Shown here one piece after another: positions 1-64,000 of a stretch of 64,000 bases of DNA. The DNA comes from Gemmatimonadales bacterium (lineage in GTDB: Bacteria > Gemmatimonadota > Gemmatimonadetes > Longimicrobiales > Gaopeijiaceae). Below the pieces are notes generated by a model that worked only from the letters and a program-made list of their open reading frames with translations, ran no database searches and was not told where the DNA came from. Position 1 is the first letter of the stretch, and each line of letters opens with the position of its first letter. The translations under genes were made by a program, and so were the position numbers. Location: positions 472,973-536,972 of the forward strand of contig CP070829.1 in assembly GCA_020344755.1 (NCBI GenBank), in the 5' to 3' direction.

Positions 1-40
1 GTTCAGTTCGAGCTGGGCCGGTCGATCGCATTCCGTGCGA

Positions 41-63
41 CTTTGTGCGTAGAACGCACAAAG
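41..63. promoter_or_regulatory. Operator-like palindrome 1 (CTTTGTGCGT-aga-ACGCACAAAG)
   Basis: Perfect 10-bp inverted repeat, 23 bp in total, AT-rich relative to the window, upstream of the TTGACA box; same consensus as the site at 106-128. Confidence 0.7.
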
Positions 64-80
64 CCCTTCCCCGATCAGTG

Positions 81-86
81 TTGACA
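81..86 (+). promoter_or_regulatory. Sigma70-type -35 hexamer TTGACA
   Basis: Exact TTGACA 112 nt upstream of the ATG at 198. The -10 region at 17 bp spacing is weak (TTCTTT) and overlaps palindrome 2. Confidence 0.55.
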
Positions 87-105
87 ATCTCGGCGCTCCT
101 GGCTT

Positions 106-128
106 CTTTGTTCGAATACCGAACAAAG
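106..128. promoter_or_regulatory. Operator-like palindrome 2 (CTTTGTTCG-aatac-CGAACAAAG)
   Basis: Perfect 9-bp inverted repeat with a 5-nt spacer, 23 bp in total, overlapping the putative -10/+1 region. Confidence 0.72.
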
Positions 129-197
129 TCCCGCGGTCCCGGTAGTGACTCCAGCGGGGGTTCGGTATGGCGCACCCCTTCCCAATGGAGTTGAGAC

Positions 198-3140
198 ATG
201 ACCGCGCGACGTCTGACGGCACTGGCAATCCTGGCCCTTCTCTTCACCGCCGCCTGCGACGATGACGAGAACCCCATGGGACCCGAACCGCCCGATGTGC
301 CGGTTGCGGACGGCGTCTTCCTGGACGACTTCGCCGATAATGTGACGTTCCAGGCCTTCGCCGACTCCAAGGCCGATGGTGTGGAGGTGGATGCCACCGA
401 GGCCTTCCGGGGGAGCGCATCCCTCAAGATCACCGTGCCGGGGTCCGGAGACGCAGCCGGATACGTCGGCGGCGCGCTGACCTCCAGCGCGGCGTGGGAT
501 CTCTCCGGGTACACCGCTCTCAGCTTCTGGGCCCGGGCCAGCAAGAACGCCACCCTCGACGTAGCGGGATTCGGGAACGACAACACGGGAAGCTCCCAGT
601 ACCAGGTGGAGGTCACCGACCTCGGCCTCTCCGGCGTCTGGCAGAAGTTCATCATCCCCATTCCGGATCCTTCGTCTCTCAGCTCCGAGGCGGGGCTCTT
701 CTACTTCGCCGAGGGACGGGAGGGCGACGAGAGCTACACCATCTGGCTCGACGACATCCGGTTCGAATCGGTGGAGGCCTCCGTGGTGCGCGCTTCCATG
801 GGCAGCCGCACCCTGACGCTGGAGGTGGGAAGCTCCGTGCAGGTGGAAGACCTGACCGCCACGGTGAACGCCGGGGGCGTGGAGCGGACCGTCAGCGCCA
901 TGCCGGCGTACTTCACCTTCGCTTCGTCCGACGATGCCGTGGCAGCCGTGCTCCCGGACGGAACGATCAACGTGGTGGGTTCGGGAAGCGCCGTGATCAC
1001 GGCCTCGCTGGGAGACATCGACGCTACCGGCTCGATCTCCATCTCCACCGGTAGGCCGCTCTCAGAGCCGGCTCCCACGCCCACCCAGGACCCCGCCGAC
1101 GTCATCTCCCTCTTCAGCAACGCCTACGACGACGTGACCGTGGACACCTGGTCCGCGGAGTGGCCCGATGACGCGGACGTGGAGGACGCGCAGATCCAGG
1201 GCGACGACATGAAGCTCTACACCAACCTCAACTTCGCCGGGATCGAGTTCACCTCCCAGACCATCGACGCCACGTCGATGACCCATTTCCACATGGACAT
1301 CTGGACGCCGGATGCCACGGACGGGGGCGAGGTGTTCAAGATCAAGCTGGTTGACTTCGGCGCCAACGGTGTCTGGGAGCCCACCAACAGCGACAACGTC
1401 GAGCACGAGATCTCCGTGACTGCCCCCACCCTGAAGTCCAACGAGTGGGTCAGCATCGACGTGCCTCTCACTGAGTTCGTCGGCCTCACGACCCGGGCCC
1501 ACATGGCCCAGCTCATCATCTCCGGAGATCCCAACACGGTCTACGTGGACAACGTCTACTTCTACCAGGGCGGACCGGTGGACGCGCCGAGCACTTCGGC
1601 GCCCGTGCCCGCCTACGACGCCGTCGACGTCATCTCCCTCTTCAGCGACTCGTACACCGACGTGACGGTGGACACCTGGTCCGCGGTGTGGGACAACGCG
1701 GACGTGTCGGACGAGACCGCCGGTGGTAACCCGGTGAAGAAGTACTCCGGGCTGGTCTTCGCGGGCATCGAGTTCACCTCCGCGCCCGTGGACGCCTCGG
1801 CCATGACCAACTTCCGCATGGACATCTGGACCCCCGACGCCACCGACGCCGGCCAGGAGTTCAAGATCAAGCTGGTGGACTTCGGCGCCGACGGCGCGTT
1901 CGACGGCGGCGACGACGTGGAACACGAAGTCACCCTCACGGCAACCTCCACGCCGGCCATCGGCACCGGGAGCTGGTTCACCCTGGACATCCCCCTGACC
2001 GAGTTCGCCGGGCTCACCACCCGGGGGAGCGTGGCCCAGCTCATCATCTCCGGAGGCCTTCCCACGGTCTTCGTGGACAACGTCCTCTTCTACAAGAACG
2101 TGTCCGCCCCGAGAACCCCGGCCCCGACACCGACGTATGACGCCGCCAACGTGGTCTCGCTCTTCAGCGATGCCTACACCGACGTGGCCGTTGACACCTG
2201 GTCGGCCGTCTGGGACAACGCGGACGTGGCCGACACGGACGCCGGCGGGGATGCGGTGAAGGCCTACACGAACCTGGTCTTCGCCGGGATCGAATTCACC
2301 ACCGCGCCCGTGGACGCCACGGGGATGACCCACTTCCGCATGGACATCTGGAGCCCCGACGCCACCGACGGCGGTGAGGGCTTCAAGATCAAGCTGGTGG
2401 ACTTCGGGGCCGACGGCGTCTTCGGAGGGGACGACGTGGAGCACGAGCTGACGCTCACCGCAGCTTCCACGCCCGCCATCGGCACCGGGAACTGGTACGT
2501 CCTGGAGATTCCGCTGACGGACTTCACCGGGCTCACGACGCAGGGGAGCGTGGCCCAGCTCATCATCTCCGGTGACCTGCCCACCGTCTACGTGGACAAC
2601 GTCCTCTTCTTCGAAGACGTGAACTCGCCGGCGGAGGCAGCACCCACGCCCACCGACGCCGCGGCGGACGTCATCTCCTTCTTCAGCGACGCCTACACCG
2701 ACGTGACGGTGGACACCTGGTCGGCGAGTTGGGATGTGGCGGACGTGGAGGATGCCACGGCAGGCGGGGATCCGGTGAAGAAGTACACGAACCTGAGCTA
2801 CGCCGGCATCGAGTTCACCTCCTCGCAGGTGGACGCCACCGAGATGACCCACTTCCGCTTCGACTTCTGGACGCCCGACCCCACCGACGGCGGCCAGGTC
2901 TTCAAGGTCAAGCTGGTGGACTTCGGAGCGGACGGTGCGTTCGGTGGCGGCGACGACGTGGAGCACGAGATCACCCTCGACGCCTCCTCGTCGCCGGCCC
3001 TGGGTACGGGCTCCTGGGTGAGCTTCGACGTGCCGCTGGCGGACTTCACCGGTCTCACCACCCGGGCAAACCTGGCCCAGCTCATCATCTCGGGCGATCC
3101 GAACACGGTCTTCCTGGACAACATCTACCTTAGGAAGTAG
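198..3140 (+). CDS. Lipoprotein with an N-terminal carbohydrate-binding-like domain, an Ig-like domain and four tandem ~175-aa putative glycan-binding repeats
   Basis: Lipobox LFTAA-C, GGAG RBS. Repeats read DVISLFSxAYxDVxVDTWSxxW...FAGIEFT...MDIWTPD...KIKLVDFG...AQLIISG...DN. No GH16 ExDxxE motif seen. Confidence 0.85.
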   Translation: MTARRLTALAILALLFTAACDDDENPMGPEPPDVPVADGVFLDDFADNVTFQAFADSKADGVEVDATEAFRGSASLKITVPGSGDAAGYVGGALTSSAAWDLSGYTALSFWARASKNATLDVAGFGNDNTGSSQYQVEVTDLGLSGVWQKFIIPIPDPSSLSSEAGLFYFAEGREGDESYTIWLDDIRFESVEASVVRASMGSRTLTLEVGSSVQVEDLTATVNAGGVERTVSAMPAYFTFASSDDAVAAVLPDGTINVVGSGSAVITASLGDIDATGSISISTGRPLSEPAPTPTQDPADVISLFSNAYDDVTVDTWSAEWPDDADVEDAQIQGDDMKLYTNLNFAGIEFTSQTIDATSMTHFHMDIWTPDATDGGEVFKIKLVDFGANGVWEPTNSDNVEHEISVTAPTLKSNEWVSIDVPLTEFVGLTTRAHMAQLIISGDPNTVYVDNVYFYQGGPVDAPSTSAPVPAYDAVDVISLFSDSYTDVTVDTWSAVWDNADVSDETAGGNPVKKYSGLVFAGIEFTSAPVDASAMTNFRMDIWTPDATDAGQEFKIKLVDFGADGAFDGGDDVEHEVTLTATSTPAIGTGSWFTLDIPLTEFAGLTTRGSVAQLIISGGLPTVFVDNVLFYKNVSAPRTPAPTPTYDAANVVSLFSDAYTDVAVDTWSAVWDNADVADTDAGGDAVKAYTNLVFAGIEFTTAPVDATGMTHFRMDIWSPDATDGGEGFKIKLVDFGADGVFGGDDVEHELTLTAASTPAIGTGNWYVLEIPLTDFTGLTTQGSVAQLIISGDLPTVYVDNVLFFEDVNSPAEAAPTPTDAAADVISFFSDAYTDVTVDTWSASWDVADVEDATAGGDPVKKYTNLSYAGIEFTSSQVDATEMTHFRFDFWTPDPTDGGQVFKVKLVDFGADGAFGGGDDVEHEITLDASSSPALGTGSWVSFDVPLADFTGLTTRANLAQLIISGDPNTVFLDNIYLRK
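1063..3137 (+). repeat. Four intragenic tandem repeats of ~520 nt
   Basis: GCCCAGCTCATCATCTC occurs at 1506, 2034, 2553 and 3075 (periods 528, 519, 522). Confidence 0.9.
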
Positions 3141-3173
3141 CCCACGGGCCCCAGAGGGTCCGAAGCAGGTACG

Positions 3174-3211
3174 ATCGCCCCCGCACCACCCGGTGCGGGG
3201 GCGATTCGTTT
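3174..3211 (+). terminator. Intrinsic terminator
   Basis: Perfect 14-bp stem ATCGCCCCCGCACC / GGTGCGGGGGCGAT, 4-nt loop, followed by TCGTTT; starts 34 nt after the stop codon. Confidence 0.75.
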
Positions 3212-3344
3212 GGGTAGCCACCCGCGCGTGCCGGAGGTAGGATGCGCTGGCACGAAGGGCTTCAGGGAACGCGTCCTCCCGCCGGCCCTCCAGCGGGCCC
3301 GTGTCCCGCTCTGCCAGCGGACGTCACCTCCCCAGGAGATCCCG

Positions 3345-5537
3345 ATGCCTCGCACCCGCGCAGCCCTGCTCTCCCTGCTCCCCCTCGTGGCCGGTCTCCA
3401 TGTGGCAGCGCCCCTGGCGTCCCAGGTGGAGACCGTGGAGGGTCGGTCGCTCGAGCTCGAGGATTACTATGGCTTGAAGCGAGTCGGCGCCCCCGCCATC
3501 TCCCCGGGCGGGGAGTGGGTGGTCTACACGGTCTCCACGCCGGTGGAGGAGACCAACGACGATCGCAGCGAGACGTGGCTCGTCCCCGCCAACGGCTCGG
3601 GAGAACCGGTTCGGGTCACCCACGAGGGAAGCGACGTGACGTCCCCGTCGTGGTCCGACGACGGTCGCCTGCGCTACGAGCGCGAAGACGGATCCCGGTG
3701 GCTGGTGGTGCCCGGTGGGACCTCCGCTCCAGCGCCGGACGAGGAAGGCGACTCAGACGGTGAACTCAGCCCCGACGGGGCCTGGGTCGCCGTGGTCCGG
3801 GACCTCCCCGTGGCTCCGGCTCCCGAGCCCGAGTGGTCGGACTTCGAGCGCCGCCACCAGGACCGTTTCGAAGGAGTGCAGTTCGACTGGTACCCCTTCG
3901 TTCGCGATGGGCGGCCCTTTCCCCTCCCCGATCCCGCCGCGCAGCCCATGCGGGAGATCTACCTCGAGCCTGCCGACGGCGAAGGCGATCCGCGGCAGCT
4001 CACCCGCCTCGGCCTGCGACCCGGGAGCCTCTCGTGGCGAGCCGACGGGCAGGTCCTCCTCTTCACCGCGGACGAGGCGGTGCGGGACCCCTTGGCGTAC
4101 GGCCGGCCCGACCTCTTCCTGGTCACCGTGGGCGGGGAGCTCACCCGGCTCACCGACGACGGATTCTCGTACTCCGGCGTGGACTTCTCCCCCGACGGGC
4201 GCTGGATCTCCTACGTCCGCTCATGGGGCACCGACTTCATCATCGACCGGAAGCTGGATCACGGGGGCCCCCGGGACCTCTACGTCCGCCCCGCCGACGG
4301 CGGCGAACCCGTGAACCTGACCGCGGACTTCGACCTGGACGCCGGTTCCCCTCGCTGGTCCCCCGACAGCCGCTACCTCTACTTCACCACCGGCATCGGC
4401 GGCGCCGTCCACCTCTTCCGGGTGTCGGCCTCCGGAGGGCCCGTGGAACAGGTCACCCGTGGGGAACGCCGGATCCTGGGGCTCGATACCGACGGTGCGC
4501 TCCGCCGCATGACCTACCTGGTGGGTGAGTTCGACCGTCCCCCGGAGGTCTGGACGGCGGACATCGACGGCGGCAATGAGCGGCGTCTCACGAACGTCCA
4601 CGCGGACTTTCTGGCCGAGGTCTCGCCGAGCCGGTGGGAACGGGTGCGCTACGAGAGCTACGACGGCACCCCCATCGAGGGGTTCCTCCTCCATCCCCAC
4701 GGATTCGATCCTGCGGCGGGCGGCGGCCGCACCTCGACGCGGGCTCCCGCCCTCGGGGATCCGTCACACGGGTACCCCCTCATCATCGTCAACCACGGCG
4801 GGCCCCACTCGGCCTCAGGATACGGGTTCAACTTCAAGAACCAGCTCTTCGCGGCCCACGGCTACTTCGTCTTCCTTCCCAACTTCAGGAGCTCCACGGG
4901 CTACGGGGACGACTTCAAGTGGGGGACCTGGGGCGCCTGGGGCACGAACGACGGCGAGGACGTGTTGGCCGGTGTTGACCACCTGGTGGAGCGGTATCCC
5001 ATCGACGTGGAGCGCGTGGGGACCACTGGTCACTCCTACGGCGGGATCCTCACCAACTGGCTCATCACCCGGTACCCGGACCGCTTCAAGGCCGCCGTGA
5101 GCGGGGCCGGCGCATCCAATTGGACGAGCAACTACGCCCACTCGGACGTGGCCCGCACCAAGGAGCTGGAGTTCTTCGGGCGGCCGTGGGAGCCGGAGGC
5201 CCGGGCGATCATGATCCGGCAGTCTCCCTACCTGAACTCGGGCGGGGTGAAGGCCGCCACCCTCTTCGTGCACGGCGAAGTGGACTACCGCGTGCCCCTC
5301 GAAGGAGCGATCCAGCTCTACACCTCGCTGAAGAAGCAGGGGGTGCCGGCGGAGCTGATCATCTACGAGGGGATGGCTCACGGCATCCGGGGCCACTGGA
5401 ACGTCGTGCACCGCATGATGCATGAGCTGAGGTGGTGGGAGACCTACCTGAAGCCCGTGGAGGGCGGGCTCGCCAGTGACGGGGCTGACGTGCCCCCGCG
5501 TGAGGGGGCGGAGCCGGACGCGGGTGACGTAGGCTGA
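3345..5537 (+). CDS. S9 family (prolyl oligopeptidase / acylaminoacyl-peptidase-like) serine peptidase with TolB-like propeller
   Basis: AGGAG RBS before ATG 3345, signal peptide, SPDG repeats, HGGP, nucleophile GHSYGG, DYRVP, HGI. Confidence 0.92.
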   Translation: MPRTRAALLSLLPLVAGLHVAAPLASQVETVEGRSLELEDYYGLKRVGAPAISPGGEWVVYTVSTPVEETNDDRSETWLVPANGSGEPVRVTHEGSDVTSPSWSDDGRLRYEREDGSRWLVVPGGTSAPAPDEEGDSDGELSPDGAWVAVVRDLPVAPAPEPEWSDFERRHQDRFEGVQFDWYPFVRDGRPFPLPDPAAQPMREIYLEPADGEGDPRQLTRLGLRPGSLSWRADGQVLLFTADEAVRDPLAYGRPDLFLVTVGGELTRLTDDGFSYSGVDFSPDGRWISYVRSWGTDFIIDRKLDHGGPRDLYVRPADGGEPVNLTADFDLDAGSPRWSPDSRYLYFTTGIGGAVHLFRVSASGGPVEQVTRGERRILGLDTDGALRRMTYLVGEFDRPPEVWTADIDGGNERRLTNVHADFLAEVSPSRWERVRYESYDGTPIEGFLLHPHGFDPAAGGGRTSTRAPALGDPSHGYPLIIVNHGGPHSASGYGFNFKNQLFAAHGYFVFLPNFRSSTGYGDDFKWGTWGAWGTNDGEDVLAGVDHLVERYPIDVERVGTTGHSYGGILTNWLITRYPDRFKAAVSGAGASNWTSNYAHSDVARTKELEFFGRPWEPEARAIMIRQSPYLNSGGVKAATLFVHGEVDYRVPLEGAIQLYTSLKKQGVPAELIIYEGMAHGIRGHWNVVHRMMHELRWWETYLKPVEGGLASDGADVPPREGAEPDAGDVG

Positions 5538-5823
5538 GGTTGGCGCCAGTGACGGGGCCGTGGTGACCGCGACTGGCGGGGGCCCAGATGGCCCCGAGTG
5601 CCGCGGCTGGGGTAGGGGCGAGGCCGCCCTGGGCCAAGCTCTTCGCTGGGAAGCCTCACTCACCCATGCGTCGGAGCCAGTGCATCCCCCATCCGGGTAG
5701 CCTCCTCTTCCTCTCTTGCTTAGCGTTGGTCCTTCCCGCTTGCGTCGCCCTGGTCGTTCGCGGGGTCGCGCCGCGCCAGATCCGAGATTCATCCCTCGAA
5801 CCGCCCCTCACCTCGAAACCTCC

Positions 5824-6375
5824 ATGCTCTCTCCCCTCCAGAAGCAGAAGCTCACCCGGTACTTCCGCGTCTACGACATCGACGACGACGGCACTCTCGG
5901 CAGGCCCGATTTCGACCGAGTCCTCGAGAACCTCCGGGTCCTGCACGGGTTGAGTGACGGTGCACCCCGGTGGACCGCGCTCCGGCAGGCCTACCTGGAC
6001 CGGTGGGAGGCGGTCCGCAGGTCCGCGGACGTAGACGAGGACGGTGGGGTCGACCTGACGGAGTGGCTGGCCTACTGGGCCGATCTCCTCGCCGACGGCG
6101 CACGCTACCAGGCTGAAGTCTCCAGCCTGGTGGACCGGCTCTACGCATTGTTCGACACCGACGAGGACGGTGTCATCGGAGCGGACGAGTTCTGCGACTT
6201 CTACGGGGCCTTCGGACTCCGGGCGGAGCTGGCCCGCGAGGTGTTCCACGGGCTGGACCGCGACGGCAACGGGTCGATCAGCCGCTCCGAGTTGACGGAG
6301 ATGGCTCACCAGTTCTATCGCAGCGACGATCCCGGCGCCCCCGGGAACCAACTCTACGGCTCCCTGGAGGGTTGA
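5824..6375 (+). CDS. Four-EF-hand calcium-binding protein (calerythrin/SCP-like)
   Basis: Loops DIDDDGTLGRPDF, DVDEDGGVDLTEW, DTDEDGVIGADEF, DRDGNGSISRSEL; C-terminal NxLYG. Confidence 0.88.
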   Translation: MLSPLQKQKLTRYFRVYDIDDDGTLGRPDFDRVLENLRVLHGLSDGAPRWTALRQAYLDRWEAVRRSADVDEDGGVDLTEWLAYWADLLADGARYQAEVSSLVDRLYALFDTDEDGVIGADEFCDFYGAFGLRAELAREVFHGLDRDGNGSISRSELTEMAHQFYRSDDPGAPGNQLYGSLEG

Positions 6376-6534
6376 GAGCGCTCCGGGCATCGATGCAGGC
6401 CATCACGGAGTGATGAAGGCCCCCGGCCTGGACCCGATCCACCCACTTGCCCCCGCCACGGCCCGGCCGACACCTTCTCCGCTTCAGGCCCGCTCCCCGG
6501 GAGTCCCCCGCCCAACAGACCCGTCCACGCCACC

Positions 6535-9500
6535 ATGACGCCCATGCTCCGCCACACCCGCGTTCTCCTCCCCAGCCTCGCCCTCGCCGCTCTTCCCGCC
6601 CCCGTCGTCGGGATCCAGGACACCCAGGAGTGGGACGTGTCCGCTCCACGGGGCGAGGCCCGCACTGTGTCGTTCACGACGACCGAGGGGACCTGGATGA
6701 GCGTGGACCTGAGCCCGGACGGCCGGACCCTCGTATTCGATCTCCTGGGAGACCTGTACGCCCTCCCCGTGGAGGGCGGCCAGGCCACGCGCATCACCTC
6801 CGGGCCCGCCTGGGACGTGCAGCCCCGCTTCTCGCCCGACGGCCGGCGGATCGCCTTCACCAGTGACCGGGCCGGAGGAGACAACCTCTGGGTGATGAAC
6901 GCAGACGGCTCGGACCCGACCCAGGTGTCGAAGGAGAGCTTCCGGCTGTTGAACGGGCCGGCCTGGACCCCCGATGGTCAGTACCTCCTGGGCCGGAAGC
7001 ACTTCACCAGCACCCGATCCCTGGGGGCCGGGGAGGTGTGGATGTACCACGTGGGCGGCGGCTCCGGGATGCGGATCACCGAGCGGCGTAACGACCAGCA
7101 GGACCAGGGGAACGAGATCGCCGTCAGCCCCGACGGCCGGTACCTGTACTTCTCCGAGGATGCCACGTCCGGCCCCACCTTCCAGTACAACAAGGACCCC
7201 AACCCGGGCATCTACCGCATCCGTCGGCTCGACCGCGAGACCGGGGACATCACCACCATCTCCGGCGGGCCCGGCGGTGCGGCCCGCCCGGTACCTTCGC
7301 CCGACGGCGAAAAGCTGGCCCTCGTGCGCCGGGTGCGGGGGGAGTCGGTCCTCTACGTCCGCGACCTGGCCACGGGTGCGGAACGGCCCGTCTGGGACGG
7401 GCTGGACCACGACCAGCAGGAGGCGTGGGCCATCTTCGGCGTGTATCCCAACTTCGCCTGGACCCCCGATTCCCGTGACGTAATCCTCTGGGCCGGCGGC
7501 AAGCTGGTGCGGGTGAACACCGAGACCCGGGGGGTGGCCGAGGTCCCCTTCCAGGCCGAGGTGGAGCAGACCGTGGCGGAGGTGGTGCGTTTCCCTGCGG
7601 AGCTCCATCCGGAGCGCTTCGAAGCCCGGATGATCACCGGCGCCCGCACCACACCGGACGGCCGCACCGTGGTCTTCCATGCCGTGGGTCAGCTGTGGAA
7701 GAAGCAGCTCCCGGATGGGACTCCCCAGCGGCTCACCTCGGACGAGCACTTCGAGTACGAGCCGTCCCTGAGCCCCGACGGCCGGACCGTGGTGTACACG
7801 ACCTGGGACGACGAGCGCCTCTCCGAGATCCGGTCCGTGCCCCTCGCCGGCGGGCGGTCCACGGTCCTCACCCGACGGCCCGGGTACTACTCCGAGCCCC
7901 AGTTCAGCCCGGACGGGCGACACATCGTCTTCCGGCGAGGGAGCGGCAACGCCCTTCTCGGTACCCTCCACTCCAGCGACACCGGGCTGTGGGTCATGGC
8001 AGCCGACGGGGGTGAGCCTCGGCGGATCCGGGAGAGTGGATCGAATCCGTTCTTCGGGCCGGCAGGGGCCCGGATCTACTTCAGCACCGGTGGCGGAGCC
8101 GAGAAGCAGCTCCGCAGCGTCACCCTGGACAACGCCGACGAGCGCGTCCACCTCACCATGAACTACCCCACGGACGTGGCCCTGAGTCCCGACGGCCGGT
8201 GGGTGGCGTGGAACGAGCTCTTCCAGGTGTACGTGGCCCCCATGCCCCGGACGGGAGGGCCCCTTGCCCTGTCCAAGGACATGACCGGCGTTCCGGTGAC
8301 CCGGGTCAGCCGGGACGACGGCATCGCCCTGCACTGGAGCGATGCCGGAACCCTCCACTGGACCTACGGCCCCGAGTACTTCACCCGTACCATGGCGAAC
8401 TCGTTCGCCTTCGTGGACGGCGCTCCCGAGGAGATTCCATCCGCCGACACGGTGGGCCTTCTCCTGGGTCTGGAGGTGAATGCCGACGCCCACGATGACG
8501 TCTTCGCCCTGACCGGCGCCCGCGTGGTGACCATGGTCGGGGACGAGGTCATCGAGGACGGGACGGTGGTGGTCCGCGGCACCCGGATCGCCGCCGTGGG
8601 CCCCTCGGACCAGGTCCAGATTCCCTCCGACGCCACCGTCGTCGATGCCCGCGGCCGGACCGTGATCCCGGGGATCGTGGACGCCCACGCCCACGCGAAC
8701 CACTTCTTCTCGGGGCCCACGCCGGAGCAGAACTGGACGTACTACGCGAACCTGGCCTTCGGTGTCACCACCGCCCACGACCCCTCCGCGAACACCGCGT
8801 TCGTCTTCCGGAACCGGGAGCTCCAGCTCGCGGGCCGGATCGTGGGCCCGCGCATCCTCTCCACCGGCACGATCCTCTACGGCGCGGAAGGGGACTTCAA
8901 GGCGGTGGTCAACAGCCTCGACGACGCCCGGCGCCACGTGCGGCGGATGAAGCAGGTGGGGGCGGTGAGCGTGAAGAGCTACAACCAGCCGCGGCGGGAG
9001 CAGCGGCAGCAGATCCTCCAGGCGGCCCGGGAGCTCGGGATGATGGTGGTCCCGGAAGGGGGCTCCACCTTCTTCCACAACGTCACCATGGTGGTGGACG
9101 GGCACACCAGCGTGGAGCACAACGTCCCCGTGGCGCCGCTCTACCGGGACGTCATGGAGCTGTGGCGCCACTCCGGGACGGCGTACACCCCCACCCTCGT
9201 GGTGAACTACGGCGGTCCAAGCGGCGAACGGTGGTGGTACGAGACCACCCGCGTCTGGGAGAACGAGCACCTGCTGCGCTTCTTCCCCCGAGGGAACCTG
9301 GACGCCCTCAGCCGCCGCGTGGTGAGCACGCCGGAGGAGGAATACCACCACATCGCCGTGGCGGAGCAGGCCAAGAAGCTCGTGGACCAGGGCAACCTGG
9401 TGCAGATCGGCGCCCACGGGCAGCTCCAGGGTCTGGCGGCGCACTGGGAGATCTGGATGCTGGAGCAGGGCGGCATGACGCCCCACGAGGCGCTGCGGTC

Positions 9501-9759
9501 CGCGACGCTCCACGGGGCGCGCTTCCTCGGCCTCGATGGGGACATCGGCTCCATCGAAGCGGGCAAGCTCGCGGACCTGGTGGTCATCGACGGCAATCCC
9601 CTGGTGGACCTCCGCACCAGCGAGAAGGTCACCCACGTCATGGTGGGGGGACGGCTCTTCGACACCTCCACCATGAACGAGATCGGCGGTCGGGAGCGGG
9701 AGCGGCGCCCCTTCTGGTGGCAGAGGCCCGAGGTGGACGACTCGTTCATCTGGCGGTAG
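6535..9759 (+). CDS. Secreted amidohydrolase with N-terminal PD40/TolB-like beta-propellers
   Basis: Many SPDG repeats, then PGIVDAHAH, GVTTAHDP, IGAHGQLQG, GSIEAGKLADLVV. Confidence 0.92.
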   Translation: MTPMLRHTRVLLPSLALAALPAPVVGIQDTQEWDVSAPRGEARTVSFTTTEGTWMSVDLSPDGRTLVFDLLGDLYALPVEGGQATRITSGPAWDVQPRFSPDGRRIAFTSDRAGGDNLWVMNADGSDPTQVSKESFRLLNGPAWTPDGQYLLGRKHFTSTRSLGAGEVWMYHVGGGSGMRITERRNDQQDQGNEIAVSPDGRYLYFSEDATSGPTFQYNKDPNPGIYRIRRLDRETGDITTISGGPGGAARPVPSPDGEKLALVRRVRGESVLYVRDLATGAERPVWDGLDHDQQEAWAIFGVYPNFAWTPDSRDVILWAGGKLVRVNTETRGVAEVPFQAEVEQTVAEVVRFPAELHPERFEARMITGARTTPDGRTVVFHAVGQLWKKQLPDGTPQRLTSDEHFEYEPSLSPDGRTVVYTTWDDERLSEIRSVPLAGGRSTVLTRRPGYYSEPQFSPDGRHIVFRRGSGNALLGTLHSSDTGLWVMAADGGEPRRIRESGSNPFFGPAGARIYFSTGGGAEKQLRSVTLDNADERVHLTMNYPTDVALSPDGRWVAWNELFQVYVAPMPRTGGPLALSKDMTGVPVTRVSRDDGIALHWSDAGTLHWTYGPEYFTRTMANSFAFVDGAPEEIPSADTVGLLLGLEVNADAHDDVFALTGARVVTMVGDEVIEDGTVVVRGTRIAAVGPSDQVQIPSDATVVDARGRTVIPGIVDAHAHANHFFSGPTPEQNWTYYANLAFGVTTAHDPSANTAFVFRNRELQLAGRIVGPRILSTGTILYGAEGDFKAVVNSLDDARRHVRRMKQVGAVSVKSYNQPRREQRQQILQAARELGMMVVPEGGSTFFHNVTMVVDGHTSVEHNVPVAPLYRDVMELWRHSGTAYTPTLVVNYGGPSGERWWYETTRVWENEHLLRFFPRGNLDALSRRVVSTPEEEYHHIAVAEQAKKLVDQGNLVQIGAHGQLQGLAAHWEIWMLEQGGMTPHEALRSATLHGARFLGLDGDIGSIEAGKLADLVVIDGNPLVDLRTSEKVTHVMVGGRLFDTSTMNEIGGRERERRPFWWQRPEVDDSFIWR

Positions 9760-9848
9760 GACGCCGGGCACCACTCGGCCGAGGGGTCCGTTGCTCAGGG
9801 CGTTCCGCTCAGCGTCAAGCGTCTGCGCGCTGTCCCGGTCCCGCCCCT

Positions 9849-11129
9849 TTAGATTGTCCGCAGCCCCTCGTAGTGCTCCACGAGAGCGTCGCGCAGCACC
9901 TCCTCGAACGCCAAGAGCTCGAACCCGAGCTGGTCCGCCAGCGACTCGGCGAAGCGGCCTCGATGAAAGCAGCGTGCGAAGATGAGTGCCTCGGGCTCCC
10001 GAGCGCGCAACAGCATGGCCGCCCGGAAGTTGACCACCTCGGCGGAGGAGGAGAGCAGGTATACGGGATCGCCGTCCAGACCCGAAAGCTCGTCCCGCAC
10101 GCGAGCCCAGGTTCCCGGATCCTCCAGGTCGCCATCCACGGTGGAGTGGGCCAGGGTGTCCAGGGGGACGTCCGCTTCGAACTGCCGGATCTTCTGTTCC
10201 GCCTCCGCGTCCACGACCAGGATCCGCTCGATCTCGTCTCCCGCGGTGACGCGCAGGAGTTCCAGGATCGTCTGCGCGAATCGGCCGAACCCTCCGAGGA
10301 CGACCACGTCGCGGTATTCCGTTTCCTCGAAGTGTGGATGCAGGAAGCGCTCGTAGAGGTGGAGCGCACCGATGCGGTGGGTGTTGAAGACCAGAGGCTG
10401 GGATCGTCCCGACTTCGCCGCACGGGCCTTCTCGCGGACCATCCGGTTGACGGGCCGCAATAGGCTCAGGTCCGCCACGTGCACCGCGACGGGAAGGGTG
10501 GGACAGCGCTCGGTCGCGCCCCATCCCACGTCGAGGTTCACGAGATCGTCGTCGGTGACGACGATCATCCGCTCCGCCCTCTCCATCCCCAACAGACCGA
10601 GAGTCGCGGGGCGTCGGGCATCTGCGTGCAGGACCTGGACGCCGCCGAAGCGGTCCACCTCGCTCGTGTTGACCAGGCTCTGGAGATGATCCACCAGGAG
10701 CACGGGCGTATCCGGCTCCACTGCGCGGATCGCCTTGAGGTAGGCCAGGCCCACGGGTCCGGCCCCCACCAGGATCACGTGGTCCTGCAGGCTGCTGGCG
10801 TCCCGGGTCTTCGGCCGAAGAAGCCGCAGAACTGCCTCCAGGACCGCGGTGGTGGTGATGGCCGGCGCCAGAAAGTAGGCAACCCACAGGGCTGCGCGGG
10901 CCCAGACCGTCCCCCCGCTCGGGGCACCCAGGTCCAACCCGCCGAATACGAACAAGCCCGCCGCATAGTAGATCCAGGCCAGAATCGGCTCGTCCACAAG
11001 GCTCGCGATGCCGGTGGTCCCCACACCGCTCGCGATGGAGCCCAGCGTCAGCAGGAAGACGAGGATGACCCCCGCCATGCGTACGACGTTCCCGGTCGAT
11101 ACCGGCCGGGTCCGGCGTGGCGTGGTCAT
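9849..11129 (-). CDS. Two-TM channel-like protein with tandem RCK/TrkA-N domains
   Basis: ATG overlaps the upstream stop (ATGA). TM, pore-like WIYYAAGLFVFGGLDLG, TM; HVILVGAGPVG (GxGxxG); second domain VVVLGGFGRFAQ. Confidence 0.72.
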   Translation of the reverse strand: MTTPRRTRPVSTGNVVRMAGVILVFLLTLGSIASGVGTTGIASLVDEPILAWIYYAAGLFVFGGLDLGAPSGGTVWARAALWVAYFLAPAITTTAVLEAVLRLLRPKTRDASSLQDHVILVGAGPVGLAYLKAIRAVEPDTPVLLVDHLQSLVNTSEVDRFGGVQVLHADARRPATLGLLGMERAERMIVVTDDDLVNLDVGWGATERCPTLPVAVHVADLSLLRPVNRMVREKARAAKSGRSQPLVFNTHRIGALHLYERFLHPHFEETEYRDVVVLGGFGRFAQTILELLRVTAGDEIERILVVDAEAEQKIRQFEADVPLDTLAHSTVDGDLEDPGTWARVRDELSGLDGDPVYLLSSSAEVVNFRAAMLLRAREPEALIFARCFHRGRFAESLADQLGFELLAFEEVLRDALVEHYEGLRTI

Positions 11130-12055
11130 TCCTCCGGGCCCGCTTCGCCGCCGGGGCCACTCCGGGTAGACCGAAGGAGCTCCCGGACCCGATCCCGGTG
11201 CTCGCGCCGGACCCCGGCGATGAAGGGCCCCCTGTGACCCACGGGATCGATGGGGTGGCCGGCGAGGTCCACCACCTCCCCTCCGGCACCTCGAACCACG
11301 AGAAGTCCCGCCGCGAGATCCCACGGTGCCGCCTCCGCCGCCTCCCAGAGGTTGACGTAGGTGAAGTGGCCGCGGGCAGCCCCCAGCAGCGCCCACGACG
11401 GCGAACCACCGGGAGCCCGAACCATCCGGACCCGCTTTTCCCTCCACCCCTCCATCAGGGTGTCCAGGGCGTGCCCCGCGTGTCGGGCGGGATGGACGTT
11501 CACCAATACCGGCGACGCTTCGCCCGCGGCCTGGGGAAGATCCACGCCCTGGTGACCCTCGCCGAAGACGTCCAGACGAAGGAGCCGGCTCCTTTCGCCG
11601 GTGACGGCATAGCCAACCTCGCCCGTCAGTGGGCTCGCGATGAGCCCGATCCGGGGCTCGCCGTCTTCAAAGATGGTCATCACGCTGGCGAAGGTCTCCG
11701 TGTGACCGAGGTAGGCGTAGGTGCCATCGATGGGGTCGAGGACGACCGTCCATCCGGCCTCTTCCAGGCTTCCCCCGGTCTCCTCTCCCAGGAACGAGGC
11801 CCCCGGTGCGAAGTCCTTCAGCGCCCGGCGCACCAGGGCTTCGATCTCGGATTCCAGCACCGTGGTGGGGGATCCATCCGCCTTCACCTTGGAGACCGCC
11901 GCGTGCTCCGCCAGAAGTCGGATCCTCCCCGCCACCGACAGCAGGGCCTGCAACCCGAACTGCACCCAGGAATCGTCATCCAGGCTCCCCGGGGGCATGG
12001 ACTCTCCCGTCCGCGCCCGGGCCAGCGCATCTCGCTCCCGAAGCTGCAGGCTCAT
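11126..12055 (-). CDS. Inositol monophosphatase (FIG) family phosphatase
   Basis: FLGEE, VLDPIDGT and WDLAAG motifs; start 5 nt after the upstream stop. Confidence 0.88.
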   Translation of the reverse strand: MSLQLRERDALARARTGESMPPGSLDDDSWVQFGLQALLSVAGRIRLLAEHAAVSKVKADGSPTTVLESEIEALVRRALKDFAPGASFLGEETGGSLEEAGWTVVLDPIDGTYAYLGHTETFASVMTIFEDGEPRIGLIASPLTGEVGYAVTGERSRLLRLDVFGEGHQGVDLPQAAGEASPVLVNVHPARHAGHALDTLMEGWREKRVRMVRAPGGSPSWALLGAARGHFTYVNLWEAAEAAPWDLAAGLLVVRGAGGEVVDLAGHPIDPVGHRGPFIAGVRREHRDRVRELLRSTRSGPGGEAGPEE

Positions 12056-12060
12056 GGAGC

Positions 12061-14631
12061 TCACCCGGTCCTCGAGAGGAGGCGCTCGGCCACGTCGCCG
12101 GCGACCCGCCCTTCGTCGAGGGCCCGGGTCAGCCCCCGCTGGACCGCCTCGGCCTGGCCCGGAGGGATGCGGTTCAGCGTGGACGCATCCAGGGTCCACC
12201 ATTCCAGCTCCTCGAAATCACCCACGGGCTCGAAGAGATCCGGCACGGTCTCCTCCTCGCCGTCGAGAAGGTACTCCCGTACTTCGACCCAGGCGTGATC
12301 CGTCTGTCGCGGGTCGTAGGCATAGCCCTCATGGAGGTGTTCGATGCGACCACGTGGCCGCCACCCTGTCTCCCGCTCCATGACCCGCACGAGGCCCTGG
12401 TCGGAATCCTCGTCCGGAAGAAGGAATCCCTTCGGCAGTTCCAGCAGTGTCTCTCCCTCCCTGGAGCCCAGGAGGATCTCCAGGTCGCCGGTGACGGCAC
12501 TGGTCCGGAACACGACGCCCAACACCGAGGCATTGGCCCCCCAGAGGCCCAGGAGCCCTCGACCCGCCAGGCCGGTACGGCCCCTGGGGTTGAGGGGCCG
12601 GCCCTCCTCGTCGCGGAATCGCGCCGGTCGCTCCTTCAGCTCCCCCGGGTCCATCTCTTCCGGATCCGCCCACCCCGCGGGGTCCCGGTCCCGGCCCGCC
12701 GCCACCACCGAGGAATCCACGTGGTAGGGCGGGTCGTACCCTTCGCAGTCCAGGACCCAGAGCGACTCGTCGATGGAGATCCGTTGCCGGGGTGGGTAGG
12801 TGGCAGGCCGCTCGGCCCGGATCTTCAGGTGGAAGTCGTCCGCCACGAGGTTCAGGGCGATGGACTCGCACGACGAGAGGGCATAGGCCAACTGGGTCTC
12901 ATCGCACTCCCCGCGATCCCTGCGCTTGTCGAAGCTCAGCGTGTGCATGGCGTACCGCAGCAGCGCGACCCGGTACACGAGCCACTCGTCCTCCGCCTTC
13001 AGGGAGAAGCACTTCTGTCGAATGAGCCGGACCGTCGACAGGATCTTCCGGAAGCGCAGATCCCACTTGGCGAACTTCAGGGACTCGGGCAGCTCGTCGG
13101 CCGCCGCCGGAATCCGTTGATTCTGGAGGTACTCCTCGAATGCGCTCAGGCGGGGCAGGTCCTCCGGGTCGAAGGCCTTGCTCATGACGAACTTCACGTC
13201 GTTCTCGAGCTTGGCGAAATCCAGCTCCACGGGATGAACCGCGCTGTGGGTCCAGTCGATGAACCACACGTTGTCCCCGTCGTCGCAGATCACGTTGGCG
13301 AAGTTGAGGTCGCCATGCTGCAGGCATACCTCCGCAGGGATGGAGTCGGGGTTCCGTGCGACCAGCCGGATGACACTCGCCAACTGATCCAGGTCCACGT
13401 GCTCTTCCGTGAACCCGGACTCGGCCAGGTATCGGTGAATCAGGGTGCCGTTCTCCCGTAGCCAGACGAGCTGCTGCTCCGATTGAAGGCCCAGAGCACG
13501 AAACGGAGCGACCTGGCTTCTCTCCAGGGTGTTCTCGTAGAGCCGGCCGACCAGCAGGTCCAGGGATTTCTCGAATCGAATGAGAAAGTGCCGGATCGCG
13601 GCCTCGCTGTCTGCTTCCTCGAAGTGGTCCTGTAGGGTCACCGGCCGGCCCTCCATGGCGGCCAGCTCCATCCCCACCCCCAGGAGGTCCCCTTCGACCA
13701 CCGGGTAGCCGAAGGTGGGCACGTGCTTCCCGAGGAAGTCCTTGACCTGGTGGTATCCGTCCAGCTCGCGCCGCATCTGGGAGAAGTCGTCGATCTTGAT
13801 GACCATGGGCTCGGTGCGAGCCTCCCCCTTCCATCCATCCGCCAGGAAGAGCAGGCTGCCGCTGAAGCCACCGGCCAGGGCGCGGAGATGGGTCCGGGTC
13901 CAGTGCATGCAGATGAGCTGGACGATGCGCTGGGCATCCGGAGACATGCGCCCGCGGGCCTCCTCCGGTTCGATCCGGCAGGGCTGCCCGCTGGACGGGT
14001 CCACGTGGTTGGGATCGACCCCCGCCCACCGCGCTGCGGACTCCAGGTCCAGCACCACCTCCACCCCGGAACGGGGGAGATTGTGGCGCAGGGTGGCGAA
14101 GTGAGCCTCGGACGTGGCACTGCCCACCAGGTGGGGACAGACCGCCACACGCTCGAAACCGAGGACGGTGCGAAGGAACATGGCGATGGTCTGCACACGC
14201 TTCTCCGTGTGGCACCCCACCACCAGGAACTCCACGTCCGCCGATCCGGAACGCACCGTTTCCGCATCCACTGAAGCCGCACTCGCAATCGCCTCGATCA
14301 GCTCTCTCCAGGCGATCCGACCACGAGGGCAGGGAACCACGGCGGCTCCGGCCAGGAGGTCCTCCAGAGGCTCGACCCATTCGGCGAGCATTCCCTCGCC
14401 GGCGGATTCCTCCCCGCCTGCAACGGGATCCTCACGCAGGAGGATCACGCCGGCTCCGGTGGCATCCACCGCGGCTCGGAGCAGCTTCGGGAGCGGACCC
14501 TCGCCGTAGCGTCGCCCCCGCCCCATCAACCGGGCGATCTCTCCGGCTCCCAGGTTCGACGGGATGCCGTGGAATTGCCTCTCGGGGCTCAGGGCTCCCC
14601 GGACCAGGCTGTCTGCGATCACGATGTTCAT
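12061..14631 (-). CDS. Three-domain protein: isochorismatase-like / APH-type kinase / NUDT9-like ADP-ribose pyrophosphatase domain
   Basis: IVIAD and FLVVGCHTEKRV (cysteine-hydrolase-like); GGFSGS, VIKID, HGDLNFANV, WFIDW (kinase); YDPPY, WADP, NPRGRTGLAGRGLLGLWG, GYAYDPRQTDHAWVE (NUDT9 signature). Confidence 0.8.
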   Translation of the reverse strand: MNIVIADSLVRGALSPERQFHGIPSNLGAGEIARLMGRGRRYGEGPLPKLLRAAVDATGAGVILLREDPVAGGEESAGEGMLAEWVEPLEDLLAGAAVVPCPRGRIAWRELIEAIASAASVDAETVRSGSADVEFLVVGCHTEKRVQTIAMFLRTVLGFERVAVCPHLVGSATSEAHFATLRHNLPRSGVEVVLDLESAARWAGVDPNHVDPSSGQPCRIEPEEARGRMSPDAQRIVQLICMHWTRTHLRALAGGFSGSLLFLADGWKGEARTEPMVIKIDDFSQMRRELDGYHQVKDFLGKHVPTFGYPVVEGDLLGVGMELAAMEGRPVTLQDHFEEADSEAAIRHFLIRFEKSLDLLVGRLYENTLERSQVAPFRALGLQSEQQLVWLRENGTLIHRYLAESGFTEEHVDLDQLASVIRLVARNPDSIPAEVCLQHGDLNFANVICDDGDNVWFIDWTHSAVHPVELDFAKLENDVKFVMSKAFDPEDLPRLSAFEEYLQNQRIPAAADELPESLKFAKWDLRFRKILSTVRLIRQKCFSLKAEDEWLVYRVALLRYAMHTLSFDKRRDRGECDETQLAYALSSCESIALNLVADDFHLKIRAERPATYPPRQRISIDESLWVLDCEGYDPPYHVDSSVVAAGRDRDPAGWADPEEMDPGELKERPARFRDEEGRPLNPRGRTGLAGRGLLGLWGANASVLGVVFRTSAVTGDLEILLGSREGETLLELPKGFLLPDEDSDQGLVRVMERETGWRPRGRIEHLHEGYAYDPRQTDHAWVEVREYLLDGEEETVPDLFEPVGDFEELEWWTLDASTLNRIPPGQAEAVQRGLTRALDEGRVAGDVAERLLSRTG

Positions 14632-14640
14632 GGACGATCC

Positions 14641-16053
14641 CTAGAGAATGCAACCGGCGGAGACCAGCTCTTCGAGCTTGGCCGACTTGGTCGAGGCGAC
14701 CTCCTTGAGCACCCCGCGGAATTCCGGATAGTCCCCACGAAGCCGTTCGAAGTCGCCGGTGGACAGAAAGAAGACGTCGCTGTGCGTCGTGGCCTGCACC
14801 GAGCCGGTGCGTCGTTCGCCCAGCAGGAGCGACAGGTCTCCGAAATAGTCCCCGGCCTCGAGTCCGCCCAGGTGGCGGGCGCCTCCCTCCATGGTGATGG
14901 TCAGCTTCCCGCTGCTCACGAAATAGACGCCCGTGGCCACCTCCCCCTCCCGAACCACGAAGCTCCCGGGGACGAAGACCAGGGGTTGGAGCGACATGAG
15001 CAGAGCGTTTCGCAGGGCGGGCTCGGCGTGGCGGAAGAGGGGCACCTTCTCGATGAGCTCCCGCGTGAGATGGAAGACGACCTCGAGCCGGATGGGGTCC
15101 GGCAGGTCACGCAGGAACTGCTGGGTGCTCGACCCGCGATATCGCTCCCAGATGTACTCGTAGTAGTCCCGGATCTGACGCTGGAGAGGTTCAGGAAGGG
15201 CGCGGCTGCGCAAGTACTGGCTGACTCCGTCCGCCCGGTCCCAGAAGGCCGTCTTCGCTGCGTCGATGGAGCTCACCAGGGAGGCGATGCTCCCGATGAT
15301 GAGCGCGTACATGGAGGCCCCCAGCACCATCACCAGGATGGTGAAGGCATACTCCGCATTCCGCGTCGGCACGATGTCGCCGAAGCCCACCGTGGTGGTG
15401 GTGACGAAACCCCAGTAGAGGGAGCGCAGGTACTGGCTCCCCCGGTCCAACCCGTCGATCCCCGCTGCCACGGTCCAGGAGTCCCGGGGGAATCCTTCCA
15501 CCACCGCCACGAGGAACCACCCGCACGCGATCCAGTGGATCAGCAGGAACACGCCGATCACCAGCTTGCTGATCCTCAGGTAGCCCGTGTTGGTGCTGTG
15601 CAGGCGCTCCCACTGGCGGAACGCGCGGAGGAGGCGTTGGAGCCGAAGGAGCCGGGTCGTACGGAGCAGGAGCACCACCGGCACCCCCGCCACCGCGGCG
15701 CTCGACATCAGGAAGAGGGCATCCAACGGGACGACCCCAAGAAGGTCGGCGGAGAACCCGGACCGACGGTATCGGCGGACCACGGCCGCCGATTCGGTGA
15801 CCTCGCTGCCTCCCGCGCGAAAGGTCGTCCGGAAGTTCAGGAAGATGTCCGCAACGAAGAGGACATCCAGGAGGTACACGAGAAGGCTACCGCCGAGATC
15901 GACCTCCCGCACGAAGACGATCTGGAAGGGGACCACCAGCCCCGTCACCACCACGGCCAGGACGATGACGAGGTCCCACGCCGTTCTGAAGGTCGAGCGT
16001 TCCGGGATCAGGGGCACCGGCGGAGGGATGGCTTGGGCAGCCGCTCCGCTCAA
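14641..16053 (-). CDS. 6TM voltage-sensor K+ channel with C-linker and cyclic-nucleotide-binding domain
   Basis: TTG start overlapping the rsbV stop (TTGA) with a GGAGGG RBS; S4 LLRTTRLLRLQRLLR; filter TTVGFGDIVP; CNBD GDYFGDLSLL...RTGSV. Confidence 0.9.
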   Translation of the reverse strand: MSGAAAQAIPPPVPLIPERSTFRTAWDLVIVLAVVVTGLVVPFQIVFVREVDLGGSLLVYLLDVLFVADIFLNFRTTFRAGGSEVTESAAVVRRYRRSGFSADLLGVVPLDALFLMSSAAVAGVPVVLLLRTTRLLRLQRLLRAFRQWERLHSTNTGYLRISKLVIGVFLLIHWIACGWFLVAVVEGFPRDSWTVAAGIDGLDRGSQYLRSLYWGFVTTTTVGFGDIVPTRNAEYAFTILVMVLGASMYALIIGSIASLVSSIDAAKTAFWDRADGVSQYLRSRALPEPLQRQIRDYYEYIWERYRGSSTQQFLRDLPDPIRLEVVFHLTRELIEKVPLFRHAEPALRNALLMSLQPLVFVPGSFVVREGEVATGVYFVSSGKLTITMEGGARHLGGLEAGDYFGDLSLLLGERRTGSVQATTHSDVFFLSTGDFERLRGDYPEFRGVLKEVASTKSAKLEELVSAGCIL

Positions 16054-16382
16054 AAGCCCTCCAGCGCCTCGGCTTCGGACGGGAAGACCGCGAAGATGGT
16101 ACTGAAGCCGGAGATCTCGAAGACCTCGGCCACCGTCTCGTTCAGCCCGCACAGCCGCAGGTTGCCGCCTCCGCCGCGCAACTTCTTCGCCGTGGCCAGG
16201 AGGACCCGAAGGCCGGCGCTGGAGATGTAGTCCAGGTCGGAGAAGTCCACCAGGACCTTCACGGTTCCGGCCCCTATCAGGTCGTCGAGGGCCTCCTGCG
16301 CTTCGGGGGCCGTATTGGTGTCGAGATTGCCCTCGAACCGGACCACGGCGACACCGTCCTGCTCATCGTGTGAGATCTTCAC
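16050..16382 (-). CDS. rsbV: STAS-domain anti-sigma factor antagonist (RsbV/SpoIIAA-like)
   Basis: EGNLDTNTAP, VDFSDLDYISSAGLRVLL with the phospho-Ser retained, EVFEISGF. Confidence 0.88.
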   Translation of the reverse strand: MKISHDEQDGVAVVRFEGNLDTNTAPEAQEALDDLIGAGTVKVLVDFSDLDYISSAGLRVLLATAKKLRGGGGNLRLCGLNETVAEVFEISGFSTIFAVFPSEAEALEGF

Positions 16383-18088
16383 GTCTGCTCCTCGGTTGGT
16401 TCATTCGCCCCACCTTCGTGAGACAGGTACTTGACCAGCACGACCACATTCCGGTCGGTGCGCCGGGTATACGACGCCTCGTCCATGAGATTCTGGACCA
16501 GGTGGATTCCGAGTCCACCGATCTCGCGCTCTTCCAGCTCGAGCGCAGTGTCGGGCGAACTGCGGCCAAATGGATTGAAGGGATGCCCGTCGTCACTGAT
16601 GCGCACCGCGAGGCGATCGGGCGACAACTCGACTCGCACCTCGATGAGGTGCTCGGCCTCATCCTTGTAGGCATAGGAGATGACGTTGTTGAGGAGATCG
16701 TCGAAGACCAGCTTCATGCTACGGCGGACCTTCTCGGGCATTCCGTAGGCTGAAGCGAACTCGTCGAACGACCGGTTCACTCTCTCGATTTCCTCATACC
16801 GGTTCCCGACTTCGAGCTCCAGGACGTGCATCCCGGCAGCCCCACCCTCCCGGCCGGTGAACTGGACAGCCAGCACCGTCACGTCATCCGCCTGCTCCGC
16901 CTCGGCCTGGAACTTCCAGACGTCCTCGGTGGAGGCGGCCACGAGCTCTTCTACGGAGCCGTAGGCACGCGCTTCCAGGACGCGCACCAGGCGATCTTCC
17001 TCGTACAATGCCCCCGCGGGATCCATGGCCTCCGTGACGCCGTCCGTGTAGACGAAGAGGAAATCGCCGGACTGCAGCGACTCGGCGTCCTCCCCGTAGA
17101 CCAGTCCGTCCACGGCTCCCACCACGGGCCCGTGCCGAATCGCCAATCGTACCACCTCACCCGACGCGCGTCGCAGGTAGGGTGGATTGTGGCCGGCGTT
17201 GCAGTACGACAACTCGCCCGTCGTCACGTCCAGGATCCCCAGCCACAAGGTCACGAACATGGCCGAGTCGTTGTTCTCGGAGATCTCGTCGTTGACGTGC
17301 GTGAGGATGCTTGCCGGAGAGAAGTCGTTGGTCGCCCTGGACTTGATGAGGGTCTTCGTGACGGCCATGAAGAGGGCCGCCGGCACTCCCTTTCCGGACA
17401 CGTCTCCCACACAGAAGCAGAAGCGGTCCTCGTCGATGAGGAAGAAGTCGTAGAAGTCCCCGCCCACCTCGCGGGCAGGCTCCAGCGTGGCGAAGACGGT
17501 GAATTCGTTGCGGTGGGGGAAGGGGGGGAACTTCAGCGGGAGCATACTCATCTGAATGTCCCGGCCGATGTTCAGCTCGCTTTCCATCCGCTCCTTCGCC
17601 GTCGTCGTGCGACGCAGGTTGTCGAAGGATTCCTGAAGTTCCTGGTTCTTGACCGTGAGCTCCCGCATCAGGGCGTCGCGCCCCTTCTCTTCCACGGCGT
17701 CCCGCAGCTCGCGCTGACGGTGCGACTGCCTCGCCTGCGCCTCGATGTGGGGAAGGTGAAGGCTCATCCGGACGCTGGGCTCCCCGTCGACGCGCACGAT
17801 GTGCACGGCATCGAAGAATGCCTCTGCCACGGAGTGGTCCATTCGCCCACCCACGCCCACCAGGTCCAGCACGAACTCCGGTTCGGTCCCGTCCAGGCTC
17901 AGGTGCACGTCGATGCGACCGACCTGCTCGATGCGGTTGGCCGCCCTGAAAAGCTCGGAGGTGACGGCCGCGATCCGCGTGGCGAGCATCGGATCGCTGG
18001 TCAGGTCCTGCAGGAGCCTTCGGATCTTGCCCCGTGCCTCGGGAACCGAGCCCTCGGCTCCACCCAGGATCGTCCCGAGATCGATCAC
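16379..18088 (-). CDS. SpoIIE/PP2C phosphatase (RsbU-like) fused to a C-terminal HATPase (RsbW-like)
   Basis: ESELNIGRDIQMSMLP, VGGDFYDF, GDVSGKGVPAALFM, YTDGVTEA, DDVT; then NVISYAY, DDGHPFNP, GGLGIHLV. Confidence 0.9.
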   Translation of the reverse strand: MIDLGTILGGAEGSVPEARGKIRRLLQDLTSDPMLATRIAAVTSELFRAANRIEQVGRIDVHLSLDGTEPEFVLDLVGVGGRMDHSVAEAFFDAVHIVRVDGEPSVRMSLHLPHIEAQARQSHRQRELRDAVEEKGRDALMRELTVKNQELQESFDNLRRTTTAKERMESELNIGRDIQMSMLPLKFPPFPHRNEFTVFATLEPAREVGGDFYDFFLIDEDRFCFCVGDVSGKGVPAALFMAVTKTLIKSRATNDFSPASILTHVNDEISENNDSAMFVTLWLGILDVTTGELSYCNAGHNPPYLRRASGEVVRLAIRHGPVVGAVDGLVYGEDAESLQSGDFLFVYTDGVTEAMDPAGALYEEDRLVRVLEARAYGSVEELVAASTEDVWKFQAEAEQADDVTVLAVQFTGREGGAAGMHVLELEVGNRYEEIERVNRSFDEFASAYGMPEKVRRSMKLVFDDLLNNVISYAYKDEAEHLIEVRVELSPDRLAVRISDDGHPFNPFGRSSPDTALELEEREIGGLGIHLVQNLMDEASYTRRTDRNVVVLVKYLSHEGGANEPTEEQT

Positions 18089-19224
18089 GAGCCCAACTTA
18101 CAGACGACGACCGTGGCATCGTCGTGGCGCTTGCCGTACTGGGAGACCAGCCGGTCCGCAACGGTCTCCACGCCCTGGTACCGGAGCTGAGGGTAGTCCT
18201 CGAAGTCTGTGCGGTCCGAGATCCCGTCCGTGTGGATGATGAGGACGTCGTCCGGATTCAGCTGAGCTGTCTCGACCCGGGGCGTCTTCACCTGGACACC
18301 GACGGTGCCGGGCATCGAGCCCATTCGTTGTGACGTCGCACCCTGGATCCGGAACACGGTGTTGCCGATGGCGGCGTGACGAACGGTGCCACTCGACAGG
18401 TCGATCCAGCAGACCGAGACCGCCGCACCCACGGTATCTTGGAGGCGATCGTGCAACCGCGTCATGACATGGGCCAGGTCCGGGCTCCCGTGGCTCCTCA
18501 GATGGCGGGTCGCTGCCTTCGCCGCCAGGTGCGCCGAGCGTCCGTGCCCGAGCCCGTCCACGACGCCGATGAGCACCCCGCCCTCCACCTCGGTCACCGA
18601 TACCGCGTCGCCGCTCACCATCTCACCCCGACAGGGCCGATTGACGTGGGCGACCTGCAGGGTGACGCCTGGAGCGACGGAGCTCGGGAAGGACCGGGAA
18701 CCCCGAAGCGTGCCCCGCTCCGCCAGGCGGGCAGTGCCCGTGAGGGCATCCGAGCCCAGACGCCTTCTCACCCGCGCTCCGGACGGCTGGAGCCACTTGC
18801 GGACCACGACGCGTGTCCCTACCCCCACGGTCGATTCGATGTCGAAGTCGTCCATCATCCGCCGCACGCCTGGCAATCCGAGCCCCAGGGTCCCGCTGGA
18901 ACTGAAGTGATCCTGCAGCGCTCGCTGGACGTCATCGATCCCGGGTCCCCGGTCCGACACCGTGATCTGGATCCCCCTGCGTCGCACATCCTGCACTTCC
19001 TCCAGCATGACCGATCCATGCGTGGCGTACTTCAGGATGTTCGTGGCCAACTCGGACACCACCGTTCCGAGGGAGCGGCTCTCGGTGTCCGTGAATCCCA
19101 TGCCCTTCGCAAGGTCCGTGGCAGAAAGGACTGCGTGGTGCACGTCCCCCTCCGCCCGGATTCTCACCGACCGCCGGACTCGGGCCTTATCGTCCACGGC
19201 GTGCCCTGCGCCCGCGTAGCTCAC
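18085..19224 (-). CDS. rsbT-rsbX: RsbT kinase / RsbX phosphatase fusion
   Basis: SELATNILKYA, DRGPGI, TLGLGLPGVRRMMDDF; then SGDAV, VDGLGHG, HTDGISD, DDATVVV. Confidence 0.88.
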   Translation of the reverse strand: MSYAGAGHAVDDKARVRRSVRIRAEGDVHHAVLSATDLAKGMGFTDTESRSLGTVVSELATNILKYATHGSVMLEEVQDVRRRGIQITVSDRGPGIDDVQRALQDHFSSSGTLGLGLPGVRRMMDDFDIESTVGVGTRVVVRKWLQPSGARVRRRLGSDALTGTARLAERGTLRGSRSFPSSVAPGVTLQVAHVNRPCRGEMVSGDAVSVTEVEGGVLIGVVDGLGHGRSAHLAAKAATRHLRSHGSPDLAHVMTRLHDRLQDTVGAAVSVCWIDLSSGTVRHAAIGNTVFRIQGATSQRMGSMPGTVGVQVKTPRVETAQLNPDDVLIIHTDGISDRTDFEDYPQLRYQGVETVADRLVSQYGKRHDDATVVVCKLGS

Positions 19225-19667
19225 GCCTCGGGATCATCCGTCTCCACCTCTTCCCCCAGGTCCTCGGACGCACCCTCTTCGGTCACCTCACCGGAGTTCC
19301 GGTTGCGCATCTTCTCGAAGGCGTCGTCGAGGGTCGCCGTGGCGATCACGCCTTCGGTATCGATCCCCAGATCGATCAGGGCCGACACCACGCCCGCCTG
19401 AAGTCCCGAGAGGACGGTCGACGCTCCCATGAGGTGGGCCATCCGCATGGTATCGCGCAGGGCCCGGAAGTCGGCGGCGTCCATCACGTCCACCCCGGAG
19501 AGGTCGAGGATGACGCCCCGCGCGCCGGACGACCGCACGAACTCCAGCAACTCGTCCCGGAATGCGGCCAGCACCCGGTCGTCGAGATCGATCTGAATCG
19601 ATGCCACGACGCATCCCTGCGCCACCTGCAGTGGAATCCTCGCCCCGGCGTCGAGTCCCCGGCTCAA
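19221..19667 (-). CDS. rsbS: Stressosome STAS scaffold RsbS
   Basis: RIPLQ, VASIQIDLDD, GVILDLSG, LMGASTVLSGLQAGVVSALIDLG; located between rsbR and rsbT. Confidence 0.88.
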   Translation of the reverse strand: MSRGLDAGARIPLQVAQGCVVASIQIDLDDRVLAAFRDELLEFVRSSGARGVILDLSGVDVMDAADFRALRDTMRMAHLMGASTVLSGLQAGVVSALIDLGIDTEGVIATATLDDAFEKMRNRNSGEVTEEGASEDLGEEVETDDPEA

Positions 19668-20575
19668 CGGCCCCGCCCACCCGCTCGGCCAATGGCACCC
19701 ACCGCGTCGGCCAGCGCGTCCCGCATGGTCGCGGTGGTATTCACCTCGCCGACGTCGATCCCCAGGTCGACGATCGTCTGTGCGATGGCCGGCGATACCC
19801 CGGAGATGGTGGTCTCACACCCCATGAGCTTCGTCGCTCGGGTGATCTTGATGAGGTGGTTGGCCACAGCCGTGTCCACCACGCCGACACCGCTGATGTC
19901 GAGAATGAAGACCCGGGCCTGGGTCTCGGCGATCTTGCCCAGAGTCGCGTTCATGATCTCCCGGGAGCGGCGGGAGTCGATGATCCCGACGACCGGGAGA
20001 AAGAGCAGGCCGTCCCAGATCTCCGTCACCGGAGTGGACATCTCCATGAGGGAGCGGGACTGCGCGGTCAGCGTCTGTTCCACCAGGTGGTTGTAGGTGT
20101 CCACCACGATGGCCGTGTCGAAGTGGAGCAGCTTGATGACCGAGTCCAGGATCGCAGCACGCTCTTCGTCCGCGAAATTCCCTTCCCGGACTACCATGCT
20201 GAACAGCTCCTGGAACATGTTCATGCCGGCGAAATAGGTGTTCAACGGGAGCCCGATCCGCGCGTGCGCCTCTCCCACCACGGCCCGCCGCTGCACGTAC
20301 TCGTTGTCGACCGCGCCGTCCATGAAGAACTCCCAGTAGGAGTCCTGCAGCCGCTGGACGCGTTTGAGGGTCTCGGGGTCCGAGAAGAACTCGTCGTAAT
20401 CCGGGTGGTTTTCGAGCCAGTCGTACCATCGCTGCACCAGCTCGTCCATCCGGGCCAGGGCCTCGGCGCCGAACCTGCGGATTCTCTCCAGGTCCTCGTC
20501 GCTGATGCGATACAGCTCGAGGAGTTCCCTATGGTCGAGGTGGGTCGGGGTGGCAAAGTCATGCGGATGGTTCAT
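19664..20575 (-). CDS. rsbR: RsbR with N-terminal protoglobin/sensor globin domain and C-terminal STAS
   Basis: GAGGA RBS; globin helices with proximal GEAHARIGL; STAS MSTPV, LDISGVGVVDTAVANHL. Alternative start at 20623. Confidence 0.88.
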   Translation of the reverse strand: MNHPHDFATPTHLDHRELLELYRISDEDLERIRRFGAEALARMDELVQRWYDWLENHPDYDEFFSDPETLKRVQRLQDSYWEFFMDGAVDNEYVQRRAVVGEAHARIGLPLNTYFAGMNMFQELFSMVVREGNFADEERAAILDSVIKLLHFDTAIVVDTYNHLVEQTLTAQSRSLMEMSTPVTEIWDGLLFLPVVGIIDSRRSREIMNATLGKIAETQARVFILDISGVGVVDTAVANHLIKITRATKLMGCETTISGVSPAIAQTIVDLGIDVGEVNTTATMRDALADAVGAIGRAGGRGR

Positions 20576-20632
20576 GGATTCCTCACGTTGGCTTCTCGAT
20601 TTCCGGGCCGGGGGCACGTTCATTCGGTTCCA

Positions 20633-22504
20633 TCAGTCGGCTTCCCCCGTGGCGACCTCGATGGCGTCCCTCAGTGACCGGGCCGTGGCGATTCCCGACA
20701 TGGTTTCGGGGTGGTCGGCCAGATCGGCGGCGAGTTGGGGACGCAAGCCGGACAAGATCACCTTGGCGCCCATGAGCCGAGCCGCCTGGGCTACCAGGGC
20801 CAGCTCGTCCGCCACCTCGGGATCCAACCGGGACACCCCTGTAAGGTCGACGATGACGCAGCGATCCCCTCGTTCGTGCAGGCGGTGGGTGAGAGAGTCG
20901 CGGATCCGCTGACACCGGGACCGGTCGAGCTCTCCCACCAGGGGGAGCACCACCACGTCGTCGTGTATGGGGATCAGCGGGGTGGAGAGGGCCTCGATGG
21001 ACCTGTTCTGACGGTCGATCAGGTCGCGCAGCGACACGCGCATGGACTCGAAGCTCCGGGCCAGGTCCCCCACCTCGTCCCCACGGTTCATGTCCACGGG
21101 CTGATCCAGCTCACCGCCGGCCAGGGCGTTCGCCGTGACCGACAGGGCCTGGATGGGCCGAACGAGATTGCCAGAGAACCAGTAGGCCAGGAGAGCGAGA
21201 AGGGGGATGAGGACCACCAACGCGACCGCCATTCGACGACCGAGTGTTCCGACGGCGGACATGGCCTCGGCGACGTCGATCTCGCTCATGATCACCCAGT
21301 TCAGGTCCTGGATGTCCAGGGGCCGGAATGCCGAAAACACCTCCACGTCGCGGTAGTCCCTGAAACGGGACTCGCCGGTCTCACCGGCGAGGGCCCGGCT
21401 CACGCCTTCCGTGCGGGCGGGCTGAAGTCCCACCGCACTCTCCTGGGCCTCGATGGATCGCACGACGGTCTCGTCGATCCCGGCCGCCCGGATCGCGGCG
21501 AGATATCCTTCCCGCTCCTCGATGAGGAATCGAGACTCCGTCCGCAGCGTCTCGTCCGGTCCCACCAGGTAGGCCTCTCCCGTCTCTCCGAAGCCCACGG
21601 ACCGCCACGCGCCTCCACTGGTCATGGTCTCGTTGATCCGGCTCAGTGGCATCTGGAAGACCAGGGCTCCCAGGACCTCGCCCTCCTCCACGACGGGGGA
21701 GGCAATGAAGGAGGCCGGGGCTCCGTAAGAGGGAAGATAGGGACGGAAGTCTACGAGCCGAGCGTCGGACGCTGCGGGGAACCCCATCGCCGCCGCGGAG
21801 ACGTCGGCGAGACTGGACTGGCGGTGGGGCCCCGCCGAGAGAGAGGTCCCGAAGTCCACCTCCTTGAAGACGGAGTAGACGATCCGGAGGTCGGTAGCGC
21901 TCACCAGGAAGAGATCGTAGTAGCCGAATCGCTCCAGGAACTGTCGAAGGAGCGGGTGGTAGCGCGCGTGGGCCTCGTCGTAGCGGGTACCCGCATCCGA
22001 AGCGTCCAGGAGGTGCTTGAAATCCAGGGCGTAGGGGTTGTCGCCGATGTAGAGGTGCTGCAGCGACAGGGCCACCGGGTCCTCGGGCCAGTACCGCGAC
22101 AGGGGCCCCGGATCGTCCACGCTGGCCTCGAGTCGGGGATAGAACTCGTTCTGATAGTGGACTCTGACTTCACGTTCCACGTCCGGGGCGGACAGCTGCC
22201 TCGCTGCGAGTTCCTGCTCCAGCGTCGCGGTGGCCGCCGAGAACTCCCGTAGGGCCGCGACCACCATCCGGTCCTCCGAGAGCGTCACCAACTGGTCGCG
22301 AATCGTCTGGAAATAGTCCTCGATCTGTTGGCCCTTGAGCTCCCGTGCTGCGGTGAGTTGGTCGATGGCCTGCTGCTCCAGGGTGCGGACCCCGAGCCGG
22401 TACGACACGACAGCCATCGTGCCGATGGACACCAGCGTGACCAGCGCCAGGACCGAGAGCACCCGGACCCGGATCGATCGGTCACGCTCGAAGGAGCCGA
22501 ACAT
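20633..22504 (-). CDS. Membrane-anchored RsbR paralogue (TM-dCache-like-TM-HAMP-STAS)
   Basis: Two TM segments around a large extracytoplasmic domain (GYYDLFL, DFRPYLPSYGAPASFIASP, GETGEAYLVG); HAMP RGDEVGDLARSF; STAS LSTPLIP...LSGLRP. Confidence 0.85.
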   Translation of the reverse strand: MFGSFERDRSIRVRVLSVLALVTLVSIGTMAVVSYRLGVRTLEQQAIDQLTAARELKGQQIEDYFQTIRDQLVTLSEDRMVVAALREFSAATATLEQELAARQLSAPDVEREVRVHYQNEFYPRLEASVDDPGPLSRYWPEDPVALSLQHLYIGDNPYALDFKHLLDASDAGTRYDEAHARYHPLLRQFLERFGYYDLFLVSATDLRIVYSVFKEVDFGTSLSAGPHRQSSLADVSAAAMGFPAASDARLVDFRPYLPSYGAPASFIASPVVEEGEVLGALVFQMPLSRINETMTSGGAWRSVGFGETGEAYLVGPDETLRTESRFLIEEREGYLAAIRAAGIDETVVRSIEAQESAVGLQPARTEGVSRALAGETGESRFRDYRDVEVFSAFRPLDIQDLNWVIMSEIDVAEAMSAVGTLGRRMAVALVVLIPLLALLAYWFSGNLVRPIQALSVTANALAGGELDQPVDMNRGDEVGDLARSFESMRVSLRDLIDRQNRSIEALSTPLIPIHDDVVVLPLVGELDRSRCQRIRDSLTHRLHERGDRCVIVDLTGVSRLDPEVADELALVAQAARLMGAKVILSGLRPQLAADLADHPETMSGIATARSLRDAIEVATGEAD

Positions 22505-22516
22505 CCGAGCGACGGC

Positions 22517-22918
22517 TCAGACCCGGTCCACCCGGACGCGACCCGCGGGCAGGGTCACGTACCAGACCGGCTCCGTAATCACCGATTCCACCGGGTAGAG
22601 AAGGCCGTCCTGGTCGAGGACGTCACCCAGCCGCACCGCGACGGTCACCCGTCCCTGGTCGCGCCACTGGCTGTCGGGCCGGAGGGCGAATGCGACCCCC
22701 GGGCCGACCTGGCTCGCCACCGTGCCGTACCCCCCACCGTAGACGTCCACCACGGCCTCCGACGGATCCGGATTCGCCGACATCCACCACCCTCCCGAGG
22801 ACTCGTCGAGCTCGAGGAAGTCTTCCAGCGTAGCTCGGTACAACACCGTTTCGGCGTCGAGACCGTGGGCCTCCAGGGTCTCCGAGAGGATTCGTTCCGT
22901 TTCGGGTTCGTGTGGCAT
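22517..22918 (-). CDS. Hypothetical protein (133 aa)
   Basis: Fills the gap between flotillin and the membrane RsbR, 12 nt from the next start; GC3-rich codons. Confidence 0.7.
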   Translation of the reverse strand: MPHEPETERILSETLEAHGLDAETVLYRATLEDFLELDESSGGWWMSANPDPSEAVVDVYGGGYGTVASQVGPGVAFALRPDSQWRDQGRVTVAVRLGDVLDQDGLLYPVESVITEPVWYVTLPAGRVRVDRV

Positions 22919-22984
22919 GGTCGATGGGCTCGGGGCAGCGCAGACGGCGACAGCCGTGATAATGGCGATACGACTGCAGGGGCG

Positions 22985-24286
22985 CTAATCCAGCTCCTTG
23001 GGAAGATCGCCAGCCTCCTTGGCCCCACCACCCGACCCCAGCCGGGCCAGGTCCACCCCCGTGGCGTTCTTCATCTGTTCCATCATGCTGACCGCCGATC
23101 CCGTGAGGTTGCGGACGTAGTTGGGGAGCCCCTCTCCACCGGCGTCTCCGCCGCCATCGAGGATCGTGAGCTTGTCGATGCGGAGGTTCTCCGCGACTAC
23201 GCGGGTGACCTTGTCCACCAGATCCGGGAACATGCGGATCATGAAGAGATCCTGGGTCGCCCCACCGTCCCACTCTTCCCGCATGAGGTGGACGGCCTCG
23301 GCCGTGGCCCGTCCCTCCTCACGAATCCGCGCCGCCCGTCCCTCGGCCTCGAGCCGGTCGGCTTCGGACCGCGCCCGCGCGGGAATGATGGTGTCCGCCG
23401 AGTGGCGCTTCTCGCTGAGTTCCGCCCGGCGAGACTCCAGGTCGACTTCCCGGTCCACGCGGGCGATTCGCCCTGCGACCTCCGCGCGCTCGCGCGCCTC
23501 GTTGGTCTCGGCTTGGAGGTTTGCACGCTCCACCTCCAGGGCGTTCTCCTTCTCGATCACCTGGCGCTCCGCCGCGATCTCCGCCTCCCGACCGAGGCGC
23601 TTCTGCTCCGCGGACACCTGCCGTGCTTCGGCGTCCGCCTGGGCCTCGGCGATGCGGGCGTCCCGCTGAACCTCCGCGTTCCGCTTGCGCCCGATGGCCT
23701 CCAGATATCCCGCCTCGTCCGAGAGATCCTGGATCTGGAAGAAGTCCAGGACGATGCCCAGTCCCGAGAGCTCCCCGCGCGCCCTCGCGGTGACCTCCTG
23801 CGCCAGATCGAGGCGACGCTCGTTGGCCTCCTCCGGGCTCACGCCGGCAATGACACCCCGGAGCGCGCCTTCGAGCACCTGCTGGGCAGTCTTGTCGATG
23901 GCCTCGACCCCCTTGCCCAGGAACCGCTCGATGCCTGCCTCCAGCCCCTCGTCCTCTCGGCCCGCCAGCTTCACATTCGCCTTCCCCTCGATGTCCACGG
24001 GAATCATCCCGCGGCACAGCGCCTTGTGGGGCCGGACCTGCACGGTTCGGGTAGTGAGTGGGAGCCGCATGGCCGACTCCAGGAGGGGCCATTTGAATCC
24101 CCGCCCCCCCCGAATCAGGCGATAGCCCACCACGGTTCCATCCTGGGTCTTTCGCTTGCGACCCGAGATGATCACCACCTCGTTGGGCTGGCAGATCACG
24201 ATGTTGGCCTTGATGAAGATCACCAGGGCCAGGATTCCAAAGGCCCCGATCCCGAGATAGATCCCGATCAGCTGTGCTTGGTCCAT
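22985..24286 (-). CDS. Flotillin / SPFH (band 7) protein
   Basis: N-terminal TM, PNEVVIISGR, LEGALRGVIA, IQDLSDEAGYLEAIGRKRNAEV, Ala/Glu-rich coiled coil. Confidence 0.9.
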   Translation of the reverse strand: MDQAQLIGIYLGIGAFGILALVIFIKANIVICQPNEVVIISGRKRKTQDGTVVGYRLIRGGRGFKWPLLESAMRLPLTTRTVQVRPHKALCRGMIPVDIEGKANVKLAGREDEGLEAGIERFLGKGVEAIDKTAQQVLEGALRGVIAGVSPEEANERRLDLAQEVTARARGELSGLGIVLDFFQIQDLSDEAGYLEAIGRKRNAEVQRDARIAEAQADAEARQVSAEQKRLGREAEIAAERQVIEKENALEVERANLQAETNEARERAEVAGRIARVDREVDLESRRAELSEKRHSADTIIPARARSEADRLEAEGRAARIREEGRATAEAVHLMREEWDGGATQDLFMIRMFPDLVDKVTRVVAENLRIDKLTILDGGGDAGGEGLPNYVRNLTGSAVSMMEQMKNATGVDLARLGSGGGAKEAGDLPKELD

Positions 24287-24306
24287 GATGAGCCCTTCGG
24301 AAACGG

Positions 24307-25743
24307 CTACGTGTTGAAGTAGAGGGAGAACTCGCCCGGGTGCGGTCGAAGCCGGACGAAATCGATCTCGTTCTGACGCTTGTATTCGACCCAGGTCTCG
24401 ATGAGGTCGGGCGTGAAGACGCCGTCCTGCACCAGGAAGTCGTGGTCGGCCTCGAGCGCGGTGATGGCCTCGTCCAGCGAACCGGGTGTCCGCTCGATGT
24501 CGGCGCCCGCCCCGCTGGCCGCCAACTCGTAGATGTCTTCGTCCACCGGGTCGGGCGGCTCGATGCGTCTGCGAACCCCGTCGATCCCCGCACACATGAT
24601 GGCGGCGAAGCTCAGGTAGGGATTACACGACGGATCGGGCGTGCGAAACTCGATGCGTTTCGACTTCGGTCCCCCGGTCATGGTGGGGATGCGAATGCAG
24701 GCGCTCCGGTTCCGACCCGAGTAGAGGAGGTTCATGGGCGCCTCATAGCCCGGCACCAACCGCCGGTACGAATTGGTGGTCGGGCAGCAGATCCCGCACA
24801 AGGCCCGCGCGTGGGCCAGCAGCCCTCCGACGAAGTGCAGGGCCACCTCGCTGAGATCACCGTAGCGGCCCGCCTCGTAGAAGACGTTCCGTCCGTCTTT
24901 GGACAGGCTGATGTTGTGGTGCATTCCCGATCCGTTCTCCTGCAGGAGCGGCTTGGGCATGAACGTCGCCGTCTTCCCGAACCGGTTCACGACGTTCTTC
25001 ACCACGTACTTGTACTTGATGGCCGCATCGGCCTGCTGCAGGAGGGGCCCGAAACGGAAGCCGATCTCGCACTGGCCGGCCGCACCGACCTCGTGATGAT
25101 GCAACTCCGGCTGCAGCCCCACCTTCTTCAGGACGTGCGAAATCTTGGACCGGAGGTTGTTGTACTGGTCCACCGGCGGGGCCGAGAAGTACGCCCCCCG
25201 CTGGGCGGCCCGGTGTCCCAGGTTCGGGTCGTCTCCCTTCTCGCCGGTGGACCACGACGCCGCAGAGCTATTCAGGAAGAAGTACCCGTGCTGCGTGGCC
25301 TGGTCGAAGCGTACGTCGTCGAAGATGAAGAACTCGATCTCCGGGCCGAAGTACGCCGTGTCGGCGATCCCCAGCGAACGCAACAGGACCTCCGCCCGCC
25401 GCGCCACGGACCGTGGATCCCGGGAGAAGGTGTAGCGCCCGTTGGGGTCCACGATGTCGCAGAACACCGAGAGCGCCGGATCATCGAAGAAAGGGTCCGC
25501 GAAGACGGATGCGGGATCCGGAATCAGGAGCATGTCGCTCTGGTTGATCCGCGTGAATCCCCGGACCGACGACCCGTCGAAGGCCATCCCGTTCCGGAAG
25601 AGCGCCTCGTCCACCATCTCCGCAGGCAGGGTGAGATGCTGGAGGGTCCCCAGGAGGTCCACGAACTTCAGGTCCAGGAATTCGATCCCCTCGTCGTTGA
25701 TCCTGCGAACCACGTCTCGCGCGCTGGTGGGGCGATTCGGCAT
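24307..25743 (-). CDS. glnA: Glutamine synthetase type I
   Basis: FDGSSVRGF, FGPEIEFF, HHEVGAAGQCE, TFMPKP...NGSGMHH, RLVPGYEAP, NRSACIRIP, RIEFRTPDP; adenylylation Tyr retained in DIYEL. Confidence 0.97.
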   Translation of the reverse strand: MPNRPTSARDVVRRINDEGIEFLDLKFVDLLGTLQHLTLPAEMVDEALFRNGMAFDGSSVRGFTRINQSDMLLIPDPASVFADPFFDDPALSVFCDIVDPNGRYTFSRDPRSVARRAEVLLRSLGIADTAYFGPEIEFFIFDDVRFDQATQHGYFFLNSSAASWSTGEKGDDPNLGHRAAQRGAYFSAPPVDQYNNLRSKISHVLKKVGLQPELHHHEVGAAGQCEIGFRFGPLLQQADAAIKYKYVVKNVVNRFGKTATFMPKPLLQENGSGMHHNISLSKDGRNVFYEAGRYGDLSEVALHFVGGLLAHARALCGICCPTTNSYRRLVPGYEAPMNLLYSGRNRSACIRIPTMTGGPKSKRIEFRTPDPSCNPYLSFAAIMCAGIDGVRRRIEPPDPVDEDIYELAASGAGADIERTPGSLDEAITALEADHDFLVQDGVFTPDLIETWVEYKRQNEIDFVRLRPHPGEFSLYFNT

Positions 25744-25759
25744 GGTCGGCTCCCCTCTC

Positions 25760-26095
25760 CTAGTACAGCGCCCGCGAGCCGCGCTCGCCGGTCCACACCG
25801 TGACCACGTCGTGGAGCTCCGAGACGAAGATCTTCCCCCACCCCCCTGTCTCCATACACCCGCCGGTGATGGCCTCGATGGCGCGCTCCAGCACGGCATC
25901 GTTCACTGCCAGCTCCAGGCGAACACGCTTGAGGAGGGAGACCTCCTTCTTCACGCCCCGGAACATCTGCTGCTCGGTCCGCGGGGCGGTGCCCATGACC
26001 GAGGTGGCCGTCATGTGCCGGATCTCCGCGTCGAACAGGGCCTGCTTCACCGCCGGCAGCTGCTCGGGCTTGATGACGGCAACGATCATTTTCAT
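25760..26095 (-). CDS. glnK: P-II family nitrogen regulator, atypical
   Basis: MKMIVAVIKP, FRG, GKIFV and TGE give PII length and fold; between amtB and glnA; several signature residues are substituted. Confidence 0.82.
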   Translation of the reverse strand: MKMIVAVIKPEQLPAVKQALFDAEIRHMTATSVMGTAPRTEQQMFRGVKKEVSLLKRVRLELAVNDAVLERAIEAITGGCMETGGWGKIFVSELHDVVTVWTGERGSRALY

Positions 26096-26112
26096 TCGCG
26101 AGTCTCCCGAGC

Positions 26113-27423
26113 CTACTCGGTAGTGAAGATCTGGAATCCAGCGTACGACTCGATGCCGTGCTCGTCGATGTCGAGGCCCCGCAACTCGGTCTCGTGCGAG
26201 ACCCGAAGCCCCAGCACCGAGTCGATGGCCTTGAAGACGATCCACATGGCGACGGCGGTGAAGCCGAGGGCCGCCACGACGCCCAGCATCTGGACGCCCA
26301 GGGCACCGAATCCGCCACCCATGAACAGCCCGTCGGCCGACGCCCCGTACGCCTCGCGGCCCCAGAGCCCCACGGCCAGCGTACCGAAGACGCCGCAGAG
26401 GCCGTGGACCGCCACCGCCCCCACCGGGTCGTCCACCCGCAGGGCGTCAATCCAGGCGATGCCGTAGATGCACAGCACCCCGGCGATCGCTCCAATGAAG
26501 AGCGCGGCTCCCGGGCCGACGGCTGCACACGGGGCCGTGATGGCCACCAACCCCGCGAGGGCTCCGTTCAAGGCGAGCATCAGGTCCGGCTTCCCGTAAC
26601 GGATCCAACTGGTCACCATTGCCGTGACGGTCGCGATGGACGGAGCCAGGGTCGTGTTGATCGCAACCCGGGCCACCACGTCCGGCTCCCCCATGCCCAG
26701 CGTGGAGCCCGCGTTGAAGCCGTACCACCCGAACCAGAGGATGAAGACCCCCAACGACGCGAGCGGGAGGCTGTGGCCGCCAATGGCGTTGGGGGAGCCG
26801 TCGGCGTTGAACTTCCCGTACCGGGGACCGAGTACCCATGCCCCGACCAGACCGCTGACGCCGCCCACGGCATGAACCACCGTGGATCCCGCGAAGTCGT
26901 GGAAGCCGATGTCGGCCAGCCATCCCCCGCCCCACACCCAGTGCCCGACGATGGGATAGATGAAGGCGGACAGGATGAAGGAGTACGCCAGGTAGGAGGT
27001 GAACTTCATCCGCTCCGCCACCGCCCCGGCGACGATGGTGGCTGCCGCTCCCGCGAAGACGGCCTGGAAGAGCCAGAAGGCCTCGACGGGAACGCCTTCC
27101 ACCGGTGACTCGGCGCCGGCGAGAAACCACCCCTCGGTGCCGAAGAGCAGCCCCTGCGTGCCGTACATGATGGCGTAGCCAAAGATGAAATAGCCCAGGG
27201 CGGCGAAGGCAAAGTCCAGGAGGTTCTTCATCAGGACGTTGCCCGCGTTCTTGGTACGGACCAGCCCGGCTTCCAGAACACTGAACCCCGCCTGCATGAA
27301 GAACACCAGGATGGCCGCGATCAGGATCCAGAGGGTGTCCAGGGCATTCAAGGCGGCAGCGTCCTGGACCCTGGCAACCAGGGCCGATACGGCCGGGATC
27401 ACGTCGGGGAATGCAGAGCCCAT
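26113..27423 (-). CDS. amtB: Ammonium transporter
   Basis: FFMQAGF, DFAGSTVVHAVGG, LWFGWYGFNAGS, GALAGLVAITA, DDPVGAVAVHG (twin His). Confidence 0.96.
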   Translation of the reverse strand: MGSAFPDVIPAVSALVARVQDAAALNALDTLWILIAAILVFFMQAGFSVLEAGLVRTKNAGNVLMKNLLDFAFAALGYFIFGYAIMYGTQGLLFGTEGWFLAGAESPVEGVPVEAFWLFQAVFAGAAATIVAGAVAERMKFTSYLAYSFILSAFIYPIVGHWVWGGGWLADIGFHDFAGSTVVHAVGGVSGLVGAWVLGPRYGKFNADGSPNAIGGHSLPLASLGVFILWFGWYGFNAGSTLGMGEPDVVARVAINTTLAPSIATVTAMVTSWIRYGKPDLMLALNGALAGLVAITAPCAAVGPGAALFIGAIAGVLCIYGIAWIDALRVDDPVGAVAVHGLCGVFGTLAVGLWGREAYGASADGLFMGGGFGALGVQMLGVVAALGFTAVAMWIVFKAIDSVLGLRVSHETELRGLDIDEHGIESYAGFQIFTTE

Positions 27424-27639
27424 GGGGAGCTCATCTCCACGGCTTGAGTCATGGTTTGGGCAGGTGGCGAGGCTTGGACGGCGCGGGCAACATGGCCAGC
27501 CCCCATGAGCCACGCCACCCCCCCCTGCGGGCATACGAACTCCACGGATTGCGCCCCGCACCGGAGGCCCTCTACCATCCCGCGCGACCTGCCCACCGAT
27601 CATCGGCCTGGCCGCCCGCGTGGGCACGATTCCTCTGGA

Positions 27640-28140
27640 ATGGGAGCCGAAGTGAGAAGATCCTGGTCGGAGACCGCGCGCCGTGGACTGACCGAATTCG
27701 TGGTCATCGTCGTCGGCGTCCTGGCCGCGCTCTGGATCGACGCCGGGTGGTCGTGGCTTCAGGACCGGGACGAGGAGCGGCTGATCCTCGCCGACCTGGC
27801 TTCCGACTTCGAGGCGAACCTCGCCACCCTGGATGAGACCATCGCGGTCCACGACCGGCAGCTCCACGCCGTGGAGCGTGGCCTCAACACCGATCTGGCC
27901 TCCATTCCCATGGACGAGCTGTCCCCCATGACCCGCGCCGTCTTCACCCTGGAGACCTTCCTGCCCCGCCGAGGGGCCCTGGACGCGGCCATCTCGTCCG
28001 GGAGGGTCAATCTCATCCGGGACCACAGACTCCGGTCCGAATTGGCGGGCTGGGGTCGTCTCGTGGTGGAAGCCCGGCCCGACTTCCTGGCTCTGCGGGA
28101 AGAGACGCAGCGGATTCTCGACATGATCCTGGCCCATTGA
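27640..28140 (+). CDS. Hypothetical membrane-anchored protein
   Basis: EFVVIVVGVLAALWID TM followed by a helical region; start uncertain (ATG 27640 or GTG 27652). Confidence 0.65.
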   Translation: MGAEVRRSWSETARRGLTEFVVIVVGVLAALWIDAGWSWLQDRDEERLILADLASDFEANLATLDETIAVHDRQLHAVERGLNTDLASIPMDELSPMTRAVFTLETFLPRRGALDAAISSGRVNLIRDHRLRSELAGWGRLVVEARPDFLALREETQRILDMILAH

Positions 28141-28291
28141 GGGCGGGAGGGCGGGAGGGCCAAACTCCCGATCCCCGCAGTGGCGCATCAGCACCGACGA
28201 CGCGGCTCCTGCTTCCTCCTCGGCCCGCCGACTCTTGCGAGGGAAATGGGGGCCGATGGATCTTGCCCCCCTTCTCCTCCCCGACCGGCGC

Positions 28292-30874
28292 ATGCCCGAC
28301 CTCCCCCCCCAACTGACTGCGGCCCTCGAAGACCGCTACCGCGTCGAGCGAAGGCTCGGCGAGGGCGGGATGGCCACGGTCTATCTCGCCGAGGATCTCC
28401 GGCACCATCGGCCCGTGGCGCTCAAGGTCCTCAAGCCGGAGCTCGCCGCCATGGTGGGCGCCGACCGCTTCCTGACGGAGATCCGCACCACGGCGCGCCT
28501 GCAGCACCCCCACATCCTTCCCTTGCACGATTCGGGGGAGGCGGAGGGGCTCCTTTTCTACGTGATGCCGTACGTGGAGGGCGAATCCCTCCGTGACCGC
28601 CTGGACCGGGAGCGGCAGCTCCCGGTGGAGGACGCGGTCCGCATCGCGAGGCAGCTGTCCGAGGCGCTGGACTACGCGCACCGACAGGGCGTGGTCCACC
28701 GCGACATCAAGCCGGCGAACGTCCTCCTGGTGGACGGCAATCCGGTACTGGCGGACTTCGGTATCGCCCTCGCGGTAGGCGCCGCAGGCGCGGGTCGGCT
28801 GACGGAGACCGGGCTTTCCCTCGGGACGCCCCATTACATGAGTCCGGAACAGGCGACCGGAGAAGGTCACGTGGGGCCGGCCACGGATCTCTACGCCCTG
28901 GGCTGCGTGCTCTTCGAGATGCTGGCTGGAGCGCCGCCCTACGTGGCCGGGACCGCCCAGGGGGTCCTGGGGAAGATCCTGACCGAGCCGGTTCCCAGCG
29001 CCACGGCAGAGCGTCCGAGCGTTCCGGCCCACGTTGACGCGGTCATCCGAACCGCCCTGGAGAAGGTGCCCGCCGACCGGTTCCGCCGGGGTGCGGAGTT
29101 CGTCTCCGCCCTGGAGGATCCCGCCTACCGGGGTCGCGCGCAGGACCGTTCGGCCTCGGAGTCCCGTGACACGGCGGCAGGGTCGTGGGTTCGGACGGCC
29201 GCGGCGATGGCGGCCACCGCTGTGGTGGTGGCGCTGGCCATGTCCGTCATCGGGGACGATTCAGCGGGATCCGAGTTCCAGGTGGTTGCCGTCGACGTCT
29301 CCGACCTCGGAGGCGGGGCGCAGGTGCGCCTCTCCCCCGACGGACGGAATCTCCTGGCCCGGTCCGAGGGGCGGCTCTGGATTCGTGGCCTCTCCGACTT
29401 CACCTGGCGCGAGCTGCCCGGCACCGAGGGGGCGCTGACCCACGGTTGGGCGCCGGACGGCACGTGGATCACCTTCACGGTCGGGGACGAGGTCCGCAGG
29501 GTGGCACCGGACGGGGGGCCCGCCAGCACCCTCTTTCGACTCCCCGACGCCTGCTCCTGGCCCGACATCTGTGGCTCCACCTGGGGGTGGGATGGCCGGA
29601 TCTGGGCGGTAACCGGCTTCGATGACGTGCTGGTGGCGCCGCAAGACGGCGGCCCTCCCGAGCCCCTCTTCCAGCCCGCAGAGGGGGTGCACTATCACCT
29701 CCCCCTTCCACTCCCCGGAGGGGCGGCTCTCCTGGGTGCGGACGACGAGGTGGGCGGGCTTCGATGGGAGCTGTGGGACGGCGAGCAGGTCCTGCCCCTG
29801 GAGGGAATCGGGTTCCCGGCGGTGTACGGCGACGGCCGTGTGTATCACCAGCGCGGATCGGAGATCTGGGCCACCCCCTGGTCCGAGGACGAACGGACCT
29901 TCTCGGGACCGGCCGTATTCGTCGCTCCGGAGGCGCTGGTGCTCGGCGCGGGCGAGGACGGATCGATCCTCGCCCAACCGATCCGGCCCGGGCCCGAGCC
30001 TCGGCGGGAACTGGTCTGGGTGGATCGCCAGGGGCGGGAGACGGACTCGGCCATCCAGCCACCGTCGGGGTCCGGTCGGGTCGACGCGGTGGGGCTGTCG
30101 CGGGGGGGAGACGTGCTCTGGAGGGACGAGGACCGGCTCTGGTACGCGGGCGCCGACGGGGTCGGAGCGAGCCTCGTCCCCTCCGTGCAGGACAGCGAGG
30201 CAAGCTTCGGGGCGTGGAGCCCGGACGCTTCGGTGGTCTTCGTGGACCTGGACCAGCCCGGACGGGAGCGGCACGAGTCGCCCATCCTCCGGGTCGACCT
30301 CCGCTCGAGGAGCGTGGAGCCCGTGGTACCCCGGGGGAAGACGCCCTCGGTGTCGTTCGATGGAAGTGCGCTGGTGTTCGACGTGGGCGACGTGGGGGAG
30401 GGAGAGCTCCGGATCCTCGACCTGGCGACGGGTCAGGAGCGCCCCTTCACGGCGGGCTTCCCCATCGAACAATCTCCGGCACTCTCCCCAGGCGGGCCCT
30501 GGATCGCGTTCGTCACGCAAGACCGCCCCGGTGGGGACCAGGACCTCTGGGTGGCCCGCTTTCCCGACGGCGACGCCCCGGTCTTGATCGAGCGCGGCGT
30601 CACCGGCCGGCGACCGATATGGAGCCGCGACGGGAGCCGGCTCTACTTCGCGCAGGACGAGACACTCCACGAGGTCCGGCTGAGCCCTTCCGCGAACGGT
30701 CTACGGATCGACGGTCGGGACTACCTCTTCCGGCTGGACGGTCAGGGGTTAGCCGCGAGTTCACTGGTGGCCGATTCCGCCGGCGTCCGCTTTCTGCTCG
30801 GCGGGCTGCGGGAGGGCTCCGGGGCGGGCGACCGCACGCTCATGCTGCTCCAGAACTGGCGACCGGATCGCTAG
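28292..30874 (+). CDS. Hanks-type Ser/Thr protein kinase with TM and C-terminal PD40/TolB-like propeller
   Basis: LGEGGMATVY, VALKVL, HRDIKPANVLL, DFGIA, GTPHYMSPEQ; SPDG repeats. Confidence 0.93.
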   Translation: MPDLPPQLTAALEDRYRVERRLGEGGMATVYLAEDLRHHRPVALKVLKPELAAMVGADRFLTEIRTTARLQHPHILPLHDSGEAEGLLFYVMPYVEGESLRDRLDRERQLPVEDAVRIARQLSEALDYAHRQGVVHRDIKPANVLLVDGNPVLADFGIALAVGAAGAGRLTETGLSLGTPHYMSPEQATGEGHVGPATDLYALGCVLFEMLAGAPPYVAGTAQGVLGKILTEPVPSATAERPSVPAHVDAVIRTALEKVPADRFRRGAEFVSALEDPAYRGRAQDRSASESRDTAAGSWVRTAAAMAATAVVVALAMSVIGDDSAGSEFQVVAVDVSDLGGGAQVRLSPDGRNLLARSEGRLWIRGLSDFTWRELPGTEGALTHGWAPDGTWITFTVGDEVRRVAPDGGPASTLFRLPDACSWPDICGSTWGWDGRIWAVTGFDDVLVAPQDGGPPEPLFQPAEGVHYHLPLPLPGGAALLGADDEVGGLRWELWDGEQVLPLEGIGFPAVYGDGRVYHQRGSEIWATPWSEDERTFSGPAVFVAPEALVLGAGEDGSILAQPIRPGPEPRRELVWVDRQGRETDSAIQPPSGSGRVDAVGLSRGGDVLWRDEDRLWYAGADGVGASLVPSVQDSEASFGAWSPDASVVFVDLDQPGRERHESPILRVDLRSRSVEPVVPRGKTPSVSFDGSALVFDVGDVGEGELRILDLATGQERPFTAGFPIEQSPALSPGGPWIAFVTQDRPGGDQDLWVARFPDGDAPVLIERGVTGRRPIWSRDGSRLYFAQDETLHEVRLSPSANGLRIDGRDYLFRLDGQGLAASSLVADSAGVRFLLGGLREGSGAGDRTLMLLQNWRPDR

Positions 30875-31806
30875 CGGCCTCGACGGCTGCGACCCGGGGA
30901 GTCCACTCGAGCGGTGTCGGGCTGCGGCACTTCCGGAGGCGGCTCCCGACCCGGGACGAGTCGGTCCAGAATCATCTCCTGTCGCCAGCGCATCTGCCCC
31001 GGATTGTGGGCCGGGTTCGAGGTGAGGGGGTGGGGAAGCGTCCCGGCCAGGGCCGCAGCCTGCGCAATCGTCAGCTCCCGGGCCGACGTCCCGAAGTAGC
31101 GCTGAGCCGCCGCTTCGGCACCGAAGATCCCCGGCCCCCACTCCACCAGGTTCAGGTAGAGCTCCAGGATCCGGTCCTTTCCCAGGCGCCGTTCCAGGCG
31201 CCGGGCCACCACGAGCTCCAGCGCCTTCCTCAGGAAGCTCCGTTCGGTCCCGAAATACAGGTTCTTGGCCAGCTGCTGGGTCAGCGTGCTCCGGCCACGC
31301 AACTCGTCCTGGTGGCTCCGGACGTAGCGCAGTGCGCGGACCAGGGCCGCAAGGTCCGAGGGACTCCGCCACTTGAACTCGTCGTCACCCGTCCACTCCA
31401 CCTCTTCTGCCAGGGACACCCAGTCCACGCCCTCGTGCTCCCGGAAGCGGTAGTCCTCCGCCACGATCACCGCACGGACGAGGTTCGGTGAGATCTCCGG
31501 AAGGGGAAGCCACTCCTGCCGGATGAGCAGGGTGTCGCCCACCAGCCGGGCCTCACGGATCCGCTGCTCCATGAGGGCAGTCCGGTGGGGGTTCCGGCTC
31601 CCCAGCGTCCAGGGGTACGGGATGACGACAAAGACCAGGATCACGGACAGGACCATCGCCGCGGCGGCCGCCACCAGGAGCACCCGGAGCCACCGGAGAC
31701 GGCCCCGGGAGACCCCTTGGCCGCCATCTCCCACCCCCTCGCCATCCGGCGGGCGGAGGAACCAGCCCCGAGCGGCACGGAGGGACCACCCGCGTCTCCG
31801 GCTCAT
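30871..31806 (-). CDS. mtgA: Monofunctional peptidoglycan transglycosylase (GT51)
   Basis: AEDYRFREHEGVD, GRSTLTQQLAKNLY, RKALE, ILELYLN; ATG overlaps the upstream stop. Confidence 0.88.
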   Translation of the reverse strand: MSRRRGWSLRAARGWFLRPPDGEGVGDGGQGVSRGRLRWLRVLLVAAAAAMVLSVILVFVVIPYPWTLGSRNPHRTALMEQRIREARLVGDTLLIRQEWLPLPEISPNLVRAVIVAEDYRFREHEGVDWVSLAEEVEWTGDDEFKWRSPSDLAALVRALRYVRSHQDELRGRSTLTQQLAKNLYFGTERSFLRKALELVVARRLERRLGKDRILELYLNLVEWGPGIFGAEAAAQRYFGTSARELTIAQAAALAGTLPHPLTSNPAHNPGQMRWRQEMILDRLVPGREPPPEVPQPDTARVDSPGRSRRGR

Positions 31807-33038
31807 CGCAGGGGCCGGACCCAGATGTTGCGGAAGCTGATGGGCGGACTCGGATCGCCGTGGGCCTGGAGCATGATGGGTGCCTCGCCATGGGGCCGGT
31901 ACACGGGCACTCCCCGGTAGAGCGTCCGGCCTTTCAGCACCACATCGTTCTGCACCACCACGCCGTTGAAGAGGGCGGTGACGCGGGCGGGCGACTCCAG
32001 CACCCCCTCCTCGTTGAACCGGGGGGCGGTCCAAAGGACATCGTACGTCTGCCAGGAGCCCGGCGGACGCGCCGGGTTGGCCAGGGGGACATGCTGCTTG
32101 TAGACGCTTCCCGCCATGCCATTCACGTAGGTGGCGTTCCCGTACGAGTCCAGGATCTGGAGTTCGTAACCTCCGGGAGGATCCCCGGCGAAGGCCAGGT
32201 AGAGGCCGCTGTTGCCCCGGGCCTGCCCCTCCCCGGTGATCTCCTCCGGCACCCGCCACTCCAGGTGGAGCTGGTAGTCCCGGAACCGGCGCCGCGTCTG
32301 GATGTCACCCACCGACTTGTCCACTGTGACCACCCCGTCCGCCACCGTCCAACCCGCCGGTGTGTTGTCGCGGACGTTCACCCACTCCGAGAGGTCCGAC
32401 CCGTCGAAGAGGACGATGGCGTCGTCCGGTGGCGAGGTCGGGCCGGCGTAGCGCCCGGGACGGACCGTCCGGGGTACCGGCTCCCACACCTCCGTGTCCT
32501 CGGGACGGGGGGCGGGGCCCGAACCCACCGCTCCCCTGCCGGCCTCCGTCGACTCTCCTGCGGCGTCCCACGCCTCCTCCGGCGCTGGCCCCTTCTGGTA
32601 CTCCATGAGCATCCGCCAGGCGCCGTCGACCCGCACCAGGAGGGCCTCGAAGTGCACCGTGGCGACGCTCGCCTCACCGCCCCGGGGTCGAAGGGAGTAC
32701 CGAAAGATCCCCGTCTCGTGGGCGCTGGCCGCGTCGTGGAGTCGCCGGGTGAAGCGGAACTCCACCTCCGCGGCCGCCCTACCCTCCCGCACGTCCACGA
32801 ATCCGGGCTCCCACCCTTCCAGGGCCCGGGCGATGGGAACACTCGTCCCGGAGGCCAGCGAGACCAGGACCGCATCCGGATGGTAGAGGGAGGCGTACCC
32901 CCGGAAGTCCCCGTCCGCCACCGTGCGGGACACCTCGGCCCAGTACGCGTCCAGGCCATCGGGGAGCTGTCCCTGGGACGGTACGGGCACGAGAAGCGTG
33001 GCACCCACGAGAAGGGAGCCGAGATTGCGAGGGCTCAT
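31803..33038 (-). CDS. Secreted NTF2/SnoaL-like domain fused to DUF1080 (3-keto-disaccharide hydrolase-like)
   Basis: Signal peptide; YHPDAVLVS...HETGIFRY; then PEDTEVWEPVP, DAIVLFDG, LHLEWR, GNSGLY, YELQILDS, LQAHG. Confidence 0.8.
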   Translation of the reverse strand: MSPRNLGSLLVGATLLVPVPSQGQLPDGLDAYWAEVSRTVADGDFRGYASLYHPDAVLVSLASGTSVPIARALEGWEPGFVDVREGRAAAEVEFRFTRRLHDAASAHETGIFRYSLRPRGGEASVATVHFEALLVRVDGAWRMLMEYQKGPAPEEAWDAAGESTEAGRGAVGSGPAPRPEDTEVWEPVPRTVRPGRYAGPTSPPDDAIVLFDGSDLSEWVNVRDNTPAGWTVADGVVTVDKSVGDIQTRRRFRDYQLHLEWRVPEEITGEGQARGNSGLYLAFAGDPPGGYELQILDSYGNATYVNGMAGSVYKQHVPLANPARPPGSWQTYDVLWTAPRFNEEGVLESPARVTALFNGVVVQNDVVLKGRTLYRGVPVYRPHGEAPIMLQAHGDPSPPISFRNIWVRPLR

Positions 33039-33155
33039 GGCCGATCTCCAGGCGGAGGAGTGACGGGAGGAAGGCACTGTCCTCCGCCCAAGATGTGGCC
33101 CCCCCAGGCGGGGCGCGACCGGAAGGGCAAGTGTGGGGCTCCGGCTCGTTCGTCC

Positions 33156-34739
33156 CTACACGATCCTCCTGGCCACCGGATCCCAACGCACCTTTCGGTT
33201 CTCCCGGTAGGCCCGGGTCGCCATGTGGCAGGTGATGGCCTCCTCGAAGCCCCGCTCGATGCCGCAGCTCGTCTCGGCGTTCCCCCGGATCGCGTCGATC
33301 CACTCCTTGATGTGGAGGTGGTACGAGTTGACCATCTTGCCGTCCCGGTAGGTGTAGAGCAGCCCCCGCTGGGCGAAGTACGCCGCGGTAGCCGACGTCA
33401 CCGCGTCCACCCCCGACGTCCGGGGGTTGTACGAGAACATGGGCCGGGTGGGATCGATGACGTCGCCGGCGATCTTCTCGGCATACCGGGTGGAGTACTG
33501 GTCCGCGGTGACGTGCACCGTCTGGCCCACCTGCATGGTGGCGTCGTGCCCCATGAAGACCTGGCCCCGGTAGAGGCTGTTGGCCAACGTGGCGCTGTAC
33601 ATCAGCGTCAGGTCCCGCTCCGGGTACTCGCACACGGCCTGCCAGACGTCCGGCACTTCCCGGCCATCCTTGAAGTAGTAGATCCCCCCCGACGACACGA
33701 CGGTGTCGGGAATGCCGATCCCCAGGATCTGGTTCACCGCGTCGTATTCGTGGGACATGAGGTCCCCGGAAAGCCCCGTGCCGTAGTCCCACCAGCACCG
33801 CCACCGGAAGAAGCGCTCCGGGCTGAAGGGGACCTTGTTCTCCGAGGGTTCCTGGAACTGCTCCCAGTCGATGGTCGCGGGGGTGCCCCGATCGTCGATG
33901 CCGTAGACCCAGGCGCCCCAGGGCGCGTTCCGGTTGGTGGTGACCTCCACCAGGGAGACGTGGCCCAACACACCGGCGTCCACCACCTCCCGGGCCTTGA
34001 TGTGGGTCTCGGACTGGCGCTGCTGGTGCCCCACCTGGAAGGTGATATCGGAGGCGGTGACCGCATCGTACATCTGATGGGCCTCCTCCTCCGTCCGGGT
34101 CATGGCCTTCTCGACGTAGAGGTGCTTTCCCGCCGCCACCGCGTCCAGGGCGATGCGGGTGTGCCAGTGATCCGGGGTGGCGATGACCACCGCGTCCACG
34201 TCGCTCTCCAGGAGCTCGGTGTAGCGGCGGTACCGGGTCGCCTGCCCGGCGGTGGCGCCTCCCGGACCGTCGGCGTTCGCGGCCGCCGCCCGGGCGCGCT
34301 CGGCCCGCACGTCGAAGAGATCGCACACCGCGGTGATGGAGACATTCAGGTCCTCCTGCCCCATGAACACCTCGAGGGTCCGGTTGGCGGGGTTCTCCAG
34401 GTTGTTCCTCGCCTCCGCCTCGATCCAGTCTGGGTGGGCGAAGCCCAGGCACCGTCCCAGCGACTCCCCTTCCCCGCCGAAGCCGACGATGCCCACCCGC
34501 ACGCGGTCACCCGGCGGCCGGGAGATGGCGTCCGGGATCACCGCGGGGGCGCGGCCCTCGAGCCCCAGCTCCGCCATGATGGCTTCCCGCTTCGCATCGT
34601 CCGCCAGCTTCTTCTCGTACCACCCGGCGAAGAACACCCCCAGCACCGGCACCGAGGCCAGCGCCTTCAGCACGTCGCGGCGGCCGATGCCCGCGGACTC
34701 GACCTGTCCTTCCGTGTCCTTCACGGATTCGTCGCTCAT
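33156..34739 (-). CDS. Gfo/Idh/MocA oxidoreductase with a twin-arginine-like N-terminus
   Basis: RRDVLK, VRVGIVGFGG, VIATPDHWH, YVEKAMT, FQVGHQQR, GDLMSHEYD. Confidence 0.9.
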   Translation of the reverse strand: MSDESVKDTEGQVESAGIGRRDVLKALASVPVLGVFFAGWYEKKLADDAKREAIMAELGLEGRAPAVIPDAISRPPGDRVRVGIVGFGGEGESLGRCLGFAHPDWIEAEARNNLENPANRTLEVFMGQEDLNVSITAVCDLFDVRAERARAAAANADGPGGATAGQATRYRRYTELLESDVDAVVIATPDHWHTRIALDAVAAGKHLYVEKAMTRTEEEAHQMYDAVTASDITFQVGHQQRQSETHIKAREVVDAGVLGHVSLVEVTTNRNAPWGAWVYGIDDRGTPATIDWEQFQEPSENKVPFSPERFFRWRCWWDYGTGLSGDLMSHEYDAVNQILGIGIPDTVVSSGGIYYFKDGREVPDVWQAVCEYPERDLTLMYSATLANSLYRGQVFMGHDATMQVGQTVHVTADQYSTRYAEKIAGDVIDPTRPMFSYNPRTSGVDAVTSATAAYFAQRGLLYTYRDGKMVNSYHLHIKEWIDAIRGNAETSCGIERGFEEAITCHMATRAYRENRKVRWDPVARRIV

Positions 34740-35245
34740 GCTGCCTCCACGGCTGTGCCGGACTTCACGAAGAGTCGATCGAGGCCGACACGGTGGCCGG
34801 TGGGAAGCGCCAGCAGCACCACCAGCGCGGCCAGCTCCACCAGGACCTTGTTGACGATGATGTAGCTGCCCTCGGTGGGCAGAGAGTACTCCAGCCCCGG
34901 GAAGGGCGGGGCCGCCAGGTAATACAGGGCCAGGAGCACGATCCCGGCGACGGTGGCCGTCCGGGTGAGGATCCCCACCAACAGGGCGAGTCCGATGAGG
35001 GTGAGGCCCCACTCGTTCAGGACATCCACGACGCTCACCGCCCCGGGGTTGAGGGCCAGGTCACGGAAGGTCTCCGAAAACCAGCCCTGGGAATCCTGCA
35101 GATAGCTCACCGAGGTCCACTGGGGATTCGTGATCTTGGTCACTCCCTCGTACAGGAAGTGCCAACCCACCAGCATCCGCAGGACCACCAGAGCGGTGAG
35201 CTGGAAGCCGCCGTATTGGGCGGCGTCAACGTGCGCTCGACGCAT
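34736..35245 (-). CDS. DoxX/DoxD family membrane protein
   Basis: LRMLVGWHFLYEGVTKI, GLALLVGILTR, IVNKVLVE; GGGAG RBS. Confidence 0.85.
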   Translation of the reverse strand: MRRAHVDAAQYGGFQLTALVVLRMLVGWHFLYEGVTKITNPQWTSVSYLQDSQGWFSETFRDLALNPGAVSVVDVLNEWGLTLIGLALLVGILTRTATVAGIVLLALYYLAAPPFPGLEYSLPTEGSYIIVNKVLVELAALVVLLALPTGHRVGLDRLFVKSGTAVEAA

Positions 35246-35257
35246 GGTTCTCCCTTC

Positions 35258-36367
35258 TCATAGGTGTGACTCCGAGACGGAGCGCCAGCGCTTTGAGCGC
35301 CGTCGGCGACCGTCCGCGCCCAGGAGCAAACAGGCGCAACCGGGGAGGGTCTCGATCAGTGCCACCGCCCGCGCCGGGTCCAGGACCAGGGCGGTGGTGG
35401 CCAGGGCGTCGGCCATCATGGCCGTGGGGGCCGCGACCGACGCGCTCAGGGTGTGGAGGGGGGATTGCCCGGTGGCGGTGTCCACCACGTGGTGCACGCT
35501 CCGGTCCTCCGTGAAGAAGTTCTCGTAGCCGCCGGAGGTGGCGATGGCCCCGTCCCGGAGCTCGGTGACCGCCGGGAATCCGTCCCGCTTCAGCGGATCC
35601 TGGACACCGATCCTCCACGGACGGCCCTCCGCGTTCGTCCCCGACGCCCGGATGTCGCCCCCGGCGTCGATGAGCCAACGGTCGAGGCCCCGCCGGAGGA
35701 GGACGTCGGCCATTCGGTCCACCACGTGCCCCTTGGCGATGCCGTCCAGGGTCAGTCCCATGCCCCCCTTCTCGAAGCGGATGGACCGTTCCTTCACTTT
35801 GAGCGCGGACATCCCCACCAGCGCTCTCGCCTCGCGGAGGTCCGCCTCGGGGACCGGTCCCCTGAGTTTCCAGCCCCGGAGCAGGTCCACCACCGGCTTC
35901 ACCGTGGCATCGAAGGCCCCGTGGCTGAGGCGGTGCATCTCCACCGCTCCCCGCACGACCCCGGAAAGCTCCGGGGGCGGATCGTCCAGCCCACCCCGCT
36001 GGTTCAGGATCGACACCGCAGACGTACCGTCGTGGCGATTGAGGAGGGACACCACCCGGTCCAGCTCGGTGAAGGCGTCACCCACCGCGGCGTCGGCCAG
36101 GTCCCGGGATGGGTGCACCAACGTCACCGACACCCGGGTCCGCATGGAGGGCGCGGACCAAGTCGCGCGACGCAGGCCCCGGCGCACCCGGACGTTCTCC
36201 TCCATCCGGGGCTCCGGATCGACGGTCCGGAAGCCCATTCCCGCCAGAACCGCACTCAGGTCGTTGCCGGGGCGGGACGGGGTCGAGGGGGACATGTGCG
36301 ACGCCGTCACAGAGGCGAAGCCTCGGGGAGCCCGGGATTCCGCATTGCGCTCCTGGCTGGTGGGCAT
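35258..36367 (-). CDS. apbE: FAD:protein FMN transferase
   Basis: LDGIAKG, DAGGDIR, PWRIGVQDP, AIATSGGYE, HHVVD, ADALATT; start uncertain. Confidence 0.85.
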   Translation of the reverse strand: MPTSQERNAESRAPRGFASVTASHMSPSTPSRPGNDLSAVLAGMGFRTVDPEPRMEENVRVRRGLRRATWSAPSMRTRVSVTLVHPSRDLADAAVGDAFTELDRVVSLLNRHDGTSAVSILNQRGGLDDPPPELSGVVRGAVEMHRLSHGAFDATVKPVVDLLRGWKLRGPVPEADLREARALVGMSALKVKERSIRFEKGGMGLTLDGIAKGHVVDRMADVLLRRGLDRWLIDAGGDIRASGTNAEGRPWRIGVQDPLKRDGFPAVTELRDGAIATSGGYENFFTEDRSVHHVVDTATGQSPLHTLSASVAAPTAMMADALATTALVLDPARAVALIETLPGCACLLLGADGRRRRSKRWRSVSESHL

Positions 36368-36573
36368 CTGGTCCTGTCTGCGTCCCTCTAGCGTGCCCTC
36401 GGCGTCCGGACCGCGCCATGGGAGAATGCCTGATGACCCTGTGGGGCCTCGCCGGGATCCCCGATCCGGGGGGGCGACAGAGCACCGGAGGGGCGCCACT
36501 CCGAGACCCGGCTCACGCACCCGGGAGTTTCCCCCTGCTTTCGAGTACGCGGCGGATGGCCGAGGTTCATGCC

Positions 36574-37530
36574 ATGAACCCGGAACACACCCTGGGCAAT
36601 CCGTTTCTCCCCACGGACACCGACCCCGGTATCCTGATCCTGGACGGCGGGCTTGCCACCGCCCTGGAGGCCCGGGGGTTCGACCTCGACGACCCCCTCT
36701 GGTCCGCCCGCCTCCTCATCGAGGCCCCGGACGCCATCCGGCAGGTCCACGGCGACTTCCTGGCAGCCGGCGCGGACTGCATCGCCACGGTCAGCTACCA
36801 GGCCAGCCTCCAGGGATTCGGGAAGCGGGGGATCGGCCGCGACGAGGGGCTGGAGTTGCTTCGACTGGCCACCCGGCTGGCCGTGGAGGCTCGGGACGAC
36901 TTCTGGAGCGTCGTCGAGAGACGGATCGGACGGCGCCGGCCCCTGGTGGCGGCGAGCGTGGGTCCGTACGGGGCCTACCTGGCGGATGGCTCGGAGTACA
37001 CCGGGGACTACCGCGCCACGGAGGCGGAGCTGTACGACTTCCATCGAGAGCGGTGGCATCTCTTCGCCGACGGCCCGGCGGACCTCCTGGCGTGCGAGAC
37101 GATTCCCTCCCGCCGTGAGGTGGGGGTGATTCTGCAGTTGCTTAGAGAGACCCCCCGTCGCCAGGCGTGGCTCAGCGTCAGCTGCCGCGACGCGGCCCAC
37201 CTCTCCGATGGTACTCCGGTGGGCGAAGTCGCCCGCCTGTGCGATTCGGTCCCAAACCTGGTCGCTGTGGGGATGAATTGCACCAAGCCGGAGTTCATCG
37301 AGCCCCTCCTGCGCGAGCTCGGCCGCCATACGGGCAAACCCCTCATCGCCTACCCCAACGCCGGTGAGGATTACCGGGCCGAGTCCCGGACCTGGGCGCC
37401 CCCCGCGTCGCCGGTGGACTGGGGCCGGGAGGCGCGCCGGTGGATCCAGGCCGGCGCCCGGGGGGTCGGGGGATGCTGCCGAGTGGGCCCCCGGGAGATC
37501 CACGCCTTGAGGAACAGTCTGGCTATCTAA
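36574..37530 (+). CDS. mmuM: Homocysteine S-methyltransferase
   Basis: ILDGGLAT, VAASVGPYGAYLADGSEYTG, ACETIP, GMNCT, YPNAGE, GGCCRVGP (Zn ligands). Confidence 0.92.
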   Translation: MNPEHTLGNPFLPTDTDPGILILDGGLATALEARGFDLDDPLWSARLLIEAPDAIRQVHGDFLAAGADCIATVSYQASLQGFGKRGIGRDEGLELLRLATRLAVEARDDFWSVVERRIGRRRPLVAASVGPYGAYLADGSEYTGDYRATEAELYDFHRERWHLFADGPADLLACETIPSRREVGVILQLLRETPRRQAWLSVSCRDAAHLSDGTPVGEVARLCDSVPNLVAVGMNCTKPEFIEPLLRELGRHTGKPLIAYPNAGEDYRAESRTWAPPASPVDWGREARRWIQAGARGVGGCCRVGPREIHALRNSLAI

Positions 37531-37582
37531 CCTCGGGCCGGGCCATAGAGGACCCGAGGCGTCCAGATGGGGAGGCTGTGAA

Positions 37583-37636
37583 GCCCCCGCTTCCGCCTCC
37601 GCCCCCGCCTACGCCTCCACCTCCACCTCCACCTCC
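37583..37636. repeat. Imperfect hexanucleotide tandem repeat (RCCTCC)9
   Basis: gccccc gcttcc gcctcc gccccc gcctac gcctcc acctcc acctcc acctcc. Confidence 0.8.
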
Positions 37637-37764
37637 GGCTCGATACAGGGAGCGCCGACGGATCCCCTTTCCGAACGGTCCTGCCCCCGGTCTCGTATCC
37701 CTAGAGGCCCCCCGATCGAGCCGGACGGCCCGCCGGGTCGGGAGGCTCACCTGGAGGAGGCACG

Positions 37765-38310
37765 ATGGCCCACGAGCTCGAGAGGCTGACCACCGGATCC
37801 ACCACGTACTGGAAATATGTGTTCCCCACGACGTGGATCACCGCCCTGGGTGGCTTCAACGTCGCCATGTGGCTCGACCTGATCGGCTCGCCGCCGGCCC
37901 CCCTGCCCGCGAAGGTCGCCATTCTCGGCCTCTGGCTGGCCTTCTCCCCGTTCTTCGTCTGGTGGAGCACGCAGATGCGCCACGTCTGGACGGACGGAGA
38001 CCACCTCATCGTACGGCCGCACGGCTCGGACGTCCGGATTCCCCTCTCCGAGATCGTCGAGGTGCGGGAGAGCCGCTACCGCCGCGTGAAGGAGATCACC
38101 ATCGAGCTCCGACGGAGCACCCCCGGGGTGGGTAGGAAGATCGTGTTTCCCGCCCCGTTCATCCTGCAGAAGCCCTGGAGCGACCATCCTGTCGTCGCGC
38201 GCATCAGGGAGATGAAGCGACTGCAGGCGGGGGTGTCCGGCGCGGAGCGGATCAGCGCTTCGGCGGTCTCCGGGAGCGGGGCGGAAGACCGAGGGCGAGG
38301 CCGGGGCTGA
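37765..38310 (+). CDS. Hypothetical membrane protein (two TM plus possible PH-like domain)
   Basis: GGAGG RBS; two hydrophobic segments, then a beta-rich tail (RIPLSEIVEV). Confidence 0.72.
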   Translation: MAHELERLTTGSTTYWKYVFPTTWITALGGFNVAMWLDLIGSPPAPLPAKVAILGLWLAFSPFFVWWSTQMRHVWTDGDHLIVRPHGSDVRIPLSEIVEVRESRYRRVKEITIELRRSTPGVGRKIVFPAPFILQKPWSDHPVVARIREMKRLQAGVSGAERISASAVSGSGAEDRGRGRG

Positions 38311-38540
38311 GCAGGAGGCCGGGACTGAGCACGAAGCTGGCAGGGTTCTGACTCAGCGAGGTCATCGGACTCCTCGAGCGGCGAGGCAGCCGCGAATCCC
38401 CGCAGGCCTCGGGCGCCCTCTTGTGTATACAAACACGACTGTATACGATTACGACACACTGGCCGTACCGGCCTCCGGTCTCGACCCGTGCGGCGTAGAT
38501 GCGCCGTGGGCCCCGACCGGGCTTGCCAAGACGAGGGGAC

Positions 38541-38861
38541 ATGGGACGGGAGTCCATCGGAGAACTGGAGCACCTCATCCTGCTGGCCATCGCGGCTCTG
38601 GACGCGAACGCCGGCGCGCTTGCGATCCGCCGCCGACTGGAGACGGAAGGTCGCGGAATCACGAGAGGGGCTCTCTACCGCTCCCTCGACCGGCTGGGCG
38701 AGAAGGAGCTCATCGTCTGGGAGGTGGAGGAGCCGGCGGCAGACCGCGGGGGGCACGTTCGCCGCGTCTACGGTCTCTCTCCCGACGGGCTGGACGCCAT
38801 CCGTGAACGACGGGCCACTCTGGAGAGACTCTGGGCCGACGCCGCGGAGGTCGTCCGGTGA
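38541..38861 (+). CDS. PadR family transcriptional regulator
   Basis: GELEHLILLAI, GALYRSLDRLGEKELI, RGGHVRRVY; GAGGGG RBS. Confidence 0.9.
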   Translation: MGRESIGELEHLILLAIAALDANAGALAIRRRLETEGRGITRGALYRSLDRLGEKELIVWEVEEPAADRGGHVRRVYGLSPDGLDAIRERRATLERLWADAAEVVR

Positions 38862-41563
38862 GTCAACGCCCCGGCGCACCCCGTCCTCCTCGACGCCTGA
38901 CGTCACTGCTCGCGCGCGTGATCCCGGATGGCGCGGCCGGCGCCTCGTCGGTGCTGGGCGACTTGTATGAGGAGTATCTCCGCCTCCGTGCGCGCCGCGG
39001 AAGGGTCGCGGCGGACCTCTGGTATGCCGCCCAGGTGGTCGCCCTCGGCCTCCCCTGGGGCTTCGCGGCGGTCCGGAGGACGCTGTCCGAGCTCCTGGCG
39101 GGCCTCGCACTCGATGTTCGCTCCAGCCTCCGGGGGCTGCGTCGACAACCGGCCCTCATTGTCGTCTCCGTGCTCTCCCTGTCCCTGGGCTCGGGACTCG
39201 TGACCGCGGCTGCCACCATGGTGAACGGTGCGTGGTACGCCCCCCTTCCCTGGGCCGCCGCCGAGCGGATGGTGGATCTCGCAGATACTCATCCCACGGA
39301 GATCCCGGCGGGCTTTACCCCCGGCACCTCGCTGCGGGCGTTCGAACGTTGGCGGACCGACCTCCCGCAGGGCGTGTTCGAGCGGCTGGAGGCAAGGATG
39401 CGGGCGTGGGTCCCCGTCCGGACTGGAGGGATGGCTCCATCCACGGTGCGGGCGATCCGTGTATCCGGCGGATACACCGACCTGCTCGAGCTCCAAGCCA
39501 GCACCGGGCGGCTCGTCTCGCCCACGGACGTGGAGCCCGGCGCCGACCCGGTGGTGGTCCTGTCGGACGGGCTGTGGCGGGCGGCGTTCGGGGAGTCCAC
39601 GGACGCCATCGGACGCACCCTGGACGTCGACGGGGTGGGACACACCGTGATCGGTGTCCTGCGCGCCGATGCCCGGACCCTGGAGGACGCGGAGCTCATC
39701 CTTCCCCTGCCCCCCGCGGGATCCGAAGCCACCTTCGCCCAGAGGGGCGTCCAGGTGCTGGGAGTCCTGGCGGAGGGCGTCTCCGTGGAAGCCGCCGACG
39801 CGGCGCTGGCATCGCTGGCCTCGGGATTGTATGCCGATGCGGAGGAGCTGACCCCAGGGTGGTCGGCTTCGGCGACCCCCCTTCGCACGGTGCTCGCGCG
39901 CCGTGGGGTGCCCCCCATGGGCGCCGTGGCGCTGGTCCTTCTCTGTCTCGTCGTGCTGTTGGTGGCCACGCTCAACCTGGCCTCCCTCCTTCTCGCCCGG
40001 ACGACGCAGCGAACCCGGGAGTTCGGAGTGCGGGCCGCTCTGGGTGCTGGTACCGCCCAGGTGGCCCGGGCCAGCCTCATGGACGGCCTCCTCCTCGCTG
40101 GAGCCGGGGGCCTCCTGGGGCTGGTGGTGGTGGTCCTGGCGAGGGATGCAGCCGTGGCTCGCTTCGCCGCCGAGATCCCGTCCTGGGCCAGCTTCCCCAT
40201 CGACCTCAGGGTCCTGGCGGCGACCCTCCTGGCGACCACGCTGACGGCGGTGCTCGTCGGCCTGCTGCCCATCGTGCGGGCCTTGGCCATCGGCCGAGGA
40301 GCGGGACTCGCCCGATCCGCGACCGGTCAGTCGGGTCGGAGCTCGTCCCGCGGGCAGAACCTCCTGCTGGGAGCGCAGATCGTCTTCGCCCTGGTGCTGG
40401 TGGCGGCCAGCGCGGGCGCACTGCGGACCTTCTCCCGCGTGAGCGACTTCGACCGGCTCGGATACCGGTGGGAAGGGTTGACCGGGGTCAACGTATCCCC
40501 CGTGGAAGGGGATGGCCCCTGGGTCGTGGCCCGCACTGCCGAAGCGCTGGACCGGGCCTCAGAGCTGGATCCTCGGGTGCAGGCGCACGCCACCAACCGG
40601 TCCCTCCGCCTGGCCGGGGCGGATGCTGTCGGAGAGGGCACCCTCGTCCGGATCGGGGGCTTCCCCGAGGCCCTTTTCGGATCGTCGGTACCGAGTGCGT
40701 CTCGTGCCGTGGGCCCGGGCTACTTCGAGCTCAACGAGATCCCCATCCTCGCTGGACGGGCCATCACCGAGGCCGATGGCGCCGCATCGCCGCCGGTGGC
40801 GGTGGTCTCGCTCGATGCGGCCCGGGCCATGTGGCCCGACCGCGCCCCGGAGTCCGTGCTGGGAGAACTCGTCGAGCTCGAGCGGGAAGGGCGCCGCTCG
40901 AACTTCACCGTGGTCGGCGTGTCGGGACCGGTGATCCTCGATCCGACGACCACAGGGGATCGCACGGTCCCAAGCCTCTACCCGTCGATCCTGCAGACCC
41001 CGGACGTGCTCTTTGGCGATGCGGCTTCGGCAATCCAGCTCCAGGTCAGCACCGAGGGTGCTCCGCCCACCCTGCAGGAGTGGACGGCCTGGGTGAACGA
41101 GGTGCTCCCCGGCGCCCAGGTCGCCCAGGTCTTCGAGGTCGAAAGGATTCTGCGCCAGTGGGTGCGGCCCATCGGGGTGATGGGGTCCGTCCTCGGCGTT
41201 CTGGCGGCGCTCGTCCTGGCCCTGGTCGCCATCGGGATCTACGGGACGGTCTCCTACCGGATCGCTTCGACCCGTCGGGAGATCGGGATCCGGCTCGCCC
41301 TCGGCGCCGATGCGGGCAAGGTGGTGGGGGCCGTCGTTCGTCCCGTCGCCCGAGTCGTCCTGGCAGCTCTCTTGCTGGGAGCGGTCTTGGCCCTCGCCTC
41401 CGGCCGGGTCCTGTCCGCTGGCGGGATCCCCGTGGGTCAGGGAGACGCCGCGACGCTGGCGCTGGGGGTGGTCCTCATGATCGGCGCCGCGGCGGGCGCC
41501 GCCCTGGGCCCGCTTCGGCGCGCGTTGGCCATCGATCCGTCCCTGTCGTTGCGGGAGGAGTAG
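38858..41563 (+). CDS. ADOP-type duplicated ABC permease (MacB/FtsX-like)
   Basis: GTGA overlap with padR; DVRSSLRGLRRQP, VVVLSDGLWR, RTREFGVRAALGAG, TRREIGIRLALGA, IDPSLSLREE. Confidence 0.88.
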   Translation: MSQRPGAPRPPRRLTSLLARVIPDGAAGASSVLGDLYEEYLRLRARRGRVAADLWYAAQVVALGLPWGFAAVRRTLSELLAGLALDVRSSLRGLRRQPALIVVSVLSLSLGSGLVTAAATMVNGAWYAPLPWAAAERMVDLADTHPTEIPAGFTPGTSLRAFERWRTDLPQGVFERLEARMRAWVPVRTGGMAPSTVRAIRVSGGYTDLLELQASTGRLVSPTDVEPGADPVVVLSDGLWRAAFGESTDAIGRTLDVDGVGHTVIGVLRADARTLEDAELILPLPPAGSEATFAQRGVQVLGVLAEGVSVEAADAALASLASGLYADAEELTPGWSASATPLRTVLARRGVPPMGAVALVLLCLVVLLVATLNLASLLLARTTQRTREFGVRAALGAGTAQVARASLMDGLLLAGAGGLLGLVVVVLARDAAVARFAAEIPSWASFPIDLRVLAATLLATTLTAVLVGLLPIVRALAIGRGAGLARSATGQSGRSSSRGQNLLLGAQIVFALVLVAASAGALRTFSRVSDFDRLGYRWEGLTGVNVSPVEGDGPWVVARTAEALDRASELDPRVQAHATNRSLRLAGADAVGEGTLVRIGGFPEALFGSSVPSASRAVGPGYFELNEIPILAGRAITEADGAASPPVAVVSLDAARAMWPDRAPESVLGELVELEREGRRSNFTVVGVSGPVILDPTTTGDRTVPSLYPSILQTPDVLFGDAASAIQLQVSTEGAPPTLQEWTAWVNEVLPGAQVAQVFEVERILRQWVRPIGVMGSVLGVLAALVLALVAIGIYGTVSYRIASTRREIGIRLALGADAGKVVGAVVRPVARVVLAALLLGAVLALASGRVLSAGGIPVGQGDAATLALGVVLMIGAAAGAALGPLRRALAIDPSLSLREE

Positions 41564-41601
41564 GGTCCGGCGCCTGACAGTCCGACCACGAGCCGATGCC
41601 G

Positions 41602-43899
41602 TCACCGGACGTGGAAGCTCGTCCGTTCCGTGGCAGTGGAATCCCCGCCAACGAAGGCCACGAACTCACCGGGCTCCACGTCCCAGACTCCCCGGGCGGT
41701 GTAGAAGGCCAGATCCTGGGCACGCACGGTGAAGTGCACCGTCGTCGCCTCCCCAGGGTCCAGTTCCACCCGCTCGAATCCTTTCAACTCCCGCACGGGG
41801 CGGGCCCGGCTTCCCACCACATCCCGGATATAGAGCTGCGCCACGTCGGATCCGCTGCGATCACCGGTGTTCCGGACATCCACGCTGATGGTCACCTGGC
41901 CATCGGGGGACACCTCGGAGCGATCGGCCCGCACGTTGGAGTAGGAGAACGTCGTGTAGCTCAGCCCGTATCCGAAGGGGTAGAGCGGCTCGTTGGGAGC
42001 ATCGGTGTAGTGGGACCAGAACACCGTGCCGGGATCCACGGGGCGACCCGTGTTGAAATGGTTGTAGTAGATGGGCACCTGCCCCGTCACCCGGGGGAAG
42101 GAGACGGGCAGCTTTCCCGACGGGTTGTGGGCACCGAAGAGCACCTCCGCGATGGCGTGCCCCGCCTCGGATCCCAGATGCCAGGCCTCCACGATGGCCG
42201 GCGCGTGCTCCGCCACCCAGGGGATGGCCAGCGGGCGCCCGTTCATGAGGACCACCACCACGTTCGGGTTCACCGCCAGCACCTCCCGGAGCAGCGCCTC
42301 CTGCTGGCCCTTCAGGGTCAGGTCGGCCACACTCCGGGCCTCCCCGGACTGGAACGCCTCTTCACCGAGCGCCATGACGACCACGTCGGCCCCCGCGGCG
42401 ACCCGCACCGCCTCGGCGAATCCGCTCCGGTCCTCGGCGTCCAGGGCCAGGTCCTGGATGAAGGATCGCTGCCCGATCCCGAGCTTGTAGCCCTCGGCGT
42501 AGCTGACGGTCGTCCCGGCACCGACGGCGGCCTCGACGCCCTCCAGCAGGGAGACGGCGGAGTTCGGGATGGCCTGGGCCCGCCAGGACCCCAGCGGCGC
42601 ATCCTTGTCCGCCGCCAGCGCACCGATCACCGCGATGGACCGGCCTTCCGGCGGGAGGGGAAGGAGGCGGTCCTGGTTCTTCAAGAGGACGATGGATTTC
42701 CGGGCTACGTCCCGGGCCAACGCCAGGTGCTCCGGGCTCAGCAGGAGGTCGGCCTCCCTCTCCGGGTCCGAGTACCGGTACGGGTCGTCGAAGAGCCCCA
42801 GGGCGAACTTCACCCGGAGAACGCGCCGGACGGCGTCGTCCAGGAGGGCCTCGTCCACCGCTCCCGATTCGATCAACCTCTCCAGGTGGGCCCGGTAGGC
42901 GTCGGACTCCATGTCCATGTCGCTCCCCGCCGAAAGGGCCAGCCGGGCCGCCGCGGCCGGGTCCTCGGCCACGCCGTGGGTGGTCATCTCGAGGATGGAT
43001 TGCCAGTCGGACACCACGAACCCCGGAAAGCCCCAATCCCCCTTGAGAACGTCCCGCTGGAGGTAGGCGCTGGCCGTGACGGGGATCCCGTCGAGCACGT
43101 TGAAGCCGTTCATGACGCTGGCCACGCCCGCCCCCACGGCCGCCTGGAAGGGGGGGAGGATGGTGTTCCAGAGGGTGGCCGTACCCACGTCCACGGTGTT
43201 GTACTCTCGGCCCGCCTCGGCGAAGCCGTATCCGGCGAAGTGCTTGGCCGTGGCCGCGATGGAGCTCAGATCCGCCAGGTCATCCCCCTGGAAGCCGCGC
43301 ACCCGGGCGGCAGCCACCAGCGATCCCAGGTACGGGTCCTCCCCCGCCCCCTCCATCACCCGGCCCCAGCGGGCGTCCCGTCCGATATCGACCATGGGCG
43401 CGAAGGTCCACTGGATACCGGCGGCGGCGGCCTCCCGGGCCGCCACCCGGGCCGAGGCGCGGATCGCCTCCAGATCCCAGCTCGCCGTCTCGGCCAGGGG
43501 GATGGGGAACATGGTCCGATAGCCGTGGATCACATCCAGCCCGAACAGGAGCGGGATGCCCAGGCGGCTTCCTTCCACCGCCAACTGCTGGGCGCTCCGG
43601 GTGGCTTCAGCCCCGGTCACGTTCAGCATGGAGCCCACCCGGCCTTCACGGATCCGCTCGTACCGCCTCCCGGCCTCCCCGTCGTCCGGTGGCGGACCGG
43701 TCAGGTCGAAGGTGTTCGAGTACTGGTTGAGCTGGCCTACCTTCTCCGCCACCGTCATCCGCGCCAGTAGCTCGTCGATCCGCCGCTCCCTCTCGGCATC
43801 CATCAGGGGATGACCGGACGAGGCCGACTGGGCGGACAGGTTCGAGGCGATGACGCAGAGCGTCACCAGGGAGGAGAGGAGCGGTCTGAGGGTACGCAC
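41602..43899 (-). CDS. bglX: GH3 beta-glucosidase (BglX-like)
   Basis: AAGGTGAG RBS before the GTG; MTVAEKVGQL, RDARWGR, GEDPYL, KHFAGYG, VVSDW nucleophile, PSGKLPVSFP, YPFGYGLSYT, QLYIRD, ELKGF. Confidence 0.93.
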   Translation of the reverse strand: MRTLRPLLSSLVTLCVIASNLSAQSASSGHPLMDAERERRIDELLARMTVAEKVGQLNQYSNTFDLTGPPPDDGEAGRRYERIREGRVGSMLNVTGAEATRSAQQLAVEGSRLGIPLLFGLDVIHGYRTMFPIPLAETASWDLEAIRASARVAAREAAAAGIQWTFAPMVDIGRDARWGRVMEGAGEDPYLGSLVAAARVRGFQGDDLADLSSIAATAKHFAGYGFAEAGREYNTVDVGTATLWNTILPPFQAAVGAGVASVMNGFNVLDGIPVTASAYLQRDVLKGDWGFPGFVVSDWQSILEMTTHGVAEDPAAAARLALSAGSDMDMESDAYRAHLERLIESGAVDEALLDDAVRRVLRVKFALGLFDDPYRYSDPEREADLLLSPEHLALARDVARKSIVLLKNQDRLLPLPPEGRSIAVIGALAADKDAPLGSWRAQAIPNSAVSLLEGVEAAVGAGTTVSYAEGYKLGIGQRSFIQDLALDAEDRSGFAEAVRVAAGADVVVMALGEEAFQSGEARSVADLTLKGQQEALLREVLAVNPNVVVVLMNGRPLAIPWVAEHAPAIVEAWHLGSEAGHAIAEVLFGAHNPSGKLPVSFPRVTGQVPIYYNHFNTGRPVDPGTVFWSHYTDAPNEPLYPFGYGLSYTTFSYSNVRADRSEVSPDGQVTISVDVRNTGDRSGSDVAQLYIRDVVGSRARPVRELKGFERVELDPGEATTVHFTVRAQDLAFYTARGVWDVEPGEFVAFVGGDSTATERTSFHVR

Positions 43900-44005
43900 G
43901 TGTGAACTCACCTTACATGGGGGGACGGAGCGCGGTGCTGGGCGCGTCGGCTCCGAGACTGGGGATTTCCTCACCGTCCGGGCAAGGACGGGTCTCTCGA
44001 CCCGC

Positions 44006-47000
44006 TCAGGCCGGAGCCTCCAGAGGCTCGCCCAGGCCCGGGCGGAGGGTCACTTCGACGCGCTGGATCGCACCGGTGCGGCGGAAGAGTTCGGCGCTCG
44101 CCTCCCGGTCCAGCGTCAGCCCGTCCAGGCTCCGGGAAGAGCCGTCGGCGAGGTGCAGGGTCAGTCCCTCCTCCTCCGCCATGCGATACACCACCGGGAC
44201 CTGGCAATACGTGAACGCCAGTGAATGCGGCTCCAGCGCCACCGAGGCCTCGGCCCCGTCGACGTCGTAGTAGCGGAAGGTCTCCGGCGTCTCCAGGAAC
44301 TCGCTCCGACGAAGGAGCAGAGGATCGAATCGTACCCGCCCCTCGGAGACCCACAGGCCCAGCTCGCCGAGTCGTGTGATGACCTCTTCCTTGACCTGCC
44401 CGGTCATCCCCGGCTGTTTGGCGCCGGCATTCGCCGGCGTGTGGGAGTAGGGATCGGTGGGGAAGGCACCGAAGACCTCAGGCGCCTTGTTGAAGCCCAG
44501 ACCCGCTCGCACGTCGTAATACCGCGCCGCCAGCGCCTGGAAGGCGTCCGGGTCTTCGCTGGCCGCCCGCGCCGCGACCTCCTGCACCGCCAGCAGGAGC
44601 TTGCTCACCATGTGCCAGTAGATGGACCCGAGCCCCTCGTATCCATAGAAGGTCCCCGACCGGCCGGTGAAGCGCGCATGGTCGAAGACGGACTCGAAGA
44701 TCTCCCCGATGAGCTCCGACTCCCTGGCCACCAGCTCCGGGGCCCACTCAGCCCGGAGGGCATCCAGGGCCCGCCGAACGTCTCCTGCGTTCTGGAAGGC
44801 GGGGTTGAAGTGGACGACTCCATCGATGTCGCGCTCCACCACGGTGGTGTCACCGTCGGCGAGCAGCTTGATGAGGAGCTCCGAGCCCGCCACCCGGGTC
44901 TCGGGGATGATGTTCTTCTCGAGGAAACCGGGGAGCTCCCGGTCCGGATAGAGCATGTACGAGTGCTGGTCCGCCCGGTACATCTCGCTGCGGCGGAGCG
45001 CGTCGAGGAGTGAGACGGCCTCACGGGGCTCCAGGGCGCCGGAGCTCAGGGCGGCCACCTGGCCCTCCAGCATGGGGTACAGGGGCTTCACGGCAATGCC
45101 GTCGTCGGCGATGTCGAGGATGTTGTAGGCGTGGTAGAGGCCGTCCTCCCGCCGGTTCGACTCGATGGAGTGGTCCAGGAAGCGGAGCGTGGACCGGAGG
45201 AAGTCGCGCAACGTCTCCGCCCCCACGGCCCGCACCTCGCCGCCGAGCCCACGGGTGTACAGCCCGGCGCGGTAGTCGCCGGCAGCGTTTCCGAGGGTGT
45301 CCAGGACGGTCTTTCGGGTCGAGTCGGTGATCCTCGAAGCGTCCAGTAGACCGTCGTGGTCCAGCAGGGCGCACTGGCTCCGCTCCAGCCACACCGCCAC
45401 CTCGTCGTGCATCTCCACGGCTCCGTCCCCCAGGGCCTCGAAGAGATCCAGGCAGAAGGCCACGTACCGACGGGCGTAGTAGACCGTCACCATGGAGGCG
45501 CCGTAGCCCGCCAGGGCGTTGTTGGCGTCGTTCCACTCGGGACGCTGGGTGTTCAGCCAGAATCCCGCCCCCGGCGCGAAGCTGCCGAGCTTGGCCAGGA
45601 GGGGGACCAGGAGCTTCTCCGTGAGGTTCGCCCCGTGGAGATCCCCCTCCTCGCCGGCCAGGTACCGACCGTCGAAGCCGATGGCCTCCACCCGCTCCTC
45701 GATCCGGACCTCACGCGCCCGGTTGTATTCGATGGCGTGGCGGGGGTCGGCCAGCAACTCCTCGTACGGCCGGAGGTCGTACGGGACGTCGGCGTAGACG
45801 AAGCGGGGCGCTCGGAGCAGGCGCTCGAGCCGACCCGGGTGATGCGCACGGGACCACTCCAGGAGCTTGAGGAGATAGATGAGCTGGTGGTCCCCCCAGT
45901 ACCCGAGGTTGGCCCACGGCTCGTCCGGAGACGGGCGCTCCCAGTCGTAGCCCTCCCGGTGGACGCGGTACGGATTGTATCCATCCGCGGTGGAGGTGTT
46001 CAGGAACTTCCCGATGACGCCGTCCAGGTACTGGGGGAAAGACAGGCAGAGGGCCTCCCAGTTCTGGAAGATGTCCCGCCAGTTTCCCTGGTAGCCGAGC
46101 CGCCGGGACCCGTCCCGGTCCCGCAGCTCGATGGAGAACCGGTTCCAGGGCCGGCTCGGATCGCCGTGTCGGCGACTGAAGGAGAGGGGAAGGTACTCCG
46201 TCACGAGGCGCAGGAGCGCCGGGTCTCCCACTCCCTCCGCGGCCTCCAGGGCAAGCCCCAGCTCGACCTTCTCCCCCAGTGCGGCGAAGAAGGCGGCGTG
46301 CTCCTTCCACACCACGCGGTTGAAAGACCGGACGTGGGCCTCCAGATCGGCGACATCGATGTCATAGACGGACTCGAACGTGCCACCCCTCATGACGTTG
46401 AAGAGGACGTTGGCGAAGTGATGGACGGACCCCAGGTGGTCCCCGGTCCTCTGCAGACCGTCCGCACCACCGACGATCTTCGCCAGGCGCACGGTGCTCG
46501 CCGCCACGTCGTCCAGCACGGCGGACCGTCGCACCTCCTCGTCCACCACGGTCCGGCGGAGTCGCGCGATCTCCGAAGGGCCGTACCCCAGGTCGGTGAC
46601 CAACAGCCAGTCGCGACTCCCGCCCGCCCGGAGATCCACCTGGGCGCGCACGAAGTACGCACCCCTTCGCCCGCATACCCGGGTCTCCCCGCGCACCTCG
46701 CCACCCCTCCGGAACGTGTCGACCTGCCGGGACGAGAGCAGCCGCGCAGCCGCGGAGGGCAAGGTCGACCAGCAGACCGTGGCCCGCAGGGACTCGGCGG
46801 GCTCCGTGCTGTCGCCGGGAACGGAGCTCAGCGCGAACGTCGCCAGTCCCGTCGCCCCGTCCAACTCGTTCTGCTTGTGCGCGTCACCCAGCACGCTGAA
46901 CAGGCGTTGAAAGCCGTCGGCGATCCCCCACGGGAGCAGGTTCTGGATCCCGTCCAGCACCTCCACCGACACGGCCGCCTCACCCCGGTTCTCGAGCTCC

Positions 47001-47488
47001 GCACGCCGAACGAACCCGAAGCGCTCCGACGGGGACCAGCGGTACCGGAAGGCGAGGGCCAGGTCGTGGTTCACCTCCTCGAACACCAGGGTGTTGCCGT
47101 ACACGTTCTTGTAGAGGTGCCGCGAGACGCGGTAGAGCCCCTCGTAGCGCCGGCTGAACGGCTCCCAGAGGAGCCGCCGACCCTGCTCTACGACCCTCAG
47201 GATGGTCTTCGGGCCCGTGTGATCGGCGGAGTCGTGGATCCGGTCCACCGTTTCGTAGGGGAAGAGCGCGTGGTCCGCATTCCGTCGCCCGGCGGTGAGC
47301 CCCCCGTTGCTCGAGATGAACATCCAGTGATCGGACGCGCTCACCACGCTCATGAAGAAGGGGTCCATCCGATCGTAGTTGGCGATCCGATAGAAGGGCT
47401 CCCCCCCCAGGGTCACGAAGTCGCCGTGGACCTCGCCCTCCGCTTCGCTCATCCGCAGGGCTTGGACGTACATGGCGTCAGAACTCAT
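44006..47488 (-). CDS. Large GH94-superfamily protein, likely GH149 beta-1,3-glucan phosphorylase
   Basis: PFFMSVVSASDHWMFISSNGGLTAGR, YQGNWRDIFQNWEAL, PEWNDANNAL, YEGLGSIYWHMVSKL, PTDPYSHTP, QPGMTGQVKEE. Start may be 47506. Confidence 0.72.
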   Translation of the reverse strand: MSSDAMYVQALRMSEAEGEVHGDFVTLGGEPFYRIANYDRMDPFFMSVVSASDHWMFISSNGGLTAGRRNADHALFPYETVDRIHDSADHTGPKTILRVVEQGRRLLWEPFSRRYEGLYRVSRHLYKNVYGNTLVFEEVNHDLALAFRYRWSPSERFGFVRRAELENRGEAAVSVEVLDGIQNLLPWGIADGFQRLFSVLGDAHKQNELDGATGLATFALSSVPGDSTEPAESLRATVCWSTLPSAAARLLSSRQVDTFRRGGEVRGETRVCGRRGAYFVRAQVDLRAGGSRDWLLVTDLGYGPSEIARLRRTVVDEEVRRSAVLDDVAASTVRLAKIVGGADGLQRTGDHLGSVHHFANVLFNVMRGGTFESVYDIDVADLEAHVRSFNRVVWKEHAAFFAALGEKVELGLALEAAEGVGDPALLRLVTEYLPLSFSRRHGDPSRPWNRFSIELRDRDGSRRLGYQGNWRDIFQNWEALCLSFPQYLDGVIGKFLNTSTADGYNPYRVHREGYDWERPSPDEPWANLGYWGDHQLIYLLKLLEWSRAHHPGRLERLLRAPRFVYADVPYDLRPYEELLADPRHAIEYNRAREVRIEERVEAIGFDGRYLAGEEGDLHGANLTEKLLVPLLAKLGSFAPGAGFWLNTQRPEWNDANNALAGYGASMVTVYYARRYVAFCLDLFEALGDGAVEMHDEVAVWLERSQCALLDHDGLLDASRITDSTRKTVLDTLGNAAGDYRAGLYTRGLGGEVRAVGAETLRDFLRSTLRFLDHSIESNRREDGLYHAYNILDIADDGIAVKPLYPMLEGQVAALSSGALEPREAVSLLDALRRSEMYRADQHSYMLYPDRELPGFLEKNIIPETRVAGSELLIKLLADGDTTVVERDIDGVVHFNPAFQNAGDVRRALDALRAEWAPELVARESELIGEIFESVFDHARFTGRSGTFYGYEGLGSIYWHMVSKLLLAVQEVAARAASEDPDAFQALAARYYDVRAGLGFNKAPEVFGAFPTDPYSHTPANAGAKQPGMTGQVKEEVITRLGELGLWVSEGRVRFDPLLLRRSEFLETPETFRYYDVDGAEASVALEPHSLAFTYCQVPVVYRMAEEEGLTLHLADGSSRSLDGLTLDREASAELFRRTGAIQRVEVTLRPGLGEPLEAPA

Positions 47489-47933
47489 CAGCTTCCGATT
47501 CTCCATCGGGTGTGCGGGCGCTTCAAAGGCATTTCGGGCCGGACCCTGCGTGAATCCGCCGGGGCTCGCAAGGGGGAGGCGCCGCTGTCGCTCCGGAGTG
47601 CCACGCCCAGGGGGCGAGGCGAAGCGCAGGTCGACCCTGGAAACCCCTCTGGCGGCCGACCTCTGATCCTGCCTGCGGCCGGCCATCGAGGGACGCTTCC
47701 GCATCGAGCGCACCATCGGCGAGGAAGGGATCGACAGGGTCTGCCCGGAGCACGACGTGAGGCCCGAGCTGCCGGGAAACGGACACCATCGGCGTACGGT
47801 CTTGCAGAGGTCCGTATCGGAATATTGAAGATTCCTTTACTTGCGGCACAGGCACTACCCCGCCCATAACAGTCGTCGGCCTGCCCGCCACAACCGTCGC
47901 GCAGCCGACGTTCCCCCTCCAATGGAGCCTGAC

Positions 47934-48320
47934 ATGTCCGAACGCATGAAGCCGATCCTCGGTGGTATGGTCACGGGGATCATCGTGAACTATCTGGGTG
48001 TCTACTACTTCTACGGTCCCATTGCCGAGTCGGCCGGGCCAGGGACCATGGAGCTCCCGAGGGGCGTCGCTCTGGTCATTGCCACGGTCTTCTTCGTCCT
48101 CTTCTTCGACTGGGCGAACCAGCAGATCCGGAATCCCATCAAGACCGGTCTCATCGTGGCGGTCTCTCAGATCCTGCTGGTGGACGTCTACTACTACCTG
48201 AGTGGCCAGCGGCCCCTTTCGCAGGCGGCGGCCAGCGTGGTGGTCCTGTTGGTGAGTTGGCTTGCGGTGGGGGCAGTGTACGGGAAGCTGATGGGTGCCG
48301 GCTCGCAGGGCGGGGACTGA
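47934..48320 (+). CDS. Hypothetical four-TM membrane protein
   Basis: GGAG RBS; four hydrophobic segments. Confidence 0.72.
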   Translation: MSERMKPILGGMVTGIIVNYLGVYYFYGPIAESAGPGTMELPRGVALVIATVFFVLFFDWANQQIRNPIKTGLIVAVSQILLVDVYYYLSGQRPLSQAAASVVVLLVSWLAVGAVYGKLMGAGSQGGD

Positions 48321-48408
48321 GGGCAGTCCGTCTCGCGAAACCCGGGATTCCCAACTTCGGGCAGGCCGGTCTGTAAGCCGGAATCGTCCGGGAAGTCGTA
48401 GAACCGCT

Positions 48409-48440
48409 GACGGGGGAGGCGTGAAATCGCCTCCCCCGTC
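48409..48440. terminator. Hairpin between convergent genes, probable bidirectional terminator
   Basis: Perfect 13-bp stem GACGGGGGAGGCG / CGCCTCCCCCGTC, 6-nt loop; no clear U-tract. Confidence 0.6.
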
Positions 48441-48538
48441 GTGCATCCGGCTCCGGTCCGCTCAGGCGCCCACCGCTCCGGACCCTGGTGGACCAGGAAG
48501 GGTGATCTCGTACTCGGGCCCCGGCGAGCGCAGCCCTT

Positions 48539-50374
48539 CTAGAAGGCCGCCTCGGCCACCTCCATGAGCTCTGTGGTGCTCCCTTCCACCACCACTCGGG
48601 CCAGCGTCACCTCGGGCAGCACTTCGCGGGCGTAGAAACGTGCCGCCGCGACCTTCCCATCGTAGAAGACTTCTTCTTCCTCCGGCATCCCGCCGGCGGC
48701 GAGCCGCTCCAGCGCCACCGCGGCGTTGTGGATGAGGCGCCACCCCACGACCACCTTGCCCAGTGCGTAAAGGACGCGGTTTCCGTGGAGGCCCGTGTGG
48801 TAGACGGACTCGGCGTTCCGAGCCATGAGAGCGGCGAAGGTCCGCTGGAGCTCACCCAGCGCCCGGCCCAATCGCTCCCTGGGCTCGGCGAGCCGGTCGC
48901 CGCCGGGTCCTTCGGCCCCCCGGCCCGCTTCGGCGGCGATCTGCCCGCCCAGGCCGGTCAGGGTGGCACCCCCGTCCCGAGCCACCTTCCGGAAGACCAG
49001 GTCCAGGGCCTGCATGTGGGTGGTGCCCTCGTAGAGGGAGTCGATCTTCTGATCCCGGACGTACTGCTCCATGGGGTAGTCCTGCACGAAGCCCGACCCC
49101 CCCAGGACCTGGATGCTCAGGGCGAGCTGCTCGTACACCACCTCCGACGCGAAGCCCTTCACCACGGGAAGGAGAAGGTCGTTCAGCCGGTCCAACTCCG
49201 CGGCGGCCGGTGCGGCGTGTCCCCCCTTCAGCTCCACCTGGTCCTGTACGTGGCTCGCGTAGTAGCAGAGAGCCCGGAGCCCCTCCGCATGGCTCTTCTG
49301 GAGCATGAGCATGCGCCGCACATCCGGGTGCTCGATGATGCGGACCCGGGGAGACGTCTTGTCCGCCCACTTCGCCAGGTCCGGCCCCTGGATCCGCTCC
49401 TTGGCGTACTCCAGGGCGTTCAGGTATGCGGTGGAAAGCGTGGACATGCTCTTGAAGCCGATGGACATGCGGGCCTGCTCGATGAGCGCGAACATCTGCC
49501 GGATCCCGTCGTGCTCGTCTCCCATGAGGAAACCGCGCGCGGGCTTCTCCTCGCCGAAGTTCATCACGCAGGTCGCGCTCCCCTTGATCCCCATCTTCTT
49601 CTCGATGGAACCGCAGACGACGCCGTTGCGCTCCCCCAGGCTCCCGTCCTCGTTCACCCAGAACTTCGGCACGATGAACAGGGACAGTCCCTTGGTCCCG
49701 GGTCCGGCGCCCTCCGGCCGGGCCAGGACCAGGTGGACGATGTTGTCCGGGTAGTCGTAGTCGCCGTTGGTGATCCAGATCTTGGTGCCCTCGATGGCCC
49801 AGGTACCGTCTCCCAGGTCCCGGGCACTCGCCGTGGCTTCCCCCACGTCCGAGCCTGCCTGCGGCTCGGAGAGTTGCATGGTCCCACCCCAGCCGCCCTC
49901 CAGCATCGCCGGGACGAATCGGGCGCGCTGCTCGTCCGTCCCCAGCAGGTCGATGACCCGGGCGATGAAGGTGCCGAACATGTAGAACATGGCCATGGGG
50001 GAGGCGCCGGCCATCATCTCGAAGGCCGCCCATCCCACGCTCGGAGGCATCCCCACCCCACCCCACTCGTCCGCGGCCTCCAGGTACTGCCATCCACCCT
50101 CGTAGATCCGGTCGAGCATCTCGTGCACCTCGGGCTGGAGATACACGTTGCCCTCGTCATCCAGCCTCAGGGGAACCCGGTCGGAGGGCTCGAAGGCCTT
50201 GGCGATCTCCTGGGTCGCCAGTTGCTCGATGGCGGCGAGGGCATCCCGGGCCGTCTCTTCGTCCAGGTGCGCGAACCGGCCCTGGCCCAGGACGCCGGTG
50301 CCCACGCCGTTCACTTCGAAGAGGTTGAAGAAGATGTCCCGGAGATTGCTCTTGTAGTGCAGGGAGTTGGACAC
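48539..50374 (-). CDS. Acyl-CoA dehydrogenase
   Basis: GTMQLSEPQAGSDVG, IEGTKIWIT, GLSLFIVPK, EKKMGIKGSATC, LGGSGFVQDYPMEQYVRDQKIDSLYEGT. Confidence 0.94.
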   Translation of the reverse strand: MSNSLHYKSNLRDIFFNLFEVNGVGTGVLGQGRFAHLDEETARDALAAIEQLATQEIAKAFEPSDRVPLRLDDEGNVYLQPEVHEMLDRIYEGGWQYLEAADEWGGVGMPPSVGWAAFEMMAGASPMAMFYMFGTFIARVIDLLGTDEQRARFVPAMLEGGWGGTMQLSEPQAGSDVGEATASARDLGDGTWAIEGTKIWITNGDYDYPDNIVHLVLARPEGAGPGTKGLSLFIVPKFWVNEDGSLGERNGVVCGSIEKKMGIKGSATCVMNFGEEKPARGFLMGDEHDGIRQMFALIEQARMSIGFKSMSTLSTAYLNALEYAKERIQGPDLAKWADKTSPRVRIIEHPDVRRMLMLQKSHAEGLRALCYYASHVQDQVELKGGHAAPAAAELDRLNDLLLPVVKGFASEVVYEQLALSIQVLGGSGFVQDYPMEQYVRDQKIDSLYEGTTHMQALDLVFRKVARDGGATLTGLGGQIAAEAGRGAEGPGGDRLAEPRERLGRALGELQRTFAALMARNAESVYHTGLHGNRVLYALGKVVVGWRLIHNAAVALERLAAGGMPEEEEVFYDGKVAAARFYAREVLPEVTLARVVVEGSTTELMEVAEAAF

Positions 50375-50532
50375 GGGAAGCGGGGGTTCGGGTACGTAGG
50401 GGATTGCTGAAACCTAAAACCTGTGAGCCCGCTTCCGGCAGGACCGGGAACGGCCCGTGCCCGCGACGGCAGGCGAGGCCACGGGGCGCCGGTCCGATTG
50501 CGCCGGCTCTGGGGAGGGGATAGGGTCTCCCC

Positions 50533-51279
50533 ATGTCCCTGGACCCCGTGAAGCAGACGTACGAGAAGCTCGGTCGAGACGACCCGCTCTATGCGGTCTT
50601 GTCCCGCAAGGGCCTGGAAGACAACAAGTGGGATCCCGAGGAATTCTTCGAGACGGGAAGGCGCGAGATCGAGGCCGTCCTGGGCTACGTCGATCAGGTG
50701 GGGCTTCCCCTCCATCGGGGGCGTGCCCTGGACTTCGGGTGCGCGGTGGGGCGGCTGAGCCAGGCCCTGGCGGAGCACTTCGAGCGGGTCGCGGGCGTCG
50801 ATATCTCGGCATCGATGGTCGAGCGGGCCCGTGACTTCAATCGGCACGGGAGCCGGGTCGAGTACTTCGTCAATACGGTCCCGAACCTCCGGATTCTCGA
50901 CAGCGAGTCGTTCGACTTCGTCTATTCCAACATCACCCTCCAACACATCCCGCCGGACGCCGCGGCCGAGTACATCCGGGAGTTCTTCCGGGTCCTGCGG
51001 CCCGGTGGGATCGCTGTCTTCCAGGTGCCGAACGGCCCGCCGTTGAAGCCGGGTTCCCTGCGAGCCCGGCTCTATATGCTCCGGCGCCGTCATCTTCGTC
51101 GGCTCTGGAAGAGGGTTCGGGGGAAGCCGCCGGTCGAGATCCACTACATCGCGGTCGAGCACGTCCGAGCCCTGATCCGGGAAAGTGGCGCACGCCTGGT
51201 GGATGAGGTGGGCCTCGGACGACGCCGGCGTCAGAGCAACCTCCGCTACTGTGCCGTGAAGGAGGCACCCTCGGAGTAG
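50533..51279 (+). CDS. Class I SAM-dependent methyltransferase
   Basis: ALDFGCAVGRL, GVDISASM, FDFVYSNITLQH, RVLRPGG. Confidence 0.9.
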   Translation: MSLDPVKQTYEKLGRDDPLYAVLSRKGLEDNKWDPEEFFETGRREIEAVLGYVDQVGLPLHRGRALDFGCAVGRLSQALAEHFERVAGVDISASMVERARDFNRHGSRVEYFVNTVPNLRILDSESFDFVYSNITLQHIPPDAAAEYIREFFRVLRPGGIAVFQVPNGPPLKPGSLRARLYMLRRRHLRRLWKRVRGKPPVEIHYIAVEHVRALIRESGARLVDEVGLGRRRRQSNLRYCAVKEAPSE

Positions 51280-51335
51280 ACCCGGAGCCGCAGCCAGCCG
51301 AGGCCTCCCGGTTAGGGGAAGTGCCGACTGGGATA

Positions 51336-53045
51336 CTACCGAGCGGCGTAGACCGACTGCCCCTCCTTGATCGTCTCCAGGACCACGATGTCGCCGATGG
51401 TCGTGGGGTCCACGGTCAGAGGGTTGGCCGAAAGCACGACGAGATCCGCGAGCTTGCCGACCTCGATCGATCCCTTTCGATCCTCCTCGAAGTGCTGGTA
51501 CGCGCCCCACAGCGTGATGGCCTTCAGCGCCTCGGCGGGCGTGAGGCGCTCCCCGGCTCCCATGACCTGGCCACTGCGCGAGGTCCGGTTGACCGTCGCC
51601 GCCATGACACGCATCAGGTTCGGCAGTGCGACCGGAGCATCCGAGTGGCTGGTCACCCGCAGTCCTCGATCCAGTGCGGACCTCATCGGAGAGATCCGCT
51701 GGGCCTGATCGGGACCGACGATCTCGTCGTACCAGTCGCCCCAGTAGAAGGTGTGCATGGGAAAGAGCGACGGCATGATCTGCAGGGCTGCGAGTGAGTC
51801 CAGCTGATCCTGCCGAATGAACTGGCCGTGGATCAACACGTGTCTCCGATCCCCTGGGCCGTGCTCCCCGTGGACACCCCCGACGGCTCGGATCAGCTGA
51901 TCGATGGCGGCGTCCCCGTTGGCATGGGTGAGGACCTGCCACCCCTGCTGGTAGGCCTCCTCGAAGAGCGAGGCGACGAAGGCATCGTCGGGAATCGCCG
52001 CATACCCTCGGTAACCCGGTGCCTGTCCGTCAGGGGGGAGGAGATACGGCTCGGTTCGCCAGGCCGTCCTCCCCTGTGGAGAGCCATCCAGCGTCACCTT
52101 CATGCCGCCCACCCGATAGCGGTCTCGGTAATCGCGGGTGTGCCACTCGTCCGTGAGAACCTCACGGCTGGCGTAGTCGATGTACGACACCACATCGACG
52201 TCGAAGAGTCCTGCCTCGGCGGCCCCAGCCAGGGCCTGGTGGACGTCAGCGCTGGCTCGGCCTTCTTGAATGGTCGTGTGCCCGAAGCTCTTGGCGGTCT
52301 CCAGGGCACGCCGCAGAAAGTAGACCTGGTCCTCGGGATCCCCGGGATTCAGGACCTGGAACAGGGTCGGCAACCCTGCCAGCTCCTCGAGCACACCGTT
52401 GGGCTCACGGCTTCCGGGACGACGGCGGATGACGCCCCCCTCGGGATCGTCTGATTCGGCGGAGTACCCGATGGCCTCCAGGCCCAGGCTGTTGACGGCG
52501 ATGATGTGCCCCGAGATGTGCACCGCCATGACCGGAATCTCGGTGGACACCCGATCGAGGTCGTCTCGGGTGGGATGGCGACGTTCGGCGAGAACCGCCT
52601 CGTCGTATCCCATGCCGAAGATCCAGCCGGTGCGAGCCACGTCCCCCCCTGCGGCGAATTCCCGCAGAGCCTGGACGACGTCTTCGATGGTATCGGCCCC
52701 GCCGTCCGGGGAGGCCAGGAGGTTGGCGCCCACCGCCTGCGGCCCCAGGCCACCCAGGTGGATGTGGCCGTCGATGAACCCGGGAACGAGGGTGTTGCCG
52801 GAGAGGTCGGCCAGCGTCGTCGACTCGCCGCGGAACTCGAGCACCTCGGCCTCGGTTCCCACGGCCACGATGCGGCCGTCCCTCACTGCCACGGCCTCGG
52901 CGGACGGCCGGTCGTCATCCATGGTGACGACCTCACCGTTCAGGTAGATCGTATCCGCGGGATCAGGAGCCGCACAGCCGACAATCATCAGGCTGGTCGC
53001 CATTCCCGCGGCGGCAATTCGAAGCCGCACGTGTCTCATCTTCAT
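51336..53045 (-). CDS. Amidohydrolase family 3 (YtcJ-like) lipoprotein
   Basis: Lipobox IVG-C; PGFIDGHIH, HISGH, DGSPQGRTA, HANGDAAID, SHSDAPV, GSIEVGKLADLVVL. Confidence 0.9.
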   Translation of the reverse strand: MKMRHVRLRIAAAGMATSLMIVGCAAPDPADTIYLNGEVVTMDDDRPSAEAVAVRDGRIVAVGTEAEVLEFRGESTTLADLSGNTLVPGFIDGHIHLGGLGPQAVGANLLASPDGGADTIEDVVQALREFAAGGDVARTGWIFGMGYDEAVLAERRHPTRDDLDRVSTEIPVMAVHISGHIIAVNSLGLEAIGYSAESDDPEGGVIRRRPGSREPNGVLEELAGLPTLFQVLNPGDPEDQVYFLRRALETAKSFGHTTIQEGRASADVHQALAGAAEAGLFDVDVVSYIDYASREVLTDEWHTRDYRDRYRVGGMKVTLDGSPQGRTAWRTEPYLLPPDGQAPGYRGYAAIPDDAFVASLFEEAYQQGWQVLTHANGDAAIDQLIRAVGGVHGEHGPGDRRHVLIHGQFIRQDQLDSLAALQIMPSLFPMHTFYWGDWYDEIVGPDQAQRISPMRSALDRGLRVTSHSDAPVALPNLMRVMAATVNRTSRSGQVMGAGERLTPAEALKAITLWGAYQHFEEDRKGSIEVGKLADLVVLSANPLTVDPTTIGDIVVLETIKEGQSVYAAR

Positions 53046-53058
53046 TGGCTCACTCGAT

Positions 53059-53134
53059 GCTCGGGTGTTCGCCCGCGTCTCGGGCGATGGTCTCGGGCCG
53101 TCGTCTCGGGTGTTCGCTCATGTCTCGGGCGGTC
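53059..53134. repeat. Array of five CTCGGG-core direct repeats
   Basis: CTCGGG at 53060, 53079, 53092, 53105 and 53124; CTCGGGTGTTCGC is duplicated exactly. Confidence 0.65.
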
Positions 53135-53633
53135 GCTCGCGTGCGAGGACGCGCGACCTCTGGGCTGCAGCGTGCTCCACCGGATCGACAACCCGATCTC
53201 GTCCGATGGTCGGCCTGGACCCGACTGCGATCGCCTCCCACGCCGCTCGGAAGAGGGTACCATATACCCCCGCCGTTGCCCGATCGCCACGCCGGCTCGT
53301 TGGGCTACCGCACGAGTCCCGAGCCCGGCGGCCTGGTGGTCAACGCCGAATCCCGGACATTCGGCGACCCGAGGCCGCCCCGGTGCGCCCGTGTCCAAGA
53401 GGGTTTCCTTCCGGGTCGCTCGAGCGTCGGAACCTCGATTGCCCGACGAGACAGCTCGCCGGACCCGGGGGGCAGAGGAGGGCCCGATTCCGGCGCTCCG
53501 ATTGACCACCGGGGCTTCGGAGTGCCATATGAGTCATTCGGCGCGCTTCCCGAGGCGCGCGCCGACGGGGCGGGAGACGTCTCTCGGACCGGCTCCCTTC
53601 CCGGCCCGCTCATCCTGCTGAGGGAACGCCGCC

Positions 53634-54131
53634 ATGCCGACCACCTTCACGCTGAACGGTTCCCCGATCACCGTCGACGCGCCCCCCGAAATGCCGTTGC
53701 TTTGGGTCCTCCGCGACATGCTGGACCTCAAGGGGACGAAGTTCGGGTGCGGCATCTCCCAGTGCGGGGCGTGCACGGTCCACGTGAACGGCCAAGCGGC
53801 CCGGAGCTGCCGGGTCCGCCTGGAGACGGTGGAAGGAGACGACGTGCGAACCATCGAAGGGCTTTCTCCCGATGGCCAACACCCCCTGCAGGTAGCGTGG
53901 CGGGAGGTCGACGTCCCCCAGTGTGGCTATTGCCAGGCCGGACAGCTCATGGCGGCGGCGGCGCTCCTGGAGCGGAATCCCAATCCCTCGGACGACGACA
54001 TCGACGCAGCCATGGAGCGAAATCTCTGCAGGTGCGGAACCTACATCCGCATCCGTGAGGGGATTCACCGAGCAGCCCGACAGTTGGCCGACACGGCCGG
54101 GAACGAATCCGGATCCCAGGAGGCGAAATGA
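53634..54131 (+). CDS. iorA: (2Fe-2S)-binding small subunit of an isoquinoline 1-oxidoreductase-like molybdoenzyme
   Basis: [36 protein letters not shown]. Confidence 0.9.
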
Positions 54132-56326
54132 GCGGCGCGGCGATGGAGCGGCGGCAGTTCCTCAAGGTGACGGCCCTCGCGGGTGGCGGCCTCCTGCTCT
54201 CAAGCTATTCCGAGCTGGTGGCGGCCGACGTGGCGGCTACAAGCGCGATCGGGGGCGGAGCGGCCCCCGTCGCCCTCACCGGGCACGTCCGCATCGACCC
54301 TGACGGGACCATTACCATCATGGCCCAGAACCCGGAGATCGGGCAGGGCGTGAAGACCATGCTGCCCATGCTCATCGCCGAGGAGCTGGACGTGGCGTGG
54401 GAGAGTGTCCGGGTGGAGCAGGCGGACCTGGACACCGACCTCTACTCGGGCCAGTTCGCCGGGGGCAGCCTCGCCACGCCCATGCACTGGTATCCCATGC
54501 GGAGGGCCGGTGCCGCGGCACGCCAGATGCTGTTGGCCGCAGCCGCCCAGGAGTGGGGAGTCTCCCGGGACTCCCTGGAAACGGAAGAGGGGGTGGTGCA
54601 CCACCGGGCCAGTGGGCGGAGCGCGCCCTACGGAGCCTTTGTCACGGCGGCGGCGGGCCTCGCCGTTCCGGACCCGGAGACGGTTCCCCTGAAGGATCCC
54701 TCGGAGTTCACCATCATCGGGACGCCCCGGGGCAACGTGGACATCGACCCCATCGTCACCGGCCAGCCGCTCTTCGGCATCGACGTGGTCCAGCCCGGCA
54801 TGGTCTACGCCGTCTTCGAGAAGTGTCCCGTGTTCGGCGGAAAGGTCCGGAGCGCCAACCTGGACGCCGTCCGGGCGGCACCGGGAGTCCAGGACGCCTT
54901 CGTGGTGGAGGGAGGGAGCGATCTGTCGGGCCTCCTGTCCGGCGTGGCCATCGTCGGGGACAACTGGTGGCAGCTGAACCAGGCCCGGCGGACCGTCCTT
55001 GAGGTGGAATGGGACGAGGGCGATACGGCGGCGGAGAGCAGCGAGGGCTACCGGGCGCAGGCAGACGCCCTATTCCAGCAGCCGCCCCAGCGGTCGCTCC
55101 GGGAGGATGGCGAGTTCGAGGCCGCCTTCCAGGCCGCGGCCCACACCGTGGAGGCGGAGTACCACTACCCCTTCCTCTCCCACACGCCCTTGGAGCCGCA
55201 GAACTGCACGGCCCTCTTCCAGAACGGTCACCTGGAGCTCTGGGCGCCCACCCAGACTCCGGAGAGGGGACGCTCCATGGCGGCGGATCTCCTGGGGATC
55301 TCCCAGCAGGACATCACCCTCCACCTCACCCGCATGGGCGGTGGCTTCGGGCGGCGCCTGAGCAACGACTACCTGGTGGAGACGGCGTGGATCGCCCGTC
55401 AGCTCGAGGGCACCCCGGTCAAGCTCCAGTGGACCCGGGAAGACGACATGCGCCACGACTTCTACCGGCCGGCGGGCTACCACCGACTCGAGGGCGGCGT
55501 CGACGACAGCGGCCGCCTCGTGGCGTGGCGGAACCACTTCGTCTCCTTCGGCCGAGGGGACGGGTTCGCCCCCAGCGCCTCGGTCCGGGACTCGGAGTTC
55601 CCGGCCGGCGCCGTGCCGAACATGAGCATGGGCGTCAGCCTGATTCCCACCGGCGTGCCCACCGGTGCGCTCCGGGCGCCGGGCAGCAACGCGCTCGCCT
55701 TCGTATACCAGTCCTTCCTGGATGAGCTCGCCCACGCGGCCGGTGCCGATCCCCTGCAGTTCCGACTGGATCTGCTCGCCGGAGCCGGGCCGGAGACGGC
55801 GCTCGACGCCCCCCGGATGATCCGGGTCCTGGAGCGGGTCCGGGACGTGTCCGGTTGGGGGGCCACGAATCTCCCCGAAGGCACCGGCATGGGGGTGGCC
55901 TTCCACTTCAGCCACCGGGGATACGTGGCGGAGGTGGTGCAGGCCACCGTCAGTCCCGACGGCGCGCTCACCGTGGACAAGGTCTGGGCCGCGGTGGATA
56001 TCGGTCGGCACATCATCAATCCGCTCAACGCGGAGAACAACGCGCAGGGCTCGGTCATCGAGGGGATCTCCCACGCCCTGGGGCAGGAGATCACCATCGC
56101 GGACGGCCGGGTGTCTCAGTCGAACTTCAACAACTATCCCCTGCTCCGGATGAGCCAGACCCCGGAGGTGGAGGTCCACTGGGTCGAGAGTGACAACGAT
56201 CCCACCGGTCTGGGAGAGCCCCCGCTACCGCCGGCGATCCCAGCCCTCTGCAGCGCCATCTTCGCGGTCACCGGGAAGCGGATTCGCGAGCTCCCGATCT
56301 GGAAGCACAACCTGAGCTGGGGGTGA
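54128..56326 (+). CDS. iorB: Molybdopterin-binding large subunit (IorB-like) with Tat signal
   Basis: [46 protein letters not shown]; ATGA overlap with iorA. Confidence 0.9.
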
Positions 56327-56346
56327 CGAACCCGGTCGTCACCCCC
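56319..56346 (+). terminator. Hairpin overlapping the iorB stop codon
   Basis: Perfect 11-bp stem GGGGGTGACGA / TCGTCACCCCC, 6-nt loop; no U-tract. Confidence 0.4.
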
Positions 56347-56459
56347 GGTGGCGGGTAGCGCCGGACCGCAGCGGATCGGGTACGAACGGTCCCGCCACGT
56401 CGTGCTGGACTTTCGCTTCGGGCCAGCCGTAGGTTCGGCCTCCACAAGGAGGCCGTCCC

Positions 56460-56972
56460 ATGGTTTCACCGAAGTTCAGCGAGTCCATCAGCACCATCGC
56501 GGTCCTGCTCGGGCTGTTCTTCGTCGGATTCGAGATCCGTCAGAACACCAATGCGGTGAAGGGCGCGACGATCCAGGCGCTGGCAGAGATGAGCCAGGAG
56601 AACTCGTTCCTGGGCATCGAGAATCCGGATCTTCGCACAGCCTATCGGATCGTGCGTGAGTTCGGTCCCGACTCCCTGACCATCGACCAGCTGGACCTTC
56701 TCGGGTGGTTCACCACCTCGTCGCTCCGCGTGATGGAGAACCGGTGGCGCCAGTCGCAGCTCGGCACCCTCGACGACTTCAACACCGCCGCCGCAGGGGA
56801 CCCCTTCTGGCGCTCGATCTGGTTCCGGGGCTGGTGGGCGCGGAACGGAGTGCAGGTCTACGGGGGCACCAGGTTCTTCGACTTCGTGGAGTCGGAGCTC
56901 CTGACCCGCCCGGACCTGGAGCTCTCTCCCTTCGGCCAGGAGACCGACCTCCCGATCCCCGGGAAACGCTGA
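56460..56972 (+). CDS. Hypothetical protein with N-terminal TM
   Basis: AGGAGG RBS; IAVLLGLFFVGFEIRQNT. Confidence 0.75.
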   Translation: MVSPKFSESISTIAVLLGLFFVGFEIRQNTNAVKGATIQALAEMSQENSFLGIENPDLRTAYRIVREFGPDSLTIDQLDLLGWFTTSSLRVMENRWRQSQLGTLDDFNTAAAGDPFWRSIWFRGWWARNGVQVYGGTRFFDFVESELLTRPDLELSPFGQETDLPIPGKR

Positions 56973-57128
56973 CCCGAGAGGCGAGTTCGGGCTTCGGAGC
57001 GGACCCTCCGCACCAGGCCCCGCGGCCGCGGTGCGGGTCGTGCGCAGGGTGCACGACGGGCCCGCACCCCATCCTCCACGATGGTTCTGCGTCACGTCCG
57101 CCTGCGCACCCGACCCGGTGCGCAGGGC

Positions 57129-57935
57129 TCACTGGGCAGCAGAATAGAGCTCGACCGGCTCCGCGAAACCCTTTAGCGATCTCGTACCCTGGGAGTCGAA
57201 TGTGAGGTCGGAGCCGACGCACGCATCTTTGATCTCACGGGATACGAAGACGGTGCCCGCCTCGGCCACATCACAGATTCGGGACGTCATCTGCACCGCC
57301 GAGCCGAAAAGGTCGTCACTCTCCTCCACCGGCTCACCCGCATGCAGCCCGATTCGGATTCGGAGAGGGATCTCACTGTGCGCGTTGTACGTCGCGAACT
57401 CCTCCTGGATCCGGATGGCACACAGGACCGCATCGGGTGCCTCCCTGAATGACGCCATGATGCCATCCCCGAGATGCTTGACCTCGGAACCACCGAAGCG
57501 CTTCAGACAACGGCGGACGATACTGTCATGCACCCGGACCAATTCCACCGCCCCGGCGTCCCCGAGTCGCGCGGTCATCTCCGTGGACCCGACCATGTCG
57601 GTGAACATGATGGAACGAAAACCCGACTCGTCGATGGGCTTCGTCTTGGCGGTCGGCGGATCCTGGATGCGACCGAGAAAGGCCTCCACGGCGGAAAGGT
57701 CGACAGGGGTGATCTCGTGGGCCACCTGTCCGTGCGCCTCGGCATGGACCTGGTTGACCGTCTCCCTGTCGGGCGCATCGACGAGGCAAAAGGTGGTGCG
57801 ACGCGCCTTGTCGTACCAGTAGGTCAGGAACTTCGCTCCGTACCGATCCTGGAGCTCCAGATCTTTGAGGTGTAACTCGGCTACATCCTCTGCGGATAAC
57901 TCGCCCGCATCGTGACGGTCCATGAAGATCGGCAT
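57129..57935 (-). CDS. DUF4242 (SCO4226-like) domain fused to a class III nucleotide cyclase
   Basis: GAGGAG RBS; MDRH...FCLVDAPD...VHAEAHG; FTDMVGST, VKHLGDGIM, RIGLHAGEP, DLFGSAVQMTSR. Confidence 0.85.
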   Translation of the reverse strand: MPIFMDRHDAGELSAEDVAELHLKDLELQDRYGAKFLTYWYDKARRTTFCLVDAPDRETVNQVHAEAHGQVAHEITPVDLSAVEAFLGRIQDPPTAKTKPIDESGFRSIMFTDMVGSTEMTARLGDAGAVELVRVHDSIVRRCLKRFGGSEVKHLGDGIMASFREAPDAVLCAIRIQEEFATYNAHSEIPLRIRIGLHAGEPVEESDDLFGSAVQMTSRICDVAEAGTVFVSREIKDACVGSDLTFDSQGTRSLKGFAEPVELYSAAQ

Positions 57936-58219
57936 TCGCGACTCCTCACACGCATGCGTGTAGTCCGGTGCGCTCCAGTTCGAGCGCCCACAGTAGGAGC
58001 GGGACTCCACGGCTGCAAATGAGAGTGGTCCGCTCGCCCACCCCCACCGGTGGGTGGTAGCCCCGTCGGGGAGACTGTATCGTGCGAGCGGCACCTGTGT
58101 AGTTCGACCGCGGCTGGGCCTGGGCCGATGGCGTCACAGTCGAGGGGGGGTGCCCGAGGGTCCGCGTTTCTTGCCTTTCGAAAAGGGGGCCGTTCTTGAG
58201 TGGAGATCGTGGTGAGCGT

Positions 58220-59902
58220 ATGCGGCCGGTGATCCTGATCGCTGACGATCGCGCGGACGCGCTCGAGCGCATCCGTCACGAACTCGACCGTCGTTATGCA
58301 TCCGACTACCGAATCGTGTGCGAAGCGTCGGCGCAGGGGGCCCTCCAGACCCTCGAGGCGATACGGGACGGCGACGACGCCCTGGCGCTGGTGATGGCTG
58401 CGCAGTGGATGGAGACTCTGACGGGGGAGGAGCTGCTCATCCGTGCGAAGGCGATGCACCCGAACGCCAAGCGGGCGCTCCTGATCGACTTCGGTGCCTG
58501 GGGCGACCAACCGACGGCGGAGGCGGTCCTCCGGGCCATGGCTCTCGGGCACATGGACTACTACGTGCTCAAGCCATGGCGGTCACCCGACGAACTGTTT
58601 CACCGGATGGTCGCGGAGTTCCTTCACGAGTGGTCTCGCACCCGTCCGGGCGCGATCCGTGAGCTCGTCATCATCGCGGACCGTTGGGCCTCGCGAGGCC
58701 ACGAGCTTCGCGCGCAGCTGGATCGAAACGGTGTACCCCACGCCTTCTATGCGAGTGATTCCCCTGAAGCCGAGAATCTACTGGCCCAGATCGGCGAGAC
58801 CGCTTCGAGCGGGCCCATCGTGGTCACGTTCGATGGCCGTGTGCTGTTCGATCCGACGAACACCGAGCTGGCTCGAGCCTATGGCGTGAACACACAACTC
58901 GGAGATGAACGGGATTTCGACGTAGCCATCGTGGGAGCGGGCCCGGCGGGGTTGTCGGCCGCCGTGTATGCCTCGTCCGAGGGACTCCGCACCCTGGTGG
59001 TGGAAGCCGAGTCCATCGGCGGGCAAGCCGGCTCGAGCTCCCTCATCCGGAACTACCTCGGATTCCCGCGGGGAGTGAGCGGTGCGGAGCTCGCGCAGCG
59101 GGCGTATCAGCAGGCATGGGTCTTCGGCACGCGCTTCCTGCTCATGCAACGCGTGGTCGGGTTGGAGTGCGGACGAGATCGACACACCCTGATCATGTCC
59201 GACCAGAGCCGGGCGACGGCGCGCGCGGTGATTCTGGCCACGGGCGTCTCCTATCGGCGCCTGGACATCGCCGGTCTGGAGGCGCTGGTGGGGGCCGGGG
59301 TCTTCTATGGAATGTCGGTATCCGAGGCGCAGGCCCTGGTGCAGGAAGACGTCTTCGTCGTTGGGGGCGGGAATTCCGCCGGGCAGGCCGCGGTGAGCCT
59401 CTCGCGCTACGCCCGCCACGTCACCATGCTCGTCCGCGGCTCCACGCTTGCCACCTCGATGTCGCAGTATCTCCAGGACGAGATCGCCGCCAACCGGAAG
59501 ATCTCCGTCCGTTACCACGCGGAGATTGCGGACGGGGGCGGCGAAGGTCGATTGAGATGGCTTTCGATCCGCGACGCATCGACGGGCGAGAGTACCACGA
59601 GCCCTGCGGGGGCGCTGTTCATTCTCATCGGCGCCTGGCCGCACACCGAGTGGCTGCCTCCCGAGTTCGATCGAGACGAGCAGGGCTACCTCCGCACGGG
59701 GGTCCAGGCCGAGGCCTCCTGGGACCGCAGGCTTGCACGATCCCCCATGCAGTTCGAGACCAGTGCGCCCGGCGTCTTCGCAGTGGGAGACGTTCGGCAG
59801 GGCTCGGTGAAGCGGGTGGCCTCTTCCGTCGGAGAAGGATCGGTCGTCATCGCGCAGGTGCACCGGTACCTGAGCGCACAGTCGGTCGAGAACGGGTCGT
59901 AG
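58220..59902 (+). CDS. Receiver-like domain fused to a thioredoxin reductase-like flavoprotein
   Basis: LIADD...YYVLKPW; VGAGPAGLSAAVYASSEG, GGQAGSSSLIRNYLGFP, VVGGGNSAGQAA, GVFAVGDVR. Confidence 0.88.
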   Translation: MRPVILIADDRADALERIRHELDRRYASDYRIVCEASAQGALQTLEAIRDGDDALALVMAAQWMETLTGEELLIRAKAMHPNAKRALLIDFGAWGDQPTAEAVLRAMALGHMDYYVLKPWRSPDELFHRMVAEFLHEWSRTRPGAIRELVIIADRWASRGHELRAQLDRNGVPHAFYASDSPEAENLLAQIGETASSGPIVVTFDGRVLFDPTNTELARAYGVNTQLGDERDFDVAIVGAGPAGLSAAVYASSEGLRTLVVEAESIGGQAGSSSLIRNYLGFPRGVSGAELAQRAYQQAWVFGTRFLLMQRVVGLECGRDRHTLIMSDQSRATARAVILATGVSYRRLDIAGLEALVGAGVFYGMSVSEAQALVQEDVFVVGGGNSAGQAAVSLSRYARHVTMLVRGSTLATSMSQYLQDEIAANRKISVRYHAEIADGGGEGRLRWLSIRDASTGESTTSPAGALFILIGAWPHTEWLPPEFDRDEQGYLRTGVQAEASWDRRLARSPMQFETSAPGVFAVGDVRQGSVKRVASSVGEGSVVIAQVHRYLSAQSVENGS

Positions 59903-60094
59903 CTCACCGTCGAGCAACCGCCCGCGTAGGGCGTTCCCCTGGGCGGACCACCATGCCCGGGCCCCGAGTCTTCAGGGCTCCGGATCGCCTCGCGGATGGT
60001 GTCTCGGGCGGAGGGCCACCATACTCCGCAGTGCGAGAGCGCGCCCGACCCGCTCCGGCGCCCGGCCCCCTCCCCCCACGCCAGGAGGACGAAG

Positions 60095-61474
60095 ATGTCA
60101 GCTCCCGACCCCACCGCACTGCAGCAAGCCCTCAGAGGCCAGGTGATCCCACCGGGGCATCCCGCCTACGACGACTCCCGTGCGATCTGGAACGGGATGA
60201 TCGACCGGAGACCCTGGGCCATCGCACGTTGTATCGGCACGGCCGACATCCAGGCCTGCTTGAGATACGCGCTCGAGCACGATCTCCCCTTCACCGTCCG
60301 TGGAGGGGGCCACAACATCGCCGGACTGGCTGTCGCCGATGACGCACTGATGATCGACCTGTCCGGCATGCGCGGTGCGTGGGTGAACCGCGGCGCGGGC
60401 ACCGTGCGCGTTCAGCCCGGGGCCACCCTCGGCGATATCGATCGCGAGACGCAGCTCCACGGGCTGGCCGCCGTCCTGGGCTTCGTCTCCAACACCGGCG
60501 CCACGGGCCTGACGCTGGGCGGCGGCTTCGGCTACCTGACCCGCGAATACGGGTGGACCTGCGACAACGTGACTTCGGCAGAACTGGTCACGGCCGAGGG
60601 CCGGCTCGTCCGGGCCAGCGAAACCGAGAACGCCGACCTGTTCTGGGGACTCCGGGGCGGAGGCGGCAACTTCGGCATCGTGGCGGGCATGGATCACAAG
60701 CTCTACCCGGTGGGGCCCGAGATCGTCGGTGGCCTGATCGCCTGGAAGGCAGAGGACGCGGACGCCGTGCTCGAGATGTTCCGCAACGTCACCGTCAATG
60801 CGCCGCGGGAGCTGACCTGCGCGGCGCTCATGCGAAAGGCTCCCCCCGCGCCCTGGCTTCCGCCGGAGATGCACGGACAGCCCATCGTGGGCATCGTGCT
60901 CTGCCATTCCGGGCCGGTCGAGCAGGCGGAAGCCGACGTGTCCGCCATCATCCACCACGGGTCTCCGGTCGGAAGCGTGGTGCAGCGCCGTTCCTACGTC
61001 TCCCAGCAGAGCATCCTCGACGCCACGCAACCCAACGGTCGCCGGTACTACTGGAAGTCGGAGTACCTGCCGGGGCTCGACTCCGACCTCCTTCGCTCCT
61101 ATCGCGACTACGGTGAGAGGATCGAGTCCCCCCATTCGGCGATTCTCTTGTTTCAGGTGGGCGGCGCGGTTGCCGACCTGCCGGAGGATCACTCGCCGAT
61201 GGGGAACCGCGATGCACGGTACGTCCTCAACATCACCGCCTCCTGGGAAGGGGCCGAAGAGGACGAACGCCACATCGGCTGGGCGCGCGACGCCTGGGCT
61301 TCGATGCGCGGTTTCTCCACCGGCGGTACCTACGTCAACTTCCTCACCGAGGATGACGGAATCGACCGAATCCGGGACGCGTACGGAGCCCACTACGACC
61401 GCCTGGTCGAAGTAAAGACCCGTTGGGACCCCGCGAACGTGTTCAACGCGAACAAGAACATCGCACCCCGGTAG
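60095..61474 (+). CDS. FAD-binding oxidoreductase (BBE/VAO-like)
   Basis: AGGAGG RBS; VRGGGHNIAG (covalent His), GLTLGGGFG, LFWGLRGGGGNFGIV, YVNF, KTRWDPANVF. Confidence 0.92.
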   Translation: MSAPDPTALQQALRGQVIPPGHPAYDDSRAIWNGMIDRRPWAIARCIGTADIQACLRYALEHDLPFTVRGGGHNIAGLAVADDALMIDLSGMRGAWVNRGAGTVRVQPGATLGDIDRETQLHGLAAVLGFVSNTGATGLTLGGGFGYLTREYGWTCDNVTSAELVTAEGRLVRASETENADLFWGLRGGGGNFGIVAGMDHKLYPVGPEIVGGLIAWKAEDADAVLEMFRNVTVNAPRELTCAALMRKAPPAPWLPPEMHGQPIVGIVLCHSGPVEQAEADVSAIIHHGSPVGSVVQRRSYVSQQSILDATQPNGRRYYWKSEYLPGLDSDLLRSYRDYGERIESPHSAILLFQVGGAVADLPEDHSPMGNRDARYVLNITASWEGAEEDERHIGWARDAWASMRGFSTGGTYVNFLTEDDGIDRIRDAYGAHYDRLVEVKTRWDPANVFNANKNIAPR

Positions 61475-61945
61475 GTCTCTCGCGGGTCGGCGGCCAAGGC
61501 CCGGCGGGTCGATACGGTGACTGCAGCCTCCCCTGGGTTGAGCCGACCGACTCCGACGCGAGACACCTTCTGAATCAGCTCCTCCTTCCCCCTGTGCGAG
61601 TGAGCTGCTGCCGCGGGCCAGCCCGCACATCTCCAGCTGCGATGGTGCGGAGGGGACCACGGCCCTCCGCACCGTCCTTCCGACGGTGTCGTGGATCACG
61701 TCTGGCTCGGGGAGGCACGGATCGTTCGCGACGCACTCGCGGCGGAGTCGCGAACGACCATGGGACCCCCCGAACGGGTACCGGGTCGACCCACGAAGGG
61801 CCCGGAAGCCGGAGGCCCGGAGTCATCGTGCACGTTGCGCCCACCGATGGGCCCCCGCATCGTGCAGGCGAGGTGTTGCGCGAGACGCGTAAGCGCGGCA
61901 TGCACAGGAATTCCCTCCCGCCACCGTAACTGGAAGGACGGTGCC

Positions 61946-63214
61946 GTGGGATTCTCGACAGCCCCGGACGTCGACCACGAAGCGCCCGGCCCGGTCGCGC
62001 CCTCGGAACGCATCGCCGTCCTGGACATCCTCCGGGGATTCGCGCTCTTCGGCGTCCTGGTGGTGAACCTGCCGGACCTGGCATGGGAGACCGGGGTGAG
62101 CGCCACCCGGTCGGGCCTCCTGCACCAGTCGATCCAATGGGTCGTCGATTTCGCCTTCGGGCACCGCTTCCTGGGGCTCTTCTCCATCCTGTTCGGCGTC
62201 GGCTTCGTGATCCAGAAGGAGCGAGCCGCGAGACGCGGGAAGCCCTTCCTTCCGGTCTACCTCCGCCGGATGGCGGTCCTGCTGGTCTTCGGTCTGCTCC
62301 ACGCCCTGATCTATCCGGGCGACATCCTAGTCCGCTATGCCCTGGTGGGGCTGCTGCTGCCGCTGGCGTACCGGGGCTCCGTTCGCACCGTGACCGTGGC
62401 GGCGGCGGCACTCGTGATCCTCTCCGCCGTGGGTCCGGTGGTGGGCGATCTGACGGGACATCTGGTGTCCGAGCCCGTGGTACGGGTCCTCGACGATGCG
62501 AACCGGTCGGAGTTCTGCAGCCAGACGAGAGAGCGCATCATGGCGGAGGGGATCGGAGGCCGCCGCGAGCTCTATGAGCGGGGGCGGCTGAGCCAGGTGG
62601 CGCCCGTCAATCTCTGCCGGCTCCCTGCCGAGGCCCGCTGGTGGATCCGGACCGGGAGGCTCGAGGGAATTCTCGCGTACTTCCTGATCGGCATGGTGCT
62701 GGCCAGGGTCGGCTTCTTCGCCGGCGTCCAGGAGAGGAAACGACTCCTCAAGGGGGTGCTGCTCGGGGGAGCCGTCCTGGGGTTCGCCCTCCTCGCCCTC
62801 GAAATGCTCACCCCCGATGTCGAGACCGCGATGTGGGATCTGGTGAAGCGATCCCTGTTGAGCGTCGGAAGGCTCGCGACCTGCCTTGCCTACGGCAGCG
62901 GCGTCATCCTGGCCTTCATGACCCCCACCGGGGTGAGGATCCTGTCTCCCCTCGGATCCGTCGGCCGCATGGCGCTCACCGCCTATCTCGGCCAATCCCT
63001 CATCGCCACCACGCTCTTCTACGGCTACGGCCTCGGGTGGGGGCGGACACTCAGCTCAGCAGGCGTCATCGCGGTCGGGTTCGGGATCTACGCCGTTCTC
63101 ATCCCCTTCTGCGTGGTCTGGCTCCGGTACTTCCGATTCGGGCCGTTGGAGTGGATCTGGCGGAGCATCACGTATGGGCGGGTCCAGCCCCTCAGGGGTG
63201 GAGCTGGACGGTAA
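61946..63214 (+). CDS. DUF418 (YeiB-like) membrane protein
   Basis: RIAVLDILRGFALFGVL, FSILFGVG, GDILVRY, GRMALTAYLGQS, FGPLEWIWR. Confidence 0.88.
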   Translation: MGFSTAPDVDHEAPGPVAPSERIAVLDILRGFALFGVLVVNLPDLAWETGVSATRSGLLHQSIQWVVDFAFGHRFLGLFSILFGVGFVIQKERAARRGKPFLPVYLRRMAVLLVFGLLHALIYPGDILVRYALVGLLLPLAYRGSVRTVTVAAAALVILSAVGPVVGDLTGHLVSEPVVRVLDDANRSEFCSQTRERIMAEGIGGRRELYERGRLSQVAPVNLCRLPAEARWWIRTGRLEGILAYFLIGMVLARVGFFAGVQERKRLLKGVLLGGAVLGFALLALEMLTPDVETAMWDLVKRSLLSVGRLATCLAYGSGVILAFMTPTGVRILSPLGSVGRMALTAYLGQSLIATTLFYGYGLGWGRTLSSAGVIAVGFGIYAVLIPFCVVWLRYFRFGPLEWIWRSITYGRVQPLRGGAGR

Positions 63215-63445
63215 AGGGGGACGATCACGCGCGCCCACCAGCACCAGGCCCGCACTCTCTCCTTGTAGATCACGAATCCACCGGCCATCATCCCTCTCCC
63301 GGCAGGTGGGGCGTCCGCCGAGCCATCCGCCACGCATCGGGGGTGGACCGACCGGTGGACGGGGCCGTGGCCGGTGACCTCTCTTTCTTGAATCGCCGTT
63401 CGGTGGAGCCAAGCCCCGGACGGCGCTGGCCTCGAGGAGAACAGG

Positions 63446-64000
63446 ATGAGCGGACCTCAGGGCGGTCTATTCCTCGGAGGAGTCGTGGATCCCACCACGG
63501 GGGATCGCACCGGCGAGCGACTCGTCACGGAGGCCCACCACCTGACCACCCACGGCGTCGTCGTGGGGATGACCGGGTCGGGAAAGACGGGGCTGGGCGT
63601 GATCCTCCTGGAGGAGGCCCTCCTCTCCGGGATCCCGGTCCTGGCTCTGGACCCCAAGGGGGACATGGGGAACCTCCTCCTCACCTTCCCCGAGTTCCGT
63701 CCCGCCGACTTCCGTCCCTGGGTCGACGCCGCCGAAGCCCGCCGGAAGGGGGTGGACCTGGACGCTCTCGCCGCTTCCACGGCGGAGAAGTGGAAGGAGG
63801 GGCTGGCCTCGTGGGAGGTGGCGCCCGAGCGGCTCCGCGACCTCCGAAGAGCCGCCGACTTCACCATCTATACGCCCGGATCCTCGTCGGGCGTTCCCCT
63901 GAACCTCCTGGGGTCCCTCCAGGCCCCGGCCGATGGGACGGATCTGGAGTCCATGCGGGAGGAGATCGAAGGCTTCGTGTCCTCGCTCCTCACCCTGGCG
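63446..64000 (+). CDS. HerA/FtsK-like P-loop ATPase, N-terminal part (truncated by the window end)
   Basis: GAGGAG RBS; my translation gives LTTHGVVVGMTGSGKTGLG...LDPKGD...IYTPGSSSG. Open to the window edge and absent from the ORF track. Confidence 0.85.
   Translation, partial: MSGPQGGLFLGGVVDPTTGDRTGERLVTEAHHLTTHGVVVGMTGSGKTGLGVILLEEALLSGIPVLALDPKGDMGNLLLTFPEFRPADFRPWVDAAEARRKGVDLDALAASTAEKWKEGLASWEVAPERLRDLRRAADFTIYTPGSSSGVPLNLLGSLQAPADGTDLESMREEIEGFVSSLLTLA

Follow-up and report, generated by a model that had tools for sequence, protein, structure and literature searches.

The minus-strand genes apbE, doxX and that for a Gfo/Idh/MocA oxidoreductase form a contiguous, tightly spaced trio in the window (the whole stretch of DNA that was analysed, 64,000 nt), and together they may encode a membrane-bound dehydrogenase that works outside the cytoplasm. 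In the reading that we consider fairly probable, the oxidoreductase, a predicted NAD(P)-dependent sugar or polyol dehydrogenase, would receive the FMN part of FAD from a leaderless ApbE on Thr451, the last residue of a site in a loop that is flexible, specific to the family and leads into a helix; it would then cross the membrane folded, via the Tat pathway, and remain tethered by an uncleaved signal anchor. Because the periplasm has no free NAD pool, the tethered FMN is proposed to re-oxidise enzyme-bound NAD(P)H in that compartment, with electrons passing from the flavin to DoxX and on to the quinone pool. The net role of the module would be that of a sugar:quinone oxidoreductase.

Gene arrangement and features of the encoded proteins

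The initial annotation described three tightly linked genes, and both junctions are as it gave them, i.e. 12 nt lie between the apbE stop and the doxX start, and an ATGA at 34736-34739 is common to the doxX stop and the oxidoreductase start. All on the minus strand, apbE (for a leaderless FAD:protein FMN transferase) occupies 35258-36295, the ATG at 36295 being favoured by homology over the earlier assigned start at 36367, doxX (for a small four-helix membrane protein) occupies 34736-35245, and the oxidoreductase gene (527 aa, with a Tat-type N-terminal anchor) occupies 33156-34739. A promoter scan found no promoter-like sites, terminator-like sites were at chance level, and an Rfam search of the whole window gave no match to an FMN riboswitch or to any other RNA family.

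A secretion signal or lipobox is typical of ApbE proteins, but not universal. The ApbE encoded here has no signal peptide, lipobox or hydrophobic stretch, even when its frame is extended in-frame to 36520, so the earlier description of it as lacking such signals holds for the reading frame up to that point. An N-terminal extension with a conserved core, DLSAVLAGMGFRTV (36221-36262, minus strand), stands where a signal peptide would be. An extension of about 47 residues is common to the ~50 orthologues encoded directly upstream of doxX; it is not hydrophobic (consensus ..ARKLAAL.DLGFERVE.., maximum hydropathy <1.3), and a Pfam search with it returned no family, even at E = 10. Judged by its sequence, the protein is otherwise a full-length member of the FMN transferase family with an intact predicted active site: the match to PF02424 (1.7e-64) spans profile positions 1-265 of 266, and in the alignment with Vibrio cholerae ApbE (6NXI, 4.8e-31) both the catalytic His (HHVVD here, SHIID in 6NXI, V. 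cholerae His257), which is Gly in the 6NXJ variant, and the A-D-x-x-A-T metal site (ADALAT here, ADGLAT in 6NXI) are kept. The source genome has 4-5 ApbE genes, two others of which are near genes for FMN_bind-domain proteins, one of these carrying a canonical DMITGAT, an arrangement that fits one dedicated transferase per client.

The oxidoreductase has the marks of the Gfo/Idh/MocA family, including the overall fold, and its only recognisable domains are of that type (PF01408, PF02894, PF22725; GFO_IDH_MocA, 2.5e-12). Conserved in the family alignment are GxGxxG (residues 83-88; G83/G86/G88), the acid after strand 2 (D140), E-K (E210-K211) and D-x-x-x-H (D326..H330). Foldseek retrieves sugar and inositol dehydrogenases (E about 1e-17), with TM about 0.72 against inositol, levoglucosan and glucuronide dehydrogenases; the score with the BT_2158_fam profile (NF058561) is 111 bits for a cut-off of 750, the match being limited to residues 166-354. 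The nearest paralogue in the source genome, of about 40% identity, is at 3.967 Mb, and its C-terminal part is masked with N.

A twin-arginine/transmembrane N terminus had been claimed for the oxidoreductase, and homologues bear this out: GRRDVLK (residues 19-25; 34665-34685, minus strand) is close to the Tat consensus RRxFLK, an alignment of 41 homologues (alignment A1) shows no variation at R20 or R21, and 15 hydrophobic residues follow (ALASVPVLGVFFAGW, residues 26-40; 34620-34664, minus strand), the two elements spanning residues 19-40. Since sequence inspection reveals no evident small-x-small cleavage site after the hydrophobic region, this is probably an uncleaved signal anchor; the AlphaFold2 (AF2) model has residues 20-58 as one continuous helix. 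Export of the oxidoreductase is supported indirectly by its partners in other phyla, i.e. a lipoprotein ApbE and TIM-barrel and DUF1080 proteins with Tat or Sec signals.

DoxX is presumed to be the membrane/quinone partner of the dehydrogenase. It matches PF07681 (1.5e-8; 35.6 bits, cut-off 23.6), and its AF2 model (pLDDT 84) has helices at 13-39, 57-90, 94-111 and 133-146. Conserved residues are W28, Y32, E33, K37, W43, D74, N77, Y108, Y109, E125, Y128 and K133; none of the positions conserved in the alignment is a His or a Cys. The best fold matches, to the vitamin K-binding membrane domain of gamma-carboxylase, are not significant (E 1-3, TMq 0.42-0.53). DoxD and BtdS are small subunits of quinone-linked membrane dehydrogenases, and a DoxX domain is also present in the Listeria-type NADH dehydrogenase for electron export. 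It is near-universal gene adjacency, together with these weak analogies, that suggests a step from DoxX to quinone.

A gene for a secreted DUF4440 plus DUF1080 (3keto-disac_hyd) protein (31803-33077, minus strand; PF06439 3e-41, PF14534 1.2e-6) begins 78 nt downstream of the oxidoreductase gene and may be part of the operon. The initial annotation had the dehydrogenase feeding 3-keto-glycosides to this protein, a proposal that the wider comparison supports in part. In other phyla the same cluster repeatedly includes genes for DUF1080 proteins and for xylose-isomerase-like TIM barrels; against this, DUF1080 is not downstream of the module in the closest relatives, and the source genome lacks the Tat TIM-barrel, NupG-like transporter and second Gfo genes that accompany the module elsewhere.

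The predicted flavinylation site and its linkage to ApbE

VDAVTSAT is present at residues 444-451 of the oxidoreductase (33387-33410), as first reported; the predicted site proper is D445-A-V-T-S-A-T451 (33387-33407, minus strand), with Thr451 (33387-33389) as the predicted FMN acceptor. Alignment A1 shows no exception at D445 and A450, and at least 90% conservation at T448, S449 and T451. Across several phyla, and at identities as low as 48%, 78 of 79 related loci keep the site in register with the pattern D-x-x-[ST]-[ST]-A-[ST]; it is conserved too in all of the 120 closest database homologues, so the conservation that the initial annotation wished to see checked is present; the acceptor position varies only from Thr to Ser. 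This conservation is, from the sequences, not a matter of chance. Taken alone it is weak evidence for flavinylation, however, since the whole protein is highly conserved.

With respect to known ApbE clients, the site has Asp at -6, Ser/Thr at -3, Ala at -1 and a Ser/Thr acceptor; the Gly at -2 is replaced by Ser449, Ser being present in most of the family. Two distant relatives (P0137 and P0138) have Gly at -2 and thus a canonical D-A-V-S-G-A-T at the same place. Published mutagenesis found that Gly to Ala and Ala to Val substitutions leave about 50% flavinylation, and that Asp to Ala has a minor effect. One sub-lineage has Pro at -1 (DAVTTPT) and still keeps ApbE and DoxX.

In the AF2 model this stretch falls within a loop of low confidence (442-450) directly ahead of a helix (450-457), a setting like that in NqrC, where Thr229 at the start of helix G carries FMN. 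The site is outside the known client domains (FMN_bind, NqrB/RnfD, DUF2271, DUF3570). Pfam searches with residues about 401-467 gave no family, and those with the C-terminal 127 residues no hidden FMN_bind domain, in both cases even at E = 10. DoxX and the other cluster proteins were also considered as ApbE clients and rejected, as none has a candidate site.

The doxX gene adjoins that of the dehydrogenase in 71 of 73 loci. Of 42 Gemmatimonadota loci, 41 have a gene for a leaderless ApbE immediately upstream of doxX, and an apbE is in the same position in one Acidobacteriota locus. The Marinimicrobia and Aminicenantes clusters are ordered differently and include the gene for a lipoprotein ApbE; the dehydrogenase is the only protein there carrying such a site. 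Within the phylum, the dehydrogenase is present in nine of 121 genomes, and these nine, with no others, also have the ApbE orthologue (a score of 265 bits or more), a co-occurrence weakened as evidence in that it partly reflects physical linkage in one operon. Some family members have neither ApbE nor DoxX within 6 kb. Of ten genomes in which the dehydrogenase gene has no apbE near it, nine have an ApbE elsewhere, in keeping with the hypothesis, although this tests it weakly, ApbE being common; the genome without any ApbE is a 1.6-Mb, incomplete one.

A more distant group (group B, 31-40% identity) retains the loop, with a Ser/Thr aligned with Thr451, and has ApbE immediately adjacent in five of six representatives with no further common neighbour; it has no recognisable flavinylation motif, and doxX is absent from its loci. 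No ApbE is encoded near the genes of relatives in which the loop is absent. The Pro at -1 and the retention of ApbE by the motif-less group B imply either looser recognition or another role for ApbE there. It is possible, but we propose it tentatively, that a broad clade of Tat-exported Gfo/Idh/MocA dehydrogenases in at least six phyla, some of them motif-less, are ApbE clients, i.e. two-cofactor enzymes in which a loop-tethered FMN would re-oxidise a trapped nicotinamide. On this wider proposal the core family would deliver electrons to quinone via DoxX, ApbE would read a loop-helix structure rather than D-x-x-[ST]-G-A-[ST], and the leaderless ApbE of Gemmatimonadota and Acidobacteriota would flavinylate the enzyme before it leaves the cytoplasm, so that Tat would carry the holo-enzyme.

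Alternative roles for ApbE, the motif and DoxX

The core idea of the initial annotation, that the Gfo/Idh/MocA protein is an ApbE client at the Thr of VDAVTSAT, is strongly supported at the sequence level by synteny, exact co-occurrence, the conserved motif with its SGAT variants, and an ApbE whose active-site residues are intact. That the motif is there by chance in an otherwise ordinary NAD-dependent dehydrogenase, in a neighbourhood without functional meaning, is accordingly a very remote possibility. Roughly 1% of proteins with this size and composition are indeed expected to match D-x-x-[ST]-[GSA]-A-[ST] by chance, and roughly 15 matches are expected per genome; the other Tat-type Gfo/Idh/MocA cluster representatives, about 100 in number, have one between them, at an unrelated position. 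Such matches do not, however, account for a site in register over at least six phyla, its exact co-occurrence with a dedicated ApbE subtype, or an ApbE adjacency that returns in rearranged clusters and distant relatives. A less improbable, though still doubtful, alternative is that no FMN is attached to the dehydrogenase: ApbE could serve the module in some other manner, for instance in flavin trafficking as an FAD pyrophosphatase, as in Treponema, or by modifying an unseen client, with D-A-V-T-S-A-T having a structural role and Thr451 capping a helix. The residue aligned with Thr451 is at a helix start, where Ser/Thr caps are common, Pro -1 variants and motif-less relatives retain ApbE, and Pfam detects no flavin-binding domain. 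Yet free FMN is plentiful in the cytoplasm, so there is no reason for a cytoplasmic ApbE to supply any; moreover, the transferase catalytic His is retained, no version of the cluster has a candidate site in another protein, the dehydrogenase and ApbE are the sole conserved pair in several distant loci, and distant members have the canonical SGAT at exactly this place.

Where the electrons go once on the flavin is a separate matter. It may be, although we think it unlikely, that Thr451 is flavinylated by ApbE but that DoxX is an anchor, assembly factor or regulator, the FMN donating to some other acceptor, for instance a cytochrome in the periplasm, oxygen or a further substrate. FMN and DoxX do appear separable, since two more distant relatives have no doxX upstream and the group B loci none at all; DoxX has neither conserved His/Cys nor a known cofactor, and BtdS, of the DoxX family, also serves as a regulator tether. 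By contrast, the almost invariable position of doxX beside the dehydrogenase gene in the core family, often with translational coupling as here, favours a role in the electron path, the conserved transmembrane anchor would put the dehydrogenase beside DoxX, and the cluster has no conserved gene for a cytochrome. As to timing, the suggestion that flavin is loaded in the cytoplasm before Tat export is probably correct, given the leaderless ApbE in ~50 orthologous operons.

Comparison with known ApbE clients and exported dehydrogenases

The classical ApbE clients (the FMN_bind proteins NqrC/RnfG, NqrB/RnfD, NosR, PceC and PplA) share several features with the oxidoreductase. The apbE gene can be beside that of the client, the acceptor Thr closes D-x-x-[ST]-x-A-[ST], in a loop at a (here modelled) helix start as with NqrC Thr229, and the client is, or here would be, outside the cytoplasm, where free flavin would be lost. 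They differ in that here the predicted client has the Rossmann fold of an NAD(P) dehydrogenase, without FMN_bind and with Ser for Gly, in that its FMN would act beside a bound nicotinamide cofactor, and in that its ApbE has no export signal. The DUF2271 and DUF3570 clients of orphan apbE genes, for which flavinylation was predicted from adjacency and a site and then confirmed by co-expression (Meheust et al. 2021, PMC8238504), were found by the same logic, i.e. a client-less apbE beside a conserved [ST]GA[ST]-like site, but their fold and partners differ from those here. The text of that paper mentions neither DoxX nor Gfo/Idh/MocA, and in the accessible portion of its supplement DoxX appears only as the Listeria-type NADH dehydrogenase domain, DoxX_2 and similar entries. 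Klebsiella pneumoniae has a cytoplasmic ApbE, leaderless like that here, which serves a soluble fumarate reductase (PMC12052999); its client stays in the cytoplasm, whereas that here has an invariant twin-arginine signal, so that flavinylation would precede Tat export, an order of events that we did not find described in the literature.

Zymomonas glucose-fructose oxidoreductase and the BT_2158-type glycoside 3-dehydrogenases (PDB 1H6A, 8TDF/8TDH, 8TDI) also belong to the Gfo/Idh/MocA family and are exported by Tat, taking their nicotinamide cofactor with them into the periplasm. Their fold and their catalytic EK and D-x-x-x-H motifs are those of the oxidoreductase, and these enzymes are associated with TIM-barrel and DUF1080 genes. 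Compared with them, the oxidoreductase adds a transmembrane anchor, an insertion in the Rossmann domain, the site-bearing loop, and DoxX and ApbE as partners. DoxDA thiosulfate:quinone oxidoreductase and BtdLS hydroxyhydroquinone dehydrogenase are quinone-linked, membrane-bound pairs of a four-helix DoxX/DoxD small subunit and a larger catalytic subunit; their catalytic partners appear unlike that here, and flavinylation is not reported for either. No paper that we found connects ApbE with DoxX or with the Gfo/Idh/MocA family.

These comparisons suggest that the module is an undescribed route by which electrons from extracytoplasmic sugars reach the respiratory chain. To our knowledge, it is unsettled how periplasmic Gfo/Idh/MocA dehydrogenases turn over, exported as they are with a bound nicotinamide cofactor into a compartment without an NAD pool. 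If the proposal is correct, a tethered FMN draining the cofactor into the quinone pool would be an answer for this widespread family, tying sugar or glycoside oxidation outside the cell directly to respiration. A Rossmann-fold NAD enzyme would then be a new structural class on the short list of ApbE clients, the accepted ApbE recognition motif would be loosened, and the module would be the first case of ApbE flavinylation preceding Tat export. It would also give a concrete role to DoxX proteins, which are common yet poorly understood.

The apbE-doxX-OX trio and its dehydrogenase

The apbE (Pfam ApbE, 1.7e-64), doxX (34736-35245; Pfam DoxX, 1.5e-8) and Gfo/Idh/MocA oxidoreductase (OX; 33156-34739, 527 residues; Pfam GFO_IDH_MocA, 2.5e-12) genes follow one another in the same direction on the minus strand and are as tightly linked as the initial annotation had stated: 12 nt separate the stop of apbE from the start of doxX, and the ATGA at the next junction contains both the stop of doxX and the start of OX. 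The apbE frame was initially drawn as 35258-36367, with the ATG at 36295 now being favoured by orthologue homology. The next gene downstream of OX (31803-33077) encodes a secreted protein in which a DUF4440/SnoaL-like domain is fused to DUF1080. The open reading frame list alone shows, at 28235-30874 on the plus strand, a long Ser/Thr protein kinase that has a transmembrane segment and ends in large C-terminal repeats similar to a β-propeller of the TolB or WD40 type.

The Rossmann GxGxxG motif is present in OX, with G83, G86 and G88 conserved, as are the acidic D140 after strand 2, an E210-K211 motif and D326..H330. The AlphaFold model (mean pLDDT 80) matches sugar/inositol dehydrogenases of the family (E ~1e-17, TM ~0.72). 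The nearest solved sequences, 8TDF/8TDH, align over residues 169-353 only, and OX scores 111 bits against the BT_2158 glycoside 3-dehydrogenase model, below the cut-off of 750; OX thus belongs to a distinct subfamily. Its nearest paralogue in the genome, at C1:3967635-3969700 outside the window, is a Tat-signal Gfo/Idh/MocA protein of ~40% identity, the C-terminal part of which is masked as N.

The N terminus of OX has the twin-arginine and hydrophobic character described initially, i.e. GRRDVLK and then 15 hydrophobic residues. Relatives invariably have both arginines and also conserve the hydrophobic segment, after which come Lys-Lys and no evident site of cleavage; in the model, residues 20-58 form a single long helix. 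The N terminus is therefore read, from sequence and model, as a probable uncleaved Tat signal anchor.

The candidate flavinylation site and the reach of ApbE linkage

The VDAVTSAT motif is located in OX where the initial annotation placed it, at residues 444-451 (33387-33410), Thr451 being the predicted FMN acceptor. Motif conservation, which had been proposed at the outset as a check, extends to 78 of 79 related loci, in which [ILV]-D-[AGTV]-[VIL]-[TS]-[ST]-A-[TS]-x-x-Y-F is present in register down to 48% identity; these loci are from Gemmatimonadota, Acidobacteriota, Aminicenantes, Marinimicrobia, Calditrichota, Cytophagia, Bacteroidales and a Nitrospinales-labelled bin. DA[VILM][TS]SA[TS] is present in all 120 of the closest database homologues, which are 62-100% identical. 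Across 41 aligned sequences no change is seen at D445 or A450, conservation is at least 90% at T448, S449 and T451, and the acceptor position varies between Thr and Ser only. Among family members sought in 1.8 billion cluster representatives, the site is at the same place in every full-length member, down to 38% identity, with two distant Bacteroidota-type members (P0137, P0138) having the canonical D-A-V-S-G-A-T; a single match to the pattern, at an unrelated N-terminal position, occurs among ~100 other representatives of Tat-type Gfo/Idh/MocA proteins.

No Pfam model matches residues ~401-467 around the site. In the OX model the site forms a low-confidence loop (442-450) leading into a helix (450-457), a local loop-then-helix arrangement like that of NqrC, in which FMN is attached to Thr229 at the start of helix G. 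Published mutagenesis has shown the ApbE motif to be tolerant, with substitution of Asp by Ala having a minor effect, and those of Gly by Ala and Ala by Val retaining ~50% flavinylation.

The most informative test of the analysis was to establish where the ApbE linkage stops. Six distant dehydrogenases of 31-40% identity (P0142, P0144, P0145, P0150, P0156 and P0180) keep the loop-helix segment, and a search along the whole proteins found no [ST][GSA]A[ST]. The residue aligned with Thr451 is Ser or Thr in all six, mostly after Pro or Ala and mostly as x-P-[ST]-x-x-W, and an ApbE gene is immediately adjacent in five, the dehydrogenases of which have Tat signals (L101:6001-8461, L103:2606-5134, L104:6001-8673, L084:314-2685 and L102:960-2852), one of these ApbEs bearing its own Tat signal. 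These loci have no common neighbour besides ApbE, and DoxX is absent from all of them. By contrast, relatives without the segment, i.e. P0147 (at two places, with 6 kb on each flank) and P0154, lack both ApbE and DoxX in their vicinity. Thus, ApbE linkage tracks the Ser/Thr-bearing loop rather than the whole family; in several loci the conserved pair is the dehydrogenase plus ApbE alone.

In a sub-lineage comprising L061, P0123, P0124 (DAISSPT) and P0127 (DAVTTPT), Ala450 is replaced by Pro, giving DAVTTPT or DAISSPT. L061:1-1428 and L087:1441-3425 are from overlapping contigs of the same genome; the upstream contig has leaderless ApbE, DoxX and the 5' end of OX, and joining the two gives leaderless ApbE, DoxX and the dehydrogenase, so the Pro variant retains the whole module. 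The Ser/Thr of the motif-less group may be a non-canonical ApbE recognition site. Taken with the Pro variant, this group implies either that dedicated ApbEs tolerate sites far looser than D-x-x-[S/T]-G-A-[S/T], or that ApbE serves these proteins otherwise.

Co-inheritance, partner genes and proposed maturation

Among the 73 loci with enough upstream DNA, doxX is directly upstream of OX in 71. The gene immediately before doxX encodes ApbE in 41 of 42 loci from Gemmatimonadota and in the one from Acidobacteriota. Within 121 sampled genomes of the phylum, OX occurs in nine, and exactly the same nine have an ApbE orthologue that scores at least 265 bits and has the N-terminal extension described below, adjacent wherever contigs allow; the next-best ApbE matches (173-216 bits) are from genomes without OX. 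Since the genes are physically linked, the co-occurrence reflects inheritance of one module as a whole and does not count as separate events. Some family members have no ApbE within 6 kb; ApbE is encoded elsewhere in nine of ten such genomes, and the sole one without any is an incomplete 1.6-Mb bin.

In Marinimicrobia/Aminicenantes the ApbE is a classical lipoprotein a few genes away within the same cluster, in the order DoxX, OX, NupG-like MFS transporter, cytosolic Gfo/Idh/MocA, DUF1080, ApbE (opposite strand) and Tat-signal xylose-isomerase-like TIM barrel; among open reading frames of at least 100 residues in these clusters, OX alone has a candidate site. The Tat TIM-barrel gene is just upstream of apbE in 24 Gemmatimonadota loci, and an MFS gene follows OX in ~22 loci. 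The TIM barrel, NupG-like transporter and second Gfo gene found with the module elsewhere are all absent from the window's genome, which therefore has a minimal version.

The proposed hand-off of 3-keto-glycosides to the downstream DUF1080 enzyme is only a possibility: that adjacency is not kept in the closest relatives, and the three accessory genes just named are missing here. Recurrence of DUF1080 and TIM-barrel genes with the module in other phyla nevertheless makes a link to keto-sugar processing plausible on comparative sequence grounds. An Aminicenantes contig, L035, encodes one 492-aa protein (10232-11707) in which a xylose-isomerase-like TIM barrel (AP_endonuc_2) is fused to DUF1080, a direct link between these two accessory activities.

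At L035:3239-4931 the genes for a lipoprotein ApbE and for a NusG_II-domain protein (PF07009) with a Tat signal overlap. In Firmicutes, too, NusG_II proteins that are secreted adjoin ApbE, according to supplementary entries of Meheust et al. 2021 (PMC8238504); the NusG_II protein looks like a recurrent ApbE accessory. On one Marinimicrobia contig, L063, two dehydrogenase copies (746-2353, with no doxX directly upstream, and 7882-8352) flank a cluster of TIM-barrel, ApbE, DUF1080, Gfo and MFS genes. In L083, a Bacteroidota-type locus with a DAVSGAT dehydrogenase, an uncalled DoxX-like frame (7589-8014, 34% identity) comes immediately after the dehydrogenase gene instead of before it, and is itself followed by an AP_endonuc_2 gene.

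The window ApbE aligns over its full length with Vibrio cholerae ApbE, and its catalytic His and A-D-x-x-A-T metal site are both retained. As initially noted, it is without a signal peptide, its frame having no hydrophobic N terminus at any length of extension, and the same holds for all ApbEs directly upstream of doxX in the Gemmatimonadota/Acidobacteriota loci. These leaderless enzymes have in common a non-hydrophobic N-terminal extension of ~47 residues (consensus ..ARKLAAL.DLGFERVE..; ~50 orthologues, e.g. L019:4350-5399), the core of which in the window, DLSAVLAGMGFRTV (36221-36262, minus strand), aligns to the consensus. The extension has no Pfam match; it might dock the Tat precursor.

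The window's genome has four to five ApbE genes. Two of the others are near FMN_bind-domain proteins, one of which has a canonical DMITGAT site, consistent with one dedicated transferase per client; another, at C1:2867984-2868799 outside the window, has no protein with the strict flavinylation motif within 5 kb, and so is another orphan ApbE.

The OX domain is probably outside the cytoplasm, because a lipoprotein ApbE, a Tat TIM barrel and a secreted DUF1080 protein partner it in other phyla. Given the leaderless Gemmatimonadota ApbE, it is simplest to suppose that FMN would be attached in the cytoplasm and the folded holo-enzyme then exported by Tat; known cytoplasmic ApbEs serve cytoplasmic clients only (PMC12052999).

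Proposed electron route and place in the literature

Judged by fold and neighbours, the substrate of OX may be a sugar, glycoside or cyclitol, which would reduce the bound NAD(P)+, with the hydride then passing to FMN on the flexible loop, which would act like a tethered second substrate for a ping-pong enzyme of the glucose-fructose oxidoreductase kind. Electrons would exit via DoxX to quinone.

The conserved aromatic and charged residues in the DoxX family alignment are W28, Y32, E33, K37, W43, D74, N77, Y108, Y109, E125, Y128 and K133; neither His nor Cys is conserved at any position, making haem unlikely. The DoxX model (pLDDT 84) has four long helices, and its best fold matches, to the vitamin K-binding membrane domain of γ-carboxylase, are not significant (E 1-3, TMq 0.42-0.53). 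By analogy, DoxX may have a quinone-related role: a thiosulfate:quinone oxidoreductase has DoxD as a subunit, a membrane hydroxyhydroquinone dehydrogenase has BtdS, of the DoxX/D family, as its small subunit, and an entry in the Meheust et al. supplement (PMC8238504) gives the Listeria-type extracellular-electron-transfer NADH dehydrogenase as Pyr_redox_2 plus DoxX.

A full-text literature search found no paper with ApbE and DoxX together, or with DoxX and Gfo/Idh/MocA; Gfo/Idh/MocA is unmentioned in the literature found on ApbE or flavinylation, and the main text of two flavinylation survey papers includes neither DoxX nor Gfo/Idh/MocA. The dehydrogenase is predicted to be an ApbE client of a new class; its partner is also new, and the order in which it matures probably is as well.
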